DNA of 64,000 nucleotides from Squalus acanthias (Eukaryota), in the NCBI GenBank assembly GCA_030390025.1, contig CM059432.1, positions 77,748,001 through 77,812,000 of the forward strand. The letters are read 5' to 3'. Shown here in pieces: positions 1 through 64,000 of this stretch; within the stretch, counting starts at the first letter, position 1, and the number at the start of each line of letters is the position of its first letter. The position numbers and the translations under genes were made by a program. The notes under the pieces are model-generated. The model worked only from the letters and a program-made list of their open reading frames with translations, was not told the DNA's origin and made no database searches.

Positions 1-9
1 ACTAATACT

Positions 10-150
10 AGTTTTTTTTAATTCCAGATTTATTTAATTGAATTTAAATTCCCCAGCTGCCATGGTGGGATTTAAATTCATGTCTCCAGATCATTAGTCC
101 AGGCCTCTGGATTACTAGTCCAGTAACATAACCTCTATGCTACCGTACCC
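10..150 (-). mobile_element. tRNA-derived SINE 5' fragment
   Basis: The minus strand begins GGGTACGGTAGCATAGAGGTTATG (A-box-like) and has a degenerate B box (aatttaaatccc). Confidence 0.6.
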
Positions 151-151
151 A

Positions 152-228
152 CCGAAACGTTAACTCGGTTTCTCTCTCCACGGATGCTGCCTGGCCTGCT
201 GAGTATTTCCAACAACTTTTGTTTTTAT
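152..228 (+). mobile_element. Penelope pLTR end fragment (3' half of the hammerhead only)
   Basis: GAAACGTTAACTC...CCACGGATGCTGCCTGG matches 25364-25440. Confidence 0.75.
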
Positions 229-1409
229 CCTAAATTTACATTATGTGTCCTTTGCTGCCCAAGATCTGCTCCACCCCATCAACCATTTGCTTAACAGGAA
301 ATGAACCAGGAACAACAAGTGCACTGCTCACTACAGGCTTGTTTTGTGCACACTCAGCCAGACTGGACTAAAATTCCAGGTCCATGTCTGTTTTCAGAAA
401 CAGAACAACCCTCTTATTTCGATACCAAACCTCAAAATGGCAGTGAAAGCCAGCAACTTGAATTAACAGCACCAGTAATGTCGGAGGCGGATGGCACGAG
501 AGAAATGGAGAAATAAACAGGGCCTTGAGTGACTTTACCCACCCAACTTCATCGGCATAAATCCTTTAGTGACAAAGGCAGCCCTCCTCTTTCCTTCTCC
601 CTAACCCTTTCACAAATAGCTGGCGGTATCTCAAAGGACACGAGCGCCCAGACTAGGCCTATCCGTCCAGAGATTCACATGGCCATGAATATAAAGGTTG
701 GAGTCTGAGGGACGAGGATAATCGTGATAATGCCTTCAGCTATTTTATTAACTCAGACTGAAGACATTGAAGGAGAGAGACACACACCGGATCCCAATTA
801 TTAATGCCTTGCCGCAGGCCCAGAGACTGCAAAGTCTCTTTCATTCCTTCCCCAGCCACCGCCCAAAGCCACGTGGTGCACGTGCACTCTCTCCATTGAT
901 GGCGCTCTTTTCAAACGCGCAAGCGGCTTCCAACCGACACAGGGCAGCTCCGCAAGAGAAGGAAAAGGATTAAAAGGAAGACTCACACTACCTTGGCTCA
1001 TGCAACCCATCTGTTTTGCTGTTTTCATGTGAATGGAATGTGGTACCACACCAAGCCCAAAACAGGATACAGTTGCTACCACGTGGATTTCCTCACCACC
1101 AACTCAGGTTTTAATCCCCCAGAAGAGAAGTTATAATTTCCACTATTTTATTCAACGGTTAAAAGCGGCGAGTGGTTTATGAACATGGAAGCGGTTAGGG
1201 CTGGATCAAAAAAAAACTTACCAAGATAAATACTGCTGTAAAAGTCAGTGACACACAAAAGTACTTGCCCAAGTGTCAAATGCTGTCCAACAGTAACAAC
1301 CTGATTTGACTGCGCAAGCACCGTCTTTGTATAGCTGAGACTATTCCACTTGTCTCAATGATGTTTATGCCACACACATCAGTAGTCTCCCCTGTATATT
1401 GATGGGACA

Positions 1410-1482
1410 AAACAACTGGCGGACCCCCTGAAATCTTCTCGCGGACCCCAGGTGGCCGTGGACCCCCGGTTGAGAACCCCTG
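1410..1482. mobile_element. hAT/Charlie-like DNA transposon terminus
   Basis: Ends GGTTGAGAACCCCTG (reverse complement CAGGGGTTCTCAACC) with subterminal GGACCCC repeats. The partner end was not found. Confidence 0.55.
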
Positions 1483-1843
1483 GCCTATGTTGTACTAAAA
1501 AACTATGGAACAGCTGTGTTAAAGTATCTAAATTTGAACTGCAAGGAGTTAATTGGGGAATAGTTTAAATTTTTCTGCCCGTAGCTCGTTCTTGCTCAGG
1601 AACGCAAAGATGTGAAAATTCTTACTTTTGCTCAGTGTTTCCCTCCTTCTACAATCTACATGCTTTTAGAACACAACACCTAACTACTAATTCTTGACTC
1701 ATCTCAGCTTGCTTCCCATTCTTTTTATCCTCAGGCCTTGACTTGTCACATCATTTTCTAAAAAATTTGGACACCAACCTTAACTTGGGTACTATCACAC
1801 AATTCCCCTACCAAAGCCACAGGTTTTTAAAAAACAGACCTAC

Positions 1844-1960
1844 CTCTGCTTTTAGATCAGATCGGATCCGCACGATACATCTTTTTACGGTCATCTGGAA
1901 GGTAAAACTGATGACACCTTTAATTTTCAACAATACTTCTTCACACATATTTCTCCGTGA
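1844..1960 (-). CDS. ARMC1: ARMC1 coding exon 4 (117 nt); the remaining 3' exons lie outside the window
   Basis: Translates [39 protein letters not shown]. Acceptor ttttttttttag; donor GAG|gtaggt. No following exon was recognised in 1-1843. Confidence 0.95.
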
Positions 1961-2727
1961 CTAAAAAAAAAACCAAAAACATTTAAATCAACTGAACAAT
2001 TAATTTGAGACATTTCATCATGTTGTAAAATTTATTATAAAGCGGTCAAAGTGAAACTAAACTTTTATCTGCACGAGCAACTTTGTGTGTGCAACACCAC
2101 GAGAGATCCAGAAGATACGTTGTTTCACGAACTGCTGCTAAAATGGAGCAGTGTTTAACCTGGCCTATCCTTTTAATAGGATAAAGTGTGTTTACTGTAA
2201 ATCGGCACAGCCGGAGATTGATTATGGACTCATTTGTGGTGCTGAGGAAATGTTTGTAGGTTGGTGCCTACTTGTAAATCCCTGGCTCCTCCCTTTGTGG
2301 ACATACCAAGTTCTCAAGATCAGAAGAGGCCAGCAGAAAATTACAAGCTTATTCTTTTTTTAAGTCACTTGTTCATTAGTGGGCTCCCCATGTGTTCAGT
2401 TGTTATTTCTTGCTGTTTTATGAATATAGAATCAAAAAATGTTATACCGTGGGAGGCCATTCGACCCATTGTGCCTGCACCAATTCACTGTAAGATGCAC
2501 CTACTTAGTCCCAATCCCTGGCCTTTGCCTTTTTAAATTTTTCTTTTTCAAATATTCATCTATTTCCCTTTCAACAGCTATTATGGAATCTGCTTCCATC
2601 ACTTTTTCCATGTCCTAACAACTCAAACGCAAGAAAAAATCCTCACCTCTCACTTCATCCTTTAGTGATTATCTTAAATTAAATTAATGCCCTCAGGTTA
2701 ACAACCCGCTAAGCAGTAGAAATAGTG

Positions 2728-3060
2728 GCTGCGATCTTGCCAGCCCTGGGGAGGTGGGTATGGAGGCGGGACTGCCGGGAAAATGGCAGAATCTGGGGGC
2801 GGGTGCTTATCCCGCCCCCAACCCGCCTCCGTGCCATCTTCCCAGGAGGTGGGTAGCCGACCCGCGCCAGGTTCCATCTCCTGGAGGCGGGAAGGGGATT
2901 ATTGCCACTTAACTGCCTGTTAACAGGTAGTCAACAGGCAGTTAAGCAGATTATCCCCATTTTTCCAGGAGAGGCGCGGGCTTCCCGACGTCGGGAAACC
3001 CCGCCAGGATCACCGAGACGAGCAGTGGGTCTGCAGGGGTCGGAGGGGTGCAAAAGTGCG
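2728..3060. repeat. GC-rich, palindrome-containing interspersed repeat (probable non-autonomous DNA element end)
   Basis: Abrupt GC-rich block with internal palindromes (TTAACTGCCTGTT..AACAGGCAGTTAA; TTCCCGACGTCGGGAA). Confidence 0.45.
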
Positions 3061-3334
3061 CTGTGAAGTTAAGTGATGGGTGCAAGTGTGGAGAGGTAAG
3101 TATGTGAGGTGAGTGGAAAGTGATAGAAAATGTTTCCTTACCTTTGTTTCTTCCTGCAGGCTTCAACAGTTGGGGATGCGGAGACTCTCGCATCTCACCG
3201 GCAGAGATGACAGATAGCTGCTGCATTTTCCGATGCAACAACCATCTAATTTCTGCTGACAAGAGGTTTGATGAGTCTTGAATACAAGGACTCATCAAAC
3301 AACATAGAATGTCAGTGTTTGACAGCTTCACAAA

Positions 3335-3470
3335 GAGTGAAAGCGAAAGGAGAGAGCAAGAAAGGAGATAAGAAAAAAGGAGAAAAGAGAAAGAGAAAAA
3401 GAAAAAAAGAACGAGAGAATGAGGAAACGAGAGAAGAGGAGAGAGAGAAAGAGAGAAGGAATGAATGAAA
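3335..3470 (+). repeat. Low-complexity polypurine (GA-rich) tract
   Basis: About 135 nt almost entirely A/G. Confidence 0.85.
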
Positions 3471-5329
3471 GAATAATTTTTCAGGTGTTTATTAGGATAT
3501 ATAAATTGTATTTGTTGGAGTATATTGGAGACTGGCTGAGGAAGCAATATGGCCACTGAAAGGAGTTAGAAAGAGTTTTGAGAGATATGCTGATACAGTG
3601 GAATAAGTGCACAAGTGTTTTCTGATTTCGACCAACCAAAATGTTTTGCAGTGTTTGGACATGCACACACACTCAACTTTTATATGTACACTAGTAGATC
3701 TCCAATGGCATGACTCACAGGTGGTCTGAGACCTGGAATTTTTTGATATTTGGCCGCAGTCCTGGTGCAAAGGCAACATGACACTTTTTTTGTCCATTGC
3801 CGCAATACTCCCATGGTGTGGATGGAGGGAAGGTTGCAGCATTTGTTTACTTGTTTATTCTTCCCCAAATTTTCCTTCTTGTTTTTCCATTTATTTATAT
3901 GACTGAAAAGAGAACTGTTTCCTCCTCCCTTATTCCCATGGTGGACATGTAGTTCTTGCTGAAGCTCTCAGTGACACAGCATTACACCAGGAAGGTTTTC
4001 CTTGCCGTCATAACTCCAATGATCAATACCTTGAAAACATGGTCGTTCATCATGCTCTGGCCTGACCGGCTGGCTGGCTCCAATGTCTGAGCTAAGCATC
4101 AAAGCTCCTTATAAGCATCCCCCTCCTGCCTTGCACATACATAATATCCCCCTTAACCATCAGAAAAAATACCATTAGCTCAGAAATTTTATTTATTAAA
4201 CTGAACTGCACAAATCGATGAAAAAGAATTTTCAAATTTGTGTCTTTTTTTTCTGCCACTCATGCCTTAGTCATTTGTAAATTTTCTGTCTGGTTGCCTA
4301 TGACAGGTTGCTTTGTTCCACAGGAGCGGGGTAAAACTAAAACTCCCATGATATATCAAATATACACATTTCTTTCAACAGGAGTTGGAAATCTCCATCA
4401 CCAACGCTCAGGTGGATTTAAAAATAATTGACCCCAAATTTCCTGGATCCCATTTATGCCGGATTCTACACTGATCGTGCCGATGAGATATTACGTTAAA
4501 ATGTCCTGCGCAGCTCATTTGTCTATTCCAGAACGCAAAAACCCGTATAAAACAAGCGTAAATATAGCACCATCAATTGGGGTAACAGTGAATAGGCTTC
4601 TGTCTTCTGTCATGGCACTTCACTCTCAGAGCTTCTTGCCTCAACTGCTTGTTTTCCTCTTCCATTATTATGCAGAACAGGAGTATGCCCTTTCGGAAGA
4701 TCAGACAGCTGCACAGTCCTTCAGAAATGCGGTTTGGGGGTGGTGGGGAGGAGGGAAAGGAGGGAATTTTTTTAGGTGTATGGAGACTGACTGCACTTTA
4801 AGTACAGTGCAGGTCAGTATAAATTTTTTGTAAAGTGAAGAAAAACACTATCAAACTCCAAAAATCTCAGTTATGGTGATATCAGGTGACTTCGGGCCAT
4901 GCTGCGCCACATTTTTTCCTGTTTAAATCAACGCCAGTACATTACTGGGTTAAATGTAGGAAATTTGTAGGCTAATCTTTTGTCGGGGGAGGGGCTATGT
5001 AAATGAGCAGCAAAAGATTGTCAGACATCTCAAAAGCAGCGCAAACAATAGAAGAAATTTATGCATGCTAATGTTTTTGGTGTAAAACGGTTATGTGCAA
5101 ATTTCCTTGGAAATACACAGCGCAATGCCACTCTTATGCCATAGTTGCACCAAAAAGTTGCATTAAGTTAACAGATTGAATTTCTATAAATTTTGATCCC
5201 CCTCCCCCCCCGCCGAATCATTCTGGGGTGTGATGTTCTATGGACATGCATTTTACACAAGACTTTTAGACAGGCAGATAGACATTAAATATAACCAGCC
5301 AACTGTTGACAAAGACAGATGCCTCACTG

Positions 5330-6190
5330 ACTAATATAAATTGAGAAAACCTAACTGGTTTAGAGTTCCAGTTGATAAATGTGATGCATGATTGCATCTT
5401 AACCCAGCCACAAGAGGCGGTGCTCATCTTGACCTGGTATTCGTAAATGATCCAGACAACACGCAGAAAATAGAAGTCATGGTACTGTTAGGGCACAGTG
5501 ATCACATAATTATTACGTTCCACATGATCTAGGATTCAGATAAACCAAAAACCAAGAGCTGAGTATATAACATTAAAAGGCCTCATTTCAAATAAATGGC
5601 GGGGGTGGGGGGGACAATTTAAGAAAATTAACTGGGAGAGGTTGTTCAGCACCTCAGCAGAGGTCAAGTGGAACCTTTCAAGGATTAATGCTGAGCATAC
5701 ATACCTCAAACCAGCAAGCTCAGACTTAACAGATGTGACCCTAAATGAAATAACAAGGAAAAATTACCTCTTTAAATCTTGCAGGGAAAAATGGATGGAG
5801 TTCACAGGAATGAATGTAAGATTATATAGCTACATGTCAAAAGGATGATCAGAGGGGCAAAGAGAGACCTAGAACAAGTATAACTGTAACTGCAAAATAC
5901 ATCAGTAAAAAGTTCTTTCAGTACTTCAAAAGTAAGAGAATAGGTGAAAACAATAAAACATGCAAACGAGTTTGAAACAGAGGACAGGCACAAGATAGTA
6001 AACATTCTGAATGTTTGGTTTCTCGAAGTATTCACAAGGGAAGACTTGAACAATATGCTCCTCAAAGAATTAACCCAGGCAAAATTAATCACTTTGATAT
6101 AAATGAGATAGAAGTCCTAGACAAGCTAAAAGAAAACCCTTAGGGATAATAACTTAGTAAACATTAGTCAACACGGATTCAGAAGAGAGT
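5330..6190 (+). mobile_element. Degraded CR1 LINE ORF2 fragment
   Basis: Remnants of LDLVF..N and LGHSDH (endonuclease) and SQHGF, with many stops. Confidence 0.7.
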
Positions 6191-6684
6191 AATTCAGTTT
6201 GCATTCATTTTAGGGGCAGAAGTAAAACTATCACCCAGGTTGCCAGCAGTTCTAAAGTCCCACTTATTTATTTAATGTTGATAACCACAACCACTTTGCC
6301 ATATAAAACCTTAATTAAAAAAGAGTTCAGTTTGTTATTAGCATAAACAAAGCCACGAGCACAATGCTAAGACTTGTTGCATGATTAGCACTAAAGATAG
6401 TACTGTGCAGTCACAGTGGAAGTTTTAGGTCTAAACTTTAAACAGCAATTAAAATTGATGCTCATCGCCTAGCCAAAATATTACTAATACCTACTCAGTG
6501 GAAAACTCTTCACCTCATTCATGGCACTTTGGCAAGGAAACTGCACATTTAATCAAATTACAAATAAGATGGAGTGGTTCACTAACCCAAAATTAGCCTC
6601 TTATTCATACTCAGCTGAAAAAATGCATTTCCAAGCCTTAACTAAGAATAAGTAGAAATAGTTCACACTGATTGGGTTTCTTAC

Positions 6685-6874
6685 CGCATCATCTAAGCCA
6701 TCTATCTGCAGGGTAACTGTTTTTGCACGTTTGTTAGTGCTTCCCAGGAAAAATTGTGGTTTGCGCCTATGTGAATTATAATCATTTGTGTGGTCAGACT
6801 CTTCGCTGCTCGATGACTGCAAAATTTCATACACTTCATTTGCCAAAAACTTAGTTTCGCCAGGTGTTGTTGTT
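6685..6874 (-). CDS. ARMC1: ARMC1 coding exon 3 (190 nt)
   Basis: Translates [63 protein letters not shown]. Acceptor tttcttttcag; donor GCG|gtaag. Confidence 0.96.
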
Positions 6875-7443
6875 CTGAAAAGAAATTACATAAAAACTCA
6901 AATCTTAGAATTAATTTAAAACAGTTTTAGAAAAGTCAGACCATGCTAATATATTGAAAATCTATTGCACATTAAATTTGCTATGTGGAGCAGCGCATTC
7001 TATTAATACTCCCATGTCAATCTGCTACTATGAAATATCCTATTATAAAAGTGTCCAAATTTACCTGCAATGTGTGTTATGCCTATAGGTGGTGCTGTAA
7101 TAGATGTTTTCAATCATAAAGGTGTCATAGTTTCCCCGTAACTTAATATATAACGCATGGTGTCACACAATACCTGCTATTTAATAGTGAGCATATGATA
7201 ATATTGGTCTATTTATGCTCAAGAGTACAAGATTGGGCACATCAAATGCTGCAACTTTTGTCTCCTTTGAGCAAAAGAACACCAATGCCCAAAAAATTGT
7301 TTTATAGGAATACAAGAAATCAGGTCCTCGATAACACCATTAAAAAAGCTCTTCAGAAAAACATTCAAGTATGGAGTCTTTAGTATAAACTGAGGAATAA
7401 CGCAGCTTTCAGCTTTTGAAATAACCCAGTAATACAGACTTAC

Positions 7444-7535
7444 TTTTGGATCACATTTTGTAAGCTCAGCATCATGCCTAGTTCACTTTTCATTTTCTCT
7501 CTGTTGGAACGGCATTCTGCCAGATAGCGCAGAGC
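7444..7535 (-). CDS. ARMC1: ARMC1 coding exon 2 (92 nt)
   Basis: Translates [30 protein letters not shown](K). Acceptor ccttctacacctcag; donor AA|gtaagt; phases fit both neighbouring exons. Not in the ORF track. Confidence 0.96.
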
Positions 7536-10044
7536 CTGAGGTGTAGAAGGAAAAAAGATGTCGTAGTATTAGTCATCATACACAATAGGAGGTGCAATAT
7601 GAAAAAAACATTTTACAATAACAACTGAGGAATCTAATTAGGACAGGTGGAGAACTCAAATTAGATCATTTTTTCCTGCACAACTTCACTCCTTTAAAAT
7701 AGTGTTCTAGTAACGTTATTAAATTCTATCAAAATGATTACAGCAAGTGTGAAAAAAGGAGCAAGAGCCCATATAGCAAACCAATCTAGAGATGCTGACA
7801 AGACCAAAAACAAGGCCAGTTTTTAAGTTTACCACAATCCAAAGAATGTATTATAAATAATAGGACTATGCAAATTACATTTCAGGTTATATAACAAGCA
7901 CACTTTAATCATGGTTTGTGATTTTTGGCTTTGAATATGGGAGTTTCTCATCTACATGTCTAAGTTGTTGAAAACATCGTGTGGTTAACTGACCAATCTC
8001 TGCACCCACAAGTAACAAGGAAGGGGGTGTTATGATGAAAATACTCTTGATAATAAAGGCAGTAAGAAGGAATTCTATTGGAAAATAGATCAGGATTTTT
8101 AATAATCCATTCTAGGCTGCTGGGAAAACACAACCAGAGGCAAAAGACAAGGGTGCAACATGCTTCTCGATGTTAAGGAGCTATTCATTTCTCTACGTTT
8201 GCATGGAATAAAATGATATATCACACTTTGTTACAGATAGAAAGCAATCATGAAAAAAATGAAAGCCAGTCATTTGATGATGGGTTCTTCTGACCCAGAG
8301 GCAAAAATTGACAAACTGTTAAAATTGCCCTGTGATTGGTCCCAAGAGTTTCAAAGTAGCTACAACGACTTGGGTTGCATGCTTATCCAATTTCTGCACA
8401 TACAATTTCTGCACAGGGAGTACTTAAGGGACAGGCCAGGTTAGCAGCGGAATAGCAGAATCGTGCTCGAGACCATAAATACCCGCAAGCAACTCCACAG
8501 GAGATCTGCTAGTATACCTTAAAGATTCCTACTTGTAAAAGCAGATTTTACAGTGAAGTAAAGTTTACAATTCTATTCTTACCACGTTTGTCTGTCACAA
8601 TAGAATATGCGAATACAGTTAGTCCTGGTAGCACAGTGCAATGATTATGTCAAGATGGTGCACCACAGCATAGTATTTTATCTCCATTTTCATCACGTGA
8701 ATTTTCTTCCTGTTTTCTGTCTCATTACATTTTATTTGGGGCATTTTCTTTGGCACTTCCAATACATTTTGCTGTGCATCAGCACTCCTAAACATTGTGG
8801 ATATTATAGTGAATCAGAATTTTATCCATTTCCAAGATGGATTGTTTGAGATATTTTTCTTCATTGCACTATGTTCCAAATTTTGTCAGAACTGTTAGCC
8901 ATTTTGCTAACGGAATGCAATTTACTGTATTTTATTCAATGGAATATTTCTATCAGTGTGCATGCATATGGTCTGTTTGCCATGCATTTGGTTTTGCTAC
9001 ACTTTTGTTCATTGCTTGTCCCGTTGTTGACTCGGAATTTGCACGCTTCTCTTAACTGCAGTTGTGTGTGGATTTATTCTTTTTGTGTTCCTTCTCATTT
9101 TTCTCTGCCCCATTAGATGGTACCGCAGCGAATCATGTGACTGTTCTCCACACATTTAGGTGAACCCATCTAAGAAAAATGGGATTAAATTATTTGTATA
9201 GAATATAATGGAAACAGTCCACAATAAAACCCAGTTCTTGTTTATTTGGCTCATTTTTATTGATGGGTGGATTCAGCAACATGGGACTATACATCTCAAC
9301 TGTCCCAATTTTGGAGTGCCATTCCTGAATTTAAATACATTCTTGGCACTGTTGGAACTGCTAAGACTCTTTTTTGAGCTTGGGGGTGGGGGGGGGGGGG
9401 GGGGGGAAAGAGGGGGGGCGTTGCGGCTGGGAAGAGCGGGGAGAATAAAGGAAGTATGATATGTACTTAACTTATTTCCTCCCCACTATTCAAAATAATT
9501 AACATCTTATTGTTTTGTAAAGCAAAAAAATGCACAAGTACAGAATATTTTGCAGGCACCCGGTACTTTAACGTGCAAAACTCCTTTTTTTGCATGTTTA
9601 AGTCTCGGGTCCCTGTCATGCAAAATAACTCTGCCACTGTGTTTCTTAACCTCATCACCATTTTAATTTTAATCAGCAGCACATAGTGTGCTGGTGCTCT
9701 GCCTTTCCCTGCTCAATTGAGCATGGAGAAAGCTACCAGCTGGTGTCAGTCAACATGAAACCCGCTCACAAGCACATTCTTATCTTGTTCCACACCCCCT
9801 TATTAGCCTGTGGTCAAGAGGACACATTTCCATCGTATTCCTCTGCTATAAGTCACATGAGCCAGTTAGTAGGAGGTAGACAAGGTATGGCTACTGTGTT
9901 ATGCTATCCAATATTTCCTCTGTGCCTAGTAAACCAATTATTTCACAGCAAAATTCCATCTTTCTGCTACGTAATCCTAGAAGTACTTTAATTTAAAGCT
10001 GTAAAATATCTCATTCTCATCACAGGACAGACTATTCAAGTAAG

Positions 10045-11565
10045 CCCACAATGGCGGCGTCGACAGCTGAAGCAATAAGCGAAGTGTGAAGTGATGCATT
10101 TTGGAAGGAAAAAAATCAGGAGAGGCAATATAAATTAAGTGGTACAATTTTAAATTAGGTGGAACAGAAAGACCAGGGGTTCACGTACATAAGAACAAAA
10201 GAAATAGGAGCAGGAGTAGGTCGTACAGCCCCTCGAGCCTGCTCCGTCATTCAGTAAGATCATGGGTGATCTTCTACATCAACTCCACTTTCCCACCCTA
10301 TCCCCATATCCCTGGATTCCCTTAGTGCACAGAAATCTATCGATCTCAGTCTTGAATATACTCATTGACTGAGCCTCCACAGCCCTCTGGGGTAGAGAAT
10401 TCCAAAGATTCACAACCCTCTGAGTGAAGAAATTTCTCCTCATCTCAGTCCTAAATGGCCGACCCCTTATCCTGAGACTATGCCCCCTAGTTCTAGACTC
10501 TCCAGCCAGGGAAACAACCTCTCAGCATCTACTTTGTCAAGCCTTCCAAGAATTTTATATGTTTCAATGAGATCACCTCTTCTTCTAAACTCCAGAGTAT
10601 AGGCCCATTCTACTCAATCTCTCCTCATAGGACAGCCCTCTCATCCCAGGAATCCATCTAGTGAACCTTTGTTGCACCCCCTCTATGGCAAGTATATCCT
10701 TCTTTAGTTAAGGAGACCAAAACTATATACAGTACTCCAGGTGCGGTCTCACCAAAGCCCTCTATAATTGTAGCAAGACTTCCTTGCTCTTGTACTCGAA
10801 ACCCCTTGCAATAAAGGCTAACATACCATTTGCCTTCCTAACTGTTTGCTGTATTTGCAAGTTAATTTTCTGTAATTTGTGTACAAGAACACCTAAATCC
10901 CTCTGAATTCCCAAATCATTGAATGTGGCAGAACAATTTGATAAGGCTGTTAAAAAAGCATACAGATACTTGCCTTTATAAATAGATGCATAGAATACAA
11001 AAGCAAGGAAGTTATGGCAAACCTTTTAAAACACTGGTTAGGCCTCAGCTAGAGTACAGTGTCTAATTCTGGGCATCACACTTTAGGAAGGATGTCAAGG
11101 CCGTGGAGAGGGTGCGGAGGAGATTTACCAGAATTATACAGGGGGTGAGGGATTTCAGTTATGTGGCGAGACTAGAGAAGCTGTGATTGTTTTCTTTAGA
11201 GCAGAGAAGGTCAAGGGGAAATTTAATAGAGGTGTTCAAAATTATGAGGGGTTCTGATAGTGTAGATTGGGAGAAACTGTTTCCACTGGCGGCGCAAGTG
11301 TCGGTAACCAGAGGACACAGATTTAAGATTTTTTTTTAACGCAACGAGTTGTTACAATCTGGAATCCACTACCTGAAAGGTTGGTGGAAGCAGATTAAAT
11401 AGTAACTTTCAAAATGGAATTGGACATATTCTTGAAAAGGAGAAATTTGCAGAGCTATGAAGAAAGAGCAGGGAAGTGGGACTAATTGGATAGCTCTTTC
11501 AAAGAGCTGACACAGAAACAATGGGCCGAATAGCTCCCTTCTGTGCTCGATCATTCTATGATTCT
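10045..11565 (+). mobile_element. CR1 3' fragment, interrupted by an antisense CR1
   Basis: KCEVMHFG at ~10082; the element resumes at ~10910 and ends in an (ATTCTATG)n-type tail at ~11560. Confidence 0.85.
10187..10908 (-). mobile_element. CR1 (HER1-like) 3' fragment, nested
   Basis: Reverse complement of the CR1 3' end seen at 19560-20275. Confidence 0.9.
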
Positions 11566-12257
11566 CAGGTTTACTAAAAGTTCTAAAAAGTACTCACATA
11601 AGCAACACGCATACATTACTAATTAAACTGAACCAGAAGCAGATTGCTTTCATGTTGTGGTCACTTTGTTAAGTATTTTAGATTGAACATTGAGGCACCA
11701 CATGTTTAAGTGTAAAACTGCCTTAATGTAGATATACTTCAGAAGCAAAAAGTGGCACCTTTCAAAGTATGTAAGTATACATCTTCTAGAGCATTTATTA
11801 TATTTAAGAGTTTGAAAAATGAAAAGTGTAGGTTGGAAATAGTAACAGTCAAGTTACAGTAGCATACAATTTTTTTTTAAATCGATCTTAATACAGGGTT
11901 TAGTATTTCGGAGCGACATTATAGATATGGCAAACAATTGAGTCAGATAATTTAAATAGGCGATAAATAAGATAATAATTGTAGGAAAAAAGTAGGTGCA
12001 GAAACATAGGTTGTAGGAAAAATAAGGGGCAATATGTTTCAGTAGGGACAAGTAAATTAAGGAAAGCAAATGTCAAAAACTTTCAGTCCCCTTCAAAAAT
12101 ATTCAAATTGTTAAATTGTTATAGCCACACAAAGTTCACTGCAGAAAACCATTAGACTTGGCAAGCAGTGCAAAGGTCCCAAAAGAGCATGATTATTACC
12201 AAATATAGTAACATGAATACTGAATAACATAACAAATGAACAAGATCAACACCATAA

Positions 12258-12670
12258 AGAAATAAAAACAGAAAATGCTGGAAATACTCAGCAGGTCAGG
12301 CAGCATCTGTAGAAAGAGAAACAGAGTTAACGTTTCAGGTCGATGACCCTTCGTCAGATCTGGAAAAAGTTGGAGATGTAACAGGTTTTTAAGCAAGTGT
12401 AGGAACAGGGAAAGGGGGGAGGAGAGGAAAGAACAAAAGGGAAGGTCTGTGATAGGATTGAAGGCAGGAGCGATTAAGAGACAAAAGGGATGCTGGTGCA
12501 AGGCAAAAGGAGATGGTAATGGGACAAGTTAAGAAGCAAAAGATGAGTCTAGATGAAGTGTAAATGGCAATGGCAGAATCATCAACAGCTGCCATGTGGA
12601 AAAAAAATAGGGGCAGAGGTTATGGTCTGAAATTGTTGAACTCGATGTTGAGTCCAGAAGGCTGTAAAGT
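12258..12670 (-). mobile_element. Penelope 3' fragment (ORF end LQPSGLNIEFNNFRP* plus pLTR)
   Basis: Homologous to 25030-25440. Confidence 0.88.
12324..12361 (-). ncRNA. Minimal hammerhead ribozyme motif
   Basis: The minus strand reads CTGACGA-agggtc atc gacct-GAAACGTTAACT, with one mismatch in stem I. Confidence 0.65.
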
Positions 12671-12739
12671 AATAGTAGCTTGGATTTTCTGATCACTTAT
12701 TTTAATGGCAGTAACCCATTTATTTCCAACATTAATGGC

Positions 12740-12925
12740 AACTTGAATTTGTAGAACAACTTTAATGTAGAAAAATATCCCAAAGCAGTTCACGGAGGTG
12801 TGAGGAAAATGGAGGCCAAGATAAATAAGGGGGGTGGGTGGGAGATTAGGAAGAGCGACCAAAGGCTTGGTGGGTTTTAAGAAGGGTTTTAGAGGAGGCG
12901 AGGGTGGTGGAGAGACCGAGTGGTT
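12740..12925 (-). mobile_element. L2-like LINE 3' remnant
   Basis: Similar to 52552-52750. Confidence 0.55.
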
Positions 12926-13219
12926 TTTTTTTGGGTGGGGGGGGGGGGGGGGGGGAAGAAAGAGAAAGGATAAGGAAATCTAGGCTAGTGTGTAGCATCT
13001 TAATTTAGAGAGAGCCACGTATCTGCAATATATCAAGATCAAAAGTGTATAATGTATTGGGTCAACAAAAATCAGATAACAACTAATTATTTTCACAATT
13101 TTTTTTCCTGGATGGTTTTCTTAAGAGTTCTCATTATGAAGAGAACAAATTGCGGCTTTCCTCCACTAGTTTTTAAGCATTTTCAAAATTCACATTACAG
13201 TGGCAATTAAGTAATATAC

Positions 13220-16200
13220 TGGGCTTTAGTTTCCTGGATCACTGGGTCTGCTTCTGGGGAAGGTGGGACCTGTACAAGTCGGACAGGTTGCACCTGAACC
13301 GGAACGGGACCAACATCCTTGCGGGGAGGTTTGCTAGTACTGTTGGGGGGGGGGGGTTTAAACTAACTTGGCAGGGGGATGGGATACAGAGTGGAGCTGT
13401 AGTAGGGGGTGATGCATAGCCAAATATAGAGGAAAAAACAAGTCAGCCTGGAAGGCAGAGCAAATATGTAATGGCACAAGGGAGTATGGCAAGGCTGGAT
13501 GGCATTTATTTTAATGCAAGGAGTCTTGCGAGTAAGGCAGATGAATTGAAGGTGTTGATGAACACATGGGAGTATGATATTGTTGCTATCACAGAGACAT
13601 GGTTGAGGGAGGGGCAGGACTGGCAGCTCAATATTCCGGGGTATAGAATCTTCAGGCAAAACAGAGGGGGGTGTAAAAGAGGAGGGGGTGTCGCAATATT
13701 AATCAAGGAGTCAATTACTGCTGTAAGGAGGGATGATATCTCAACAGGTTCTTCTAATGAGGCCATATGGGTAGAACTTAAAAACAAAAAAAGGGGCAAG
13801 CACTTTGCTGGGAGTGTACTATAGGCCCCCAAACAGTCAGGGGGAGATAGAGGAACAGATATGTAGGCAAATCTCAGAGAAGTGTAGAAATAATAGGGTA
13901 ATAATAGTAGGGGATTTCAACTTCCCCAATATTAACTGGGATAGTCAGAGTGTGAAAGGCTTAGAGGGTGCGGAATTCTTAAAGTGCATCCAGGAGAGCT
14001 TTTTGAGCCAGCATGTAGAAAGTCCTACAAGAAAGGGGGTGGTACTGGACCTAATTCTAGGGAATGTAGCCAGGCAAGTGGTAGAAGTGTCAGTAGGAGA
14101 GCATTTTGGTGACAGTGACCATAATTCGGTGAGATTTAAGGTAGTCATGGAAAAGGACAAAGATGGACCGGAAATAAAGGTTCTAAATTGGGGGAAGGCC
14201 AATTTTAATATCTGGCCAAAGTGGACTGGGATCAGCTACTTGTAGGAAAATCCACATCAGAGCAGCGGGAGTCTTTCAGAAAGGAAATAGAGAGTACAAC
14301 GCCAACATGTTCCCGTAAAGGTCAAGGGTGGGACCAACAAACCCAGGGAACCCTGGATGTCAAGGGATATACAAGAATGGATTAGGAAAAAAAGGGATGC
14401 TATTGGCAGATACAAAGAACTAAAAACAGTGGAAGCCCTAGAGGAGTATAGAAAGTGCAGGGGGGTACTTAAAAAAGAAATTAGGAGAGTGAAGAGGGGG
14501 CATGAAAAAACACTGGCGGGCAAAATAAAGGAAAATCCCAAGGTGTTTTATAAGTATATTAAGGGCAAGAGGATAACCAGGGAAAGAGTAGGGCCCATTA
14601 GGGACCAAAGTGGCAATGTGTGTGTAGAGCTGGAAGATGTAGGTGAGGTTTTAAATGAATATTTTGCATCTGTGTTCACTATGGAGAAGGACGATATAGG
14701 CATAGAAATCAGGCAAGGGGATTGTGATATACTTGAACAAATTAGTACAGGAAACTCTTTATTAACCGGCACCGACGGGACCGGCGTGGTGCCGGTTTAT
14801 CGAAAGTACCGGATAACGGAGAGTTATATCTACCGAGGCTATTTTTAACAAAGAAAAATAAATAAATCAAGAAATGTGCAGTATACTTCCGACAGCGCCA
14901 GGAGGCCGAGTAGTGGCACTTTTGAAAACTACCCCTACTGACTAAATTGGCGTTCGCGGACTCGGACTCGGGATCGGCAACATTGCCGGTTATTTGAGGA
15001 GTTTTCGGAGTACTCGGCGTTCGCGGAGACTCGACTGCGACTCGGCAACATTGCCGGTTATTTGAGAGGAGTTTTCGGAGGATGATTTTTGCCGGTTAAG
15101 CGAGAATTCCGGATATTTGGGTGCCGGATAAACAAAAGTTTCCTGTATTGAGAGGGAGGAGGTGCTAGCAGTTTTAGCGGGCTTAAAAGTGGATAAATCC
15201 CCAGGCCCCGACAAGATGTATCCCAGGCTGTTGTGTGAGGCAAGGGAGGAGATTGCAGGGGCTCTGACACAAATTTTCAGAACCTCTCTGGCCACAGGGG
15301 AGGTGACAGAGGACTGGAGAACAGCTAACGTAGTGCCATTATTCAAGAAGGGTAGTAGGGATAAACCAGGGAATTACAGGCCAGTGAGCCTAACATCAGT
15401 GGTAGGGAAATTATTGGAAAAAATTCTGAGGGACAGAATTAGTCTCCACTTGCAGAGGCAAGGATTAATCAAGGATAGTCAGCATAGCTTTGTCAGAGGG
15501 AGATCATGTCTGACCAATTTGATTAAATTTTTCAAGGGGGTGACTAGGTATGTGGATGAGGGTAGTGCAGTTGATGTAGTCTACATGGACTTCAGTAAGG
15601 CTTTTGACAAAGTCCCGCATGGGAGACTGGTCAAGTAAGTAAGAGCCCATGGGATCCAGGGCAATTTGGCAATTGGATCCAAAATTGGCTTAGTGGCAGG
15701 AGGCAGAGGGTGATGGTCGAAGGTTGTTTTTGTGACTGGAAGCCTGTGTCCAGTGGTGTACCGCAGGGATCGGTGCTGGGTCCTTTGCTGTTTGTAGTGT
15801 ACATTAATGATTTAGATATGAATGTAGGAGGTATAATCAGTAAGTTTGCAGATGACACGAAAATTGGTGGAGTGGTAAATAGCGAGGAGGGAAGCCTCAG
15901 GCTACAGGACGATATAGACGGGTTGGTTAGATGGGCAGAACAGTGGCAAATGGAATTTAACCCTGAAAAGTGTGAGGTGATGCATTTTGGGAGGACTAAC
16001 AAGGCAAGGGAATACACAATGAATGGTAGGACCCTAGGAAGGACAGAGGATCAGAGGGACCTTGGTGTGCATGTACATAGATCCCTGAAGGCAGCAGGAC
16101 AGGTAGATAAGGTGGTTAAAAAGGCATATGGGATACTTGCCTTCATTAGCCGAGGCATAGAATATAAGAGCAGGGAGGTTATGATGGAGCTGTACAAAAC

Positions 16201-16755
16201 GCTAGTTAGGCCACAGCTGGAATACTGTGTGCAGTTCTGGTCGCCACACTATAGGAGGGATGTGACTGCATTGGAGAGGGTGCAGAGGAGATTCACCAGG
16301 ATGTTACCTGGGCTGGAGTGCTTCAGCTATGAAGAGAGACTGAACAGGCTGGGGTTGTTTTCCTTAGAGCAGGGAAGGCTGAGGGGGGACCTGATTGAGG
16401 TGTACAAAATTATGAGGGGCATAGCTAGGGTATATAAAAAGGAACTTTTCCCCTTAGTAGAGGGGTCAATAACCAGGGGGCATAGTTTCAAGGTAAGGGG
16501 CAGGAGGTTTAGAGGGGATTTGAGGAAAAACTTTTCCACCCAGAGGGTGGTTGGAATCTGGAACTCACTGCCTGAAAGGGTGGTAGAGGCAGGAACCCTC
16601 AACATTCAAGAAGTATTTAGATGAGCACTTGAAATGCCATAGCATACAAGGCTACGGACCAAGTGCTGGAAAATGGGATTAGAATAGACAGGGCTTGATG
16701 GCCGGTGCAGACACGATGGGCCTCTTTCTGTGCTGTCTAACTCTATGACTCTATG
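13220..16755 (+). mobile_element. CR1 LINE with ORF1 C-terminus, near-complete disrupted ORF2 (APE-RT) and 3' tail
   Basis: ORF1 esterase-like end (WDLYKSDRLHLN). Endonuclease motifs NARSL, ITETW, GDFN, SDH; RT motifs GVPQGSVLGP, FADD. Several frameshifts and stops. Tail CTCTATGACTCTATG. Confidence 0.95.
14748..15145. mobile_element. Tc1/mariner (pogo/Tigger-like) MITE inserted in a CR1
   Basis: TIRs CAGGAAACTCTTTATTAACCGGCACC (22/26 match), TA on both sides, and CR1 sequence rejoins across it. Confidence 0.88.
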
Positions 16756-16789
16756 GGTGTATCATTTAAAATGGTTCAAAAAAAGTTTA

Positions 16790-17245
16790 CGGCACACATG
16801 CTGAACAAGGCAATGCTAAACCTGTACGAGGCCTTAGCTAGGCCACGGTTGGAATACTATGTGCATTTTTAGACATTCCATTATAGGAAGGATATACAAG
16901 CAATGGAAAAATGCAGCATAGATTCACTAGGCTATTACCAGGAATAAATACAGTAATGAAGTTAAGGTTTTTCACTAGAGCTGAGAAGGTTTGAGAGAGA
17001 CCCGGTAAAAGGTCTTGAAGATTTACAAGGGTTATGAAAAGGTAAAGAGCTATAGATTGTTTCCACTAGCTGGCAACATGGTAACAAAAGGGCACAAATT
17101 CTACATAATTACAAAAGGAATTAAAGAGGAAATAAGAAAAAAGTTGCCTTATACAGAATGTGGTTAGATTTTGGAATTCTCCACCACAAACTATCGTTGA
17201 AGCAGAGTCCATAAATTATTTTAGAAGGGATTTAGTCAGTTACTT
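16790..17245 (+). mobile_element. Old CR1 3' fragment
   Basis: Degenerate LYxALxRPxLEY and RFWNS remnants. Confidence 0.75.
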
Positions 17246-18405
17246 GGTTCTCGGGATATGGGCAATGCTGGCAAGGCCACATTTATTACCCATTCCCAGT
17301 TATACTGAGATGGTGGCGGTGGGACTTCTCCTTGACCTGCAGTGCTTGTGCTGATGGTGCTCCCACAATGGTGTTAAGTAGGGAATTCTAGGATATTGAT
17401 CCAGCGATGATGAAAGGATGGCAATACATGTCCAACTCAGAATGGTGTGGGACTTGTAGGTGATGGTGTTCCAATAACATTGCTGCTCTTGTCCTTCTCA
17501 GTGGCAGAGGTCACAGGAGAGGGACGTGCTGTCCTTCTCAGTGGCAGAGGTCACAGGAGAGGGACGTGCTGTCCTTCTCAGTAGCAGAGGTCACAGGAGA
17601 AGGACGTGCTGTCCTTCTCAGTGGCAGAGGGCCGTGCTGTCAAGGTAACTTTGGTGGGTTGCTGCAGTGTGCACGGTGATGGAGCGGGTTGATATTGAAT
17701 CCAGTGGCAGGGATGCCAATCAAACAAACTGCTCTAACCTGAATGGTGTCAAGTTTCTCAAGGGTTGTTCTGGCTAAACCCATCCAGGCAAGTGATGAGC
17801 ATTCCAACACACTCCTGAATTTATAGATGGTGGTAAGGCTTTGAAGGGCCAGGTGAGACACTCATCAAATACCCAGCCTTTGATCTCTGGTAGCTACAGT
17901 ATTGATATGACCAGTCAATGATGAGTCCCAAGATACTGATGGTGGGGGACCCGGCAATGGGGCTGCCATTGAAGGTTGGACTTTCCTTTATTCAAGATGT
18001 GCATTACCAGGCACTCATGTGGTGTCAATGTCATCTGCCACTTGTCAGCCCAAACCTGGATGTTATCCAAGTCTGGCTTAGGGTGCTTATTATTGGAGGA
18101 GTGGAGCTGAACACTGTGGAATCATCAGTAAACAGTCCCACTCCTGACTTTATTAGAGGGAAGATCATTGATGAAGCAGCTGAAGATGGCTGGACTGAGG
18201 TCGATGCCCTGTGGAATTCTTACAGTGAAATCCTAGAACTTCAATGATCAGCCTCTGACAACCACAGCTATCTTCCTTTGTGCCAGGTAGGACTCTAGCC
18301 ACTGGAGGGTTTTTACTTTGACTCTCACTGGCCTCCGTTTGGCTAAGGCTCCTTGGTGCCACTCGGTCAAATGCTGTCTTGATGTCGAGAGTAGCTACTG
18401 TCACT
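17245..18405 (-). mobile_element. Degraded LINE, second CR1-clade family
   Basis: Homologous to 39900-41090; encodes ATLDIKTAFDRV on the minus strand. Confidence 0.8.
17491..17630. repeat. 40-bp tandem repeat, 3.5 copies
   Basis: Unit GTCCTTCTCAGTGGCAGAGGTCACAGGAGAGGGACGTGCT starts at 17491, 17531, 17571 and 17611. Confidence 0.95.
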
Positions 18406-18474
18406 TCTCCTTTATTATAAAGGATATGGGGAATAAGCAACAGGATGGGATTAGACTAGGTGCTGAATTGATAT

Positions 18475-20275
18475 GCCAAAAGTAAGCGTTGGTCCCTTAG
18501 AGGCTGAGACAGGTGAAATTATAATGGGGAATAAGGAAATGGCAGAGACATTAAACAAATATTTTGTATCTGTCTTCACAGTAGAAGACACAAATAGCAG
18601 ACCAAAAATAGTGGGGAACCAAGGGGCTAATAAGAGTGAGGAACTTAAAGTAATTAAGATCAGTAGAGAAAAAGTAAGAGAGAAACTAATGGGATTAAAA
18701 GCCGACAAATCCCCTGGACCTGATGGCCTACATCCTAGGGTTCTAAAAGAGGTGGCTGCAGAGATAGTGGATGCATTGGTTGTGATCTTCCAAAATTCCC
18801 TAGATTCTAGAACGGTCCCAGTGGATTGAAAGGTAGCAAATGTAACCCTGCTATTCAAGAAAGGAGGGAGCGAGAAAACGGCGAACTATAGGCCAGTTAG
18901 CCTGATATCAGTCGTCTGGAAAAAGCTGGACTTCATTATCAAGGAACTGGTAACTGGGCACTTAGAAAATCATAAGATGATTACACAGAGTCAATATGGT
19001 TTTATGAAAGGGAAATCGTGTTTAACAAATTTATTGGAGTTTTTTTGAGGACGTAACTAGCAGGGTAGATAAAGGGGAACCAATGGATGCAGTATATTTG
19101 GATTTCCAAAAGGCATTCAATAAGGTGCCACATAAAAGGTTGCCATGCAAGATAAGGGCTCATGTGGTTGGGGGGTTGGGTAATATATTAGCATGGATAG
19201 AAAATTGGTTAACGGACAGAAAACAGAGAGTAGGGATAAATAGGTCATTTTCCGGTTGGCAGACTGTACCTAGTGGGGTGCCGCAAGGATCAGTGCTTGG
19301 GCCTCAGCTATTCACAATCTATATTAATGACTTTGATGAAGGGACCGAGTGTAATGTATCCAAGTTTGCTGACGATACAAAGCTAGGTGGGAAAGTAAGC
19401 TGTGAGGAGGACACAAAGAGCCTGCAAAGGGATATATTCAGGTTGAGTGAGTGGGCAGATGGAGTATAATGTAGGGAAATGTGAGGTTATTCACTTTGGT
19501 AGGAAAAATAGAAAAACAGAATAATTTTTAAATGGTGAGAAACTATTAAATGTTGGTGTGGAGAGAGATTTAGCTGTCCTCGTACAGGAAACACAGAAAG
19601 TTAGCATGCAGGTACAGCAAGCAACTAGGAAAGCATATTGCATTTTGGCCTTTATTGCAAGTGGGTTGGAGTACAAGAGTAAGGAAGTCTTACTACAATT
19701 GTACAGGGCTTTGGTGAGACCACACCTGGAGTACTGTGCACAGTTTTGGTCTCCTTATCCGAGGAAGGACATACTTGCCTTAGAGGTGGTGCAACGAAGG
19801 GTCACTAGATTGATCCACAGGATGAGAGGGTTGTCCTAATAAGGAGAGAGTGAGTAGATTGGGCCTATACTCTGGAGTTTAGAAGAATGAGAGGTGATCT
19901 CATTGAAACATATAAGATACTGAGGGGGATTGACAGGGTAGATGTTGATTCCCCTGGCTGGAGAGTCTAGAACTAGGGGGCAGAGTCTCAGGATAAGGGG
20001 TCAGCCATTTAAGACTGAGATGAGGAATTTATTCACTCAGAGGGTTGTGAATCTTTGGAATTCTCTACCCCAAAGGGTTGTGGATGCTGAGTCATTGAGT
20101 GTATTCAAGGCTGAGAGAGAGATATTTTGGGAGTCATGGGGAATCAAGGGATATGGAAATCGGGCGGGCAAGTGGAGTTGAAGTCGAAGATCAGCCATGA
20201 TCTTAGTGAATGACAGAGCAGGCTCGAAGAGTCGTATGGCCTACTCCTGCTCCTAATTCGTATGTTCTTATGTTC
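18475..20275 (+). mobile_element. CR1 (HER1-like) LINE, 5'-truncated
   Basis: KSPGPDGLHP, YLDFQKAF, GVPQGSVLGP and FADD motifs; 3' tail TATGTTCTTATGTTC. Confidence 0.95.
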
Positions 20276-20839
20276 AAATGGCTCATATATGTGCTGTAAC
20301 ATTCTATCATTTTATGAGCCTTCAAATTGGCATGTTGTGGTCTAGTTTGTAGAATCCGAAGACTGTAAAGAGTTGTATATAAAATTGTATTTGCTGCACT
20401 GAGGAAAATGTGTACAGCCTGTCTTTATAGATTCAATATTAATGAAAATTGAGATTAGCTCATTGTAACTTCAAACTGGAGCATATTTAAATAGCAGAGG
20501 CTTTTCTAGGAATCCTATAATTTTGTTAGTATTGTTAATTTTTGCAGTAATTACAAAAGAGGGAGTTTTTTTTTTACTGAGAGTAACAATAGATAACCCA
20601 GTTATAAACTTCTGACTCATTTCAGAGCAATGCATCAAAGTGACAATATTCAACAAAGAGCCTGTTTGAATTTTCTCCCTTGTGCTAATAAAGCTCTTAA
20701 TTAACATTAAAGGTTGTGAATCAGACATAAATAGCTGTAAAGGTAATAAATATATACAAGAACTTGAGGTAGGTGCTTAACTTGTACCAGTGATTAATTT
20801 TGAAAATTGAAGTACATTGATCAGATAGTTGCCACTTAC

Positions 20840-21001
20840 CAATAGTGCAGAGTAAACAACTTGAGGATTTGGGTGATCTAGAAACAGGATCAATCCAGGC
20901 AGACATCCCTGATCCTGGACAATCGCTCGTCTGTTTAAGGGGTCAGATGCTAAATCTTGCAGCTGGTTTACTACTGCTAGTGCATCAGGCTCCCCACTCA
21001 T
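20840..21001 (-). CDS. ARMC1: ARMC1 first coding exon (54 codons; whole exon 21053-20840)
   Basis: Translates [54 protein letters not shown], matching the vertebrate ARMC1 N-terminus. Acceptor ttattttatttttacag precedes 21053; donor TTG|gtaagt follows 20840; phase 0. Confidence 0.96.
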
Positions 21002-21339
21002 TGTGCCACCATCCACTATGCCATATGTTTTAAGCAATTTTCTCAATAATGCACTGTAAAAATAAAATAAGCATGAATTAGACCATTAACAGGTTCAATA
21101 TTAATATTTGGTCAAATTTGACAGATCATTTATTTAAATCCCTTCAATAACCAATTAAATTCATACTTAAGCCATTAATGTAGGCAACATTCTGGTTGAT
21201 AATGAGGCACAGTTTTGCATGTTACTGTATATTTTCAAGTAAATGTCATTTGCAGTATCAGATACAAGTGCAATTTTGCACTTACTGTGCAAAGTACTAA
21301 ACCTAGGGTGAAGCAACAAGGTCTACACTGCAGGAAAAC

Positions 21340-21495
21340 ACCTTAAAACCTACCTCTTTCACCAAGCTTTTGGTCACCTGTCCCAATATCTCTATGTGGC
21401 TTGGTGTCAAATTGTGTTTGATAATCGCTCCTGTGAAACACCTTGGGATGTTTTTACTACGTTAAAGGTGCTATATAAATGCAAGTTGTTGTTGT
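21340..21495 (+). mobile_element. L2-like LINE 3' tail
   Basis: CTTAAAACCTACCTCTTT...AAAGGTGCTATATAAATGCAAG(TTG)n, shared with the other L2 copies here. Confidence 0.75.
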
Positions 21496-21757
21496 GTGAT
21501 TCTAGGATCATATCCAAGGCCACTGGGGTTTATGATCTTCATGGAAAAATGGCTAGAACTGCAGCAAAGATCTGGGAATCCCATGTAATACAGAATTTGA
21601 TTTATTAATTCATTCACCATAAACCAATGGCCCTGATCATATTCTCCAGAAATAATAAAACTATAAAGATTACACACCACAAAACTCAACACATTGCAAC
21701 TACAATAAATTCACAAGTAACGAAAAAAATCTTTCCTGTCAAACATGCCTATTACTA

Positions 21758-21959
21758 TAGTCAAGATGTGGAGATGCAGGTGTTGGACTGGGGTGGACAA
21801 ATGTGAGAATTCGCACAACACCAGGTTATAGTCCAACAGCTTTATTTGAAATCACAAGCTTTCCCAGCGCTGCTCCTTCGTCAGGTCACCTGCCGAAAGC
21901 TTGTGATTTCAAATAAAGCTGTTGGACTAGAACCTGGTGTTGTGCGACTTCTCACATTT
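21758..21959. mobile_element. Miniature inverted Penelope-type pLTR remnant of a second family (65-bp hairpin)
   Basis: Arms 21799-21863 and 21895-21959 differ at 2 positions. The minus strand reads CTGACGA-aggagcagcgctgg-GAAAGCTT, a degenerate hammerhead. Outer duplication TATTACTA at 21750-21757 and 25449-25456. Confidence 0.7.
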
Positions 21960-22059
21960 ATTCGATAGCAAAATACTGCGGATGCTGGAAATCCGAAATA
22001 ACAACAGAAAACGCTGGAAAAACTCAGCAGACCAGGCAGCATCCGTGGAGAGAGAAAGA

Positions 22060-22098
22060 GAGTTAACGTTTCAGGTCGATGACCTTTCATCAGAACTG
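22060..22098 (-). ncRNA. Minimal hammerhead ribozyme motif (inverted-arm copy)
   Basis: Exact reverse complement of 25338-25376. Confidence 0.8.
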
Positions 22099-22801
22099 GG
22101 AAGAGCCGGAAATCAAATAGATTTAAGGCCAGGGTAAAGCTGGGAAAAGGGGGAGGGGATAAAGGAACAAAGGGGGAGATGAAGAGACATTAAGAGACAT
22201 TAAGAGATATGCAAGGCTAGAGGTGGTGTTAATGTGACAGATTAAGGCTGAATGAAGTGTGAAATCCACTGGCAGAATGAAGGACAGCTGCCAGCTTCTA
22301 GGAGGAAAAAAAAAAGGTGGGGGGGGGACAAATAAAAATAAAATATAAATGTGATTGGAGCTGAGGTTATGATCTAAAATTGTTGAACTCGATATTGAGC
22401 CCAGAGGGCTGTAGCGTGCCTAAACGAAAGATGAGGTGCTGTTCCTCGAGCTTACGCTGCGCTTCCGTGGAACAGTGTAATAGGCCGAGGACGGTGAGGT
22501 CAGAGTGGGAGTGAAGCGGTGAATTAAAGTGACAGGCCACCGGGAGCTCGGGGTCCCCCTTACGGACTGAACGGAGGTGTTCCGCAAAGCGGTCACCCAA
22601 TCTGCGTTTGGTCTCCCCAATGTAGAGGAGTCCACATCGTGAGCAGCGAATACAGTACACTAAATTGCAGGAAGTACAAGTAAATCGCTGTTTCACCTGG
22701 AAGGGGTGTTTGGGGCCCTGGACAGTGGGAAGAGGGGAGGTATAAGGGCATGTGTTGCATCTCCTGCGCGTGCACGGGAAGGTGCCGGGCGAAGGGGAAG
22801 G

Positions 22802-25080
22802 CTTCAACAACTCTTGGACACTAAAGCCCCTCCGGAACCTTCTTCCCCTTCACTTTCCTCTGACCCCCCTTCTCCCAATCTCACCCCCTGCCGCGTTTTC
22901 ACTATCCCCTCTGACCTTCCCCTCTCTGACTCCGAACGATCAGTCCTCAGCAAAGGCCTGAGCTTCATCCCCTTACGCCCCCATCTCAATGAATTTCGAG
23001 CTCGGCACGATGCTGAGCTCTTTTTCCGCCGCCTCCGTCTCCGTGCCCACTTCTCTGGCCAGGAGTCTTCCCCCCGCACGGCTGACCCTTTCTCCCGCTT
23101 TCAGAATTCTCATTCCACCTGGACCCCTCCCTCTGGCCTCTTACCCTCTCTTGATCTTTTCATTGCTAACTGCCGCCGTGACATCGGCCAGCTCAATTTC
23201 TCTGCTCCCCTCACTCACTCCAACCTACCTCCCTCTGAACTTGCAGCACTCCATTCTCTCTGATCCAACCCTGACATTGTCATTAAACCTGCTGACAAGG
23301 GTGGCGCTGTTGTTGTTTGGCGAACCGACCTCTACCTAGCGGAAGTTGAACGCCAACTCTCTGACACCTCCTCCTACCTCCACCTGGACCATGACCCCAC
23401 TACCGAACATCAAGCCACCGTGTCCAAGACTGTCACTGACCTCATCTCCTCTGGAGATCTTCCCCCCACGGCCGCCAACCTCATAGTTCCCCAACCCCGC
23501 ACAGCCCGCTTCTACCTCCTTCCCAAGATCCACAAACAGGACTGCCCCGGTAGACCCATCGTTTCAGCCTGTTCTTGCCCCACGGAACTTATCTCTTCCT
23601 ATCTCGACTCTATTTTTTCTCCCCTTGTCCAGTCTCTTCCCACCTACATCCGCGACTCTTCCGATGCCCTCCGCCATTTTAACAGTTTCCCGGCCCCAAC
23701 CGTCTCCTCTTCACTATGGACGTACAATCCCTCTACACCTCCATTCCCCACCAGGATGGCCTGAGGGCGCTCCGCTTCTTCCTTGAACAGAGGCCCAACC
23801 AGTCCCCATCCACCACCACCCTCCTCCGCCTGGCTGAACTTGTTCTCACATTGAACAACTTCTCCTTTGACTCTACCCATTTCCTCCAAATTAAAGGTGT
23901 TGCTATGAGTACCCGCATGGGTCCTAGCTATGCCTGCCTTTTCGTGGGATATGTGGAACACTCTTTGTTCCAGTCGTACTCGGGTCCCCTCCCTCACCTC
24001 TTTTTCCGGTACATTGATGACTGTATCGGTGCCGTCTCCTGCTCTCGCCCTGAACTAGAACATTTCATTCACTATGCTTCCAATTTCCACCCTTCCCTCA
24101 CCTTCACATGGTCCATCAATGACTCTTCCCTTCCCTTCCTCGACTTCTCCATCTCCATCTCTGGGGATAGGTTATTGACTAACATTCACTACAAGCCCAC
24201 TGACTCCCACAGCTACCTGGACTACACTTCCTCCCACCCCGCCTCCTGTAAGGACTCTATTCCATTCTCCCAGTTTCTCCGTCTCCGCCGCATCTGCTCT
24301 GATGATGCCACCTTCCATACCAGTGCTTCTGACATGTCTTCCTTTTTCCTCAACCGAGGATTCCCCTCTACCGTGGTCGACACGGCCCTCGACCGTGTCC
24401 GTTCTATCTCCCGCACTTCTGCCCTCACCCCTGCCCCTCCCTCCCGGAACCACGATAGGGTTCCCCTTGTCCTCACCTTTCACCTCACCAGCCTCCACAT
24501 TCAACGGATCATCCTCCGCCATTTCCGCCACCTCCAGCGTGATCCCACCACCAAACACATCTTCCCCTCACCTCCCCTTTCAGCATTCCGTAGGGACCGC
24601 TCCCTCCGCGACACCCTAGTCTACTCCTCTACCACCCCCAGCACCCCTTCCCCTTCGCCCGGCACCTTCCCGTGCACGCGCAGGAGATGCAACACATGCC
24701 CTTATACCTCCCCTCTTCCCACTGTCCAGGGCCCCAAACACCCCTTCCAGGTGAAACAGCGATTTACTTGTACTTCCTGCAATTTAGTGTACTGTATTCG
24801 CTGCTCACGATGTGGACTCCTCTACATTGGGGAGACCAAACGCAGATTGGGTGACCGCTTTGCGGAACACCTCCGTTCAGTCCGTAAGGGGGACCCCGAG
24901 CTCCCGGTGGCCTGTCACTTTAATTCACCGCTTCACTCCCACTCTGACCTCACCGTCCTCGGCCTATTACACTGTTCCACGGAAGCGCAGCGTAAGCTCG
25001 AGGAACAGCACCTCATCTTTCGTTTAGGCACTCTACAACCCTCTGGACTCAACATAGAGTTCAACAATTTCAGATCATAA
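22802..25080 (+). pseudogene. Penelope RT-GIY-YIG ORF, 5'-truncated with two lesions
   Basis: TGA at 23261-23263 (probable CGA>TGA; the frame continues as SNPDIVIKPADKGG) and one frameshift near 23685. Open from 23716 to 25080 (454 aa). Confidence 0.9.
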
Positions 25081-25337
25081 CCTCAGCTCCAATCACATTT
25101 ATATTTTATTTTTATTTGTCCCCCCCCCACCTTTTTTTTTCCTCCTAGAAGCTGGCAGCTGTCCTTCATTCTGCCAGTGGATTTCACACTTCATTCAGCC
25201 TTAATCTGTCACATTAACACCACCTCTAGCCTTGCATATCTCTTAATGTCTCTTCATCTCCCCCTTTGTTCCTTTATCCCCTCCCCCTTTTCCCAGCTTT
25301 ACCCTGGCCTTAAATCTATTTGATTTCCGGCTCTTCC

Positions 25338-25376
25338 CAGTTCTGATGAAAGGTCATCGACCTGAAACGTTAACTC
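25338..25376 (+). ncRNA. Minimal type I hammerhead ribozyme motif in the Penelope pLTR
   Basis: AGTT-CTGATGA-a-AGGTC atc GACCT-GAAA-CGTT-AACT: conserved core boxes, a 5-bp stem II, stem I AGTT/AACT, and palindromic ACGT in place of stem III. Confidence 0.8.
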
Positions 25377-25784
25377 TCTTTCTCTCTCCACGGATGCTGC
25401 CTGGTCTGCTGAGTTTTTCCAGCGTTTTCTGTTGTTATTTCTCACATTTATTACTAGGTGAAAAACACCATTTAATCAAGACCTAATGAAGAGACATGAA
25501 ACTCTCCAAACATTTCTCGTGCATTTTCACTGGACATGTTGAGGGTCTTGTTTTCTTCTAACTTTCAGAAATAACAAATCGAAGGACACATACTTAGCCT
25601 GTTGTCTAGAATAAACGGAGTTTAAACCAGATGTAAACACTAATGCAATGCGTGGGGTGAAGGGCCCGAGTCAAGCCTGACGATGTCTCAATACTCGGGA
25701 CGCAGCCCTCCGCCCGCAGGCCGCTTTATTGCAGAACTCCCCGTTCATCCCAGTTAACCTCCAACAGTCACGGCCTCGTCATAC

Positions 25785-25975
25785 CTTTAACACCCGACGC
25801 TTGTTTAACTCCTCGATTATAACCTGCGTTTACTGCTCCTCTGATCATTCACAGCCGCCAACAAATCCCATCCGCTTTAACCAGTCCAGTGACTCAATCA
25901 AACACTAACGATACCGATGCACTCCACAACTCCGCTCGCGTTCACCGAGCTTGCCCAGCGGCCCGGCCCTGCATA
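25785..25975 (-). other. ARMC1: Probable non-coding first exon of ARMC1 (start approximate)
   Basis: CpG-rich segment with a minus-strand donor AAAG|gtatga after 25785. The AUG exon has an acceptor, so an upstream exon must exist. Confidence 0.45.
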
Positions 25976-26259
25976 CTCCACTCCCTCAATCCCAGTTATG
26001 CCATTGGTTCATTTCCTCTCAAGCATTCCTGAGAGAATAGCCTATCGCACATCATGTTATTGCGTATAATTATCTGGCTCACCAGATTTTTTTTAAATAA
26101 AGGGAATCATATTAACTTAAACTGTATTAATTTTGAAAAATTGACTATAAAGTGTGTTTTAATGGTGTTGAATATATCCAGTCTGTGTTGAGAGGTATCT
26201 GAGTGTGCCGTGGGCGGTTGGGGCCGTGTCTGATTGGTGGGTTTGCCGGGCATGCGCCG

Positions 26260-26322
26260 GAAGCTGCTGTCGCGGGTCGCTCTGTGCCGGTTTGTGAGGT
26301 GCTCGAGCGCTCCAACTCCCAG
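26260..26322 (+). other. MTFR1: Probable non-coding first exon of MTFR1 (start approximate)
   Basis: Strong donor CCAG|gtgaga after 26322, just downstream of the CCAAT/NRF1/ETS cluster. Confidence 0.6.
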
Positions 26323-27909
26323 GTGAGAAACAGCGAGACCGGACCGGACCGGTGGCCACGGCTACGACTGACGGTGCCGGGTGTCCTGACTCGGGACAAA
26401 AAGAACGGGGGTTTATATGGAGCCCTTTTATCGAGAGTTCTGCTAATAACGAGGGAGAGCCCGCCCTGGTCGGTGGCTGTTTCGGTGCTAGCGGCCCCTC
26501 TCTCGGCCCGGGACGCGGGGCAGTGCTCTGCCTCCCTCTCTAATTATACAGTAACTGTTATTCATACGGCTGGCGGCAGGTCCAGGCTTCGTCTTGGCTG
26601 CTCCTGACACTGTCTGCAGGCCGGCGCTCCAGCTATTTGTCTGACCCGATGATTCATTCAATCTTACAAAGTTATTCCTTTTGCACATTTGGTTCTTGGT
26701 GATGGGAAAGGGTGGCACACAGTTATTTCTGTACGTTATGTAATTTTCTTTTTGCAGCTGGGCCGATCTATACATATGGTGAATATAATCTGCCAATTAC
26801 TAGTTAATATATCATAGGAATTGATCGGTCACATTATTTGGAAATGCAGGGTATCCCGTGTCTGCAAGGTTGTCAAAATATTTAGATATGTATTGGAAAA
26901 AGTGGCTTTTCTAAAATTGAAATTTGATTCCCGATTGCATTCAACAAACGTTATTGTAAGCGTCGATGTCGGCACAAATTGACATCTAGGTATTTACTAA
27001 TCCAACATTTGATGAAACGAGCATGATGGTCGTATTTAGTAAGGTGGAAAATAGGTGCTGCAAGTATCTTAAATGTTAAGCAGTGCATATTTCTTCGTTG
27101 GTCTGAGGATTTTTAATGAGTGAATTGATGTTCTATCTATACATTGGTAAAAACCATACATCTGTGTTCACTTGTCTCCAAACTTTACTCCCATTTGTCA
27201 TGTTCACATTTATAATGGAAATTGCCTATGTAAACCTGAAACTCCTAGAGGCACATTGATTGGGTTGAGTTGCTCAGTGATTTCCCCCCTCATATTTGCC
27301 TAATTAAAATCGGGCAGTTGCATAATGGAAAATTGTGGCATGAACTGCATCATCAGACAGGCTTGCTGTTTCCAAAATTTAAGAATCCTCTGTTAATGGC
27401 ATTTACTGCATTTGAACCTTATGTAATTTTTTTGTATAATTTTTCTATGTTACTGATTACTTTGTGAGGAGATTAATAGTTATTATGCATACTAAAACAG
27501 CTGAATTAAGGTTCCAATGTAAAGGAGGAGAGAGATGTGCAACATAACTTTCTAAATTGGTTATGGCCCAAAGAAACTAAATGCCATGGTTTGTGACTGG
27601 TTGTTAAGGCAATTGATTACATTATACTTTTTTTTTGTTTAGATTGCACATCTCAAGATACACTCAATGATGTGTGTGATATTGCTTAGTTCTTTGCATT
27701 CTGGGTGATCTGCACATATTCTGTTACAAATTCTCTCAGAGCAACTGTAACTAGCCCTAACTATGACAATTTCTTGTGCATCTAAGCTAGAACTGGTAAA
27801 TTCTGAGCACTACACAGTGTTAACAAGGTACAAATGCATAAAAACAGGTAGCATATGTTGAGAAATTTGAGTTTTAAATGCTTTTTAAAAATTTTATAAA
27901 GAAAAGTCA

Positions 27910-28285
27910 TCTTAGTGAACATCCATAAATTCTGAAGGGGCTTGACAGGGTAGATGCTGGGAGGATGTTTCCCCTGGCTGGGGAGTCGAGAACTTGAGCT
28001 ACAGTCTCAGAATAAGGGGTCAGCCATTTAGGACTGAGATGAGAAATTTCTTCACTCAGGGTTGTGAATCTTTGGAATTTCTACCCCAGAAGGCTGTGGA
28101 TGCTCAGTTGTTGAGTATATTCAAGACAGAGATCAATAGATTTTTGGATACTAAGGGACTCGAGGGATATGAGGATTAGGCGGGAAAGTGGAGTTGAGGT
28201 AGAAGATCAGCCATGATATTATTGAATGGTAGAGCAGGCTCGAAGGGCCAAATGGCCTACTCCTGCTCCTATTTCTTACGTTCTT
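27910..28285 (+). mobile_element. CR1 3' fragment
   Basis: Matches 19900-20275. Confidence 0.9.
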
Positions 28286-28827
28286 TTGTTATAGTGTGTG
28301 CAGATTCAGACTTGAGTGTAGAATATTCCAGAACAGGTTTTGTGAATGTTGAATGCTTCTATAGATGGCTTCATACTGAACCTCACTTTAATCTCATTTT
28401 TGTTTTAATGTACAGAGCATGATGCCAATTCTATAACTCCACAAATTAACAATCAAGTTACTTATTAAAAAATAAAGTATAGCACCACTGAAGCAGTTTC
28501 AGCTTGTATAGTGTTAATTGAATGTTAAGGTCCAAGCAATACCACTTTGTACTGATGCTACAGTTGTAGTGTGAATACATCTTCAGATTGATATTTTTTG
28601 CTCAGCTGTCAGTTTATACATTGTATAATAACTTTAATTTGTTTTAAGTTGAACCGTTTTATTATTGGTTGAAAATAAAATCGTAGTGAAGAATGTGTCT
28701 CAGGAAATTTTTTGAAAATTATATCCATGTCTGATTATATTATATTTTTCCTTCAGCTGAACTATGGGACTGTGTAAAGCTTCCAGCCTCCTATTAATGT
28801 GGATTGCAAAGCTGTGATGCAGCCCTA

Positions 28828-28893
28828 ATGTTTTTATTCCTCATTCAGATGATTAGGATGATGTTGGAATATGCTGGAGTAGACATGGATTCA
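28828..28893 (+). CDS. MTFR1: MTFR1 first coding exon (22 codons; exon starts 28757)
   Basis: Translates MFLFLIQMIRMMLEYAGVDMDS, which aligns to the MTFR1 N-terminus (LIRMV..VGVSMQS). Acceptor ttttccttcag; donor TCA|gtaagt. Confidence 0.85.
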
Positions 28894-29163
28894 GTAAGTT
28901 AAATACTTCTCTTGTTCTTGATGACTGTCGTCTTTTAAACTAACAAAGTATAAACTTGTCTCTAGGATTCCATAAGTAAACAAACTTTTATATAAGTAGC
29001 TCTGAATGCAAACTAAGGAACCAGGCATTAGAGAATCTGATGTGTTCCATACTGCCTGTCAGTGCATTTGTTGCTCTTGCACTTGTTGGTAATCTTATGG
29101 TCTTAAATCATACAGAGAATCTCTACAATTTGATTTGTCAGTAATTCAAACATTTAATTGTAG

Positions 29164-29361
<198 letters not shown>

Positions 29362-29937
29362 TAGTTGCGTCAGTGGTGTAAATAAAGAACTGATCCCTAA
29401 TGTAAAGATAAATGAGAAACTTGGAAGTTTTTTAAAAAACATTGTTGCATTGTGATAATGGTAGAATGCATTGGTAGCTGGTTTGTACCCATGATTCTCA
29501 ATGTAATTGGGAGGGAAAATCAGATTGGGTAATTCAGTTATTTTATTGGTTCTTGTGGCTAGCTCAAGAATATTATTGGCAGATGACGAGGAGAGAGGTG
29601 ACTGGTCTGTCCTCTTTGTCAGTGAGTGGTGGCGGAGGGAAATTAAGGGACTCAAAATGTGGTAGAAACATCCCTTTGGCCTCAGTTAATGTATTCAAGT
29701 ATTCAAATTATTTGCAGTTTTTTTGTAATACTGTACAACTGACTAGTTTTAAGTAATTGTGTTTCAGTGCTGACAAACAGATGTCTTTATTATGTGCAGC
29801 AGTTTAAAAAAAAAAAAAAAATTGTGTCGAGGAGAAATTTAATGTCAAAATTATCCAATCATTCCTTTAATTTTTTCTAATGTGACCTCTGGACCTATAC
29901 AAAAATACATGCTGTTACAGGGTTACTTATTACACTT

Positions 29938-30079
29938 GTGTCAGCTGTGGCTCAGTTGGTAGCATTCTCGCCTCTGAGTCAGAAGGTTGTGGGTTCAAGT
30001 CCCACTCCAGGAACTTGAGCACAGAAAGCTAGGCTGACACTCCAGTGCAGTGCTGAGGGAGTGCTGCACTGTCGGAGGT

Positions 30080-30110
<31 letters not shown>

Positions 30111-30415
30111 CCCTGTCTGCTCTCTCAGGCGGACGTAAAAGATCCCGTGGCACTATTTCGAAGAAGAGTAGGGGAGTTATCCCCGGTGTCCTGGCCAATA
30201 TTTCTCCCTCAACCAACATAACCAAAACAGATTATCTGGTCATTATGACATTGCTGTTTGTGGGAGCTTGCTGTGTGTGATTTTGGCTGCCGCGTTCCCC
30301 ACATTACAACAGTGACTCCACTTCAAAAAGTACTTCATTGGCTGTAAAGTGCTTTGAGACGTCCGGTGGTCGTGAAAGGCGCTACAGTATATAAATGCAA
30401 GTCTTTCTTTCTTTC
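29938..30415 (+). mobile_element. tRNA-derived Deu-domain SINE (SacSINE1-like), full length
   Basis: A box TGGCTCAGTTGG, B box GGTTCAAGTCC, central GGAGGTGCCGTCTTTCGGATGAGACG block, and a (TCTT)n tail. Confidence 0.85.
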
Positions 30416-32504
30416 AAAGGTGCAGTAAATTATGTATGTCACTAGAGGGAGCTGTATTTGTCATCTCATTACAAATAGATTGGTTCTATATCCAGCACCA
30501 TTATAATAAGGGATTTTTAGACTGGTAGTCTCAAAAGAAACTGGGTATATTATCTTCTGCTTGATAATGCTAGCAAAACAATTAGTGTGAATATAAATTG
30601 GAGTTTGTGCTCTGGGTTTGGCGTCACAAGGTCAGTCAGAGAAACTTGTTTTGCAGTATTCTAAATTGGTAAAAGTGGATGTAGGAGAAGTTGTCTTCCA
30701 ATAATAGTTGTGCACAGCCTTGAAATGGGAAATTGCTTTAAATTTCAGGCCTACAATTTAAACATGTTCCTTCATTCAAGGTTTGTAATAGTTTTGTCTT
30801 TTTATCTTTTGAATGGCTTAACTTGTTCTCTCACTTAGTATCTTTTTTAAAGGTCTCTTGCCTGGGCCATTCATGGCTATAATGTGTAATAATAAGCTTC
30901 TGTTTGGAATCAGTGTGACACATTGGTTGTACATCCACAACTGTCATGTTCTTTATTGAATTTTAGAAAGTTGCAGTTTCTACCCCATCCACATATCCCA
31001 GCCAAAAAAAATACACCAATTCTCATAGGTGAACTCGGTAAAGATCTCAAACGCCTTCACTCTTGGATTTTGAACAGCCATTCTGACAGCAGAAATCTGC
31101 ATCTTTCCAGTTAGGCTGTTGAAAACTGCTAAATTTGCTTTTCTGCTATAAAAATGAAGCAATCAGTTTTGATCCCAAATCTAGCATTGACTGTTCTGAG
31201 TAGCTTGGGTGAAGAAATTTTAAAAACATTTGGAGGCCGATATTTCCAATATTTGTCTGTTGACCATTGATTTAATATTCAGAATAATCTCTACTATAAA
31301 TTGTCTAGAAAGTCCTTGAAAATAAGATCCCTACTGTTTGAAGAAAAGACAATAGTTAGTGGCCTTGGCATTTAGTTGATTATTGTGATTTTTGACTTAA
31401 CTATGAATCAAATAGTAGAAATTAACTTTTAATAAACCACCTACATTAAGTCATATATAACAGGACTTCAAAGACCTGGAATCGCTTTAAGGTGGTGCTA
31501 AGCATTGATGTCTTTTTTCAGTTTTTCCATTTTTTTTTTACACTATTTTGTTTGACATTTTCTGAGCCAGTATATTTACTGTATTGTAAGATGGTTATCA
31601 ATAACCTGGCACAAGTCTTCAGAAATACCTGAATGTCAACTGTGACTATTTTCTGCTCTTGCAAGTCTTTTTTTCCTCTTTATTCTCTCTTCTTTCTGAT
31701 AGCACTGTTCACGTTCCGATCGGACTGTGCAGTGTACCTGCTGCAGGTCAGTGCCCTATGATTGTTTAAAAATAAAAGCTTTACTAAAGATTTTGTTTGG
31801 AGTTGCATGCAAGAATTGTGTTTGATCTACTGTTACTTGGAACATAATGTTTGTATCCCTGCAATATGTGGTTCAGCTTGAATATTTGGATAGGAAAACA
31901 AAATGCTCTTTGAATTATTGTGAGTATGCACACAAGAGTTTTTAAGAGCCTGACCACAAAAACAATTCCAGATCACTCGATGGTGTTGCATGGTGAAGAC
32001 CCAGTGACTGACTGAGGTCTTCGGATTAGGATGTAAATTTGATGGGATTCTTTTTGAATGCCAAGTCCCCTATGTCCTATATGCTGGTAAAGGGAAGCTC
32101 TGAGATTGTGGGGAGCATCTGCCCAAGGACACAAAATCTACGGGGGAGGCGGCTCGCCCTTGGCTGTACTTAAGTATCTCACATTTAGTTAGTTTTGAAG
32201 TGGCATCAGCAGAGGTCTGGGCACAGGTTATCAATCTGTTCAATCGTCCAAGATGCTGAGTGCCCCATTGGAATATCCGAGAGAGAAAAATGCCTTTCTT
32301 AAAAAAAAAATACGAGGCACAAGACTTTTTGACCTTAAGAAATCTGAAAAACTAGTTTTAATTTCTCCTACTAATTGAAATTGACTTCATTGTGATTACT
32401 GTTTTAGCTGAAGCCTACATTATAATGTAGTTAGGAGGGTTAACTAGTTTCTTTTGAAAGTGTCAATTTAATGGTATGCATCTTTGTGTTTTGCAAGTAT
32501 GTTT

Positions 32505-33400
32505 ATTTTTAATTTATTCATGGGATGTGGGCATCGCTGGCAAGGCCAGCATTTATTACCCATCCCTGATTGACCTTGAGAAGGTGGTGGAGAAACAGCG
32601 ATATGTTTCCAAGTCAGGATGGTGTGTGACTTGGAGGCGAACTTGGTGGTGTTCCCATGCGCCTGCTGCCCTTGTCCTTCTAGGTGGTAGAGGTCGTGGG
32701 TTTGGGAGGTGCTGTCGAAGAAGCCTTGGTGAGTTGCTGCAGTGCATCTTGTAGATGGTACACACTGCAGCCATGGTGGTGGAGGGAGTGAATGTTTAAG
32801 GTGGTTGATGGGGTGCCCATCAAGCAGGCTGCTTTGTCCTGGATGGTGTTGAGCTTCTCGAGTGTTGTTGGAGCTGCACTCATCCAGGCAAGTGGCGAGT
32901 ATTCCATCACACTCCTGATTGTGCCTTGTAGATTGTGGAAAGGCTTTGGGGAGTCAAGAGGTGAGTCACTCGCCGCAGAATAGCCAGCCCATGACCTGCT
33001 CTTGTAGCCACAGTATTTATGTGGCTGGTCCAGTGAAGTTTCTGGTCAATGTTGACCCCCAGGGTGTTTGGTGGGGGGGGATTCAATTATGGTAATGCCA
33101 TTGAATGTCATGGGGCGGTGGTTAGACTCCCTCTTGTTGGAGATGCTCGTTGCCCGGCACTTGTGTGGTGCAAATATTACTTGCTGCTTATCAGCCAAAC
33201 CTGCATGTTGTCCAGAACTTGCTGCATGTGGGCATGGACTGCTTCATTATGTGAGGACTTGCGAATGGAACTGAACACTGTGTAATCATCAGCAAACATC
33301 CCCACTTCTGACCTTGTGATGGAAGGAAGCTCATTAATGAAGCAGCTGAAGATGGTTGGGCCTAGGACACTGCCCTGAGGAATTCCTGCAGCAATGTTCA
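32505..33400 (-). mobile_element. LINE 3' part, second CR1-clade family
   Basis: GIPQGSVLGPTIFSCFIN...MFADD on the minus strand; homologous to 40100-41090. Confidence 0.9.
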
Positions 33401-33454
33401 AAGTGGTGGAGGGAGTTTATAAGCCCAGTTATTGAGACCTGCAAAAAGAAAATG

Positions 33455-34400
33455 TAGTACAACTTTCATTTATATTGTGCTTTTAATATTAAAAAAAAGT
33501 TCCAAGGTGTTTCATGGAATAAGATGATGGACACTGAGTTATGAAAGGAGAGATTGAGAAGTGATCAAAATCTTGATGAATTTTGGGGAAGTGGCTAAAG
33601 GAGTGGAGAGAACCAATGAATAAATTCCGAAGGGCGGATCCCAGGCATATAAAAGCCTGGCTATCAATGGTGAGATGAAAGGGGGTGGGAAGTGCAAAAG
33701 GCTGGAGAATGGAGAGCTTCAAGATGTTCTGAAGGTAAAGTGGAGTGAGGCCGTGAAAGGACCTAAGGATTAATATTTTAAATTTACAGCATGGGGGTCA
33801 AGGAGCCGATCTAGGTCAATGAGGAAAGCAGAGATGGGTGTGCGAGAATTGTTGTGGGAAAGGATATATGAAGCAAACTTTTGGACACATTTCAGTTTAT
33901 GAAGGGTGGAGGATGGGAGGCCAACAAGGAGAATGCTGAAATAATTGAATATGAAGGTGACCAAGACATGTACGAGTGTTTCAGCAGCAGAGGGGTTTTG
34001 AGGTATGGGCAGAGGTGAGCGATATTTTGGAAGTAGTAAGTCATAGTGAGAGGATATGGGGTCTCAAACTCCACTCCAGGTCGAACAAGTCGTCAAGGTA
34101 TAAACATTCTGGTTCAGTCTGAGGCAGTAGCCAGGGAGGGGGATGGATTCAGTGGTAAAAGAACAAAGTTTGTGGTAGGGGCCAAATGTTGTGGCTTTGG
34201 TCTTCTCCGTGGTGAGCTGCAGGAAATTGTGACTCATCCTGGACAGGATATTAAACAAGCAACAAATAGTGCAGAGGCAGTCAAGGGCGATTGAGCGTTG
34301 GAGCAGGGTGTCCTTGGTGTACATGTGGAAGCTGACCCCATATCTGTGGATGATGTAGATAAGAAAGAGGTGGGGGCCAAGGATAGGTCCTTGGGGATAA
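33455..34400 (-). mobile_element. Degraded L2-like LINE
   Basis: PQGPILGPHLFLIY..YGVSFHMY and NFLQL..EKT remnants. Confidence 0.8.
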
Positions 34401-35458
34401 TGTAAGTTGTTTTCTAAGTAATTCTTCAAGTTGACATCTGAGTAACCCACGGGAGGAACCGGGTTAATTTATTTCCATTGCACAACCTTTGTTTATAATG
34501 CCTTGAATGTAAGACTTGTCCTAATTTTTACATTTGTTTTGGAAAGGGCAGAGGAAAATACAATGTTTTCAGCAAAATTAACTACATTTTGATAAACAAC
34601 TGAACCAGGGAACTTGAGTGTAAATGTTCTAGAAAGTAGGTGTTTGTAGCCTTTTATAATTTCTGAAGTGTGTTTGTATGAAAATAAATAATTCTGGAGT
34701 TTGTCTTTCATCGTAACAATGCAAGTTATTGTACCTTGAAATTGATTTTCATACCATTGAATAACTACCTGCAAATGTAGTAGTTCTCACTCCTTTCCAT
34801 ATCCTGTAATAGCCTTTTTAAAAAAAAATCCTTTTTTCTGTTTTAATATATACTTCTCATAGCCTTGCCATTTGCTCTGAAGTCTTGCACATCTGGGTTA
34901 TATTTTGTCTTTAATCTTTTTAATATGATGTAGCCATACAGTGATCATTGGAGCCTAACTCTTCACCCACTTTCACTTCTGGGAAACTGCAGAATTCTAA
35001 ATCTAATCTAGAATCTAGTGTAATGTCTGTTCTGCTTTGAATGATGAGCAGTTATTGATTACTTCTATGAAATTGTTAATACTTCCAACTTTCCCTTTTG
35101 GTTGCCTATGGCTTGTACAGATTACCTTGGAGATTGTGAATCTCCCCCACATTGTTCTTCCTTACTCAACTAAACATCCCAGGACTGCTGTTTGATAGCT
35201 GCCATTTACTTATTTTGTTGCTTCTAACTTCCATATTGCTTCTGTTTTTGTTCTATCCACCCTTTTGATGGCATTATAAATCCCATACCAATAGTGCCAC
35301 TCTTCTATCCAGCTTAATGGGTCTCTTTTTGCAAACCATCTGTACCTTATTATCTCCATCTAATATCTACTTTCTGCTGTGACTGTGATGCTAATCTAAT
35401 TAGCTTTCTATGCATTATATTTCTATCATCTCTAGTGCTTCTTACATTATTAAACTTT

Positions 35459-35614
35459 GGGGGTGATTTTCCGCAGTGGTTTTCCCAATCGTCCTCCATA
35501 ACTTCGGTGGAAGAGTTATGGAAAGCTGGGGAAAATGGCGTACACAATGTTTCCAGACTCTTTCGCTGAAGTTTTGGCAGACAATCGGGAGAATCCCTGT
35601 GGAAATTAACCCCC
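35459..35614. repeat. Palindromic mini-MITE
   Basis: Imperfect ~58-bp arms beginning GGGGGTGATTTTCC and ending GGAAATTAACCCCC. Confidence 0.7.
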
Positions 35615-35845
35615 TTTATTTCCTGCTGCCCAGATTATGAAATGAAGGAAAGGTACATAAAATTCAAATAATATTGAACTATAAAACAGGAAAATGCGGT
35701 TTTCTGAAGCTCTTTATACATTAGAACAACAGCCTGGAAATCACTGCAACGGCTACGATATTGGCGCCACTGTATTGACCCCACTTATTACGTGGTTAGT
35801 AAATAATTTTGATTGCCATTGAGTTTACATGAGCACATATCTAAT

Positions 35846-36955
35846 GGCCCAAAAATTCGGCTGAATGCGGGAGAGTACGAACTGTGTACTCTCGCGTATT
35901 CAGTCCCGAAGTGCCGGTTTCCTGCATGCACGGGAAACCGGCACTTCCGGTATGGCGAAGGGGGCGGTTCCTAAGTGAACCGCGTGCGCACTACAGGCTG
36001 TGCGCACGAAGCGCACTTAGGTTTTTTTTCAGGTTTCAACACGAAGGTAAGTATGGAAGATTTTACACATGAAGAAAGGAGGTGTAAGACCCCCTATTAA
36101 TAAGGTACAGGAAACTCTTTATTAACCGGGACCGGCGTGGTGCCGGTTAATCAAAAAGTCCGGATAATGGAGAGTTATATCTCCCAACGTATGAGAGCCC
36201 CGTACACATTGACATGCGCCTGCATTCGGAGCTCCGTCTCCCCGGGGACCGCCAGCTGACCATCTGTCGTGTCCGCTGCCTACCCGGGCTGCACATTCCC
36301 CTCCCAATCTACACGCTCCGATACAAGGCAAACGCCTCGGGGTTTTTTTTTAAGTTAATTTTAAACGAGAGATGAAGGAAAACCCCGGTTACCTACTCAA
36401 GAATTTTGCCGGTTAAGAGAGATTTCCGGATATTTGGGTGCCAGTTAATAAAGAGTTTCCTGTAAGTAGTTAATTAAGTATTATTTTAAATTTTTTTCAA
36501 CAGGTTTATTTTTTTAGAGACTTTAAAGAAAGGTAAGTTTATTTTTATAACTTTTAAAAAGAATTTAAATTTTTTCAAAAATGTAAATTTTCGTTTAAAG
36601 TGGTTAATTTATTTAACTATAGTTATTTTATTAATGTGATGGGTTTTTAAAAAAATTTATTTGAGGTTTAGCTGTTCTTTTGGGGGCAATTTGTATTCAT
36701 AGTTTTGACAATTCTCCTGTCAAATCTATGAATGAAAGATGGTGTGCTGCCATTGGCTCTCCATGGCCCACGTGATCCCAGAGGTCGCATCGAACTAACT
36801 GCGCCTCTGGGACACGCACACACTGTACGCCGGCACCAGGGAGAGGCCCAGGAGCTGAAGTTCATGTGGGCCCGAAACACAACGGCCGGCGCGGAGTGTG
36901 ATATCGCGGGGGATCCTTACCCCCGCGGCAAGCCTCCGAGTCAAATTTCTGGGCC
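35846..36955. mobile_element. Non-autonomous DNA element with GGCCCA(A/G)AAATT termini and AAT duplication (PIF/Harbinger-like, inferred)
   Basis: aat|GGCCCAAAAATTCGG ... AAATTTCTGGGCC|aat, with GC-rich hairpin ends and an AT-rich middle. Confidence 0.7.
36108..36462. mobile_element. Tc1/mariner-type MITE nested in 35846-36955
   Basis: 19-bp perfect TIR CAGGAAACTCTTTATTAAC with TA flanks; same ends as 14748-15145. Confidence 0.9.
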
Positions 36956-37199
36956 AATATATTAGTAGATTATGGTTATGATGGTGTTTACTACTGGCAG
37001 ATTGCAATATTTGTCCCCTCAAGTTTAGTTGCCTAAATTACAAAATTTTTGAGGTTTGTTCAATTATTTTAAAGTAAAAACCCATTTCGAGGACCATCTG
37101 TAACAGAACATTTAGCGATGCCCTAATGAGATTCTTAACAAATTGATTTGTCATTCAGGTTTGAATGTGTATTTAAAAGCCATTATAGCGTTATAGGCC

Positions 37200-40100
37200 A
37201 ATGTCCCAAACTCCTCCATCACAATCCTGTTCCACCGGCAGGATAGGCCCACCAGTCAGGAAGGAGTGGCCCTGGGAGTCCTCAACATTGACTCTGGACC
37301 CCATGAAGTCTCATGGCTTGTGGTCAAGCATGGGCAAGGAAACCTCCTGCTGATTACCACCTACCACCCTGCCTCAGCTGATGAATCAATACTCCTCCAT
37401 GTTGAACACCACTTGGAAGAAGCACTGAGAGTAGCAAGGGCACCGAATGTACTCTGGGTGGGGGACTTCAATGTCCATCACCAAGAGTGGTTCAGTAGCA
37501 CCACTACTGACCGAGCTGGCCAAGTCCTGAAGGATATAGCTGCTAGTCTGGGCCTGCGACAGGTGGTGAGAGAACCAACACGAGGGAAAAACCTACTTGA
37601 CCTCGTCCTCGCCAATCTACCTGTCGCAGATGCATCTGTCCATGACCGCATTGGTAGCAGTGACCACCGCACAGTCATTGTGGAGACAAAGTCCCGTCTT
37701 CACACTGAGGACACCCTTCATCATGTTGTGTGGCACTACCACTGTGCTAAATGGGATAGATTCAGAACAGATCTAGCAGGTCAAAACTGGGTATCCAAGA
37801 GGCGCTGTGAGCCGTCAGCAGCAGCAGAATTGTATTCCACCACAATCTGTAACCTCATGGCCTGGCATATCCCTCATTCTACCATTACCACCAAGCCAGG
37901 GGACCAACTCTGGTTCAATAAGGAGTGTAGAAGAGCATACCAGGAGCAGCACCAGACGTAGCTAAAAATTAGGTGCCAACCTGGGGAAGCTGCAACACAG
38001 AACTACATGCATGCTAAAAAGCAGAAGCAGCATGCTATAGACAGGGCTAAGCGATCACACAATCAACGGATCAGATCAAAGCTCTGCAGTCTTGCCACAT
38101 CCATTCGTGAATGGTGGTGGACCATTAACCAACTAACGGGAGGAGGAGGCTCCATGAATATCCCCATCCTCAATGATGGTGGAGCCCAGCATGTGAGTGC
38201 AAAAAACAAGGCTGAAGCTACAGGCCAGTTAGCCTGACATCTGTTGTTGGGAAAATGCTGGAATCCAATGTTAAGGAAGTGGTATCAGGGCACTTAGAAA
38301 ATCATAACATGATTAGGCAGAGTCAACATGGTTTTATGAAAGGGAAATCGTGTTTGACAAATTTATTAGAGTTTTTTGAGGATGTAACTAGCAGGGTAGA
38401 TAAAGGGGAACCAGTGGATGTAGTATATTTGGATTTCCAAAAGGCATTCGATAAGGTGCCACATAAAAGCTTATTACACAAGATTAGGGCTCATGGGGTT
38501 GGGGGTAATATAGTAGCATGGATAGAGGATTGGTTAACGGACAGAAAACAGAGAGTAGTGATAAACTGATCTTTTTCAGGTTGGCAGGCTGTAACTAGTG
38601 GGGTGCCGCAAGGATGAGTGTTGGGGCCTCAGCTATTTACAATCTATATTAATGGCCTGGATGAAGGGACCGAGTGTAATGTATCCAAGTTTGCTGATGA
38701 TACAAAGCTAAGTGGGACAGTAAGCTGTGAGGAGAACACAGAGTCTGCAAAGGGATATAGATAGACTAAGTGAGTGGGCAGTAAGGTGGCAGATGGAGTA
38801 TAATGTAGGGAAATGTGAAGTTATTCACTTTGGTAGGAAGAATAGAAAAACAGAATATTTTTTAAATGGTGAGAAACATTCAAATGTTGGTGTTCAGAGA
38901 GATTTGGGTGTCCTTGAGCAAGAAACACAGAAAGCTAGCAAGCAATAAGGAAGGCAAATGGCATGTTGGCCTTTATTGCAAGGAAGTTGGAGTATAAAAG
39001 TAAGGAAGTCTTGCTACAATTGTACAGGGCCTTGGTGAGACCACACTTGGAGTACTGTGTATAGTTTTGGTCTCCTTATCTAAGGAAGGATATACTTGTC
39101 TTGGAGGCGGTACAACAAAAGTTCACTAGATTGATTCCTGGGATGAGAGGGCTGTCCTATGATGAGACATTGTGTAGAATGGGCCTATACTCTCTGGAGT
39201 TTAGAAGAATGAGAGGTGATCTCATTGAAACATACAAGATTCTGAAGGGGATTGACAGGGTAGATGCTGTGAGGTTGTTTCCCTTGGCAGGAGTGTCTAG
39301 AACTAGGGGACATAGTCTCAGGATAAGGGGTCAGCCATTTAAGACTGAGATGAGGAGGAATTTCTTCACTCAGAGGGTTGTGAATCTTTGGAATTCTCTG
39401 CCCCAGAGAGCTCTGAATGCTGAGTCTTTGAGTATATCCAAGGCTGAGAGAGATAGATTTTTGGACTCTAGGTGAATCAAGGGATATGGAGGTCGGGTGG
39501 GAAAGTGGAGTTGAGGTCAATGATCAGCCATGATCTTATTGAATGGTGGAGCAGGCTTGAGGGGCCATATGGCCTACTCCTGCTCTTATTTCATATGTTC
39601 ATATGTTTGCTACCATCTTCAGCCAGAAGTGCCGAGTGGAAGATCCATATCGGCCTCCTCCTGTGGTCCCCACCATCACAGAAGCCAGTCTTCAGCCAAT
39701 TCAATTCACTCCATGTGATATCAAGAAACGGCTGAGCGCACTGGATACAGCAAAGGCTATCGTCCCCGACAACATCCCAGCTGTCGTGCTGAAGACTTGT
39801 GCTCCAGAACTAGCCGCGCCTCTAGCCAAGCTGTTCCAGTACAGCTACAACACTGGCATCTATCCGACAATGTGGAAAACTGCCCAGGTATGTCCTGTCC
39901 ACAAAAAGCAGGACAAATCCAATCCGGCCAATTACTGCCCCATCAGTCTACTCTCAATCATCAGCAAAGTGATGGAAGGTGTCGTCGACAGTGCTGTCAA
40001 GCGGCACCTGCTCACTGATGCCCAGTTTAGGTTCCGCCAGGACCACTCAGCTCCAGACCTGGTTGTGGTGGTTGGTGGTCAATCATCACAGCCCCAGAAC

Positions 40101-41105
40101 ATCGCTGCAGGAGTTCCTCAGGGCAGTGTCCTAGACCCAACCATCTTCAGCTGCTTCATCAATGACCTTCCCTCCATCATAAGTTCAAAAATGGGGATGT
40201 TCGCTGATGACTGCACAGTGTTCAATGCCATTCGCAACTCCTCAGATAATGAAGCAATCCATGCCCGCATGCAACAAGACCTTGACGACATTCAGGCTTG
40301 GGCTGACAAGTGGCGGGCAACATTCACGCCACACAAGTGCCAGGCAATGACTATCCCCAACAAGCGAGAGTCTAACCACCGCCCCTTGACATTCAACGGC
40401 ATTACCATCGCCAAATTCTCCACCATCAACATCCTGGGGGTCACCATTGACCAGAAACTTAACTGGACCAGCCACATAAATACTGTGGCAACAAGATTAG
40501 GTCAGAGGCTAGGTATTCTGCGGCGAGTGTCTCACCTCCTGACTCCCCAAAGCCTTTCCACCATCTGCAAGGCACAAGTCAGGAGTCTGATGGAATACTC
40601 TACACTTGCCTGGATGAGTGCGGCTCCAACAACACTCAAGAAGTCAACACCATCTACAACAAAGCAGCCCGCTTGATTGACATCTCATCCACCACCTTAA
40701 ACATTCACTCCCTCCACCACCGGCATACCATGGCTGCAGTGTGTACCATCTACAAGATGCACTGCAGCAACTCGCCAAGGCTCCTTCGGCACCACCTCCC
40801 AAGCCCGCGACCTCTACCACCTAGAAGGACAAGGGTAGCAGGTGCATGGGAACACCATCACCTCCAAGTTCCCCCTCCAAGTCACACACTATCCTGACTT
40901 GGAAGTATATCGCTGTTCCTTCATCGTCGCTGGGTCAAAATCCTGGCACTCCCTCCCTAACAGCACTGTGGGAGTACCTTCACCACACGGACTACAGCGG
41001 TTCAAGAAGGCGGCTCACCACCACCTTCTCAAGGGCAATTAGGGATGGGCAATAAATACTGGCCTTGCCAGCGACGCCCAGATCCCATGAACGAATTTTA
41101 AAAAA
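37200..41105 (+). mobile_element. LINE ORF2 (APE-RT), second CR1-clade family, split by a CR1 insertion
   Basis: Endonuclease motifs VGDFNVHH, PTRGKNLLDLVL, SDH (37266-37961). RT motifs GVPQGSVL, MFADD (39603-40676), with an internal deletion near 40060. A-rich end at ~41100. Confidence 0.92.
38218..39605 (+). mobile_element. CR1 (HER1-like) 3' part, nested
   Basis: SQHGFMKGKSCLTNLLEFF and YLDFQKAFDKV motifs; tail ATATGTTCATATGTT; near-identical family to 18890-20275. Confidence 0.93.
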
Positions 41106-42357
41106 AAAGGCAGATTTCACCACTTCACTTTTTTAAATTGAATGGAGAAAGTTAAGGTGATATATAAGCACTCACCATTCTGCTACCATCCATTCATTTT
41201 TTCAAACTTAGAGGTCACGATTAGCTTCCTGAGGTAGATACTGCGTGCTATTCAACACAATGTGAACCAGATTATAGTTTTATGTTTAATCTGCCTGTAG
41301 ATAGACTATTGCAAAGGTTAGGAACTATACATTGTGGTACAATTTGAATCCATGCTTATCATCTAACGGTGCATTTTCTTTGTTATGGTGGTAACAGTGA
41401 AGCACTGAAATCAACAGGAAATATTCCGTTACCATAATGCTTATTACAATGGGAATAATTATGATGCCAAATTATGTATCTTAATGAGAGTGCTTTAATT
41501 GACGACTTACCGGCTGCTAAGTACTCCTGCAGACAGAACCGGGAAGTGATTCCATTATTGATCTTGTGTGGATAATGAGGCATCAGAAGCAGAAAGGACA
41601 CCCCAACTGCTACCATCATGAATAAACGTGTAAACCATGTGGCTGCCAGGTCTTCAGCGCCATTATTTTTCCGTTTAAGTGACAGTGACGTGAAGACTGG
41701 ATTAAATGCAGCAAATTCGCGATCGCCATTGATTTTAATGGAGATGAGCTATTATAAATACATCTACGTGTTTTCGGCAATGGGTAACGGCGGAGCAGTG
41801 CAAATGTCCTGGGAGATTGTGGCGTAGTATAGGCAATGACATAAATCAGTGTCGCCATTATTTCCTGGAACTTCTGCGCTAGGAGAATGGTATACGCCAT
41901 GATTTCAGCAAATTTCAGGCCAGCATGAGCCTAACTATTTTAAGAGCAAAGAACCAGGGGCAGTCGTACTAATACATTAAGGTATGATCATAAGGTTCCT
42001 GCTTGGGAACATTCAAGGAATAAGTATCTCTGATTTTCCATACCTGGGGTATGTAAAGTTCTGCCAAATGAAGGATATTTTCCATGGAAGAGGTTGTTTA
42101 CAGCAGTCCACGGTGCATTTTCTAAAGTATCTTGTGCCCTAATAACTGCAGAATGTTTCAGCTACTCAGTATTTAAAAATAACTAGATATTATAAGCTTC
42201 GCTCCAAAAAAATTGTTCTCAACCCTTTAAACTCTGGCCCCAACTCTTCTTACATGCTCAATACCTGTTTCTGTTTTGAAGTGGGATTCTCAGGTGTTTT
42301 TTTTGCATTGGTGAGAACTGAATAATCATCTTGTTATTTTTAAAACATCATTAATAG

Positions 42358-42479
42358 ATTTTCCATGGCTTTGGAGAAGCCGCTCAAAATTTAGCAGAGT
42401 CGGAGGATGGTGCAGTTGCTTCCCTGGCTGACATAGGCTGGATTGTAAGTGATCAGGGGGAGTCATTTACCAAGTTCAG
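42358..42479 (+). CDS. MTFR1: MTFR1 coding exon 3 (122 nt)
   Basis: Translates IFHGFGEAAQNLAESEDGAVASLADIGWIVSDQGESFTKF(R), containing the VASxADxGW motif. Acceptor taatag; donor AG|gtatgt. Confidence 0.9.
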
Positions 42480-42777
42480 GTATGTTTTATCATCTTTCCA
42501 TTGCTAAAAACTTGCAGTATGTAGTATATTTTTTTGATGTTGCCGATCCAGTACCCAACCCGGTTATGAACTCTGCAATGCTTCAGATAAGTCTTCAACA
42601 ATAAGGTTGTACAGCAGACACCACTGAAATGTAGCACCAAACTTAGTAATATATTTGTTCGTCAATTTACAATGCTTGGCATGTTAGTTTACGTTTACTA
42701 TATAAACTTGCCATCAAACAGACACTAATTCCTGGCACTGTTAAACTAACCGTAATGTAAATGAGCTGTCCGGATGA

Positions 42778-43348
42778 GAAAATTACAAATGCCTTCAGAC
42801 CAGACAATTCCAATGCTCTCCTAGCCGGTCTCCCATCCTCTACTCTCCATATATTTGAGCTCATCCAGAACTCTGCTGCCCATATTCTAACCCGCACCAA
42901 ATCCCGTTCACCCATCACTCCTGTGTTCACTGACCTACATTGGCTCCTGGTCCACCAATGCCTCAAATTTAAAATTCTCATCCTTGTGTTCAAATCCAGT
43001 CATGTCCTTGCCCTTTCCTATCTCTCTAACCTCCTCAGCCCTACAACCTTCCAAGACTTCTGCATTTGTCCAATTTTGGCCTCTTATGCATCCCCCACTC
43101 TCTGCACCCTACTGTTGGTGACCATGCCTTCAGCCGTCTAGGCCTTAATCTTTGGAATTTTGTCCCTAAACCTCGCTGCCTCCACCTCTTTCCAACGTTA
43201 AGACCCTCCTTAAAACCTACCTTTTGGCCAAGCTTTTAGTTGCCCCTCCTAATACATCCTCTTCTCTGATTATACTTCTGTGAAGTGCCTTGGGACTTTT
43301 TCTTTTCTTATGTTAAAGGTGCTATATAAATGCAAGTTTTTGTTGTCT
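42778..43348 (+). mobile_element. L2-like LINE 3' fragment
   Basis: NALLAGLP..LIQNSAAHIL..SPITPV..LHWL and an L2-type tail. Confidence 0.85.
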
Positions 43349-46122
43349 ATTGAACTTATCGTATGCCTTCATAAGATCTCACTCCAGTATTCGAATGCAA
43401 TAGAACATCACATCAAACCTTGTTTTAAGCTTAAAATACAAAATTAATTTATTTTACGAAAGATAAATAAGCACATAAAGTCATATATAGCTGTGCACTT
43501 TTAGTACATAACCTTACACCTATTACTCAAGTAGGCAATATAATATTACAACTCTCAGAACTAAGCTAATCTTTTGTAAATACATTTAAAAATACTTTTT
43601 TTTTCTTTTTCATTAAGGAATATCAAACTGGCAGGTTTTTTCTCAGATTAGGGGGGGTGTATTTGCTGAGGCTGTGAATTACTTGGGCTAATAATCCTTA
43701 ATGCTAAGTGCAAAAACTGGAGAAACATTCTATTCCCAATACACTTTTATTTGGTAGAGCAATGTATGGAGGACAAAAGTTGAGCTATTATCAATTTTGA
43801 AGTAATAATGGTGCAGACAGATTCTTATTTAAACTAGTACAGATCATACAATTTACTCTTTCACAATGTCGGCTTTTTAAGTTTAAAACAGTTAGAAGGT
43901 TGACAATATCTTGGTAGTTTTGGTTGAATCTGATTTCCACTAATTTGCAGTCTCAGCCCTGTTGTTGGCCCAGACAGAATAGTACATGTCTCTAATCCAT
44001 TGATGCACCTCAATTCAATCTATTTCAGTACTTTGTCACAATCTGGGTTTTTTTAATTGAGCTCATAAATATCCATCAAGTGTTTTGCAGTATACCGGAG
44101 TAAAAAAAAATCTTCAAACAAATTCAAAAATATAAGATGATTTATGAATATATCAACTAGTTACTTTTCTAATCCAGTACGTTTATTTCACATTTATTTG
44201 GCAAGCATTGTCCCTTTACAATTTGGTAGAATCCTATTTCTTTCAGCAAGTAATTTCCCTTCCTTTTCACACTGACTTTGTGAATTTTCAGCATGCCATC
44301 TTCTGTTTACATTTTACAGTTCTCCTGTTCAATCTTTTACTAATATCTTTATAATTAATGCACATTTCTACAATTGGGGTTAGGAAATAGAGTTGGTGAA
44401 ACAAATTGCGCAACACTTAGACTTTATGTACTTGTACAGGACCTATGAACAAATATTTTAAATAGGTGTTTCCAGTTTTGGAAAGACTGTGCCATTGTAC
44501 TCTCTAAATTGCAGTGATGTGCACATTTTGTCATGACCTCTGCCCATGTTGGTGCTTGAAATTAGGATGACTCACAGCATTGGTACATGTTTATGAAGGC
44601 ATCCACATAGCAAAGATTTTAGTTGAATCTTCACAAACTGAATTTTGTACCAGTGAAAAAGTCAGCACGTTTGTGCTCCAGGAACAGAGCCTCATTGGAT
44701 AGGCCTATAATTTTATAGCCTGGATTCTCCAACCCACTCTCCCATCTAGGGAATCTGCTTTAGGAGCACCACTTTGCTGCATTTGTCACTCTATTCCTTT
44801 CAGTTATAGCATAACTAAAATGCTGCTCTAATTTTCTATTTGCATATTGGTTTTCTCTCTCGCTCTTTTCTCCCTGTGCTATTGCATGTCAGAGGAAATG
44901 CAACCTTGTTACTGCCATTACTAGCCACCAGATGGTACACAAAGAACACATTAACTGCCCTTCTCTACCCTGATGGCCTGGCTGAAATTGAAAGCTCATA
45001 ATATGTGGGACTTGCATCCTACTATATCTGGCACAGAAAATTTCAATTGCACAGATTGAGCAGTAGAGTAGGGTAACACACTGGTCTTTCATGTTCAGGA
45101 CTTGAGTTCGAATGCAAGCTGGACTGATAGAATGAAGGTCTCCTTCCTGTTCTGGCAATGAGGGTCCTATGTACATTGAGTTTGACCAGATTCAATCCAG
45201 TGGGCACAGCCCCATACCACAGTAATTCAGCTCAAGTTGGCAATTTCACTCCGAGATCATAAGAATGAGTCGGCGGATAATGAAAAATTCATGCTGATCT
45301 GTTTCTTGAACTAAGTTCTTACGACAATTGTACCATGATACTATGATGAAATTAATTTTTGAAACTTGTTTAGGCATTCCATAAAAACACTTCTAACGAG
45401 GTGTGTTTATATTCATCTATTATACTAGAAGATCTCCTGTGGCATTGTTCATGGTGTGTTGGAGGACACGCTGTTTTATAATAATACACTTGAGGTGCTA
45501 TTAACAATGTGAAATGGGAAAGATGGTACAGGAACTAAGTGTGATACTTGTAGGAAGAGCGTTATACTCAAGACTTTTAATATATAAACTTTGTTCAGGT
45601 GATCACTTTGTACAAGTTGTTACTGAGAAATTATTTAAAATATATCTTTTAACTTGAATGAGTATTGCGTTACAAATGTTATTTAGGTAAAGCCTACATA
45701 TACCCAATTCAATTATGTTTTTAAACAACATGCTAGTACGTCAGTATTGTGGTGTCCTGAGATTTAGTTGTGTACTCTCGGCCAATTACTAAACTACAGT
45801 TCTGTAAAGTTATGTTACACAAAATCTACAAGGAGTATGTTTTCATTTTTTATTTTGGTAGACTTTGACATTTAGTTATCCTGCCTTCATGCTAATCCTT
45901 GATGTTCACAACTACTTGCAAAAGAAGCATTTTTTTATTTTCTTTTCTTTAAATACATAATTGAACAGTGCTGCCTAAGAATTGAACCTGTAAAGCAATA
46001 AGTATCTTTTTCACCATCCAAATATATGGGAGTTTGTACCTGTGTAAATGTTCCCTTTTGGCATTCCAATTAAATTGCCTATTTTTTTTCTTGCAGTATC
46101 ACTTTTTTCTTTGCACTCACAG

Positions 46123-46364
46123 ATCCGAGATTCGTCCTGAATGTGCTGACCTCTCTGAGCATCAGGTTCCATCTTTTGGAAGACCCATCAGCAGGCAAGC
46201 TTCCTTGCCAAATTTGAGGAATTGTAAAACGGAACCTGCAACTCCCACAATTGCCAGTGATGCAGCACTGGAAAAAATCAACGTATTGGAGAATGAACTT
46301 GCTAAGTTACGGGAACAGATTGCCATGATTGTGACTATACAAGAACAAAGCAGTCTCTTGGCAG
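46123..46364 (+). CDS. MTFR1: MTFR1 coding exon 4 (242 nt)
   Basis: Translates SEIRPEC...SRQASLPNL...AALEKINVLENELAKLREQIAMIVTIQEQ (coiled coil). Acceptor ctcacag; donor G|gtatat; phases fit. Confidence 0.93.
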
Positions 46365-47389
46365 GTATATACAATATTTATGTTTAGATGGTTGCCATTT
46401 AAATTCTTGTAGGCTTCATTGTTTCAAACTCTTCTATTGATCAGGCTGGCGCTGTTGCTGAATTCTTTGCTCTCTGAGTGACCATAAACAATGAGTGACT
46501 CAATCTACTTGTACCTACTTATGCGATGGGTAGTGACAGCCCTGATATTGATCATATTGCAAGTTCCGGGGATGTAAGTCAGCTTGCTGGGGCAGCCTTT
46601 GAGAATTATTTGCTGTCATTCCTATGTTGAACTGCTTTGTTATCTATGCAGTACAAAGACAGATTTGCACATGCGTAATCCATTATCATGTTGTTCAGCA
46701 ACCTCTCATCGCTTCACAAACAATGAATTACTTTGCGCTGTTGTTATTTCGGCAAATATGGTAGCATTTGTGCATAGAAAGATTACACAAACAACAATGA
46801 GGTGGATTCCCAATGAATCTGCTCTTGGTTTGAGGGAGGAATGTTGGTTAGGACATCTTGTAACCTGGGATCGTTGGCACCCATTTGAACCATTGAAAGA
46901 GGCAGATGGGACCTTGTTGTTTGTCTCATGTAAGAAGTGTCAGCTATCTTTCTACCCCTCGGTATCTGCTCTTTCTGGTCCCTTGCCAATGCCTTCCTTA
47001 TAATTGTGTGAATCTTCCTTTTCTGTTCCACTGGTGTATTTGTTAGCTCCCTAAATTTAAAAAAAACGGACTTCCTTTCTCCTTGATACCTGAAGCAACA
47101 AGTAGTAGAACAGAGTCATGGCAAACAAGGCATAAAGTACAATCCAGCAGAGCAACACAGTCCTGATGGAAGAGGAGTTCAGAAGTTGGAAAAATTTAAT
47201 ATGAGCAGAGATCCAGCCTTTGTAAAGAGCATCGTAAAAACATGGAATAAGTGGAGTTGGGGGATGAGAAATGTGCTCTGTACAGATACCTTTAAACTTG
47301 TAGCTTGAAGTTGAAAATTGAGCTAAAATGCACCCACTATTGGGGGCAGGGGATCTTGAGCAGTGTCAGAGGGGATACTGCAAAAACAA

Positions 47390-48172
47390 CTAGAGCAGCA
47401 ACTTGTATTTATACAGTGGCTTTAACGTAGTAAAACGTCCCAAGGTGCTTCACAGGAGCGTTATAAAACAAAATTTGACACAGCCACATGAGATATTGGG
47501 GCAGATGACCAAAAGCTTGGTGAAAGAGGTAGGTTTTAAGGAGCGTCTTAAAGGAGGTAGAGAGGTTTAGGGTAGCTGAAGGCATGGCCACCAATGGTTG
47601 AGTGATTAAAATCAGGGATGCTCAAGGGGCCAGAATTAGAAGAGCGCAGATATCTCCTTTGGGGGGGGGGGGGGGATACGGGCAGCCGAGTTTTGGATGA
47701 TCTCAAGTTTATGCAGGGTAGCATGTGGGAGGCCAGCCAGGAGTGCGTTGGAATAGTCAAGTCTCGAGGTAACAAAGGCATGGATGAGGTTTTCAACAGC
47801 AGATGAGCTGAGGCAGGGGCGGAGTCGGGCGATGTTACGGAGGTGGAAATAAGCGGTCTTAGTTATGGTGCGGATATGTCGCCGGAAGCTGATTTCAGGG
47901 TCAAATATGACACCAAGGTTGCGAACACCCTGGTTCAGCCTCGGACAGATGCTAGGGAGAGGGATGGAGTTGGTGGCTAGGGAACGGAGTTTGTGGCGGG
48001 GACCGAAGAGAATGGCTTCGGTCTTCCCAATATGTAGTTGGAGGAAATTTCTGCTCATCCGGTACTGGATGCCGAACAAGCAGTCCGACAATTTGGAGAC
48101 AGTGGAGGGGTCGAGAGAAGTGGTGGTGAGGAGCAGCTGGGTGTCGCCAGTGTACATGTGGAAACTGACTGT
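47390..48172 (-). mobile_element. L2-like LINE 3' part with internal deletions
   Basis: SFHMY..DTQL, NFLQL.IGKTE, AFVTSRLDYSNALLAGLP. Confidence 0.9.
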
Positions 48173-48678
48173 GACAGTCTGGTGAACCTTTGTTGCACTC
48201 CCTCTATGGCAAGTATATCCTTCCTTAGGTAAGGAGACCAAAACTGTACACAATATTGCAGGTGTGGTCTCACCAGGGCCCTATATAATTGCAGTAAGAC
48301 GTCTTTACTCTTATACTCAAATCCTCTTGTAATAATGGCCAACATACCATTTGCTTGCTGTATCTGCATATTAACTTTCAGCGATTTGTGTACAAGGACA
48401 CCCGGGTCCCTCTGAACACTAACATTTCCCTATCTCTCACCATTTAAAAAATACTCTGCTGTTCTATTTTTCCTGCCAAAGTGGATAACTTCATATTTCT
48501 CCACATTATATTCCATTTGCCATGTTCTTGCACACTCGCTTAACCTGTCTATATCCCCTTGCAGCCTCTTTGCATCCTCCTCACAACTTACATTCCCACC
48601 CAGCTTTGTATCATCAGCACAGACTTGATGGGCCGAATGGCCTCCTTCTGTGCTGTAACCATTCTATGATTCTATGTT
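48172..48678 (-). mobile_element. CR1 internal fragment, followed by a short plus-strand CR1 tail
   Basis: LYRALVRPHLQYCVQFWSPY on the minus strand. 48620-48678 is a plus-strand tail ending ATTCTATGATTCTATG. Confidence 0.85.
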
Positions 48679-48769
48679 TCCTACCTTAGTGAGTTAATGT
48701 AGGTTAAACTGGTTAATGCCTGTAGTTTAAATAGTGGACAGAAAAATGCCTCATGAATGCCCAAGTGTC

Positions 48770-49165
48770 AGGTGTGCTCGGTGGTAATGCTCACTTCTAG
48801 GGCATAGGTTGTGCCACTCCAGGACTTGAGCACGTAATCTAAAATGACATTTTGGTGCAGCTTTGAGGGAATGTTGTATGTCAGAAATGGTGTCTTTCAG
48901 ATGAGATGTTAAACTGAGGTCCTGTCTGCCCGTTTCGATGGTTCATTCGCCACACAAGATCCCAAGAGACTATTCGAAGAAAAGCAGTGTCCTGGCCAAC
49001 ATTCTCTACTCAATCAACAGTACCAGAAATAATTAATTGGTCACTTAGCTATTTGCTGTTTGTGGGATCTTCCCTTAACTGCTGCATTTGCCTATATAAC
49101 AGTGACACAGTTCAGAAGTAATTGGAATGTTTAGGAACATTCAGAACATAACATGCTATAAGTGC
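48770..49165 (+). mobile_element. Old Deu-domain SINE
   Basis: Degenerate homologue of 29938-30415. Confidence 0.7.
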
Positions 49166-49279
49166 TAATTTGATTTTTAAAGCGTAAATAAGTCCACATC
49201 TTCTAGTAGACAACCCAGTTGTATATCATTGGTGACAACAGTGGCACATTTATATGCAAAGTAAAGCTTCTTTGACATT

Positions 49280-50014
49280 GGCCCAAAAATTGCTGTCACA
49301 ATAACAATGAGGCTAATAGCGCTCCACATTATTTATGTGCAAAGCATAGCAACTTCAGGCAAGGGCAGATGCGCAATTAAACGTGGAAATCAAAAAGTTG
49401 CTGTTCAAGATGCGCTGCTCTGCCGTTAGCTTCGCAAAAACAGCATCTCGCTGTCTGGCTCCCCATTCAAATGCATCGAGTGGTGTGAAGTTCCTGTACT
49501 TGCATTGTAGATAGGAACTAAACTCGCCACAAAGTTAGGGCTTGTCCATTTCAGTCTAAGTACGCTTTTAACACCGTGATAAGTGTTAATTGCTGCCAGT
49601 CAACCTGAAAATTAACTATTACAAGTGTAGCATCTCATTCCTTCAGGTTTTAATTGTTTCTGAAGATTTAAAGAAAAAGAAAAAACTTTAGTTTTCCTTT
49701 CTGTCTCTCTTAATCCAATCTTTCTTTCCCTCTCTATTTCTCTTTCTGTACCTAATTTGACATTGAATTCACTGTTCTAATTTACACTTTCTTGTTCAGA
49801 CCTTGTGCTGTTCATTTCACAATCCTTCATTCTGGTTAAGGAGATACAGTTGCTTGCCTTGTTCACTCAGATTCCCTGTAGATGGTGCTGCACCGTTTCC
49901 ATCTCTCACTTCCAGCAACTTGCAGGGCAAAATATCATCGACTTTAAATGGGTAAGGGCAAGTATAATTAACAGCGGGTGCCATTTGTTGGCTTGCCACA
50001 GCAAATTTTGGGCC
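49280..50014. mobile_element. Non-autonomous DNA element with GGCCCAAAA termini
   Basis: TTGGCCCAAAAATTGCTGT versus ACAGCAAATTTTGGGCCAA (18/19 inverted match). Confidence 0.75.
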
Positions 50015-50353
50015 AATATATCTACCCTAACTCAGGAGCTACTCCTACTTTAACATTATGATGGATTCCATTTTGTAACCAGCCATGCTGTATACTCATT
50101 GAGTGAGATTATCAATTAATGTTGAATTTTTGGGAAGTTTTGTGTTATGAGCGTGTAGATTGACACTACCGAAACTTATTTCATGTGGAATCCTTGCAAG
50201 ACAGAGAAGGTGTTTGTCCCAGCCGTCTTGCTGGATTTGAATCCAGATCCAGAGCTGAAAAGCTAATCCATTGTGCCACCTAATCTCCAAACTCATATTT
50301 ACTGCATTGAATGCTCTTGCTTTCCCCTTGCTTCGTTTTTCTTCCACAGCTTA

Positions 50354-50803
50354 GTGTCAGCTGTGGCTCAGTTGGTAGCGCACTCGCCTCTGAGTCAGAA
50401 GGGACTTGAGCACATAAAGCTAGGCTGACACTCCAGTGCAGTGCTGAGGGAGTGCTGCATTGTTGGAGGTGCCGTCTTTCAGATGAGACATTAAACCGAG
50501 GCCCCGTCTGCGCTCTCATGTCGACGTAAAAGATCCCATGGCACTATTTCGAAGAAGAGTAGGGGAGTTATCCCCGGTGTCCTGGCCAATATTTCTCACT
50601 CAACCAACATAACAAAAACAGATTATCTGGTCATTATCACATTGCTGTTTGTTGGACCTTGCTGTGCGCAAATTGGCTGCCACGTTTCCCACATTGCAAC
50701 AGTGACTCCACTTCAAAAGTACTTCATTGGCTGTAAAGCGCTTTGAGACGTCCGGTGGTCGTGAAAGGTGCTATATAAATGCAAGTCTTTCTTTTCTTTC
50801 TTT
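50354..50803 (+). mobile_element. Deu-domain SINE lacking the B box
   Basis: Highly similar to 29938-30415, with a deletion after GAGTCAGAAGG. Confidence 0.85.
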
Positions 50804-51009
50804 CATCCCTCACAAAGTAGCTGAATATTACAATTAAAACAATCTAACTTGCAATAGAATTCAGAAGCCATGGCCTTTTACAAGATTATTGAACTTTGTA
50901 AGTTTATTATATGAATAAGAAGAAATGTGGTACCTGGAGAAGTAATACGTCACTGTATGTATAGTTGTATAATAAATACGCAGAAAATTTATTTTCTGGA
51001 TATGATTGA

Positions 51010-51366
<357 letters not shown>

Positions 51367-52214
51367 TGATTCCTTTACTTGTACTTAGTTTTGTTCCCAG
51401 TTCCCTGAAGAGCGATTTTTTTTTTTACTTGTCCCACTGAGGCTTATCAGATTTTAGCAAAGGGGTCTGTATAAAACCCATACATAAACTTGTAACCATC
51501 ACTCATGTTAATCTTTGTCTCGTCAAGTCTGAAAATTATTTTGGCATTATCGTCACACTGGAAATGATGTGTTCTCCTATTTGTACAACAGGTGTTTTAA
51601 ATAAAGAAGCTGTTTTGAAGTTTAAATGGGGGATGGGGTGGAAAACAGAAGGACATCCTTGTGTTTAGGGGTTTCGCAACTAGTGGTCAGGTAACTGCAC
51701 TATAAACTTAGTGCTTGTTGTAAACAAATGAACAGCAGCAGTATAAGGGGATGGCAGAGAAGATAAAGCAACATTTTAATAAAAGCAAGAAAAGATGATC
51801 AAAGATTTAACAAAACAGAACAAGAAACAGAAAAAGAACAAATGGAGAAAGAAAACCCTTTCTCACTGAGGCACACAAATAAAACTGGAAGAAACATTTA
51901 AAAATAAAAGTGTTATCATGTTTTTGGGACTGCACCTGTTGTATAACAGCCAAGTACTATTTTAGCTTCTTCTATGACCATCAAGATTTTGTGTAAGTAA
52001 CAAAATTGGTTGTAAACTAGCATGTCTCATATTTAACTCTTATATCTGCTTCTACAATTTCTAACCTGGTATTTGGTGAATAAAGTTAAAAGCATCATTT
52101 TAATTTTTATTTCTCTAATATACAACAACAATTTTTTTTTGTCTTATGCTCCTGTGAAGTGCCTTGGGACGTTATACTACGTTAAAAGCGCTATGTAAAT
52201 ACAAGTTGTTGTAA

Positions 52215-54900
52215 AGGATTCTATCACAGCACTAGAATGCAAGGGTGCATTAAGGGATTGTGTTGAGACAGAATCCACATGGATAGTGTTAAAGAATACG
52301 AAGGTAAATAGTACAATTCTTGGTGTACATTGTAGGCCACCAAACAGTGGAGATAAGATGGGGGAGGGAATTTGTAGACATTTCAGAGATATGTAAGAGC
52401 AACAGAGTAATGATACTGGATGATTTTAACTATTCCAAGATAGACTAGATGGTTAAACTGGAGATCACTTTTTAGAACGCACCCAAGACTGCTTAGATCA
52501 ATATGTTTCTAATGCTACAAGGAAAGAGGCATTACTTGATTTAGTTCTTAGAACAACAACAACAACTTGTATTTATATAGCACCTTTAACGTAGTAAAAT
52601 GTCCCAAGGCGCTGCACAGGAGTATTTTAAGACAAAAAATTTGACACTGAGCCACATAAGGATAAATTAGGGCAGGTGACCAAAAGCTTGATCAAAGAGG
52701 TAGGTTTTAAGGAGCATCTTAAAAGAGGAAAGAGAGGCGGAGAGGTTTAGGCAGGGAATTCCAGAACTTAGGGCCTAGGCAACAGAAGGCACGGCCACCA
52801 ATAGTTGAGCGATTATAATCAGGGATGCTCAAGAGGGTAGAATTAGAGGAGCGCAGCTATCGTTTGGGGGGGGGGGGGGGGGGGGGGGGGGGTTGCTGTT
52901 TGAAAACAAGGTTGAGCATTTTCAAATCGAGACACTACTTAACTGGAAGCCAATGTAGGTCAGCGAGCGCAGGGGTGATGGGCGAACGGGACTTGGTGCA
53001 AGTTAGGACATGGGCAGCCGAGTTTTGGATGACCTCAAGTTTACGTAGGGTGGAATGTGGGAGGCCAGCCAGGAGTGAATTAGAATAGTCAAGTCTAGAG
53101 GTAACAAAGGCATGGATGAAGGTTTCAGCAACGGATGAGCTGAGGCAAGGGTGGAGACAGGCTATGTTACGGAGGTGGAAATAGGCGGTCCTTTGTTATG
53201 CTGCAGATATGTGGTCGGAAGCTTATTTCAGGGTGGTTCAGCCTCAGACAGATGTTAGGGAGAGGGATGGAATCAGTGGCTATGGAACGGAGTTTGTGGC
53301 AGGGACCAAAAATAATGGCTTCGGTCTTCCCAATATTTAATTGGAGAAAATTTTTGCTCATCCAGAACTGTGTCAGACAGGCAGTCTGACAATTTGGAGA
53401 CCGTGGAGGGGTCGAGAGAAGTGGTAGTGAGGTAGAGCTGGGTGTCGTCCACGTACATGTGGAAACTGACGCTGTGTTTTTGGATGATGTCGCCAAGGGA
53501 CAACATGTAGATGAGAAATAGGAGGGGGCCAAGGATAGATCCTTGGGGGACACCAGAGGTAACGATGCGGGAGCGGGAAGAGAAGCCGTTGCAGGTGATT
53601 CTCTGGCTACGATTGGATAGATAAGAATGGAACCAGGTGAGTGCAGTCCCATCCAGCTGGACGACGGTGGAGAGGCGTTGGAGAAGGAAGGATGTAGAAG
53701 GGAAATAACTGATGAGAGTAGGAAAACAGCTGGTAAATAAGTAGGTTCAGTGAGAAAATAGATAAGTCAAATATAAGGATGCTGGACTGGAAAGGCGAAG
53801 TTCAATGAAATAAGGGATTTGGCCCAAATTAATTGGCATAAAACTTAGCAAACAGTGCAAAAAAATCTTGCACTAGGAATCTTCAAATATGACATGGATA
53901 GAGTGCAAAATAGATAGATGCCTATCTGATGAAAAGGTTCATCACAAAGGATAGTGTACTGTGAATATAGATTAAAAATAAACAAAATTAAAAGGGCTAA
54001 CAATATTAAAGGTAATCATGAGTAATATAGAAAATGGTATGGTGAAAAGGGATATTGGGTGTAAAAAGGAATATGAATAAAAGCTAGAAGATAAACCTAG
54101 TTAACAAAATGAGAGGATAGGATGGCTCTGGGATGAAGGGGAAAACTAGTGGAGGATGAAGATGTTGCGCAGATATTAAATATTTCATGACACTTTTTAC
54201 GAATGCTGGTGGAAGTGAGAGTGTAAAGTATTCCAGGAGCGAATGTGGAAAAAATTGAGATAACTGTAGAAAAGTAATTTGGTTCTGAAAATAATTAGCA
54301 GAACTTAATTCATTGAGTCCTGATGGTATTTCCCATGGCTATTGAAGGAAGGCAAAAGGGAGATAGCAGAGACTCTGATCACAATTTATCATTATACCGT
54401 AGATATGTAAATAGTATTGGGGGACTGGAGGGTAGCCAATACACCTTGTGCTTAGGAAAGGAGAAAAGGATAAATCGAGTAACTATAGACTGTCAGTTGT
54501 AGTAAGTGCTTAGAATCCATTATTTGAGTTCAAATTAATGAGCATTTAGAAATGCAAGAGATAATCGAGTGTAGCCAGCACAGATTTATTAAAGTAACAT
54601 TTGACAAAAGTAAGACTCTCTTGAAGAAGTGACTGCATAGATAAAAGGAATGCAGTAGCTATTGCATATGGATTTTTAGAAGGTGTTGAATAAGGTGCCA
54701 CACAGAAGGCTTCTGGCAAAATGTAGGTGTATGGTATGAGGGAAAATGTAGCAACATAGATAGAAAGTTGGTTGATGGACAGAAAACAAGGTTTAGGACA
54801 AATGGGCATTGCTCAGATTGGAAAAGGGTTGAAAGTGATGTACTCAACAGGTCATTGCTGGGTCAATTTTTGTTCTCATTTTATGTATAGATGATTTTAG
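52215..54900 (+). mobile_element. Old degraded CR1, interrupted by an L2
   Basis: GVHCRPPNS, DDFNY, LLDLVL, DWRVAN and KVPH remnants. Confidence 0.75.
52552..53690 (-). mobile_element. L2-like LINE 3' part, nested
   Basis: (AAC)n tail at 52552; GVPQGSILGP, SFHMYVDDTQLYL and NFLQLNIGKTE motifs. Confidence 0.9.
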
Positions 54901-56416
54901 ACTTTGTTGCCGGGAGCACTGGATAGGTGGCCAGAAGTTAGAACATTGACCGACTTTCACTTCCTGAGGCTAATTGTAACCCCTGTACTGCTCCCTTGGG
55001 TGAATTCAGCTAACTCAGTACAGCCTGGAATTAAACCCAAGACCTTCCTCAACTGTATGGCTCTGCTGCTTACTGATAAACTCACTCAGCCATCTTGGGA
55101 GCTTAATTTTAAATTTAACGTGTCCAGTATAGAGTGTCCTAATGACAATGTGTACACAATAAATAACTTGAGTATGAGAGCAGTAGATTTTGTCACCTTT
55201 GTACTGCATAACGATGACCTGATTGCAGTGCAAAGCATTTTTAACCAACTAAGTTCTCATGAGAAGTTGATTAATTGACTTATAGTACCATTTAAACAGG
55301 TACATGTCCTTGCAGTATGGGGTGTCTGAAGTCTAGGCCATTGCTGTTAGCAATAGGTTCTGATGCCAGTAGGAAAGTGAACAGTAAAAGATTCTCTAAA
55401 ATGGCTACTGTAGGCAAAAGTGTCATGGAGAGTCTGCAACAATATACTGTAAGCAATTATTTTAAGTTAAGAATGATGAAACGGAGAGGATGTAAAGCTC
55501 TTGGGAAAGAATCAGGCCAACAAAACAGTAAAAACAGAGTGTTGGAAAAAATACATTGGTGCAGTTAGAATGACTTGTTTTAATGAGCTGCAATTGCCTT
55601 TGTCCATTCCTGCATCCCCTCCCCACATGTCGTCTTTGGGCTTTGAGTCGGCTTGTTTTTTCTACCACAGTTGGGATTTTTAGTATGGTCTTTTCAAATA
55701 CCCTGGCCCTTAATTTGATTTACAATAGTAATCAGAATTTTGGTTATTACTTAACTATCTAATACAAAGTCCTAGCCCATGTGATTTGTAGAAATGTCTT
55801 GAGGAACAATTATTTGTACGTAGGTATACTATGTATATCCAAGCTAATGGAGAGTTGCAAATACTGTTATTTAGTGTTTCAATCTGTGTTTTATCAAGAT
55901 GCTGAGATTACAGGAAACCAGATTATGTTTAAAATGAGACATTCTCTCTTAGTTGGATGAAAATAGCTTTTTGGCTCAGTTGCACTGCAGCTTTTGCATT
56001 GATGCAACACAATTTTGACAAAAATTGCAATATGACTGGGGAGTGAAATCGCTGAGCTGATGGCACATTGAATTTAAGAGGTATAGGACCACAGCAAGGA
56101 GATAACTTGCACTCCTTCAGATTCACACAGATTGAAGTATAATCGCAAACTTCATTTTTAAACTTGTTAAATTTAATAAGGAGCCACCAGTTCCATTGCC
56201 TCCACACTAGCGTCACAAATGTCACCAGCATTTATGCACTGTATAAGCATGCATCTACGGAGCTGTGCTTGCCTGATGAAAGTGTAGCAGAGTTGGCAGT
56301 GTAAGTCAGCACTGCTGGTCCTACATTACATTAAAGCAGGTACTACTGTCGATCATTACATGCAGTACAACAGTGCTATTAGAAGTGATTTATTTTGAAC
56401 GTAAAATAAAAAATAA

Positions 56417-56614
<198 letters not shown>

Positions 56615-56679
56615 TAATTCATAATTCAATTCTTTCAATTTAAATATTTCAGAAATATGAAATTGTGTTTTTCCCTCCT

Positions 56680-57062
56680 TTTCTCTTGCAAAGTCCCTTT
56701 GCACATTATAGAAAGAGACACAAGTCTTCAAGATACACCAGCTCACCATCTATTTCTGCCAACTTCCTTCAACCTTCTATCCCCTACACGCATTAACCTT
56801 TTGCCCCACCTTTGGTTGCAGAGCCCTCAGCTGCCTTGACCCTACTCTGGCATTCTCTCCCTAAACCACTCTGTGTCTCCTCTTCATCTTTCAAAAACCT
56901 TCTCAAAACCCAATTTTTGAACCAAGCCGTTGGTCACCTTTCCTAACTCTCCCACCATGACTCAGCATTCATTCATTCCTTTATTTTATTTATTGTTTGT
57001 TTTGCACTGTTGGACCTTTTTTCTATGTTGAAAGCACTGTGTGAATGCAAGTGGTTGTTGAT
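56680..57062 (+). mobile_element. Old L2-like 3' remnant
   Basis: Degenerate L2 tail (..GAATGCAAGTGGTTGTTG). Confidence 0.6.
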
Positions 57063-57077
57063 GCTTTACTTATTTTA

Positions 57078-58300
57078 GGAACATAGGAACAGGAGTAGGC
57101 CATTTAGCCCGTTAAGCCTGTTCCGCCATTCAATGAGATCATGGTTGATCTGTGACCAAACTCCATATACCTGCCTTTGCCCCATATCCCTTAATACCTT
57201 TGGTTAACAAAAATCTATCAATCTCTGATTTAAAATTAACAATTGACCTAGCATCAATTGCTGTTTGCAGAAGAGTGTTCCAAACTTCTACCACCCTTTG
57301 TGTTGAAGTGTTTCCTAACTTCACTCCTGAAAAGGTCTGGCTCTAATTTCTAGGCTATGCCCCCTAGTCCTAGACTCACCAACCAGTGGAAATAGTTTCT
57401 CTCTATCTACGCTATCAGTTCCCCTTAATATCTTGTAAACTTCAATCAAATCACCCCTTCTCCTTCTAAATTCCAGGGGTTACAACCCTAATTTGTATAT
57501 TCTCGCCTCGTAATTTAACCCATAAGAGTCCAGGTATCATTCTGGTAAATCAACACTGCACTCCCTCCAAGGCCAATATAGCCTTCCTAAGGTGTGGTGC
57601 CCAGAACTGCTCACAGTACTCCAGGTGTGGTCTAGCCAGGGCTTTGTATAGCTGTAGCATAACTTCTACCCCCTTGTATTCTAGTCCTCTAGATATAAAG
57701 GCCAGTATTCCACTAGCCTTTTTGATTATTTTCTGTACATGTCCATGATATTTTAATGATCTTTGTACTTGACCCCTCCCCCCTCCTCAAGTCTCTTTGG
57801 ACTGCCATTTAGAAAGTACAATGCTCTATCCTTTTTAGGTCCAAAGTGGATGACCTCATATTTGCCTCCATTGAAATCCATTTGCCACAGTTTTTCCCAT
57901 TCGCTTAATCTATTAATATCTCTTTGTAATTTTATGCTTCCATCTACACTGCTTACAATGCTACCTATCTTTGCATCATTGGCAAACTTGGATATGTGGC
58001 TTTCTATCTTATCGAAGTCGTTAATAAATACGGTGAATAGTTGAGGCCCCGACACAGATCCTTGCAGGACACCACTAGTCACATCCTGCCAATTAGCGTA
58101 TCTGCCCATTATCCCTACTCTCTGTCTCCTGCCGCTCAGCCAATCTCCTAACCAGGTCAATAATTTGCCTTCAATTCCCTGAGCTTCATCCTTCGCTAAT
58201 GGTCTCTTATGAGGGACTTTATTAAATACCTTCTGGAAGTCCATATAAATAACATCCATAGACATTCCCCTGTCCACTATTTTAGTCACCTCTTCAAAAA
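57078..58300 (-). mobile_element. CR1 3' part
   Basis: YMDFQKVFNKVPH, GVLQGSVSGP and KFANDAK motifs; tail AGGAACATAGGAAC. Confidence 0.92.
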
Positions 58301-58489
58301 AAATTTAGTCTGTGCTATTGTGTATTTAGAAAGTACAATGATAAATGTTTCCTATGAATTGAAGTCCTTTGTCTTCAAAGGTTTAACTCCTTTGCCAGCA
58401 TAGTAATGTTTGTGCTTAATGAAGCAAACCGACAGAAAGTAGAGTACAAGACTTTGGTATGAAATTTATATTATTTTTCTTTCTAATAG

Positions 58490-58558
58490 TTTGGACAACA
58501 CATGCTGAAGCCAACAGGAAAGAGAAAGCCATTGTTAGGAAATACATCTGAGTCTTGA
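58490..58558 (+). CDS. MTFR1: MTFR1 last coding exon, with stop codon
   Basis: Translates FGQHMLKPTGKRKPLLGNTSES*, containing the FGxHMLKPTGK motif. Acceptor ttttctttctaatag. The spliced CDS totals 1005 nt (334 aa plus stop). Confidence 0.95.
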   Translation, partial: FGQHMLKPTGKRKPLLGNTSES

Positions 58559-61135
58559 TTGGAAGCTCAGGGGGAAAAAAAGGCTTGTACTTTTCCTCTG
58601 GTTGGAGTTTAATTCTCATTCTACTTAATTGTATGAAGAAATACTACTACAACAAATTCTTTCTGTAGTTTACATAAGCAATACTTATAAAATCAGGTTA
58701 GAAAATGTAAATTTTAACATCTGGTTTGCTACTTGTTTTCATATGTCAGTTGATGTTTTGCATGTACTCAATGAGAAGGCATTTCTATAGCCAAATTCAA
58801 ATATTTTAAGTTATTGTCTTGTTTGTATGTGATTGTCCTAAAGAAGGCTCCTTGACTGGCTAAATTGAATTAGATGGTTGTTTGTGCTTAAGTGGGTCAG
58901 AGCATTTTTTTTGCTTTGGCCTTCACATTACCATTTAAACTATATATAAGCTGTGGTAGTCACTTACAGCATGTACTATAGATTTATTGTTACCCAGATC
59001 TGAAGTAGCTGCATTTGGTAAAGAAATTAAGCTGTACACCTATCCTGAAACTCGGACACACACCACAGGACCCCTTTAAAAATCAAATAGTTACAAAGTT
59101 TTATCAATGTTCTTTCATTGTGTTAATTTATTTTTATTTAAAATCTGAATGCTGATGATGTCACTAATGTACTGAAATATTGCAGTCATCAGTGTTAGGG
59201 GCCTGAACTAATGTATGCAGTTGATGTTGAGCCATTTCTGGATTTATGTCTATTACTGCTTTCAATTAACATCCCTCACTAACTCTTAACTCCTTTAAGC
59301 CAACCCTTACTGCTTAAACAAAAAGTTAAAAATTGACAAAAGGATGAAGCCAACTTAAAAAATAGTAATATTAATTATAATTCTTTGTAACCACTTAATT
59401 TGTAACGAGTCCTGATGGTAAAACGTGCCCTCATTTTAAATGCCAATCCTGAAAATCCAGGACACCAGTGCTTCCTTCAAAAAAAGGGGAATATTTTAGG
59501 TGATGGTTGCAGCATACATGCATATCCATCATTTTAATAACTATGCAAAGTGCACAACCTTGTGTGATACCAGTGCTATTTTTATATGGATGGTAATCTG
59601 GAAATGCACTAAGAAACAGCTGCTTTAAAATATGGAAATTTAAGAGCTTCTGCAGTGCAGTGCTGCTTCATATTGAATCAAAATGACTATTTATAAGTTA
59701 TGGCATATAGTATATTTACATTAAAACTACACTACAACTGCTGGAATTCCCCAGTTCTACTTTTAGTGGAATAAGGGTAGGTATTAGCCTAATTTCAGGA
59801 GATCTCCATGGATAACATTTGTTAAATACCCATGTTTGTTATACAAAGATTGCAGCACAGAAATGTAGGTATGCTCAAAAATGTAAATTCTACTTTTTTA
59901 TTTCCACAATGGGAAATATGTTTTAATCTAGTTGTTAAATGTCAAGTATTTTGTATAATTTTGGGGGGCAAGGTGTTTAATTTTTGAAAAGTTGTACCAT
60001 CTCTAGCATACAGTAGAATTACTGTCTGAGTTTCTGATCTTGGAAAAGGGCAAAAAGGAGAACGTTTTAAAAAGCTAGAGGAGAAAGATGTAGAAAAAAG
60101 GAAAGTGATTTTTAAAAAATCCTACAGGAAAATGTTTCTTTGTGTATTTTTTAAAACCGGTAATTCAGCTAGCCATATCAACTTCTGGGACATGCCTCTT
60201 TTCACACCAAAATGGGACATCTGCTCCCCACCACTGCCAAGATCAGTTTTTCGCCAACTATCAGAAGAAACGTAATAGTGGTTCTGTGTAGTCTCCTTCT
60301 CCAATGCTGTATCCTTTTTCCACCCTACCCACACAAGGGATTGAGGGAATGAAACTACATTTTATGTTTCCTGCTGGTTCACCATCACAGTGTTTTTAAT
60401 TTATGTTTTGCAGAAATATTTTATTTTACATTCATAGCCAAGACTAGCAACACATGTTAGCTTTTGGTACAGTAATCTGAATTTTTTTTTTTTAATACAC
60501 CCATATGTATTAAAATGTATATTCTGCTAGCTTATTTTACTTGTAGCTAATAGGTAAATTATAAATTTCCAAACATCTTTGGCATAAGTGTGTAATATTT
60601 GAATGTAATACTTTATAATAACCTTGGAAATGTGCTGCTTCCAGCCATGAGATCTAATGTACATTGCAAAATCTATTGTAAGAGGAATTGAAAATGTGTA
60701 ATGCCTGCATTAGTGTTCCATAATCATAAGAGTTTACATTATCTTTCAATACGTCTTATTGCTATCGAACTATTGGAAAATTTAAAACCTTTTTACATTG
60801 TGCATTATTTGTTTAAAATATAAATTCAACACTAAACCTCCTTCTAAAAGTGGTTTTATCGTTATTTAATAATGTGGTTTCTCTTGAGAAAAGGACACAA
60901 CATTATAAGGTGATTCTATTGGCCTATTTTTATTGCACATTTGACGTCAATGCAGCGTGATCTTTTTGCATCACACCAATGGCAAACACTTACTGTTGTG
61001 GTGTCAAATTCACAGAAGCCAGCAATTTAGCAGCTGTGATGAGACCACGTGAAAGATTATTTTATGTTGCTAGCATTTACAGCTGGTGAACCATTTCAAA
61101 CTAAGTTTCAAATAAACGAAGTTAGCATGCTGCAC
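58559..61135 (+). other. MTFR1: Probable MTFR1 3' UTR (end uncertain)
   Basis: AT-rich with no recognisable TE. AATAAA at 61111 and ATTAAA near 59720 and 60509 are candidate poly(A) signals. Confidence 0.45.
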
Positions 61136-61504
61136 TGCCTTTTAAATATGTATCAAATGGTAAAAAAAACCTGATTATCCTATCATTCTGCCATTCTCTA
61201 GAGGTCAGTAATCTGAACTCTATACATGTTTTGAGTACACTTGCACAGAGCTCTGTTTTACTCTGCTCAACAGTGGTATGAACTGGCAGGATGCAGCTGC
61301 TGGCTCACATCATTGTTTTAGAAGCACTTTACACAGTACCACTTGGTGCAGTGTAACTGGAACATTAGGGAACAAACAGTACTTTAAGTTTAAAAAAATG
61401 TTGAAGTCAGACCAGTCAGGTCAGTGAAGTCATTTTCAGATAGCTGGACTTTTTATTGGCAATTCTTATTGAAATATATGGTGACAGATGTCCTTAAGTA
61501 CCTC

Positions 61505-63812
61505 AGCTAAGTGAGTTTTCTTCGCTAGACCGTGAATATAGACTGGACAAACCAAATTTGCAGTAATAGTGTGGAGGACGAATTCATGGAATGTAGGCAA
61601 GATTGTTTTCTAGATCAGTATGATGAGGAACCCACTAGGTAACAGGCTATTTTAGATCTAGTATTGTGCAATGAGAAAGGGTTAATTAATAACCTTTTAT
61701 AGTAAAGGGGCCTTTAGGGAAGAGTGACCATAATATGATAGAATTTTATATTGAGTTTGAAAGTGATTTAGTTAAATCCGAAACTGGAGTCTTAAATCTA
61801 AACAAAGCAAACTACGTAGGTATGAGGGGTGAGTTGGCTAAGGTAGATTGGCAAACTACATTTAAAAGGTATGATGGTAGACAAGCAATGGCTAGCATTT
61901 AAAGAATTAATACATAATTTACAACAAATATACATTCCTTTTAAGGCACAAAAACCCCACAGGAAAAGTGGTCCAACCGTGGCTAACAAGAGAAGTTAAA
62001 GATAGTATTAGATCAAAGGAAGAGGCTTATAATGTTGCCAAAAAGAGTAGTAAGCCTGAGGATTGGGAGGATTTTAGAATTCAGCAAAGGCGCACCATGA
62101 AATTGATAAAGAAAGGGAAAATAGAATGAGAGTAAACTAGCGAGAGACATAAAAACAGACTGTAAAAGCTTCTATAGGTATGTAAAAAGGAAAAGATTAG
62201 CGAAAGTAAACATAGGTCCCTTACAGGCTGAGACAGGAGAAATTATAATGGGGAATAAGGAAATGGCAGAGAAATTAAACAAATACTGTGTCTACCTTTA
62301 CCAAAGAAGATGCAAAAAACTTCCTGGAAAAGGTGGAGAACCAAGGGTCTAGTGAGAATGAGGAACTGAAGGAAACATAGAAACTAGGAGCAGGAGTAGG
62401 CCATTCGGCCCGTCGAGCCTGCTCCACCATTCAATACGATCATGGCTGATCATCCAAATCCAGCACCCTGTCCCTGCCCCCTCACACAGAATCCCCACAG
62501 TACAGATAGAGGCCATCTTGGCCCATCGAGCCTGCCCTGACACATATCCCCGCATATTTAATCCCCCCCTAACACTAAGGGTCAATTTATCATAGCCAAA
62601 TCAACCTAACCCGCACATTTTTGGACTGTGGGAGGAAACCGGAGCACCCGGAGGAAACCCACGCAGACACGGGGAGAATGTGCAAACTCCACACAGTCAC
62701 CCGAGGCCAGATTTGAACCCGGGTCCCTGGCGCTGTGAGGCACCAGTGCTAACCACTAGGCCACCGTGTTGCCCACGGAAATTAGTAAAAAAAAAAATAG
62801 TACTGGAGAAATTAATGGGACTGAAAGCTGATAAATCCATTGGACCTGATGGCCTACATCCTAGGGTTTTGAGAGGTGGCTATAGAGATAGTGGATGCAT
62901 TGGTTGTCATCATCCAAAATTTAATAGATTCTAGAACTGTTCCCACGGATTGGAAGTTAGCAAATGTAACCACAATATTTAAGAAAGGAGGGAGAGAGAA
63001 AACGGGGAACTATAGACCAGTTAGCTTAACATCAGTCGTAGGGAAAATGCTAGAATCTATTATTCAGGACGTGGTAACAGGGCTCTTAGAAAATAGGATT
63101 GGGCAGAGTCAACACAGATTTATGAAAGGGAAATCATGTTTGACAAATCCATTAGTTTTTTGAGGTTGTAACTATCAATAGATATGGGAAACCAGTGGAT
63201 ATGGTGTATTTGGATTTTCAGAAGGCATTCGATAAGGTGCCACACGAGGTTATTAAACAAAATTAGGGCTCATGGGATTGGGGGTAATATACTAGCATGA
63301 GACCACACCTGAAGTATTGTGTAGTTTTGGTCTCCTTACCTAAGGAAGGATATACATGCCATAGAGGGAGTGCAATGAAGGTTCATCAGACTGATTTCTG
63401 GGATGGGGGGATTGTCCTATGAGGAGAGATTGAGTAGACTAGGCCTTTTGGAGTTTAGAAAAATGAGGGGTAATCTCATTGAAACATACAAAATTGTTAC
63501 AGGGCTTGACCGGGTAGATGCAGGGAGGATGTTTCCCCTGGCTGGGGAGTCCAGAACACAGGGTCACAGTCTCAGAATAAGGGGTTGGCCATTTAGGACT
63601 GAGATGAGGAGAAATTTCTTCACTCAGAGGGTAGTGAATCTTTGGAATTCTCTACCGCAGAGGGCTGTGTCATTGAGTATATTTTTGGATATTAAGGGAA
63701 TCGAGGGATAGTGCAGGAAAGTGGAGTTGAGGTAGAAGATCAACCATGATCTTATTGAATGGCGGAGCAAGCTCGAGGTTCCAAATGGCCTACTCCTGCT
63801 CCTATTTCTTAT
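61505..63812 (+). mobile_element. CR1 (HER1-like) LINE with an internal deletion (~63300) and a SINE insertion
   Basis: ILDLVLCNE, LGKSDHN, NYRPVSLTSVVGK motifs and a 3' tail. Confidence 0.92.
62376..62774 (-). mobile_element. HE1-like V-SINE, full length
   Basis: tRNA head (TGGCCTAGTGG; GGTTCAAATC), V-domain TGTGTGGAGTTTGCACATTCTCCCCGTG...CCTCCCACAGTCC, and a 3' tail shared with the CR1 LINEs here. Confidence 0.9.
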
Positions 63813-64000
63813 GTAAGTTATACCTTTTCTACACGGTGTCCACGTGGACGTATCATCAAGGGGCTAACAGTTGCCCATTTGCCTATCTGTTTAGTGGATT
63901 TAATACAATGCGGACTTGTGCTATGCTTCCAAGTTCCTATTGAAATGGTAAATATTACCACACGGGCCAGAGATTTAGGGACAAAAGCTACTAATATATC

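Follow-up and report, generated by a model that had tools for sequence, protein, structure and literature searches.

Intron 1 of ARMC1 in Squalus acanthias contains a 5'-truncated, frameshifted copy of a Penelope-like retroelement. It is likely of the Neptune clade; its insertion likely postdates the divergence of the host from a related species, and it is likely removed by splicing as a harmless passenger. We assign this reading as a whole a probability of about 0.82. The copy is bounded by two inverted arms (Table 1), which no other inverted pair in the window, the whole 64-kb stretch of DNA analysed, equals in length or similarity (97.9%; runner-up 86.1%). Its anatomy as a whole is the published Penelope-like layout, real but ordinary. 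The sequencing data compared were assembled contigs of four of 24 listed runs (X1, X5, X6 and X18) over positions 22740-26900, and summed contig depth was not used as copy number.

Table 1. Features of the element, its target site and the surrounding gene (window positions)
Feature	Position	Strand	Remarks
ARMC1 exon 2, first coding exon	20841..21053	-	ATG at 21001
Older 195-nt fold-back element	21765..21959	.	adjoins insertion; 34-nt one-sided extension and two arms
Left target-site duplication	21951..21962	+	12 nt most likely; 11-14 possible
32-nt tail extending the element's 3' end	21963..21994	-	left arm only
Left arm	21995..22801	-	5'-truncated inverted copy of the 0.8 kb at the element's 3' end
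Minimal type I hammerhead, left arm	22061..22097	-	motif scan, core at 22093
Patch, left-arm side	22376..22415	-	holds all six arm substitutions
Head-to-head inversion junction	22801..22802	.	1-nt microhomology; also main body's 5' truncation point
Broken RT and GIY-YIG ORF	22802..25080	+	5'-truncated; DKG, YIDD, CX4CxxC, CCHH and GIY-YIG motifs kept
Right arm	24646..25441	+	3' end of main body, tail-less
Patch, right-arm side	25032..25071	+	holds all six arm substitutions
Minimal type I hammerhead, right arm	25339..25375	+	core at 25343; antisense to ARMC1
Right target-site duplication	25441..25452	+	12 nt most likely; 11-14 possible
ARMC1 non-coding exon 1	25785..25987	-	extent from one probable RNA contig; donor 25785/25784

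Anatomy and coding capacity

The alignment of the 807- and 796-nt arms, which lie 1844 nt apart, comprises 790 identities, six substitutions and two gaps, one of 10 nt and one of 1 nt in a homopolymer, in agreement with the first-pass annotation, which had described arms differing by a 10-bp duplication, a homopolymer base and six substitutions. Tblastn and a motif scan likewise bore out its claim that each arm carries the GIY-YIG end, the 3' UTR and a hammerhead motif (CTGATGA..GAAA). The left arm, which reads element-sense on the ARMC1 pre-mRNA strand, includes the Cys linker and a 160-aa frame (22367-22849). The proposed restriction of the 32-nt tail to the left arm also holds, and a tail-like consensus continues past 25441 in family contigs (loose ends: 98 in X1, 73 in X5, 133 in X6; agreement 0.41-0.43), which show both end types, with a tail at 25441 and tail-less at 25440. 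The target duplication has 14 letters in common (21949-21962 and 25439-25452), 11 of them outside the arm; the 12 nt originally suggested are the likeliest length and fit the 84 X6 contigs in which the family ends without a tail at 25440.

The insertion abuts an older fold-back element of 195 nt, whose arms agree at 63 of 65 nt and carry a degenerate hammerhead core; its last 9 nt form part of the target duplication. It probably represents a miniature derived from a different Penelope-like family; the nesting of one Penelope in another has been described for Pen2a in Pen3 (excerpts of PMC8557442 and PMC3846280). A microRNA precursor at 21807-21947 was considered and rejected, the Rfam matches being below the gathering score and reflecting hairpin shape.

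The main body encodes a single ORF with a reverse transcriptase (RT) plus, at the C terminus, a GIY-YIG domain, as in EN+ Penelope-like elements, though it is broken here. Its GIY-YIG match (E 4.6e-4) falls just under the Pfam cut-off, and homologues carry RVT_1 and GIY-YIG. The DKG motif is present as ADKGG, together with the CCHH motif that has two Cys between GIY and YIG; C374, C377, H396 and H412 of protein P0001 are nearly invariant among aligned homologues. The earlier claim that the ORF has only two lesions proved too generous. There is a stop at 23261-23263 and a frameshift near 23683, where family contigs are longer by 7 nt, but the ORF is also truncated at 22802 and has no start codon, and the RT AMGT motif carries S in place of the G present in 102 of 120 homologues (16 of the remainder are unmatched by the pattern, one has D and one S). 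Family contigs continue upstream of the truncation, with loose ends before 22801 in X1, and five of nine aligned homologues have ~60 extra N-terminal residues. An autonomous copy would have an intact ORF behind a direct terminal repeat (pLTR); given the truncation, stop, frameshift and G-to-S change, this copy is dead, not near-intact.

As far as the excerpts of PMC8557442 and PMC3846280 describe canonical EN+ elements, the copy resembles them in its RT and C-terminal GIY-YIG ORF, 5' truncation, inverted truncated copy serving as terminal repeat, one-sided tail (30-40 bp in those elements), short variable target duplication and hammerhead near the 3' end. It differs from them in lacking an upstream direct pLTR, the inverted arm joining the truncated body directly.

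Clade affiliation and hammerhead motifs

The element is probably a member of the Neptune clade, judging from sequence likeness to Neptune1_Ap. The first-pass annotation had named the same clade on the strength of the Cys linker; the clade stands but the reason does not, the linker (CX2-5CxxC before the endonuclease, here CX4CxxC) being common to Neptune, Nematis and Naiad in the part of the literature drawn on. Alignment rows compared by eye place the element close to Neptune1_Ap and Neptune1_Nv. It matches the former in the DKGG-VVWRTDLY-RQLSD-PKIHK block and in the long spacer from CxxC to the next Cys (Neptune1_Ap as excerpted from PMC8557442), and two homologues that are 51% identical to P0001 (P0027 and P0052) appear by eye near-identical to Neptune1_Ap over the row compared. 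Unlike Neptune1_Ap, it falls in a separate chondrichthyan subgroup. Its closest proteins are chondrichthyan (59-72% identity) and form one clade (SH-aLRT 99) in a quick, unrooted tree of 29 rows chosen from 121, all of them in-group rows rather than named clade references. Nematis membership was rejected, since the short post-CxxC spacer and divergent SDK.GEF..YKTHKF block of three Nematis rows are lacking here. Neptune elements are hypothesized to tend towards (TA)n microsatellite targets; the one site here is AT-rich and non-(TA)n. A metagenome scan returned 119 pattern matches and one relative (L001, 56% over 74 residues), which was set aside. Literature searches for Penelope or Neptune elements in shark or elasmobranch genomes, with subscription literature thinly covered, brought up unrelated work and, by title, whale-shark genome papers, and the family may already be named in Repbase or Dfam.

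A motif scan of the window found three hammerhead sites, all at the ends of the element's family, and by eye those in the terminal repeats agree with the published minimal descriptor. Rfam recognized no hammerhead: it gave no matches over the whole window at the gathering score, and 11 matches, none of them hammerheads, over 21700-22300 at E<=10. Like minimal metazoan hammerheads, the motif has a conserved core, a 4-bp helix I, the palindromic AACGUU, a bulged base followed by a 5-bp helix II, and no real helix III; unlike them, its helix II closes with A-U (in our numbering) in place of the highly conserved G-C. Monomers of minimal metazoan hammerheads do not cleave, and the motif is predicted to be inactive in that form; the right-arm monomer folds no better than shuffled sequences (z-score -0.92). 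As the two motifs lie on opposite strands, no cis dimer can form, and pairing of the arms in the pre-mRNA would bury the sole sense-strand hammerhead.

Host gene and timing of the insertion

The identity of the host gene was confirmed, and the element, earlier placed ~350 bp from the exon 1 donor, lies 343 nt from it. It makes up 73.5% of ARMC1 intron 1, which has grown from about 1.24 to 4.73 kb. On the ARMC1 strand it contributes nine donor-like and two acceptor-like sites as well as AATAAA motifs. The opposite strand carries an exon of the MTFR family, and the exon 1 donor is situated at a probably bidirectional promoter. Splicing was assessed in X18, one sample taken by guess to be RNA. 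A 2044-nt contig matches 25785-25987 only, with 1831 letters unmatched, and leaves the genome exactly at the donor; its depth is 123.3 against 2.6 for the intron contig (~47-fold), contig depth being a poor measure and the animal one that may or may not carry the insertion. Counts of A>G and T>C differences are 11 and 22 in X18 and 9 and 25 in X1, from contigs that cannot show editing, strand or level. The insertion is likely spliced out as a harmless passenger, though its size, its proximity to the donor and its splice- and AATAAA-like motifs leave room for a quantitative effect on the gene.

Two samples of the host species from two studies (X1 and X5) each yielded a contig that begins at 25419, inside the arm, and extends into unique flank; these enter the arm by only 23 nt, below the 31-nt bridging rule, and contigs of this kind show presence, not absence. 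In a relative whose flank is 4.6% diverged (67 of 1443 positions), the contig aligns only from 25458 onward and is preceded by 298 unmatched letters. The insertion is therefore likely absent from the relative and likely occurred after the two species split. Within the host it is found with three flank haplotypes. The 756 nt outside the 40-nt patch contain no arm substitutions (95% bound 0.40%), which sits a little uneasily with the 0.27-0.36% by which carrier haplotypes differ (P about 0.07-0.10). The claim of a recent insertion thus survives in the relative sense, given this absence of arm decay, but, with the mutation rates of sharks, its age may be as great as some millions of generations.

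Route of insertion and significance

All six arm substitutions are third-position synonymous changes (chance about 1e-4) and cluster within 40 of 796 nt (chance about 1e-6). Dating the insertion by them was ruled out, because clustered and synonymous changes are not usable as a clock. Their pattern points away from decay and towards either two templates or an exchange involving another copy of the family; a further copy in the window (12610-12670) has the right-arm letter at four of the six sites and the left-arm letter at two. Later gene conversion of one arm by a second family copy has close to an even chance of being the source of the patch, use of a second family copy as template at insertion is plausible at somewhat short of even odds, and assembly or other causes have a small chance. 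No synonymous arm patch of this kind is described in the excerpted passages of PMC8557442 and PMC3846280.

In the proposed route, the family's GIY-YIG endonuclease would place one nick in each strand of an AT-rich site, with about 12 nt between the two, and each free end would prime reverse transcription inside the element RNA. The tail-less start would give a 2.64-kb cDNA halting at 22802 and the tail start a 0.84-kb cDNA halting at the position of 24646, and the two would be joined head to head over the 1 nt of microhomology. The chemistry is borrowed from PAc, a Poseidon-clade element of Anolis carolinensis, for which the parts of PMC11167929 drawn on report that, in vitro, the tail is defined by two internal RT starts, both strands are nicked and extended, and AT-rich 5'-ATT-3' is preferred. 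The present copy resembles PAc in its two 3' end points split by the tail, its AT-rich ATT target and its terminal-repeat hammerhead; it differs in clade and in being dead and inverted, whereas PAc is intact and tandem and has no Cys linker. We tentatively suggest, while doubting it more than not, that in a single insertion event each arm was copied from its own RNA template, one from the tail start and the other from the tail-less start, through opposite-strand nicks by an enzyme dimer, with the patch as the fingerprint of this. A literature search on Penelope, twin priming and inverted ends found nothing on topic by title.

A different route, which leaves the main reading untouched, would make the left arm a self-primed fold-back of a single cDNA and the patch a later conversion. 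Both arms carry C at 24677, where A makes up 82-100% of family depth, and the 5' parts of both arms therefore come from a common source; the junction also holds a 4-bp hairpin (GAAG-G-CTTC), and palindromes at inverted junctions have been read in this way for Adineta Penelopes in the literature excerpted. Yet a copy of a tail-less cDNA cannot yield a left-only tail without extra trimming, and 1 nt of microhomology compares poorly with junction palindromes of 18-38 nt in the same excerpts, so that self-priming is unlikely. Far less probable still is that the fold-back is an assembly artefact of collapsed or mis-joined family reads. Fold-backs trouble assemblies, the family is very abundant and hugely repetitive, and no contig listed for 22740-26900 crosses the 22801/22802 junction of this locus; but the left end bears a genuine tail of the family together with a target duplication that matches, a mirrored read would not be expected to leave two indels and a coherent synonymous patch between the arms, and the right junction occurs in two samples.

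That the insertion acts on its host is improbable. Judged from their geometry, the arms would form ~800 bp of double-stranded RNA in the pre-mRNA, which might be edited or diced and affect splicing, termination or the promoter shared by ARMC1 and MTFR1; their likeness and spacing inside intron 1, the enlargement of that intron, the splice- and AATAAA-like motifs and the opposite-strand exon all favour such an effect. Against it, the probable RNA contig shows exact use of the exon 1 donor far above intron depth, and intron 2 already has an inverted pair of its own (724 nt, 83.6%). In X18 the depth of family sequence far exceeds that of ARMC1, and other strand-change joints exist, so small RNA could arise elsewhere, and some hairpin editing is to be expected and would not alone mean function. 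A literature search combining Penelope inverted repeats, introns and A-to-I editing or ADAR found nothing on topic by title.

The locus itself matters little, being one dead copy of very many with a published layout; an effect on ARMC1 or MTFR1 would raise its interest, and nothing in the present data shows one. Presence or absence of the insertion can serve to tell the host species from its relative, and Penelope insertions cannot be dated naively by arm-to-arm divergence. How inverted ends form was left open by the in vitro work on PAc, in the parts of PMC11167929 drawn on. If the two-template route is true in general, inverted Penelope ends would be twin-priming products of two templates, not fold-backs, and the shark family would give thousands of natural test cases for this unsettled step of Penelope transposition.

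Arm structure and proposed route of insertion

The two inverted arms of the Penelope-like copy in ARMC1 intron 1 (21995-22801 and 24646-25441) align as the first-pass annotation had placed them, with 790 identities, six substitutions and gaps of 1 nt (homopolymer) and 10 nt; among the 15 inverted pairs of at least 200 nt listed in the window, every other one has at most 86.1% identity. A 32-nt extension (21963-21994) terminates the left arm, and the right arm lacks one. The layout, comprising an inverted truncated copy, a tail, a target duplication and a hammerhead, is the one published for Penelope. Fourteen letters are common to the two flanks, of which three also fit the element end, so that the flanks alone allow a target duplication of 11-14 nt; the 12 nt originally proposed are favoured by tail-less family contigs ending at 25440.

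All six arm substitutions are third-position and synonymous (chance ~1e-4) and lie within a 40-nt patch, at 25032-25071 on the right-arm side (clustering by chance ~1e-6). Another, diverged family copy within the window has the right-arm letter at four of these sites and the left-arm letter at two, so both arms carry alleles present elsewhere in the family. The substitutions are of the kind that separates lineages under selection, not decay in place. Beyond the patch there are no substitutions in 756 nt, and both arms have C at 24677, where A makes up 82-100% of aligned family depth. Either the arms come from two closely related templates, only one of which had the patch, or a different family copy later converted one of them. 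The patch end coincides with the ORF end and with a drop in cross-family depth (bin 25103-25241), a position that would suit a conversion donor from another subfamily.

In the case of the Poseidon element of Anolis carolinensis (PAc), both strands are nicked and extended, AT-rich sites with ATT are preferred, and reverse transcription has two internal starts whose spacing gives the tail (PMC11167929). By analogy, two nicks ~12 nt apart would have opened the target here, one giving a long tail-less cDNA and the other a short tailed cDNA, and the two would have been joined head to head across 1 nt. Formation of the left arm by self-priming fold-back, as set out in PMC3846280, is a rival that accounts for the rare allele common to both arms but leaves the one-sided tail unexplained. 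The element inserted at the extreme end of an older fold-back of 195 nt (see table), which looks like a head-to-head dimer of a hammerhead-bearing 3' end from another Penelope-like family and has a possible 7-nt target duplication (21751-21757 and 25450-25456). Penelope nested in Penelope is already described (PMC3846280), and this single case is insufficient as a sign of targeting.

Features of the window by coordinate and strand
Feature	Coordinates	Strand	Remarks
Older 3' fragment, related subfamily	12259-12670	-	begins at the equivalent of 25030, the patch start; hammerhead there with G-U closing pair
Older 3' fragment, related subfamily	154-228	+	
Older fold-back	21765-21959		34-nt one-sided extension; arms 63/65 nt alike; palindromic centre 21882-21892; degenerate hammerhead core
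Long inverted pair	10187-10904 + 19562-20273		83.6%; within ARMC1 intron 2; presumably CR1-type LINEs, by RT-like 3' ends
Long inverted pair	32588-33399 + 40097-40923		86.1%; presumably CR1-type LINEs, by RT-like 3' ends
Further ARMC1 exons	7601-7443, 6876-6679, 1960-1841	-	
MTFR-family exon	46220-46384	+	mitochondrial fission regulator, PF05308, E 1e-12

Coding capacity, clade and hammerheads

Two ORF lesions had been reported, the stop at 23261-23263 and the frameshift near 23683, where family contigs have 7 nt more, but this was an undercount. The ORF also opens at the inversion junction without a start codon, and the element has serine at an RT-motif position occupied by glycine in 102 of 120 homologues. 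Twelve contigs of X1, a run from the same species, continue upstream of 22801, and the N-terminus is ~60 residues longer in five of nine aligned homologues. This element copy is dead.

Among the 120 listed of 822 matches to the element protein (P0001), the best named ones are chondrichthyan (59-72%), followed by coral, snail and sea urchin (~49-53%), and no named protein is from bony fish, amphibians or reptiles. This pattern may hint at an ancient horizontal transfer out of marine invertebrates or reflect annotation bias only. In a quick tree built from 29 selected rows, the element protein falls in a chondrichthyan clade (SH-aLRT 99). The Cys linker, from which Neptune had been suggested, also occurs in Nematis and Naiad (PMC8557442), but the assignment survives by another route. 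In alignment rows from the supplement of that paper, Neptune1_Ap is near-identical by eye to two homologues (P0027/P0052) with 51% identity to P0001 and 48-49% to the N-terminal frame, and three Nematis rows are unlike the element in the DKG block and EN spacer. These by-eye rows and the 51% identity make the Neptune clade likely. Neptune is present in five vertebrate classes according to a retrozyme preprint (10.64898/2026.07.22.740005). A literature search, with subscription journals and repeat databases mostly outside it, found no paper on the shark family or on two-template arms.

A motif scan of the window found three core-plus-stem hammerhead sites, one per arm and a third in an older copy, none of which was recognised by an Rfam search of the window. 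The element hammerheads fit the minimal type known from Penelope repeats; that type did not cleave as a monomer and cleaved only weakly as a dimer (PMC4209133), and the PAc motif required protein (PMC11167929). The monomer fold is no better than shuffles. Of the two arm motifs, the left alone has the sense orientation in ARMC1 pre-mRNA, and there the right arm would pair with it. Host-transcript cleavage is unlikely.

The host gene ARMC1

A minus-strand frame at 21001-20843 is ARMC1, with 91-98% identity among the 120 listed of 451 matches. The MTFR-family exon is likely MTFR1, directed away from the ARMC1 promoter, and presumably fits a head-to-head ARMC1/MTFR1 synteny. Intron 1 (4731 nt) runs from its GT donor at 25784 to the AG acceptor at 21054; the element makes up 73.5% of it and lies 343 nt from the exon 1 donor, matching the ~350 bp of the first-pass annotation. 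A 2044-nt contig from X18, one sample guessed to be RNA and seen as contigs rather than reads, matches the genome at 25785-25987 only and departs exactly at this donor, with a depth of 123.3 for the exon 1 contig versus 2.6 for an intron contig. A GC-rich short repeat in exon 1 (25945-25968) varies in length, with five additional letters relative to the window in X1, X5 and X6 and ten in X18.

It follows from their geometry that the arms would pair in ARMC1 pre-mRNA, and some editing by ADAR is to be expected. An effect of the insertion on ARMC1, rather than neutrality, through this pairing or through added intron sequence is nonetheless improbable. In favour of an effect, intron 1 has been nearly quadrupled close to the promoter and has gained splice-like and poly(A)-like motifs; against it, the exon 1 donor is in use in X18, intron 2 already contains a 724-nt inverted pair, and the family gives far more sequence elsewhere.

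Age and abundance of the family

In X1 and X5, runs from two samples of the species in two studies, one contig each extends from 25419 into unique flank; these contigs hold 23 letters of arm, below the 31-letter bridging rule, and fit the filled rather than the empty site. They run unbroken through the duplication, where an empty allele would probably have interrupted them, though contigs drop variants. Their flanks each differ from the window (4/1482 and 5/1380, respectively), so three haplotypes appear to carry the insertion. The orthologous contig of a related organism (X6) aligns from 25458 with 67/1443 differences, preceded by 298 unmatched letters, and would most simply represent an empty site. 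Arm divergence has a 95% bound of 0.40%, or ~9% of this organism's flank distance if the arms were not homogenised. At the 7e-10 mutations per base per generation given for the epaulette shark in PMC10587355, this bound permits up to ~2.8 million generations; the recent insertion claimed at first pass is supported by the matching arms and the likely empty site, but it is young only in a relative sense.

Contigs aligned to the region number 80,003 in X1 and 117,546 in X6; the family is not species-specific. Summed contig depth, which is not a copy number, is ~1e5 to 5e6 over the element versus 8-58 over the flank. Inversion-type joints occur within the family at 22949/24706 (X1, depth 324), 22801/25340 (X5, depth 90) and 24382/25404 (X6, depth 403). 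Single-copy depth is 10-35, and some of these joints exceed it many times over, as though the inverted forms had undergone amplification of their own; one has a breakpoint adjoining 24646, as in the element. Many family contigs start at 25339-25340 (145 in X5, 94 in X6) next to unrelated AT-rich flanks and end at 25440-25441. Their starts fall at helix I of the hammerhead, on its 5' strand, and they suggest either a very abundant ~100-nt element made of the hammerhead and 3' end, or a strong 5' truncation point other than the cleavage site.

Follow-up and report, generated by a model that had tools for sequence, protein, structure and literature searches.

A silent 40-nucleotide patch, very probably from a second subfamily, between the inverted arms of a Neptune/Nematis-like Penelope-like retrotransposon in Squalus acanthias

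Introduction

Penelope-like retrotransposons that bear an endonuclease fall into several clades, among which the linker motif CX2-5CxxC marks Neptune and Nematis, whereas Penelope and Poseidon have no linker zinc finger (PMC8557442). An architecture of inverted arms, a tail and a target duplication is already known for these elements (PMC8557442, PMC3846280), with the tail, of 30-40 bp, at one end (PMC11167929, PMC8557442), and short non-autonomous derivatives occur in vertebrates, including one cartilaginous fish (bioRxiv 10.64898/2026.07.22.740005). The protein of PAc, an element of Anolis carolinensis, extends both target strands, with its two start sites at the limits of the tail, and is a predicted dimer (PMC11167929). 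How the tandem and inverted ends get built is still an open question (PMC8557442, PMC11167929).

The group of the element described here is already known, and mosaics between subfamilies are already known in other retrotransposons. We found no report of mosaic arms in Penelope-like elements in the literature within our scope, outside which lie most subscription papers, including the 2005-2006 reviews. The present locus lies in a 64,000-nucleotide stretch of Squalus acanthias DNA (referred to here as the window), for which an original prediction had drawn attention to a cluster of silent differences between the two arms of the element. We compared the arms with each other, with further copies in the window and with related elements from a distant animal, and weighed the explanations that could account for such a cluster.

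Results

The element. Judging from its motifs, the element is an endonuclease-bearing Penelope-like retrotransposon of the Neptune/Nematis kind, a label that leaves the two clades unseparated. Its 5'-truncated RT plus GIY-YIG ORF lies on the forward strand at 22802..25080, with DKG at 23294, YIDD at 24010, CX4CxxC at 24673-24699 and VYC..YIG at 24787-24831, and it is broken by a stop codon at 23261-23263 and a frameshift near 23690. The Pfam GIY-YIG domain scored above the cut-off on the arm peptide (E 7e-05) and RVT_1 below it (E 0.014); both domains are present in homologues, and the layout is that of a single ORF, though the copy in the window is broken. Across 27 aligned sequences, the CCHH signature, with its two cysteines between GIY and YIG, has C374, C377 and H396 invariant and H412 nearly invariant, and the linker motif, CTRRRCNTC, has C331 and C336 invariant and C339 nearly so. 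The presence of this linker motif likens the element to Neptune/Nematis and sets it apart from Penelope/Poseidon, from which the motif is absent; the label "Penelope" that it had been given hence holds for the group only. Among the matches listed, the nearest named relatives are shark and ray proteins at 59-72% identity, and none of the best 120 matches listed in each of three protein searches exceeded 78% identity.

The window contains a single long near-perfect inverted repeat, 21995-22801 versus 24646-25441. The right (direct) arm, 24646..25441 (+), comprises the GIY-YIG region, the 3' UTR and a hammerhead-like motif, and ends without a tail 96 nt past the ATG of that motif, while the left (inverted), 5'-truncated arm, 21995..22801 (-), ends at +128. 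The left arm alone carries a tail of 32 nt (21963..21994, -), into which the reading frame opened within the hammerhead-like motif runs on. Inverted arms aligning over 807 columns, together with a 32-nt tail on one of them, correspond to the pLTRs and optional tail of endonuclease-bearing Penelope-like elements. A 14-nt target-site duplication is found on the forward strand at 21949..21962 and again at 25439..25452, its two occurrences in the window, the first 3 nt of the right copy being common to the 3' end of the element. By motif match, a minimal hammerhead-like core lies at 25343..25371 (+) in the right arm, with its ATG at 25346, and its mirror copy at 22065-22093 (-) in the left arm. 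The core boxes and their spacing fit the minimal motif (as in PMC4209133), minimum-energy folds give no hammerhead, and an Rfam scan returned 0 matches at the gathering score; a cut 26 nt past the ATG, as predicted, would reproduce the spacing published for the element of the anole. The head-to-head junction at 22793-22806 forms a tiny palindrome (four bases, one spacer, complement) and recalls the junction palindromes described for rotifer elements (PMC3846280).

The insertion lies within the right end of a second Penelope-like element (21758..21959), which is older, small, inverted and of a different family, the arms of which differ at 2 of 65 sites, 18 nt apart, and which has an 8-nt target duplication of its own (21750-21757 and 25449-25456). 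The older element also has its own hammerhead-like core (21884, -) and a tail-like extension on its left arm, so that both elements have the tail on the inverted arm. The large element ends about 750 bp upstream of a likely MTFR1-family gene; a CpG-rich promoter-like stretch occupies 26200-26600, a likely first-exon splice donor lies near 26323, and an exon at 45986-46387 matches Pfam Mito_fiss_reg (E 2e-18). Several LINE-type copies with AP endonuclease and RT pieces are found elsewhere in the window, at 13400-16600, 37200-40700 and other places.

The silent patch. When the right arm was aligned locally to the left arm in reverse complement, 807 columns resulted (24646-25441 against 22801-21995). 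The arms differ by six substitutions, at (right/left) 25032/22415, 25038/22409, 25047/22400, 25053/22394, 25056/22391 and 25071/22376, where the codons read ACT/ACG, CAA/CAG, GGA/GGG, AAC/AAT, ATA/ATC and TTC/TTT, respectively. All six are third positions, spread over 14 codons, and the last 16 residues are the same from both arms (TLQPSGLNIEFNNFRS, then stop). The right-arm haplotype of this patch occupies 25032..25071 (+) and the mirror haplotype of the left arm 22376..22415 (-). The alignment reproduced the original prediction of six synonymous substitutions within 40 nt site for site, as well as the claim of no other substitution, the UTR included, as all 756 of the 756 remaining aligned bases match. 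What had gone unmentioned are the left-arm-only tail and two slippage-type UTR indels, both longer in the left arm, namely an extra T in a T run at 22315 and 10 nt duplicated in tandem at 22198-22207. Divergence between the arms does not exceed 0.4%.

The clustering of six changes in 40 of 796 nt has P = 1.3e-6, a post hoc value with a large margin, and the probability that all six would be synonymous under random mutation is 2e-4 to 6e-4 for the coding part of the arm and 1e-4 to 2e-3 for the patch codons alone. The substitutions are of mixed types, with no single mutational signature, on which ground editing or deamination was rejected as their origin. Local direct or fold-back templating was likewise rejected, as no 9-mer covering a variant base recurs within 21000-26500. 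Codon usage is uninformative as to which haplotype is native (log10 ratio -0.4); the ATA codon of the right-arm patch occurs a single time elsewhere in the ORF. Of about 10 synonymous sites in the patch, 6 differ, which points to another subfamily, rather than a sister copy, as its source, and silence at every change would follow if both subfamilies had diverged under selection on the protein. Read from its codons, the source of the patch must have evolved under coding constraint, in a once-functional subfamily, and have been a different template from the rest of the arm. We consider it highly probable that the patch represents genuine sequence of a second subfamily, and the earlier suggestion of a different functional template agrees with changes that are all synonymous and a divergence of between-subfamily size.

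Neutral-divergence controls. A protein scan of bacterial genome assemblies yielded 17 loci of related elements, apparently animal contamination (L001-L017, on contigs CBDDTI01, CBDHDM01 and CBDAUV01); 15 of the 17 come from one assembly, which points to contamination by a host. These loci, from another, distant animal, served as controls only, and a search of bacterial assemblies with a 3'-end motif for the window element's own family found 0 copies. Neighbouring copies that overlap in coding sequence form seven pairs, of which six are inverted and one is direct (L003), and which include L007, possibly partly artefactual; together they showed 17 synonymous versus 49 non-synonymous differences, scattered. 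The count omits L009, where the 25-nt match is spurious, and, for L003 and L014, uses the coding overlaps but not the alignments confined to the UTR. Compared with 17 of 66 in the controls, six of six synonymous changes in the patch gives P = 6.5e-4 (Fisher). These control pairs, with the P values for clustering and synonymy, bear out the earlier view that neutral decay is insufficient. Among the 153 pairs formed by 18 segments of the control family, none had six synonymous-only differences in 45 nt, and 15 had four or five; 14 of these 15 involve one diverged-subfamily copy, which indicates that dense silent differences mark a comparison between subfamilies. The 3' ends of the control family form two groups, at about +193-199 and +244-256 from the stop codon. 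In L007 (128-3260), which has inverted arms of 1501 nt, all 22 differences lie within the leading 680 nt, the final 824 nt having no difference, a pattern that, beside a palindromic contig end, likely reflects assembly fold-back or recent homogenisation.

Third copy, similarity island and hairpin. A third copy, which belongs to another subfamily, comprises a whole 3' end at 12259..12670 (-), beginning at the equivalent of position 25030 and ending, without a tail, at the equivalent of 25441. Its extent had been given as 12620-12670, which proved too short; that it shares states with each arm was correct, with the right arm matched at four of the six patch sites and the left arm at two. It differs from both arms at two further synonymous sites and, over 45 nt, has 4 mismatches to the right haplotype and 6 to the left, so that the three haplotypes are about equally distant; these mismatches and its own private states rule it out as donor of the patch. 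A fourth family fragment, 75 nt of 3' end at 154-228, is 87% identical and adjoins a stretch that resembles a SINE head.

The third copy and the right arm share a cross-subfamily similarity island at 25030..25090 (+), where 54 of 61 positions are identical (89%). Downstream, identity drops to 20%, then rises to about 60% and, around the hammerhead motif, to 90 of 102. The identity profile of the third copy implies that a donor diverged to the same degree would be swappable cleanly only in two islands, 25030-25090 and that around the hammerhead. The patch lies wholly within the 61-nt island, which likely bounds the putative foreign tract to about 40-70 nt. The start of the third copy falls within 2 nt of the first arm difference, for which the chance is about 2% under assumed length distributions, a post hoc figure. 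In the control family, none of 15 measured 5' ends lies near the equivalent position, -48 from the stop codon; these loci come from a distant animal and, having been found via motifs further upstream, are biased to long copies.

A hairpin with a 7-bp stem and a 6-nt loop at 25044..25063 (+) is present in the right arm, in the left arm (where one A-U pair becomes G-U) and in the third copy. Five third positions within the stem never break pairing, and 7 of the 10 codons with the third position outside the stem vary. The stem is retained in 2% of random synonymous recodings, and folding z-scores are only -1.9 and -1.3. The hairpin is possibly a cis element, kept as it is across three subfamily haplotypes, and a possible pause site for the reverse transcriptase.

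State of the donor unit. The segment between the arms contains the stop codon at 23261, the frameshift near 23690 and single-step changes at 23345, 23908 and 24484, together about 1% of informative sites, a count that rests on homologues only 50-72% identical. Single-step changes were counted only at codons conserved in at least 85% of homologues, and 24118, below thresholds, was left out. With lesions at this density, either post-insertion decay or two donor units would have been expected to leave about 15 scattered substitutions between the arms (8 if two lesions are counted), and 0 were seen; the conditional P of this outcome is 0.002, 0.009 or 0.04 for four, three or two lesions, respectively. 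The lesions between the arms, combined with arms that show no scattered differences, favour a single dead donor unit over two pLTRs of the same donor, and the simplest reading of the sequence would be that one unit of an already dead copy moved in trans, recently. Deviations at conserved codons number 0 of 33 in the arm versus 4 of 157 between the arms, and the arm count is compatible with later homogenisation, which is not seen in the neighbouring older arms (21758-21959) or in the control arms.

Discussion

That the patch arose by template switching or by a short gene conversion, as the original prediction had proposed, stands insofar as these are the two leading mechanisms, and the available evidence does not separate them decisively. 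The reading that we prefer, at a probability a little short of one half, is that the reverse transcriptase, while making one arm, jumped to RNA of another subfamily and back, and so brought in the patch. By analogy with the in vitro work on the anole element, the two arms would be two cDNAs primed from both cut target strands at start sites 32 nt apart (+96 and +128). The template would have been one repeat unit of a broken copy, so that the protein would have been supplied by another element, the RNA of which may have been in or near the same particle. The cDNA of one arm would have reached the ORF end, a place where identity between the subfamilies is about 89% and where the enzyme may pause at a small conserved hairpin. 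The enzyme would then have crossed to the second RNA somewhere from 25072 to about 25090 and copied 40-70 nt of it; the return, at or just before 25031, may reflect an end of that RNA at the same point. Flanking identity as short as this is a better fit to a jump by a reverse transcriptase than to homologous recombination. Double template jumps have been reported for LINEs (PMC2104539, PMC13174262). Against a template switch, two homologous jumps within 70 nt are not known from Penelope-like elements, and a conserved RNA end near -48 from the stop codon receives no outside support from the 5' ends of the control family. With the third copy as a stand-in for the donor, crossovers would fall in stretches of template similarity, a result that conversion predicts as well.

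Conversion of one arm at the DNA level after insertion, from an ectopic copy of another subfamily, would explain the shortness of the tract, its bounds and the match to the 5' end of the third copy equally well, given that short 3' copies of that kind offer just a 61-nt similar stretch and would limit the tract; a genomic copy like the third one would set these bounds on converted sequence and on mis-mapped reads alike. Homologous repair is nonetheless poorly served by about 60 nt at 87-89% identity, some non-synonymous changes would be expected from an old genomic donor and none is present, and arms at most 0.4% apart leave little elapsed time, short of homogenisation. No patch is present, either, in the longer hammerhead island (90 of 102 identical, and shared by both other family copies of the window), which speaks against an assembly or polishing error as well. 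ATT motifs, the preferred cut of the anole endonuclease, lie 26-43 nt downstream of the patch, and non-allelic conversion between transposon copies is documented (PMC8230782, PMC6598467); on balance we regard conversion as rather unlikely. An error in which reads or k-mers of an abundant related subfamily replaced the true bases of one arm would likewise confine silent differences to the similarity island. Polishing is reported to bring in sequence from other repeat copies (PMC12016036), and the control contig L007, with partly identical arms and a palindromic contig end, suggests that such distortions occur. Neither haplotype looks majority-like, however, as their states private with respect to the third copy number 2 and 4 and the right-arm ATA is rare; a donor diverged as the third copy is would offer no long shared anchor downstream; and the junctions show no disturbance, nor do the tail, the two target duplications or the nested older element, whose arms keep their differences. 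A polishing error consequently seems quite improbable to us.

The possibility that the arms derive from two non-identical repeats of one tandem donor RNA, which the original prediction had put forward as an example, would push the divergence back by one generation, and it fares poorly against the absence of scattered differences, of which 8-15 would be expected between the units of a decayed donor (conditional P 0.002-0.04). In its fullest form, an upstream pLTR of the other subfamily would have started near 25030, with the two cDNAs passing from it to the ORF end at opposite edges of the patch in a strong-stop-like manner; the third copy would then be a cDNA halted at the RNA end. Partial tandems are the active form in Drosophila virilis, with the transcript start inside the upstream pLTR (PMC2377424), and the anole protein requires, in its template, the initial 172 nt of the ORF (PMC11167929), a stretch found at a pLTR-ORF junction. 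An initiator-like word is present at 25030, but it is one of 15 such words in the arm, the scheme requires an earlier recombination plus two transfers, the control family shows no fixed 5' boundary, and regeneration of the pLTR by reverse transcription has been argued against (PMC2377424). We therefore hold a tandem donor to be very doubtful. Chance, clustered error-prone repair or editing has nothing in its favour beyond the post hoc choice of the finding, and with a joint P far below 1e-8, mixed substitution types confined to third positions and controls that show the neutral pattern, its probability is close to negligible.

The original prediction further held that the patch may record how the inverted ends are built; it is rather the tail and the target duplication that record end building, and the patch may have arisen accidentally, either as the element inserted or later. 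A broader and, in our view, unlikely extension of the template switch is that particles with two RNAs recombine by retrovirus-like homologous copy choice, with a hotspot in the last 16 codons (hairpin pause, pLTR transcript start). If this copy-choice reading were true, inverted arms would form a genome-wide record of both cDNAs of each integration, and patches would recur at the same place. If a template switch as such is correct, the locus would provide direct evidence for participation of a second subfamily's RNA in one insertion and for movement of dead copies in trans, and comparing arms with each other would become a cheap genome-wide assay. As a single locus with three live alternatives, the patch is a good lead rather than a result.

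The proposed swap of a homologous tract with neither gain nor loss of sequence resembles the copy-choice recombination of LTR elements. With LINE template switching and twin priming, the locus would share mosaic insertion by an enzyme that moves between RNAs and two cDNAs from opposite ends of the target, but LINE chimeras join unrelated RNAs end to end, whereas here 40-70 nt would have been exchanged for their homologous counterpart (PMC2104539, PMC13174262). Alu non-allelic gene conversion similarly replaces subfamily-diagnostic positions at one locus; it takes place after insertion, while the tract in the window is very short and its putative donor about 13% diverged (PMC8230782, PMC6598467). 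PAc, a Poseidon element and thus of another clade, is like the present element in an ORF start inside the hammerhead-like motif, a cut predicted 26 nt downstream, a tail delimited by two 3' ends, and an AT-rich target ending in ATT, and differs in its start sites, reported at 111-118 nt into the ORF, compared with ends at +96 and +128 in the window (PMC11167929). The closest likeness is to Neptune/Nematis, with an RT followed by a C-terminal GIY-YIG, DKG, CCHH and a CX2-5CxxC linker, and with an inverted 5'-truncated copy, a tail of 30-40 bp at one end and a hammerhead-like motif; the difference is the cross-subfamily patch between the arms, which the available text of that account does not describe (PMC8557442).
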